This document shows positions 1-12,670 of a DNA stretch of 12,670 nucleotides, piece by piece. The notes under the pieces are model-generated. The model was not told the origin of the DNA. It did no database searches and saw only the letters and a list, made by a program, of their open reading frames with translations. A program made the translations under genes and the position numbers. Every line of letters starts with the position of its first letter. The stretch's first letter is position 1. This stretch comes from Candidatus Undinarchaeota archaeon (lineage in GTDB: Archaea; Undinarchaeota; Undinarchaeia; Undinarchaeales; UBA543), in the NCBI GenBank assembly GCA_964567575.1, contig CAZMMZ010000013.1, positions 1-12,670 of the forward strand. The letters run 5' to 3'.

Positions 1-4
1 AAAC

Positions 5-412
5 ATGACTAATAAAAAAGCACAAGGAATTTCTATAAACATGATAGTAGTCATCGCCATTGCAGTCTTTGTAGTGTTCTTAGTTCTTGGATTTGCAAGC
101 GGTGGATGGAACTATTTCGCAGGAGCATTCGGCTCTGCCACAAAAGGAACTGGCGGATATGAAGCAGCTAAAATAAAATGTGACACTTGGTGCACAAGTT
201 ATCAAGGCGGCGGTTGTCCAGATAGTGGATATCTATACAACAGAATGTACAATGAACAAGGAGCAACAGCAGACACTGATGGAAATGGTGCACTAGACGA
301 TTGTTTCAGTTGTTTAGGAGATACGGTATCATGTGATGGAGAAAAGATACCAAATGTTTTAGGTGGAAAATGTGATTGTGCGGCCGGCGTTGACGCTACA
401 GATCCCGTATAA
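5..412 (+). CDS. Type IV pilin-like protein (class III signal peptide), candidate major pilin, with an 8-Cys head and a DxDxNG loop
   Basis: MTNKKA|QGISINMIVVIAIAVFVVFLVLGF: basic leader, KKAQ motif and hydrophobic helix. The head has C59-x3-C63, DTDGNGALDD (aa 90-99) and a C-terminal CDC. Confidence 0.8.
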   Translation: MTNKKAQGISINMIVVIAIAVFVVFLVLGFASGGWNYFAGAFGSATKGTGGYEAAKIKCDTWCTSYQGGGCPDSGYLYNRMYNEQGATADTDGNGALDDCFSCLGDTVSCDGEKIPNVLGGKCDCAAGVDATDPV

Positions 413-429
413 AACATTCATAAAATAAA

Positions 430-801
430 ATGCTAAACATCAAAGGAATTTCGCTTAGTATAACTGCAATTGTAATTATAGCAGTTGCAGTAGTTGTCTT
501 AGTTACTGTGCTCGGATTCTTTTTAGGAGGATTCCAAAGTAGTGGAAGCACGTTGAGAGATGTTAGTTCTGCAGCTGATGTAAGTGCAAAAACAGATGTT
601 ACTTCTGGAATGGGAAATATAGGAGATCTTTGGAAAGGTGGAGCAGGCGACGATTGTATTGCTGCTGAAGATTGTAGGAGTAATATGGCTTGCACTGGAT
701 CACCACGAGTATGCAAAGGACTGCCTGGATATAAATGCAAGATTCCTGCTGATTGTAGTAGTGATGAATGTGGTTCTGATTATGCAAACAAATGTGATTA
801 A
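430..801 (+). CDS. Type IV pilin-like protein with two small 4-Cys knot repeats at the C-terminus
   Basis: MLNIKG|ISLSITAIVIIAVAVVVLVTVLGFF. The tail contains CIAAEDCRSNMACTGSPRVC and CKIPADCSSDECGSDYANKC. Paralog of 802..1077. Confidence 0.8.
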   Translation: MLNIKGISLSITAIVIIAVAVVVLVTVLGFFLGGFQSSGSTLRDVSSAADVSAKTDVTSGMGNIGDLWKGGAGDDCIAAEDCRSNMACTGSPRVCKGLPGYKCKIPADCSSDECGSDYANKCD

Positions 802-1077
802 ATGAAATCTAAAAAAGGAATGGAGATGAGTATAAGCACAATTGTTGTGCTTGTCATTGCAGTTGTTGTTCTTGTTGCAGTTGTTAGTTATTTCTTAAGT
901 GGTTTTGCTGAAACAGGAAGCACTGTAAGAGATGTTTCAAAAAGCGCTGATGTCGATTCTGGTTGGGAAGATAAAATGAGTGATGCACTTGATGTATTTT
1001 CAGACAAGTGTGTAGAGAATGGAGATTGTGATACTGGAGAAGAGTGTAAAGAAGAACGGTGTGAGGAAATAGAGTAA
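802..1077 (+). CDS. Type IV pilin-like protein with one small 4-Cys knot
   Basis: MKSKKG|MEMSISTIVVLVIAVVVLVAVVSYF. The tail is CVENGDCDTGEECKEERC. The ATG directly abuts the previous TAA (TAAATG). Confidence 0.82.
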   Translation: MKSKKGMEMSISTIVVLVIAVVVLVAVVSYFLSGFAETGSTVRDVSKSADVDSGWEDKMSDALDVFSDKCVENGDCDTGEECKEERCEEIE

Positions 1078-1085
1078 TTTTTATT
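1078..1085 (+). terminator. Possible archaeal oligo-T terminator after the three small pilins
   Basis: TTTTTATT immediately follows the stop codon at 1075-1077. It is a short T-tract only. Confidence 0.3.
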
Positions 1086-1090
1086 GAACA

Positions 1091-1107
1091 AAAGAACGTT
1101 TATATAT
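1091..1107 (+). promoter_or_regulatory. Archaeal BRE + TATA box for the giant gene (probably a leaderless transcript)
   Basis: A purine-rich AAAGAAC precedes TTTATATA (1099-1106), which ends about 25 nt upstream of ATG 1132. There is no Shine-Dalgarno motif before that ATG. Confidence 0.6.
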
Positions 1108-1131
1108 TGTATTAATAATATACCTAATAGC

Positions 1132-4100
1132 ATGAGAAACAAAAAAGCTCAAGGCGGAGTTGCAATGCGACCTATTATTATAGGAATTATGTTGGTTATT
1201 GTTTTATTAATCGTTGGTGGATATTTTTTAACTCAATTTAGTGCATCAGCAGAGAAAACTGAAAAAGCGCAAGAAGCAACTGTAGATGAAGAAACAACAC
1301 AAGAATTTATTGGAAAAATAGAAACATCAACTAAGAAACTTGAACCAATTCTTCATGGGTGGTGTTGTAATGAGGTTGGGTGGGAAGCACTCGAAAGCGC
1401 TTCTTTTGATGCAACACATCACGCAGCTGAAGAAGGAATTCAGGAAAACTGTATTACAGATCAAAGTAAAAGAACTTGTGAGCAGAGATGTGTTGAAGCT
1501 GGTTTTGGAACAGGAACAGAAATCGGTGCAAATGGAATAGCAGGAACTTGTAATAAAAATAATTATTGCCAGTGTTCTGGATGGACATCTGCAACAACTG
1601 GATTTAGCCAAGCATTTATGGTTGACAAATGGTGCTGTGAAGAATACAATGAATTTGGAACATGGATACCATATTATCTTAGAGATAAAGAAGCTACAAA
1701 ACACCAAGCAGTTGATGAAGGAAAGTACCAAGACAAATGCGCTTGCACAGGATATTCTTGTATGACAAAATGCAGAACAGAAGGATTTTTAGGTGGGATT
1801 GAAGTTGTAAAAAAACCAAGAGAACTTGTTTCAACATATTATTGTTCAGAAGAAGCAGAATGGACAGAAGATGAAGATTTGTCAGTTGTTGGAACACGTT
1901 GTTTAGAGGAAGGTGCTCTTAAATGCGAACAGAAATGTGAAGAAATAGGACTTGCAGGAGAATTCATAACAGATGCAGAAGGAACTAATGATAATCCTAT
2001 AAGATGTGAATGTACTAAAGAAACGAATGAGAATGTTGGAGATGGTCAGGAAGGAATTTGTGGAGAAGAAAGATTCTGCCAGTGTATTGGAGAACCAGAA
2101 CAATTCTGCTGTGACCCACCTGAAGAGGAAGATCTTCCAAAGATTATTGGTTGGAGATGCAAACCAGATCCAGAAGGAAATGAGAGATATCTTTTTGAAA
2201 GAATAAGTGGAACAGGAACAAAAGGATCCTTTAATGCTTTCAACAAAGTACTTATTGGAAATTGTTATCTTCCTGGACCAGTGTTAGAAGTTGTTGATGG
2301 AGAAAACAAATGCCAAGATGAAGAGGATGTTGGAAACAAAGTACAATGCATATCTACAGCACCAATTGATAACTGGCAATTATTCAGTCTTGATGATGCA
2401 ACGCTCCAACACCATGGTGTGGCAAAATACATAGACAAAACATGTACTGGAATCGAAGGTGCGCCAGCATTAACTTGTAAAGAAAAATGCAAAGCTGAAG
2501 GATATGATATTGGAACAGAGGAGGGTGCGGATAAAAAAGGAGAACCAGGACAATGCACACCAGCAAAAGTATGTAAATGTGAATTTAGAGATACACAACT
2601 TTTTGAGAATTATTGCGAAGTTGAAGATGAGGAGGATATGCTTGGAAAAACAGAATTTACTTGTTGTCTAACAGGTCCGCCAGAAGATGAAGATACAATA
2701 AGTGTTTGGCAATTTGGAAACTGGAAATCATTCCAAACTTGTGAATATCAACAAAGTTATGAATGTCTACAAGAAACGTGTGAAATCGCGTGTATAGACA
2801 AGTATGGAGCTGGAACAGGTGCCACAAAAGTTGGGGCAAAATGCAGTTGCGCAGTTAGGGAAGAAGTAGTATACACAGCAACACTTTATTGCAGTGCTGA
2901 ATTAAAATATGGAGAAAGTAAACAAGATTTCTTAGCTGCACCAGATGGAGATAAACTAGAAGTACTTGACAAAAAGAAAGCAGGAAACGAGGAATTTGAT
3001 TGGCAGAATTGGAAAAGCAAAGGAGGATCAAATATTAATGATGCTTGTTGGGATATAAGTTGTAAAGATGCTTGTGCTGAGGCTGAGATTGACATTGGAG
3101 CAGGGAACTTTTACAAAGACTTTGCAGAAGGGAAAGTTGGATTAGACAAAGAGAGTTGCGTATGCACGCGTCCTGTAATAGGTAACAAGGAAAGATATCT
3201 CTGCTGCAATTCTGGACCAGAAACACAAGGATCATGGTATTTGTCTTGTGAGGATGGATCAACAGGTGGAGCCTGTTGTAGTCAGAACGCAGTTTACGGA
3301 AGTTCTGACACACGCTTTGATGACTCAGTAAGAAGTTGTAGCAATGACGAATGCCTTTATGAAATTTGTGGGGATGGATATAGCGGATACACCGACGCTG
3401 GCTATTGTATTTGTAAAGAAGGAGAGTTGAAACAATGGTGGGAAGAATTTAACAACAAAGCTAATCTCACAATGGAATGTACTACTGAGTATGCTGAAGA
3501 AGATATGCTAGATGAGAGTGCGTGGGTTGTTGTAGGAGATAAGACTGAAAATCCAAACACTGCTGATGAAGATTTCTGTGCCAGATCAGATCAGGTAATA
3601 TATGATAAAAAATGTAACCTTGATGCGGATTGTTTTGGGAGATGGAGTTGTAATAGGAATGGAAAATGTGAGCGAAGATGCAGAAATGCAAATGAGTGTA
3701 CTGTAGAACCTTCTCTATTCCCATCAATTGATGAAGGAACTGCTTGTGAAGGTGGAAAGTGTGTAGTTAAGCAGAATTGTAACCAACATTGTAAAGATAA
3801 TGGGTGGGGTAGTGGAGAAATGATAGGATCTGGATTCACTGGACCTAATAAGAGACGCTGTGAGTGTAAGACACAGTTGCGCACATCCACATCTTACTGT
3901 TGTGAGGATGATGGAAGATGGAGTGGAGTAGATTGCAACTTCAAAGCGTATAACAAAGACCTTTCAGAGTACAACACACAATGCACTAATAACAAGTGCG
4001 AAGAATTCTGCACAGGGTTTGGAAGAGACCCTGGGAAAAATGAGTGGGATACTGGCTTTAGTGAGATTTCAGGATGCTGGCCAGAAGTTTATGATAATTA

Positions 4101-6804
4101 CAAAGAGTATGAATGCGTTTGTTATAATACAGAAGAATGGACAAATGGGTATGACCCTCCAGAGGACAAAGACTGTGATGGAACTACAGATAGAGTAGAC
4201 ATAGATGATTTGAATTATTGTTTAGAAGATGATGTGGACGGGGATGGAGTGCCTGAACATTTAGGAGGTGTCTGTCCGGTTTCTCAATATCGGGATGGAG
4301 GCGCATTAACACCTTGTAAAAAGACACACGAATTAGAAGATGATGAAGAAGAGCCTGCAGAGTATGATACAAATGATGATATTGTTGGAGAGATGTGCTA
4401 CTTCACTATTTTTGGTAATGATGATATTGAAACAGAGTTTACATATGAAAATTATAGAGGAGTCACAAACCTAACACTTGACAGATTCCCAACTGATCCA
4501 GAGGCGAGTCAGGACAGAGATTGGGATGGATGCCCAGATGAATGGAATCCAGGATATGAAAATGCTGGTGATTCTGGACTTGTTCTAGATAAAGATCCAA
4601 TGAGATTTGATAATAGTTGTGGTGGGGTTGAAGATAATGATTGGGATAATGATGGTGTTCCAAATGTAGATGACAAATTCTTTTACAATAGGTATGCAAG
4701 TGAGGATACTGATTTAGATGGGTGCCCAGACAGGTGGAATCCTGGATACGGTATTGGGAGTGATTGCAGAACATATGGGTGTATTGGAAGCAAGGTTTGC
4801 ATGAGGAATTTTGACAATACTGCTTATGTGTGCGCAAATGCAAAAGAGTATTACTGTAAAAGGAGCGCAACGTTCGCACATAAATGGACAACAAATAAGG
4901 ATGAGTCTGGTCAGTACAAGTATTCTGCTACACCAAGAGAGTGTAATGAGGCAGATGCTGGTGGAAATAATATTATTGGATGTCCGAATGGGTTAGCTGG
5001 TTGTGATTGTTCTGAGCTATGTGGTAATGATGATAATTGGAAGTTTGACAATAATGCATGCACGTGCTGGAGCAATGAACAGGCAATAACAGAACCTAAC
5101 ACTAAGCTAAAGCTCGACACAAGATCTAATGATGATAGCTTAGGTTGTAAAGAGTTTGCAGATCCGATAAATCAACAATGTAGTGGAGAATGGGATTATG
5201 TATTCTGCCAAGTTGGTGTAATAGAGCCGGAAATCACAGCCCTGTGTTGTGGTGACAATCCTGGATGGTGGGACACAGAAGCAAATTGGGAAAATGGAGA
5301 TACTTGCTCTGGAAACAAGGAAGAAAAATGGTGGAGAGGTTGTGGGAATCCAGCTTGTCCACAAGGTTCCTCACAAGTGCTGGGAGGTATTACATACAAC
5401 AGGTGTTTGAAGCCAGAAACTCCTATATATGAATGGGTTGAGAATGGAGCGTGTGAAGGTGGTGATCTTCAGAAATACGCACTAAGCGCGTCTGATGAAG
5501 AAGTTGGAGGATGTCAGGCATTGTGCGATGATACGTATGGAGAGAATATTCGCATTGCGAAAAAAGTGTTAGTAAATAGAGGGATGTATACAATAGTAAC
5601 TTGCGATTGTGAAAGACTGCCAGTGGGAGGAGTGCCTGAGCAGACACTATGGCTTTGCAATAGAACTCCACAAGATGATTACTGGCATTGGGAACGTATA
5701 GGATGGGATGGTGCGCAAGAGGGTAATATAGGAGCGAACATTTATGCTTCTGGAACCGGAGCTTGTAATGTTGACACTAACTTGTTACAGAGAGGTGATT
5801 TAGGATGTGAAGGAGACGTGTTATGTCCAGATGGATGGACATATACGTGCACAGGTGGAAGAAACCTTGTGAGTTGCTGTCCAACAGATCACACAAACAT
5901 TTGCGGGTGTATTCCACCAGCAGGACAGATACTACAAGATGATTTTGAAACCAGCAAGGAGGATTGGAGTGTTGCATATTCTCCTATGATTATGAGTGGA
6001 GGAAGAGATCCGCAGCCTATTCCAGAATGCAACAAGAACGACTTTGAATGGGATGAGATTGAACTTAAGTCAGGAGCTCACTCGTATTATTTGAAAGCTG
6101 GGAAAAATATTAATATTTTTGCTGGAGGCATTGTTGGGGCTAGAGACTGCAAGACATTCATTACCAAAACTTTTGAAGTAGATACTCCTGCTGGAAAAAC
6201 ACTCTCATGGTGGTACAAATCAGAACAAGGAACTAATGGTAAGAGGTTCTTTAATGTTTATGTAAATGGTAATAGTGTGTGGTCTGCACAAGTTGATCAG
6301 GTAGATGAATGGCAACAGGAGTCAATTGTCTTAGGTGGTGGCGTCACTTCCCCAGTAACTGTCAAACTCGAAGTGTTTTATGACGGAGCATGGAGTGCTT
6401 CTACAAGTGGTTGGTTTGACAAACTAGAAATAACGGAGGGAGGACAAGAAGAATTCGAGCTTCCAGAAATTGATTGCAGACAGAGCGCGTGCGGAAAGGG
6501 AATGGATTGTATTGAGGAGAATAATGCTTGGGTTTGTGCTGAGAACTATGAAATATACTTCTGCGGGGGCGGGGCTGGTTCTAGAAGATGGGATACAGAT
6601 GCTGATTGTCAGGCGCGGGATGGACAGGACTGTGAGGCTGTGTATTTCGGAGCATGTAATGCACCAAATTGTGATACCTATTGTACAAATACAGCAGGAT
6701 TCGTTAGAGGAGTGACATCAGGAACTCGTACAGGCAGAACTGGAGATAGGTACCAATGTAAATGTACTGACGACCAAGTATTCCGCGGAGGAAATTTAGG
6801 ATAG
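1132..6804 (+). CDS. Giant (1890 aa) Cys-rich modular pilin / putative pilus-borne adhesin
   Basis: MRNKKA|QGGVAMRPIIIGIMLVIVLLIVGGYF is a class III signal with the only hydrophobic helix in the protein. It has about 140 Cys by manual count, 12 C-x3(4)-C...C-x-C modules, TSP3-like repeats and a jelly-roll domain. Start moved from TTG 1084 to ATG 1132 because the prepilin leader begins there and the TATA box lies inside the extension. Confidence 0.85.
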   Translation: MRNKKAQGGVAMRPIIIGIMLVIVLLIVGGYFLTQFSASAEKTEKAQEATVDEETTQEFIGKIETSTKKLEPILHGWCCNEVGWEALESASFDATHHAAEEGIQENCITDQSKRTCEQRCVEAGFGTGTEIGANGIAGTCNKNNYCQCSGWTSATTGFSQAFMVDKWCCEEYNEFGTWIPYYLRDKEATKHQAVDEGKYQDKCACTGYSCMTKCRTEGFLGGIEVVKKPRELVSTYYCSEEAEWTEDEDLSVVGTRCLEEGALKCEQKCEEIGLAGEFITDAEGTNDNPIRCECTKETNENVGDGQEGICGEERFCQCIGEPEQFCCDPPEEEDLPKIIGWRCKPDPEGNERYLFERISGTGTKGSFNAFNKVLIGNCYLPGPVLEVVDGENKCQDEEDVGNKVQCISTAPIDNWQLFSLDDATLQHHGVAKYIDKTCTGIEGAPALTCKEKCKAEGYDIGTEEGADKKGEPGQCTPAKVCKCEFRDTQLFENYCEVEDEEDMLGKTEFTCCLTGPPEDEDTISVWQFGNWKSFQTCEYQQSYECLQETCEIACIDKYGAGTGATKVGAKCSCAVREEVVYTATLYCSAELKYGESKQDFLAAPDGDKLEVLDKKKAGNEEFDWQNWKSKGGSNINDACWDISCKDACAEAEIDIGAGNFYKDFAEGKVGLDKESCVCTRPVIGNKERYLCCNSGPETQGSWYLSCEDGSTGGACCSQNAVYGSSDTRFDDSVRSCSNDECLYEICGDGYSGYTDAGYCICKEGELKQWWEEFNNKANLTMECTTEYAEEDMLDESAWVVVGDKTENPNTADEDFCARSDQVIYDKKCNLDADCFGRWSCNRNGKCERRCRNANECTVEPSLFPSIDEGTACEGGKCVVKQNCNQHCKDNGWGSGEMIGSGFTGPNKRRCECKTQLRTSTSYCCEDDGRWSGVDCNFKAYNKDLSEYNTQCTNNKCEEFCTGFGRDPGKNEWDTGFSEISGCWPEVYDNYKEYECVCYNTEEWTNGYDPPEDKDCDGTTDRVDIDDLNYCLEDDVDGDGVPEHLGGVCPVSQYRDGGALTPCKKTHELEDDEEEPAEYDTNDDIVGEMCYFTIFGNDDIETEFTYENYRGVTNLTLDRFPTDPEASQDRDWDGCPDEWNPGYENAGDSGLVLDKDPMRFDNSCGGVEDNDWDNDGVPNVDDKFFYNRYASEDTDLDGCPDRWNPGYGIGSDCRTYGCIGSKVCMRNFDNTAYVCANAKEYYCKRSATFAHKWTTNKDESGQYKYSATPRECNEADAGGNNIIGCPNGLAGCDCSELCGNDDNWKFDNNACTCWSNEQAITEPNTKLKLDTRSNDDSLGCKEFADPINQQCSGEWDYVFCQVGVIEPEITALCCGDNPGWWDTEANWENGDTCSGNKEEKWWRGCGNPACPQGSSQVLGGITYNRCLKPETPIYEWVENGACEGGDLQKYALSASDEEVGGCQALCDDTYGENIRIAKKVLVNRGMYTIVTCDCERLPVGGVPEQTLWLCNRTPQDDYWHWERIGWDGAQEGNIGANIYASGTGACNVDTNLLQRGDLGCEGDVLCPDGWTYTCTGGRNLVSCCPTDHTNICGCIPPAGQILQDDFETSKEDWSVAYSPMIMSGGRDPQPIPECNKNDFEWDEIELKSGAHSYYLKAGKNINIFAGGIVGARDCKTFITKTFEVDTPAGKTLSWWYKSEQGTNGKRFFNVYVNGNSVWSAQVDQVDEWQQESIVLGGGVTSPVTVKLEVFYDGAWSASTSGWFDKLEITEGGQEEFELPEIDCRQSACGKGMDCIEENNAWVCAENYEIYFCGGGAGSRRWDTDADCQARDGQDCEAVYFGACNAPNCDTYCTNTAGFVRGVTSGTRTGRTGDRYQCKCTDDQVFRGGNLG
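4165..4749 (+). repeat. Thrombospondin type 3-like Ca-binding (DxDxDG) repeats
   Basis: DKDCDGTTD, DVDGDGVPE, DRFPTDPEASQDRDWDGCPDEWNPGY, DWDNDGVPNVDD and ASEDTDLDGCPDRWNPGY. Confidence 0.75.
5932..6438 (+). other. Jelly-roll beta-sandwich domain (MAM/CBM/cleaved-adhesin-like) in the giant pilin
   Basis: DDFE..W, SGAHSYYLKAG, ITKTF, LSWWYK, FNVYVNG..VW, WQQ..I.L and GWFDKLEI form the motif series typical of galactose-binding-like or MAM-like folds. Confidence 0.6.
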
Positions 6805-6820
6805 AAAATGATAATATACT

Positions 6821-6827
6821 AGGAGGA
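6821..6827 (+). promoter_or_regulatory. Shine-Dalgarno-like site for 6840..7079
   Basis: AGGAGGA lies 12 nt upstream of ATG 6840, a somewhat long spacing. Confidence 0.5.
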
Positions 6828-6839
6828 TAAATTAAGAAT

Positions 6840-7079
6840 ATGAAAAATCAAAAAGGAATGGAAATGGCTCTCGGAACAGTCGTAACTGTAGTGATTCTTT
6901 TAATTGTATTGATTGTTATTGGCTCCTACTTCCTCGGCGGAGTTACAAAAAGCGGAGAGAAAGTTGAGCAAATTAGTGATGAACTTGTTGAAGGAGATGA
7001 AGAGGGAAAAGGTGGAGTTAGTGATATTGTTGGTGGACTACGAGGACTAGTAAGCGGATTTAAACGAGACAAAAGTTAA
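6840..7079 (+). CDS. Small type IV pilin-like protein (about 73 aa mature, no Cys)
   Basis: MKNQKG|MEMALGTVVTVVILLIVLIVIGSYFLGG, with an upstream AGGAGG. Confidence 0.82.
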   Translation: MKNQKGMEMALGTVVTVVILLIVLIVIGSYFLGGVTKSGEKVEQISDELVEGDEEGKGGVSDIVGGLRGLVSGFKRDKS

Positions 7080-7098
7080 GTAAGCATAGAAGAATAGA

Positions 7099-7107
7099 TT
7101 TTTAAAG
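7099..7107 (+). promoter_or_regulatory. Possible TATA-like element for the downstream minor-pilin operon
   Basis: TTTTTAAAG follows a purine-rich AGAAGAATAG and lies about 22-30 nt upstream of ATG 7129. It could instead be a T-tract terminator of the previous gene. Confidence 0.3.
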
Positions 7108-7119
7108 CTATGAAACGTT

Positions 7120-7347
7120 ATGAATATCATGAGCCTTGAAAGTATAAAACAAACTATTAACAACATTCGTGGTGCTGAGATGGCACTCTCAACAGTTATC
7201 ACGATTGTATTATTGCTTATTGTTCTTATTGTTGCTGCTAGTTTCTTCATAGGCGGATCAGAAGGTGTACTTAATCCAATCATGGGTGTTGGAGATGCAG
7301 CAGCAGGTCAAGCAGGCGAGGCACAGAATTTAAATTGGCTTCAATGA
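7120..7347 (+). CDS. Very small type IV pilin-like protein (about 57 aa mature); alternative start at 7129
   Basis: ...INNIRG|AEMALSTVITIVLLLIVLIVAASFFIGG. It matches 6840..7079 at 19 of the first 28 mature residues. Confidence 0.78.
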   Translation: MNIMSLESIKQTINNIRGAEMALSTVITIVLLLIVLIVAASFFIGGSEGVLNPIMGVGDAAAGQAGEAQNLNWLQ

Positions 7348-7823
7348 AAAAAGCACAAGCAACAGGATTTATGGTATTAATAATAGGACTAATGTTGCTT
7401 GTATCAATTGTATTTGTTACATATGAATCAGTTACAGGAATGAATATAGCTGAAATCATGACTGCAAATGTAGCACAAGATATGACAACTGGAGTGAATA
7501 TTATAATGATGTCACCTCGCGGTGCAAGTGGAATAGTAAACTGTCCAAAAGGATATGATGTAGAAATAAACAATGGAAGAGTGACAGTTCATATTGACAA
7601 ATTATATAGAAAAGCAACAGTAACTGCATATTATGTTGTGCCTGACGGAGTTGAACTTCCTCAAGATGTTTATGCTGTTTGTACTGGTGATAATTTTTTA
7701 AGAGTTGAAAAATGGCAAGATGAAGATGGAAAACAACATCTTTCAATAGCAGAAACAGATGACCTTGGATACACTGCAATGCCACAAGAAGAACCACCAG
7801 AGCAGGAGGAAATCGAGATATGA
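7344..7823 (+). CDS. Minor pilin-like protein (159 aa)
   Basis: MKKA|QATGFMVLIIGLMLLVSIVFV. The ATG at 7344 forms an ATGA overlap with the previous stop and is preferred over TTG 7335. Confidence 0.78.
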   Translation: MKKAQATGFMVLIIGLMLLVSIVFVTYESVTGMNIAEIMTANVAQDMTTGVNIIMMSPRGASGIVNCPKGYDVEINNGRVTVHIDKLYRKATVTAYYVVPDGVELPQDVYAVCTGDNFLRVEKWQDEDGKQHLSIAETDDLGYTAMPQEEPPEQEEIEI

Positions 7824-9844
7824 GAAATAGAAAAGCTATGGTGGGGTGGCCAATAATTTTCATGATGACTGTAGCTGTGGTATCAATGACCCTTGTTGCA
7901 ATGCATACAACTCGAGTGAATCAGATAAACATTGTTACAACAACTGCAACAGAAGATACAGCAAACCTTCTTGTTAATACTCTTATGAATCTGCCAGAAT
8001 GTTTCGCATATGAAGAAAATGGACGAGCAGTTGGAGGTGTTATTGATGAAAATAAATTGAAAGAAATGGCTTCAAGGGCTTCGTGTGTCGGGATTGGACC
8101 AATTGTTTGGAGTATGGAAGTTGAACAGATTATACGTGAAACACGACAAGAGAAAGTATATTGTTGGAATGAACTAATGTATGCAACTGGAGAATTCAGT
8201 CCGCCGCCTTCTAATCCTTTTGACAGGCGCGCTAAAAGATCATTAGAAGAAGCCTTAGGATTTGAACAACTAGGAATGTATTGTTGCGCAGAAAAAAGAA
8301 AAGATGAAGTGGAAAGAGAGTATGATGTAAATGACATACTTTTATCTATTGACGCGATGTGTATCGAATATAAGGATTATCCAGAAATGTGGGAGATTGA
8401 AGATGAAATAAAAGATAAGTGTGACGCCGCTTGTATAGATTTGGGATATGAAACAGGGAAAAGTGACCTAGTTATAGGAAAACCAGGATTGGATGAGAAT
8501 GTAGAAAAAAACTACAACTGTGATTGTAAAACAGAAGGAACTGAATTTACAATGGGTTACAAAGAAACAATCAAACAAGGAGATTTGATGTTTTATTGTT
8601 GTCAAATAGATGGCTCATTGAAAAAATGGTCATTGACTCCATGTTGGGCGCATGAAGAATCGGATTGCAGTAAATCGTGCAATCACGTGTGCAAAGGTAT
8701 TGGATATTTAGAATCTGACATGGTAGGAAATGAAGAAGGAACAGCTGCAAATCGATATAAATGTAAGTGCACGGAAAATATTTTCGGTGCAATAAATCCA
8801 GTGGACGATCCTGTACTTGATAAACCATTAATTATCAAAGAAAAGAATGTTCTTGTGAAAAATGATGAAGGAGTATACAATGCAAAAATGAAAGTGGGAA
8901 TTTCAGCACGAACTCCTCAAATAACACTTACAAACGATGAGTATAATGAATTTGATGTCACGTTTATGTCTGATGATTACGCAAACAAATGGGTTGCAGA
9001 AGCGATTATAATAAACATGACAGATCATTCTGAGGGGTGTGGAGAATTAACAACTGAAAATATATGGCTTGAAGTTCTAGGAGCAGCATATGTAAGCCCA
9101 ACATGGAAAGGGTATAACTATGATGAAGGGGATGATTTTGAAACTAATGATTGGGAATTTAGAGAAGAAGGAACCTGCAATCAGAATCAATATGTATGGG
9201 ATACCGGCACATCTTCATCACCAAGTCACTCTTTTTATTTGAAAGCTGGTTGTGATAACGGGTGTGCAAAAAACTGTTTGTCAAGAATAACTAAAACATT
9301 TTTTGTGGAGGATGTAAATGCTATGAAACAATTCACATGGAAATATAAAATTGAAAAGGGAAACAGTGAAAATACCAAGTTCCGAGTTTATGTTAATGAT
9401 GAAGTTGTTTGGTGGCAAACAAACAGCGAAACAAGTGTTGACTGGCAAGAAACAAGAGCAACAATACCACCAATGCAATATGAAGTTATAAATGGAACTG
9501 GAACAGCAACTCCAAAAGGAGAAACAGAACCTTTGGTTGACATTGTATTTGAAGTTGAATATGATGCTACAACCGGAGATAATACTTCAAGCTGGTGGAT
9601 TGATGATTTAGAATTTATTGAAACCGCATTTGAACAAAGAGGGGATAAATATAATTATAATGTCTTTGATCACAATACAAAACTTAAATTTAAAATCAGG
9701 AACAGCGCTAACAAAAATTTAGAATTTGGCGGAAAGGAGAAAGGTTGTGGAATAAAATTCTTACTATATCCTGATATTAATAATCAAAATCACCCTTCGA
9801 GTAGAGAGGTTTATGAAAACGTTTTGATAAAGGAGTTGCCATGA
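7820..9844 (+). CDS. Modular minor pilin (674 aa) with two defensin-like Cys modules and a jelly-roll domain
   Basis: MRNRKA|MVGWPIIFMMTVAVVSMTLV, ATGA overlap and AGGAGG at 7804-7809. It contains CDAAC...CDC and CNHVC...CKC modules, and aa 438-601 are homologous to the giant pilin's beta-sandwich. Confidence 0.8.
   Translation: MRNRKAMVGWPIIFMMTVAVVSMTLVAMHTTRVNQINIVTTTATEDTANLLVNTLMNLPECFAYEENGRAVGGVIDENKLKEMASRASCVGIGPIVWSMEVEQIIRETRQEKVYCWNELMYATGEFSPPPSNPFDRRAKRSLEEALGFEQLGMYCCAEKRKDEVEREYDVNDILLSIDAMCIEYKDYPEMWEIEDEIKDKCDAACIDLGYETGKSDLVIGKPGLDENVEKNYNCDCKTEGTEFTMGYKETIKQGDLMFYCCQIDGSLKKWSLTPCWAHEESDCSKSCNHVCKGIGYLESDMVGNEEGTAANRYKCKCTENIFGAINPVDDPVLDKPLIIKEKNVLVKNDEGVYNAKMKVGISARTPQITLTNDEYNEFDVTFMSDDYANKWVAEAIIINMTDHSEGCGELTTENIWLEVLGAAYVSPTWKGYNYDEGDDFETNDWEFREEGTCNQNQYVWDTGTSSSPSHSFYLKAGCDNGCAKNCLSRITKTFFVEDVNAMKQFTWKYKIEKGNSENTKFRVYVNDEVVWWQTNSETSVDWQETRATIPPMQYEVINGTGTATPKGETEPLVDIVFEVEYDATTGDNTSSWWIDDLEFIETAFEQRGDKYNYNVFDHNTKLKFKIRNSANKNLEFGGKEKGCGIKFLLYPDINNQNHPSSREVYENVLIKELP
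9131..9622 (+). other. Second copy of the jelly-roll beta-sandwich domain
   Basis: DDFETNDW, CNQNQYVWD, SHSFYLKAG, ITKTF, FTWKYK, FRVYVND..VW, DWQE and WWIDDLEF are colinear with the motifs at 5932..6438. Confidence 0.7.
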
Positions 9845-11394
9845 ATAAAAAAGCACAAGTTAAAGTCGGATACATTATAGGTGTTTTAGTAATAACACTT
9901 TTTGCTGTAGCAATGGTAATGGGACCAGTAGCTGGAATACAAATTCAAGCTATTGAAGATCTTTTTGGTGGAGGAGAAAGCGTTATCGGAGGGAAGTATA
10001 TTGTTGAAATTCAAAGTAGGGAGGACACTGGATTTGATTTTGACGGACAAGGAGAACAAGAAGGAATAATGAAAAAAGGGAGCAGCAATGAAGATATAAT
10101 AGAATATAATTGCAATTATCCAGAAATGAGCGAATTTTTATTTTACAGAAAAAATCAAGAACATGACTCAGAATGGATAATGACAATATTTAATGGCGAA
10201 ATACTCGCACTTGCAGAAGATGAGTATGGAGATAGTTGTAATAGTTTTGGAAGTAAAAAATATGAAAAACAGGCAGGAACTCGAGTAAAAGCTGGGACAA
10301 AAACATGTGTTAAAACCAGCAATGGGCATGTAATAAAAATAAATTGGTTAACCCCAACGAAAATGGAATACTGGTTTGAAGAATTAAATTACGCATATTC
10401 TGCTGATGATATTGAACCAGGATATGTAACACTAGACAAATATTTACTAACTGTTCCAAAAGAACATTTTGTTTCAGATAAAATAGAAGGAGAAGGTGGA
10501 AATGTAAAATGGTATGGTTATGATTTCGACAAGCAGATGCCTACAAGCGGTGGAGAATATGAACTCGATAATTTAGAAGAAAGAAGCGGAATTGACATGT
10601 GGTATAATGAAGAGTATGGCCTGCTTTTTGATTCACAATGTGGAAAAGAAGGAAAATATGTTTGTTGTGAATCAAATGTTGGAGGTACGGCGTTTACTTG
10701 TGAATTTGATACTGAAGAAGCATGCCAGTTTAAATGTGAAAACCACTGCAATATCTTAGGACATGAAAATAATAAGCTTACATTTGATGCGGAAACAGGA
10801 AAATATACGTGCATATGTAGTACAAAAGGACGGCTTGCGTGGGAAGACTATACTCTTCTAAATGAAAAAATAAGTATTTGTGAGTTTGATAAAGAAGAAG
10901 ATTGTCAAGAACACTGCAAAAGTGATTGTGTTATGGCAGGATATGAAAAGGATAATCTGCAATGGAAAGAGAGTCAAGGAAAATATGTGTGTACCTGTAG
11001 TGAACACACCACAGGATGTCCAGCGTATATGTATCCTCACCCAGAATCTGCATGTGCTGAAGATTATGTTCAACGAATGGATTGTAAGGGACTAAATGAG
11101 GGTTGTGAGTATGATGAGGAAACACAAATTTGCACATGTCCAAACGGTTACAACTTTCAACGCTCTTTCTATATGGGAACCACAGATAACATAAATTGCA
11201 ATGAATTGCCTCCGATGTTTTATCACCCTAACTGGCAAGATTGGGGTGGGGGAAGCGGACAGCCAAGTGCATATTCGCCACCAGTGAATAAGAATGCGTA
11301 TTATTGCATAATCACAAATGAGAATCGGGTTGTAAAGGTTCAATGGAAGAGTAATCAAGGAGAGGGAGGTAAATTTGAATGGGAATACGACTAA
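9841..11394 (+). CDS. Modular minor pilin (517 aa) with a tandem Cys repeat and two copies of a beta-rich domain
   Basis: MNKKA|QVKVGYIIGVLVITLFAVAMVMG, ATGA overlap and AGGAG at 9831-9835. Confidence 0.8.
   Translation: MNKKAQVKVGYIIGVLVITLFAVAMVMGPVAGIQIQAIEDLFGGGESVIGGKYIVEIQSREDTGFDFDGQGEQEGIMKKGSSNEDIIEYNCNYPEMSEFLFYRKNQEHDSEWIMTIFNGEILALAEDEYGDSCNSFGSKKYEKQAGTRVKAGTKTCVKTSNGHVIKINWLTPTKMEYWFEELNYAYSADDIEPGYVTLDKYLLTVPKEHFVSDKIEGEGGNVKWYGYDFDKQMPTSGGEYELDNLEERSGIDMWYNEEYGLLFDSQCGKEGKYVCCESNVGGTAFTCEFDTEEACQFKCENHCNILGHENNKLTFDAETGKYTCICSTKGRLAWEDYTLLNEKISICEFDKEEDCQEHCKSDCVMAGYEKDNLQWKESQGKYVCTCSEHTTGCPAYMYPHPESACAEDYVQRMDCKGLNEGCEYDEETQICTCPNGYNFQRSFYMGTTDNINCNELPPMFYHPNWQDWGGGSGQPSAYSPPVNKNAYYCIITNENRVVKVQWKSNQGEGGKFEWEYD
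10699..10998 (+). repeat. Tandem 60-aa (180-nt period) Cys module duplication
   Basis: CEFDTEEACQFKCENHCNILGHENNKLTFDAETGKYTCIC versus CEFDKEEDCQEHCKSDCVMAGYEKDNLQWKESQGKYVCTC. Similarity is also visible in the DNA (tgtgaatttgatactgaagaag / tgtgagtttgataaagaagaag). Confidence 0.85.
11365..11370 (+). promoter_or_regulatory. Shine-Dalgarno site for 11379..12008
   Basis: GGAGGT lies 8 nt upstream of ATG 11379, inside the previous gene. Confidence 0.65.
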
Positions 11395-12008
11395 AGAATA
11401 AAAAAGCAGCAATTGAAATTGGAGCATTAATCCTAGGAATAGTTGTTATAACAATTGCATCTGTGGTTTCAACAACTTCATTATTTTTTATGCAAGGAAA
11501 CGACGAAGCTGGAATAAATAAATTATATATTGTGTCAGAAGGGAATACATATGTGGATAATACTTTAGAAGCGCTTTTGAGATATGAAACTGGTGGAAAA
11601 ACAACAAGAGAACATTTGAAAAGCAACACCCCAGTTAATGAAGTTTTAGGTTATATGAAAAACAGTCTGGATACGCAGGAGATTAGAAGAAAATACCAGA
11701 TAGATATTGTTAAAGACGGATCAACAGATGTGATTGGACAAGCAGATCCTTTAAGATCTTACACCTCTGAAATTGAAATTTTCCAGGAAAATGAAAAGAA
11801 AATAAAAGTAAAACTCATGGTAGGAGTTGAACCTATTTTTATGTGCGTTCAAATTGCAGATATTGGCAGTGTCTGTCCTAATAATTATTGGAAAACACAT
11901 ATGTGGAACACTTTAGAAAGCTGTGAGGAAACTAGAGATGATACTAGCGAGCCAGTTGGGTCACTTTGCAGTGATTATTCATGCACTTGCAGGAAGGTGG
12001 CAAATTGA
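11379..12008 (+). CDS. Minor pilin-like protein (209 aa) with a 6-Cys C-terminal tail
   Basis: MGIRLKNKKA|AIEIGALILGIVVITIASVV, with a strong SD. The tail ends ...CSDYSCTCRK. Confidence 0.78.
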   Translation: MGIRLKNKKAAIEIGALILGIVVITIASVVSTTSLFFMQGNDEAGINKLYIVSEGNTYVDNTLEALLRYETGGKTTREHLKSNTPVNEVLGYMKNSLDTQEIRRKYQIDIVKDGSTDVIGQADPLRSYTSEIEIFQENEKKIKVKLMVGVEPIFMCVQIADIGSVCPNNYWKTHMWNTLESCEETRDDTSEPVGSLCSDYSCTCRKVAN

Positions 12009-12541
12009 GAACAGTTAGAAATCGGAAAGCAATGGTGGAAATGATTGGATTACTTTTAATTTTATTTTCAGTAACAATAGGAGGAGTTGTGTTCTCAAAG
12101 TACATTGCAGCATCTGTTGCAGGAAGAAGTGCAGTATATCAATACTCTTACAGAATTCATAAAGATCATATTGGAGCTGAGAATTTTTATACAGATATAG
12201 TTGAGGATCAAGTAAGAAATTATCTTATACTAACTGGATATGATTTGAATAATTTTTGTCCGAATGATGTTGATACAGCAGCACTGGAAACATATATGGA
12301 AACACGTTTAGATATGTTTCTAGAAAGTATAAAATACAAATACAAAACCCATAAATTAAAGAAAATGGAAATATCAAAAATTGAAAAAAATGCAAACGAA
12401 CTCTCAGTTACAATCAAAGCAGTGGAACCAATTAAAATCACATATGATGAAATAAGCCATGTGATGACAAGCATTTCAACTCCAGAATATATTGAAACTT
12501 TTTCTGTGTCTGGAATTGGATGTGTAGCTGAAGAAAGATAA
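12005..12541 (+). CDS. Minor pilin-like protein (178 aa, TTG start)
   Basis: (M)RTVRNRKA|MVEMIGLLLILFSVTIGGVVF. TTG 12005 overlaps the previous TGA as TTGA, with AGGTGG about 4 nt upstream. The ORF-track start at 11981 is less likely. Confidence 0.72.
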   Translation: MRTVRNRKAMVEMIGLLLILFSVTIGGVVFSKYIAASVAGRSAVYQYSYRIHKDHIGAENFYTDIVEDQVRNYLILTGYDLNNFCPNDVDTAALETYMETRLDMFLESIKYKYKTHKLKKMEISKIEKNANELSVTIKAVEPIKITYDEISHVMTSISTPEYIETFSVSGIGCVAEER

Positions 12542-12543
12542 CA

Positions 12544-12577
12544 TTTAAAACCCTTTATCGCATACCTGTTTATTAAG
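12544..12577 (+). promoter_or_regulatory. Candidate promoter region for alba
   Basis: AT-rich TATA-like elements TTTAAAA (12544-12550) and TTTATTAA (12569-12576), plus GGAG at 12592-12595. Which box is used cannot be determined. Confidence 0.35.
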
Positions 12578-12600
12578 ATACATGCAGTCACGGAGATAAA

Positions 12601-12670
12601 ATGACAGAAGAAACACCAGTAAAAAAATCAAATGAAAACGTCGTATTTGTCGGCAGTAAACCTGTTATGA
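12601..12670 (+). CDS. albA: DNA/RNA-binding protein Alba (5' part, runs off the window)
   Basis: Translates to MTEETPVKKSNENVVFVGSKPVM, matching the conserved Alba N-terminal motif (ENxV[FY]VGxKPVMNY). GGAG lies 5 nt upstream. It is missing from the ORF track because it is truncated. Confidence 0.85.
   Translation, partial: MTEETPVKKSNENVVFVGSKPVM

Follow-up and report, generated by a model that had tools for sequence, protein, structure and literature searches.

Modular pilins have been described in bacteria, among them Streptococcus sanguinis PilB, which carries a vWA module, and PilC, which carries a lectin module; most have two modules, and the largest in a bacterial census reached 860 aa (PMC8179133). 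[quoted passage not shown] Archaeal loci are also reported to encode large adhesin-like proteins, as well as proteins in which a class III signal goes with galactose-binding domains (PMC13705601). A life in attachment to other cells is assumed for DPANN archaea, and the phylum Undinarchaeota has been described as probably host-dependent (PMC7414124).

The DNA analyzed here, referred to as the window, is the 12,670 nt of contig CAZMMZ010000013.1 (assembly GCA_964567575.1), read on the forward strand, from the 745-kb MAG of a marine Candidatus Undinarchaeota archaeon. It encodes a giant Cys-rich protein that, on balance, we judge to be a modular adhesin with a class III signal, displayed by the filament system of this DPANN archaeon, most likely for gripping a partner cell.

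The giant gene, its assembly and its relatives

The giant ORF extends from an ATG at 1132 to a stop at 6804 on the plus strand and encodes 1890 aa plus the stop. The sequence-only reading had put the protein at 1890 aa with some 140 Cys, about 7% of residues, and had called it acidic and Trp/Gly-rich; the counts agree (140 Cys, 7.41%; pI 4.3; Asp+Glu 18.2%; Trp 2.75%; Gly 10.4%). Metal binding, as opposed to disulfide formation, is judged an unlikely role for these Cys residues, given the predicted extracytoplasmic location and a His content of only 0.7%. Among the 394 ORFs of at least 250 aa in the MAG the giant ranks first both in length (the runner-up has 1266 aa) and in Cys content (median 0.92%), holding 7% of all Cys in that set, and its gene takes up 0.76% of the genome of about 0.75 Mb. 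An alternative upstream start, TTG at 1084, would add 16 residues; ATG 1132 was preferred because a TATA-like box, TTTATATA (1099..1106, plus strand), 25 nt 5' of the ATG, falls inside that extension. This is the sole TTTAWATA match in the window, where 2.1 would be expected, such that its number is not above chance and its position alone is suggestive of a candidate promoter for a (near-)leaderless transcript. A scan 3' of the gene found no terminator, and tRNA and Rfam scans of the window gave no matches.

Two stretches of the gene, nt 1132-4150 and 5714-6804 (72% of it), recur without one difference in an independent JGI assembly, while the middle 1.56 kb (nt 4151-5713), between the points where the JGI contigs end and resume, rests on the present assembly alone. 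That break, together with the shortness of the contig (12.7 kb) and a GC content of 0.38-0.43 against 0.35 for the genome, could indicate a chimera joined in mid-gene or a contig misbinned into the genome. Such an artefact is nevertheless highly improbable: the reading frame is uninterrupted over 5.7 kb of AT-rich sequence, the same module types and composition occur on either side of the gap, long repeats that might cause a mis-join are absent from the DNA of the ORF, the leader motif matches that of contig C3, which bears core genes, and a MAG of the same genus carries a neighbouring giant.

The sequence-only reading had proposed a homologue search. Among 60 relatives queried with the giant no orthologue was found. 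Two paralogous giants of other length and architecture do exist, one of at least 1282 aa in a MAG of the same genus (G001:C22; MAG CAZWSR01) and one of 2144 aa on a 443-kb JGI metagenome contig (P0014). In the sister strain a paralogous giant lies directly upstream of the locus equivalent to the window. A scan of genome contigs with P0014 gave no match. Judged by these comparisons, the giant does not stand alone: it is a member of a small paralogous family, and its locus encodes two or more such giants. Leader and helix are of the same type in the paralogues, which also have homologous CC..CxxxC..CxC modules and, in the sister strain, occupy the same locus; they differ in a Cys-poor, beta-rich first 500-600 aa, in a second Cys module of another type and in a lower Cys content (4.5% and 5.6% for G001:C22 and P0014, respectively). 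A 54-nt insert of the sister strain was considered as a hairpin and found not to be one.

The N-terminus among pilin-like genes

The giant begins MRNKKA|QGGVAMRPIIIGIMLVIVLLIVGGYF, that is, with a short basic leader ending in Ala and then about 22 hydrophobic residues, the arrangement expected of a class III signal (a short basic leader ending in Gly or Ala ahead of some 20 hydrophobic residues). The predicted leader, MRNKKA (1132..1149, plus strand), with its putative cleavage between A6 and Q7, is of a type common to the pilin-like neighbours, and [KR]-[KR]-[AG]-[QM] leaders were found on 17 other ORFs, 10 of them in the window and 7 at the machinery locus on C3. The prepilin-type call of the sequence-only reading is thereby upheld, the N-terminus being of the class III type used throughout the pilin loci of this genome, as is its claim of one N-terminal prepilin helix with no C-terminal anchor. 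The hydrophobic helix (residues 7-35; 1150..1236, plus strand) is the sole membrane or filament anchor: the Kyte-Doolittle maximum is 3.0 (residues 15-33, within a segment spanning 13-35), the next best value anywhere in the protein is 1.19, and no C-terminal TM segment or sorting signal was found. Short pilin and class III models often miss divergent archaeal pilins, and the Pfam and NCBIfam models of these kinds had no match at E<=1 on the giant's N-terminus. Bacterial pilin leader motifs have a conserved E5; after the predicted cut of the giant, Ala stands at +5, Gly-Gly at +2/+3 and Arg at +7. The Gly-Gly and the Arg appear unusual in this position and are counted against a pilin-pathway reading.

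The helix is succeeded by an acidic, Cys-free linker read from the sequence (residues 36-75; 1237..1356, plus strand), which holds a possible signal peptidase I site, ASA|E (residues 38-41). Since an AxA|E at this place recurs in one paralogous giant, as the aligned ATA-E of the G001 protein, membrane release of the giant could still occur. In its strongest form this would mean a long Sec signal peptide cut after ASA (residue 40), leaving an unanchored protein of 1850 aa to coat the cell or diffuse away. The site does lie 3-5 residues past the hydrophobic stretch, but P0014 has no AxA at the aligned place, the MRNKKAQ leader is shared with the pilin genes beside the ATPase, and some 22 hydrophobic residues are long for a Sec h-region; we regard Sec-type secretion as improbable.

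Three small prepilin-like genes (135, 123, and 91 aa) with Cys-rich tails lie 5' of the giant (5..1077, plus strand) and seven more 3' of it (6840..12541, plus strand), encoding, in order, 79 aa, about 56-75 aa, and then 159, 674, 517, 209, and about 180 aa. Several of the downstream starts overlap the preceding stop, suggesting an operon. The 79-aa and the 56-75-aa products are possibly short, helix-only pilins, and the 674- and 517-aa proteins each contain two Cys modules of the kind found in the giant. The machinery is encoded elsewhere, with a T2SSE ATPase at C3:42843-43499 and two T2SSF platform genes at C3:44248-45406, the only ones found in the genome, and a Peptidase_A24 (prepilin peptidase) gene at C7:22673-23026. 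The pilin context proposed for the giant is thus matched by a peptidase, an ATPase, and a split platform, all encoded in the genome. By gene content, a split platform plus many pilins fits 'system 1' (PMC13705601). The genome also encodes a candidate exported oxidoreductase, a double DsbA/GILT-like protein with a membrane anchor. A search of the genome for VKOR gave no match.

This setting bears on a further possibility, namely that the class III leader serves for processing and anchoring only, and that the helix keeps a surface protein at the membrane or the S-layer, singly or as part of a short assembly of the bindosome kind, at no time within an extended pilus. Non-filament proteins with class III signals are known, and functionalised T4F and the Sulfolobus bindosome have been discussed (PMC13705601); moreover, the bulk of the giant speaks against regular packing in a filament, and the linker directly follows the helix, with no recognisable globular pilin domain between it and the Cys modules. 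The last point is not decisive, because the major pilins of the Epd/Tad type likewise have no globular domain (PMC13705601), and the neighbours of the gene include short pilin-like genes, their products possibly no more than a helix, as is typical of a filament locus. A membrane-held protein is the less probable arrangement, although one to be taken seriously.

Cysteine modules, TSP3-type repeats and a jelly-roll

The ectodomain contains about 11 divergent modules of some 75 aa with the framework CC..W..C..CxxxC..G..CxC. A first array (1357..4128, plus strand), delimited by a module HMM, alignment A1, and pattern excess, has modules at about residues 76-152, 163-320 (one module apparently nested inside another), 402-486, 506-576, 617-681, 840-915, and 921-999; further Cys-rich stretches fill the intervals. 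A second group (4831..5616, plus strand), recognized by the module HMM and situated in the part covered by a single assembly, has modules at about residues 1234-1315 (weak) and 1423-1495 amid Cys/Trp-rich stretches, and a terminal module occupies residues 1802-1880 (6535..6771, plus strand); a small 4-Cys unit precedes both the terminal module and the one at residue 1234. The spacing CxxxC-(8-45)-CxC occurs nine times in the giant against 0.44 expected, a number reached by none of 2000 shuffles. High scores of the module HMM are circular, because an HMM built from the four neighbour modules only did not find the giant and leave-one-out testing within the giant recovered just three of nine modules at E<0.01. 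Homology of the modules was rescued by an external HMM made solely from G001 and P0014 modules, which matches the giant (full E 8.6e-8, domain iE 1e-5 to 4e-4), and by pairwise BLAST. The family is so far confined to three giants and two neighbouring proteins. Profile A1, run against 1.84 billion representatives, retrieved nothing beyond proteins of the window itself and a single, spurious match to an animal phosphatase; it also missed P0014, and its silence is therefore not proof of absence.

The arrangement of Cys within the modules recalls the CSab proteins, the pattern of which is C..CxxxC..GxC-x5-CxC. This pattern is present in modules 1 and 4, and the pair CxxxC plus CxC in 9-10 modules; an AF2 model of a module (pLDDT 60) puts the first member of the pair in a helix and the second in a strand. 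Foldseek with that model gave 19 weak matches, 17 of them CSab proteins (defensins and scorpion toxins), all at E>=2.7, a wide VIA search gave Z<=2.3, and Pfam Gamma-thionin matched one of 13 modules at E 0.015. The module profile and a phmmer search with the giant found no matches among PDB sequences, and a search of the ESM Atlas with the module core returned no usable match. A defensin-like (CSab) fold is suggested, and it is a tentative proposal that the 75-aa module is a true CSab fold. Strung in series and locked by disulfides, such modules would then serve the type IV filament subunits of a DPANN symbiont as beads for structure or binding, and not as toxins. To our knowledge, no archaeal CSab members were known before; such modules, if real, would extend the range of the fold and represent a new way to build a very long pilus-borne adhesin. 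The same resemblance could be read as a polyprotein of CSab toxin units, displayed or released to perforate host cells or block their channels, in view of the Cys framework copied in modules 1 and 4, the near-exclusive presence of defensins and scorpion toxins in the weak Foldseek list, and the single Gamma-thionin match. That is very unlikely, as the modules are acidic and not cationic (pI 4.3), protease sites or spacers of the polyprotein type are lacking, the fold matches are weak (E>1, Z<=2.3), and the modules are embedded among domains of adhesin type.

One of these is a TSP3-type Ca-binding repeat region (residues 1005-1210; 4144..4761, plus strand) of DxDxDGxPDxWNxGY units recognized by BLASTP, which matched the repeats of two proteins, P0002 and P0003, at E 1e-10 to 3e-7; the alignment to P0002 takes in several units. 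The precomputed Pfam domains of P0002 include PF18884, which we take to be the bacterial TSP3 repeat family, and a word-index homologue search with the giant among proteins of near length returned TSP3-repeat proteins only. The region consists of tandem DxDxDGxxDxxD loops homologous to known repeat proteins, as is characteristic of TSP3-type repeats.

The second is a predicted beta-sandwich jelly-roll of MAM/CBM type (residues 1595-1790; 5914..6501, plus strand), 38% identical (E 1e-11) to a part of the 674-aa neighbour encoded at 9107-9670 of the window. Its AF2 model has pLDDT 58.5 and pTM 0.60; both this model and that of the Cys module are of low confidence (pLDDT about 59-60). Foldseek nonetheless returned 77 PDB matches at E<=1e-3 with probability 1.0 and E down to 2e-5, led by CBM61, CBM4, CBM70, and MAM domains, and VIA gave Z 9.0-7.6 over 125-149 residues, the best being a MAM domain (127 residues aligned, rmsd 3.4). 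The predicted fold is accordingly placed with the beta-sandwich jelly-rolls of MAM and CBM domains, from a model that is only half confident. Pfam assigned the domain to no named CBM or MAM sequence family, and Pfam and NCBIfam searches of the giant and its neighbours yielded nothing above noise, TSP3-type region and jelly-roll included. Sequence homologues of the jelly-roll were found only within the window: a word-index search of shorter proteins returned the giant's own fragment alone, and a profile had no match in 17 genomes of the phylum. Neither the TSP3 region nor the jelly-roll was detected in G001 or the other genomes of the phylum that were searched.

The sequence-only reading had described the protein as made mostly of small disulfide modules and had proposed a beads-on-a-string tip adhesin that presents many binding units. 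The first description is right only in part: recognisable modules account for about 45% of the length, the rest being other Cys-rich stretches, the TSP3-type region of about 200 aa, and the jelly-roll of about 180 aa. The beads-on-a-string picture holds in so far as a chain of small Cys modules is combined with adhesin-type domains, namely TSP3 Ca repeats and a MAM/CBM-like jelly-roll, and the Cys modules may be spacers rather than binding units.

A proposed filament adhesin and its known counterparts

The analysis establishes sequence features, domain homologies and fold classes, machinery genes, and a family of paralogous giants. Observations in favor of an adhesin are the shared leader and helix, the machinery, the A24 peptidase, the single anchor, the TSP3-type repeats, module homology to two other giants with class III signals, and a jelly-roll re-used in the next large pilin; those against it are the lack of a curated N-terminal model match and of a globular pilin domain, the ASA|E site, the one-assembly middle, and the low-confidence AF2 models. 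For an adhesin presented by the filament system, the following course is envisaged. The gene would have a promoter of its own and head a pilin-like operon, and the N-terminal helix of the preprotein would enter the membrane, where the A24 prepilin peptidase would remove MRNKKA, as the shared leader suggests. The ectodomain of 1850 aa would fold outside the cell with up to 70 disulfides, perhaps helped by the double DsbA/GILT-like protein, and the helix would dock into the Epd-like 'system 1' machinery encoded on C3 (the ATPase and two platform genes). Given its bulk, the giant would probably be confined to filament starts or tips, or to a short stub. The disulfide modules and Ca-loaded TSP3 repeats could then form a protease-resistant stalk, and the MAM/CBM-type jelly-roll near its far end could attach to a partner cell or particle through a ligand that is probably a glycan.

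Because 0.76% of the DNA and 7% of the Cys of larger proteins go into one surface protein of the sole detected filament system, the giant is a concrete candidate for an attachment device of this archaeon, and it offers a handle for finding the partner. It would extend the 'modular pilin' idea into Archaea and to roughly twice the largest reported size; should the fold of the Cys-module family prove defensin-like, it would be of evolutionary interest as well.

Several described systems provide points of comparison. As in the giant adhesins of marine bacteria that bind Ca, represented by P0002 and by P0003 of Aliikangiella maris, the giant has units of the form DxFPxDxxASxDxDxDGxPDxWNxGY; in those proteins the repeats stand beside other precomputed Pfam domains (P0003 is named an Ig-like domain-containing protein), whereas in the giant they are a short insert in a chain of Cys modules behind a pilin-type helix. 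The likeness to CSab defensins and scorpion toxins resides in the module core, where a helix and a strand are predicted to bear CxxxC and CxC, respectively. Unlike CSab proteins, the unit is acidic, repeated within a giant protein, and fitted with an extra CC/W hairpin at its N-terminus and a long loop from helix to strand, and neither sequence nor structure searches gave a significant match.

The gene set resembles that of archaeal 'system 1' (Epd-like) loci: a single ATPase goes with a pair of platform genes, pilins are numerous, and additional pilin loci lie apart from the machinery. None of the 'system 1' proteins described has the size or Cys content of the giant (PMC13705601). With PilB and PilC it has in common a class III leader and helix that carry grafted adhesion-type modules, in a locus with other pilins, and with PilC in particular a lectin-like beta-sandwich; it differs from both in that the leader is archaeal in type, with Ala at +5, and in that no globular pilin module was seen. 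The giant lies outside the definition of modular pilins of Raynaud et al. (2021; PMC8179133), having no canonical pilin module with the bacterial-type leader motif (IPR012902), and possesses what the same study regards as extra modules, that is, non-pilus-specific ones with predicted binding (the jelly-roll and the TSP3-type repeats). As the sequence-only reading had supposed in calling it far larger than known modular pilins, it exceeds the 860-aa maximum of the bacterial census (PMC8179133), and with 1890 aa and about 20 domains, most of them modules of an undescribed Cys-rich family, it stands apart from the proteins listed there. The giant would work like a modular pilin though it lies outside that definition.

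The giant reading frame and its assembly support

The window makes up all of contig C13 (12,670 nt) of its MAG. The MAG that holds the window is archaeal (745 kb in 18 contigs, 82% complete), and its contig C2 carries an archaeal 16S fragment. Eleven ORFs stand in series on the + strand of the window, all encoding a short basic leader followed by about 20 hydrophobic residues, with the leader pattern [KR][KR][AG] and then Q or M in every case. The fourth (1132-6804, +) encodes the giant, a protein of 1890 aa that is the longest of the assembly and has the highest Cys content among its 394 ORFs of at least 250 aa (median 0.92%). The sequence-only reading had described an acidic, Trp/Gly-rich, high-Cys protein whose sole anchor is an N-terminal helix, and both points were borne out: there are 140 Cys (7.41%), with Gly at 10.4%, Trp at 2.75% and a pI of 4.3, and the single hydrophobic segment spans residues 13-35, the C-terminus having none. 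A TATA-like box 25 nt 5' of ATG 1132, inside one of the few intergenic gaps, and SD-like sites or start/stop codon overlaps at the genes 3' of the giant suggest an operon headed by the giant, with the proviso that TATA-like boxes in the window do not outnumber chance expectation.

A frame open for 5.7 kb in DNA of 38-43% GC is not due to chance, and repeat-driven mis-assembly is unlikely since no DNA repeat inside the ORF exceeds about 40 nt at 63-74% identity. Two JGI metagenome contigs, Ga0187827_10032006 and _10031079 (L028 and L029), span window 1-4150 and 5714-10285, match the giant gene base for base where they cover it, and so back 72% of the ORF; for nt 4151-5713 (residues 1007-1528) this assembly is the only source. 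An artefact is scarcely credible. Between the window and JGI, small pilin gene 1 is only 87% identical and small pilin gene 2 shows indels at the 3' end; JGI also has a 54-nt insertion in the 674-aa gene. Because the covered parts of the giant gene are 100% identical but its neighbors diverge, the JGI contigs come from a related yet distinct population.

Inside the giant gene, the first JGI break (4150) coincides exactly with the beginning of the TSP3 region and the second (5714) precedes the final Cys-rich stretch; the 1.56 kb in the middle may be a cassette that varies among strains. The 54-nt insertion (L029:2629-2682, between window 8341 and 8342) is in-frame in the 674-aa gene and matches C3:46195-46248 of the MAG, read as the reverse complement, with 100% identity; this C3 stretch covers the ribosome-binding site of a pilin gene and the start that codes for its leader. 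No hairpin was found in the insertion, which could be templated or an assembly artefact.

Cysteine modules, TSP3 repeats and jelly-roll

A framework of about 75 aa, [YW]-C-C .. W .. C .. C-x3-C .. G[YFW] .. G .. C-x-C, recurs in about 11 copies in the giant and in two copies each in the 674-aa and 517-aa prepilin-like neighbors. The CxxxC..CxC pair occurs nine times in the giant against 0.44 expected, a count reached in 0 of 2000 shuffles. Identity between modules is only 20-29%; scores from an HMM that includes the giant's own modules are circular, and stricter tests are weak. An HMM built solely from six modules of two other giants (G001 giant, from a same-genus MAG, and P0014, from a JGI contig) nevertheless ranked the giant as the genome's best ORF (full E 8.6e-8, domain iE 1e-5 to 4e-4), and pairwise BLASTP gave E 8e-6 and 4e-7; on these matches, the modules are homologous domains. 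Module 2 (WCC...SCMTKC...; window 1618-2091) apparently closes only after an enclosed complete module (YYC..CEQKC..CEC). The external HMM matches both parts separately, which fits a nested arrangement. In small pilin 1 (window 5-412, 135 aa), a TSP3-like DTDGNGALDD loop separates CxxxC from CxC; judged by these motifs, the protein reproduces the giant's building blocks in miniature, with a single module.

In an AF2 model of the module from a 13-module alignment (pLDDT 60, pTM 0.52), the N-terminus forms a hairpin, CxxxC lies on a helix, and CxC stands at the end of strands. The model gave no significant Foldseek match and Z<=2.3 with VIA. Among the weak Foldseek matches, 17 of 19 were CSab defensins or scorpion toxins, none significant; one module matched Gamma-thionin at E 0.015, and modules 1 and 4 have the full six-Cys pattern C..CxxxC..GxC-x5-CxC. 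A CSab-like core can reasonably be inferred for the modules, but is not itself a result. Such likenesses would also be the ground for seeing the giant as a poly-defensin toxin array; the structural matches fall short of significance, and we hold this to be highly implausible.

The TSP3-type repeats (residues ~1005-1210; DxDxDGxPDxWNxGY units) share homology with repeats of large proteins, including a protein of the marine bacterium Aliikangiella maris, with E down to 1e-10. Residues 1595-1790 are 38% identical to residues 430-617 of the 674-aa neighbor, and their AF2 model (pLDDT 58.5, pTM 0.60) is an eight-stranded jelly-roll. Foldseek gave 77 matches at E<=1e-3, with CBM61, CBM4, CBM70, CBM16, CBM6 and MAM matched, VIA gave Z 9.0 to 7.6 over 125-149 residues, and the ESM Atlas agrees (CBM_4_9, Cleaved_Adhesin, MAM), so that the predicted fold class (CBM/MAM) is supported. 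The giant ends in a small 4-Cys unit plus the last module, a pair present too at residues 1211-1315.

Leader, filament machinery and oxidative folding

The leader of the giant, MRNKKA/Q, is found near letter-for-letter in gene 1 (MTNKKAQ), the 517-aa gene (MNKKAQ) and the 159-aa gene (MKKAQ). Several small ORFs on contig C3 have close leaders (NKKAQ, NNKAQ, NQKAQ, SRKAQ) and flank the genome's only T2SSE-type ATPase (695 aa) and two adjoining T2SSF platform genes; a Peptidase_A24 gene lies on C7. This is the gene set of the Epd-like system 1 reported for Nanobdellati/DPANN, with a single ATPase, a split platform and numerous pilins, plus extra pilin loci (PMC13705601). The giant thus bears the address label of the genome's own type IV filament pathway.

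After the predicted cut, Gly-Gly stands at +2/+3 and Arg at +7. Curated pilin models did not match the N-terminus of the giant. No globular pilin domain was recognized after the helix, as might be expected of a protein that stays at the membrane or S-layer and is never part of a filament; Epd/Tad-type major pilins likewise have no globular domain (PMC13705601), and this alternative appears unlikely. ASA/E at residues 38-41 resembles a signal peptidase I site; the G001 giant has ATA-E at the aligned position, P0014 has no counterpart, and release by signal peptidase I is quite improbable.

With 140 extracellular Cys, an oxidative folding helper is expected. VKOR was not found in the genome. A candidate for catalysing thiol-disulfide exchange in Cys-rich surface proteins outside the cell is a 581-aa protein (C11:4813-6558). 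Its N-terminal part is Cys-rich and zinc-ribbon-like, and it also has one TM helix and two DsbA/GILT/Thioredoxin_4-like domains; the motif, SQCPYGT, holds one Cys and is not of the CxxC kind. The G001 giant and a 1004-aa surface protein on the same contig C11 of this genome (C11:10210-13224; 4.3% Cys) have a second Cys-module type in common (..L.EWYC..; E 1.6e-4), and this motif can be made out in P0014. Judged by such motifs, several types of Cys module are private to the lineage. Two membrane-anchored ORFs, C8:41356-42417 (-) and C8:45610-46053 (+), contain 6.8% and 9.5% Cys.

Relatives of the giant and comparison with known modular pilins

No orthologue of the giant was found in 60 related genomes, at similar length among 5.8 billion clustered proteins, or by module profile in 1.84 billion representatives. 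In the same-genus MAG G001, a 6.3-kb contig (C22) encodes a protein with a class III signal that is at least 1282 aa long and carries three modules; P0014 (2144 aa, 443-kb JGI contig) is 35% identical to it. The 5' end of L028 (L028:1-805 region), upstream of the window in the sister strain, encodes the C-terminus of a second giant orthologous to the C22 protein (37/38 residues identical), followed by a 54-aa pilin gene and then window gene 1, so the full locus has at least two giants. Small pilin 1 looks hypervariable, and this variable first pilin probably caused the MAG contig break. Other window genes lack clear counterparts even within the genus, which marks the locus as fast-evolving, as expected of surface proteins.

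On balance, we favor the giant as a modular adhesin with a pilin-type helix as carrier, handled by an Epd-like filament system. A rigid stalk that resists proteases would be built from Cys modules together with Ca repeats, and the likely binding head would be the jelly-roll close to the distal end. The bulk of the giant makes regular packing in a filament implausible, and it might be placed at the filament tip or on a short stub; a tip position has been argued for modular pilins (PMC8179133) and is, for the giant, possible if doubtful.

Adhesion modules grafted on a pilin are a known principle in bacteria (PMC8179133), and adhesin-like class-III-signal proteins have been noted in archaeal loci (PMC13705601). 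What is new is the helix-only carrier, a Cys-module family seen in just three giants plus two neighboring proteins, the setting in an Undinarchaeota genome of ~0.75 Mb, and the scale, the giant being about twice the size of the largest case (860 aa) in the bacterial modular-pilin census (PMC8179133).
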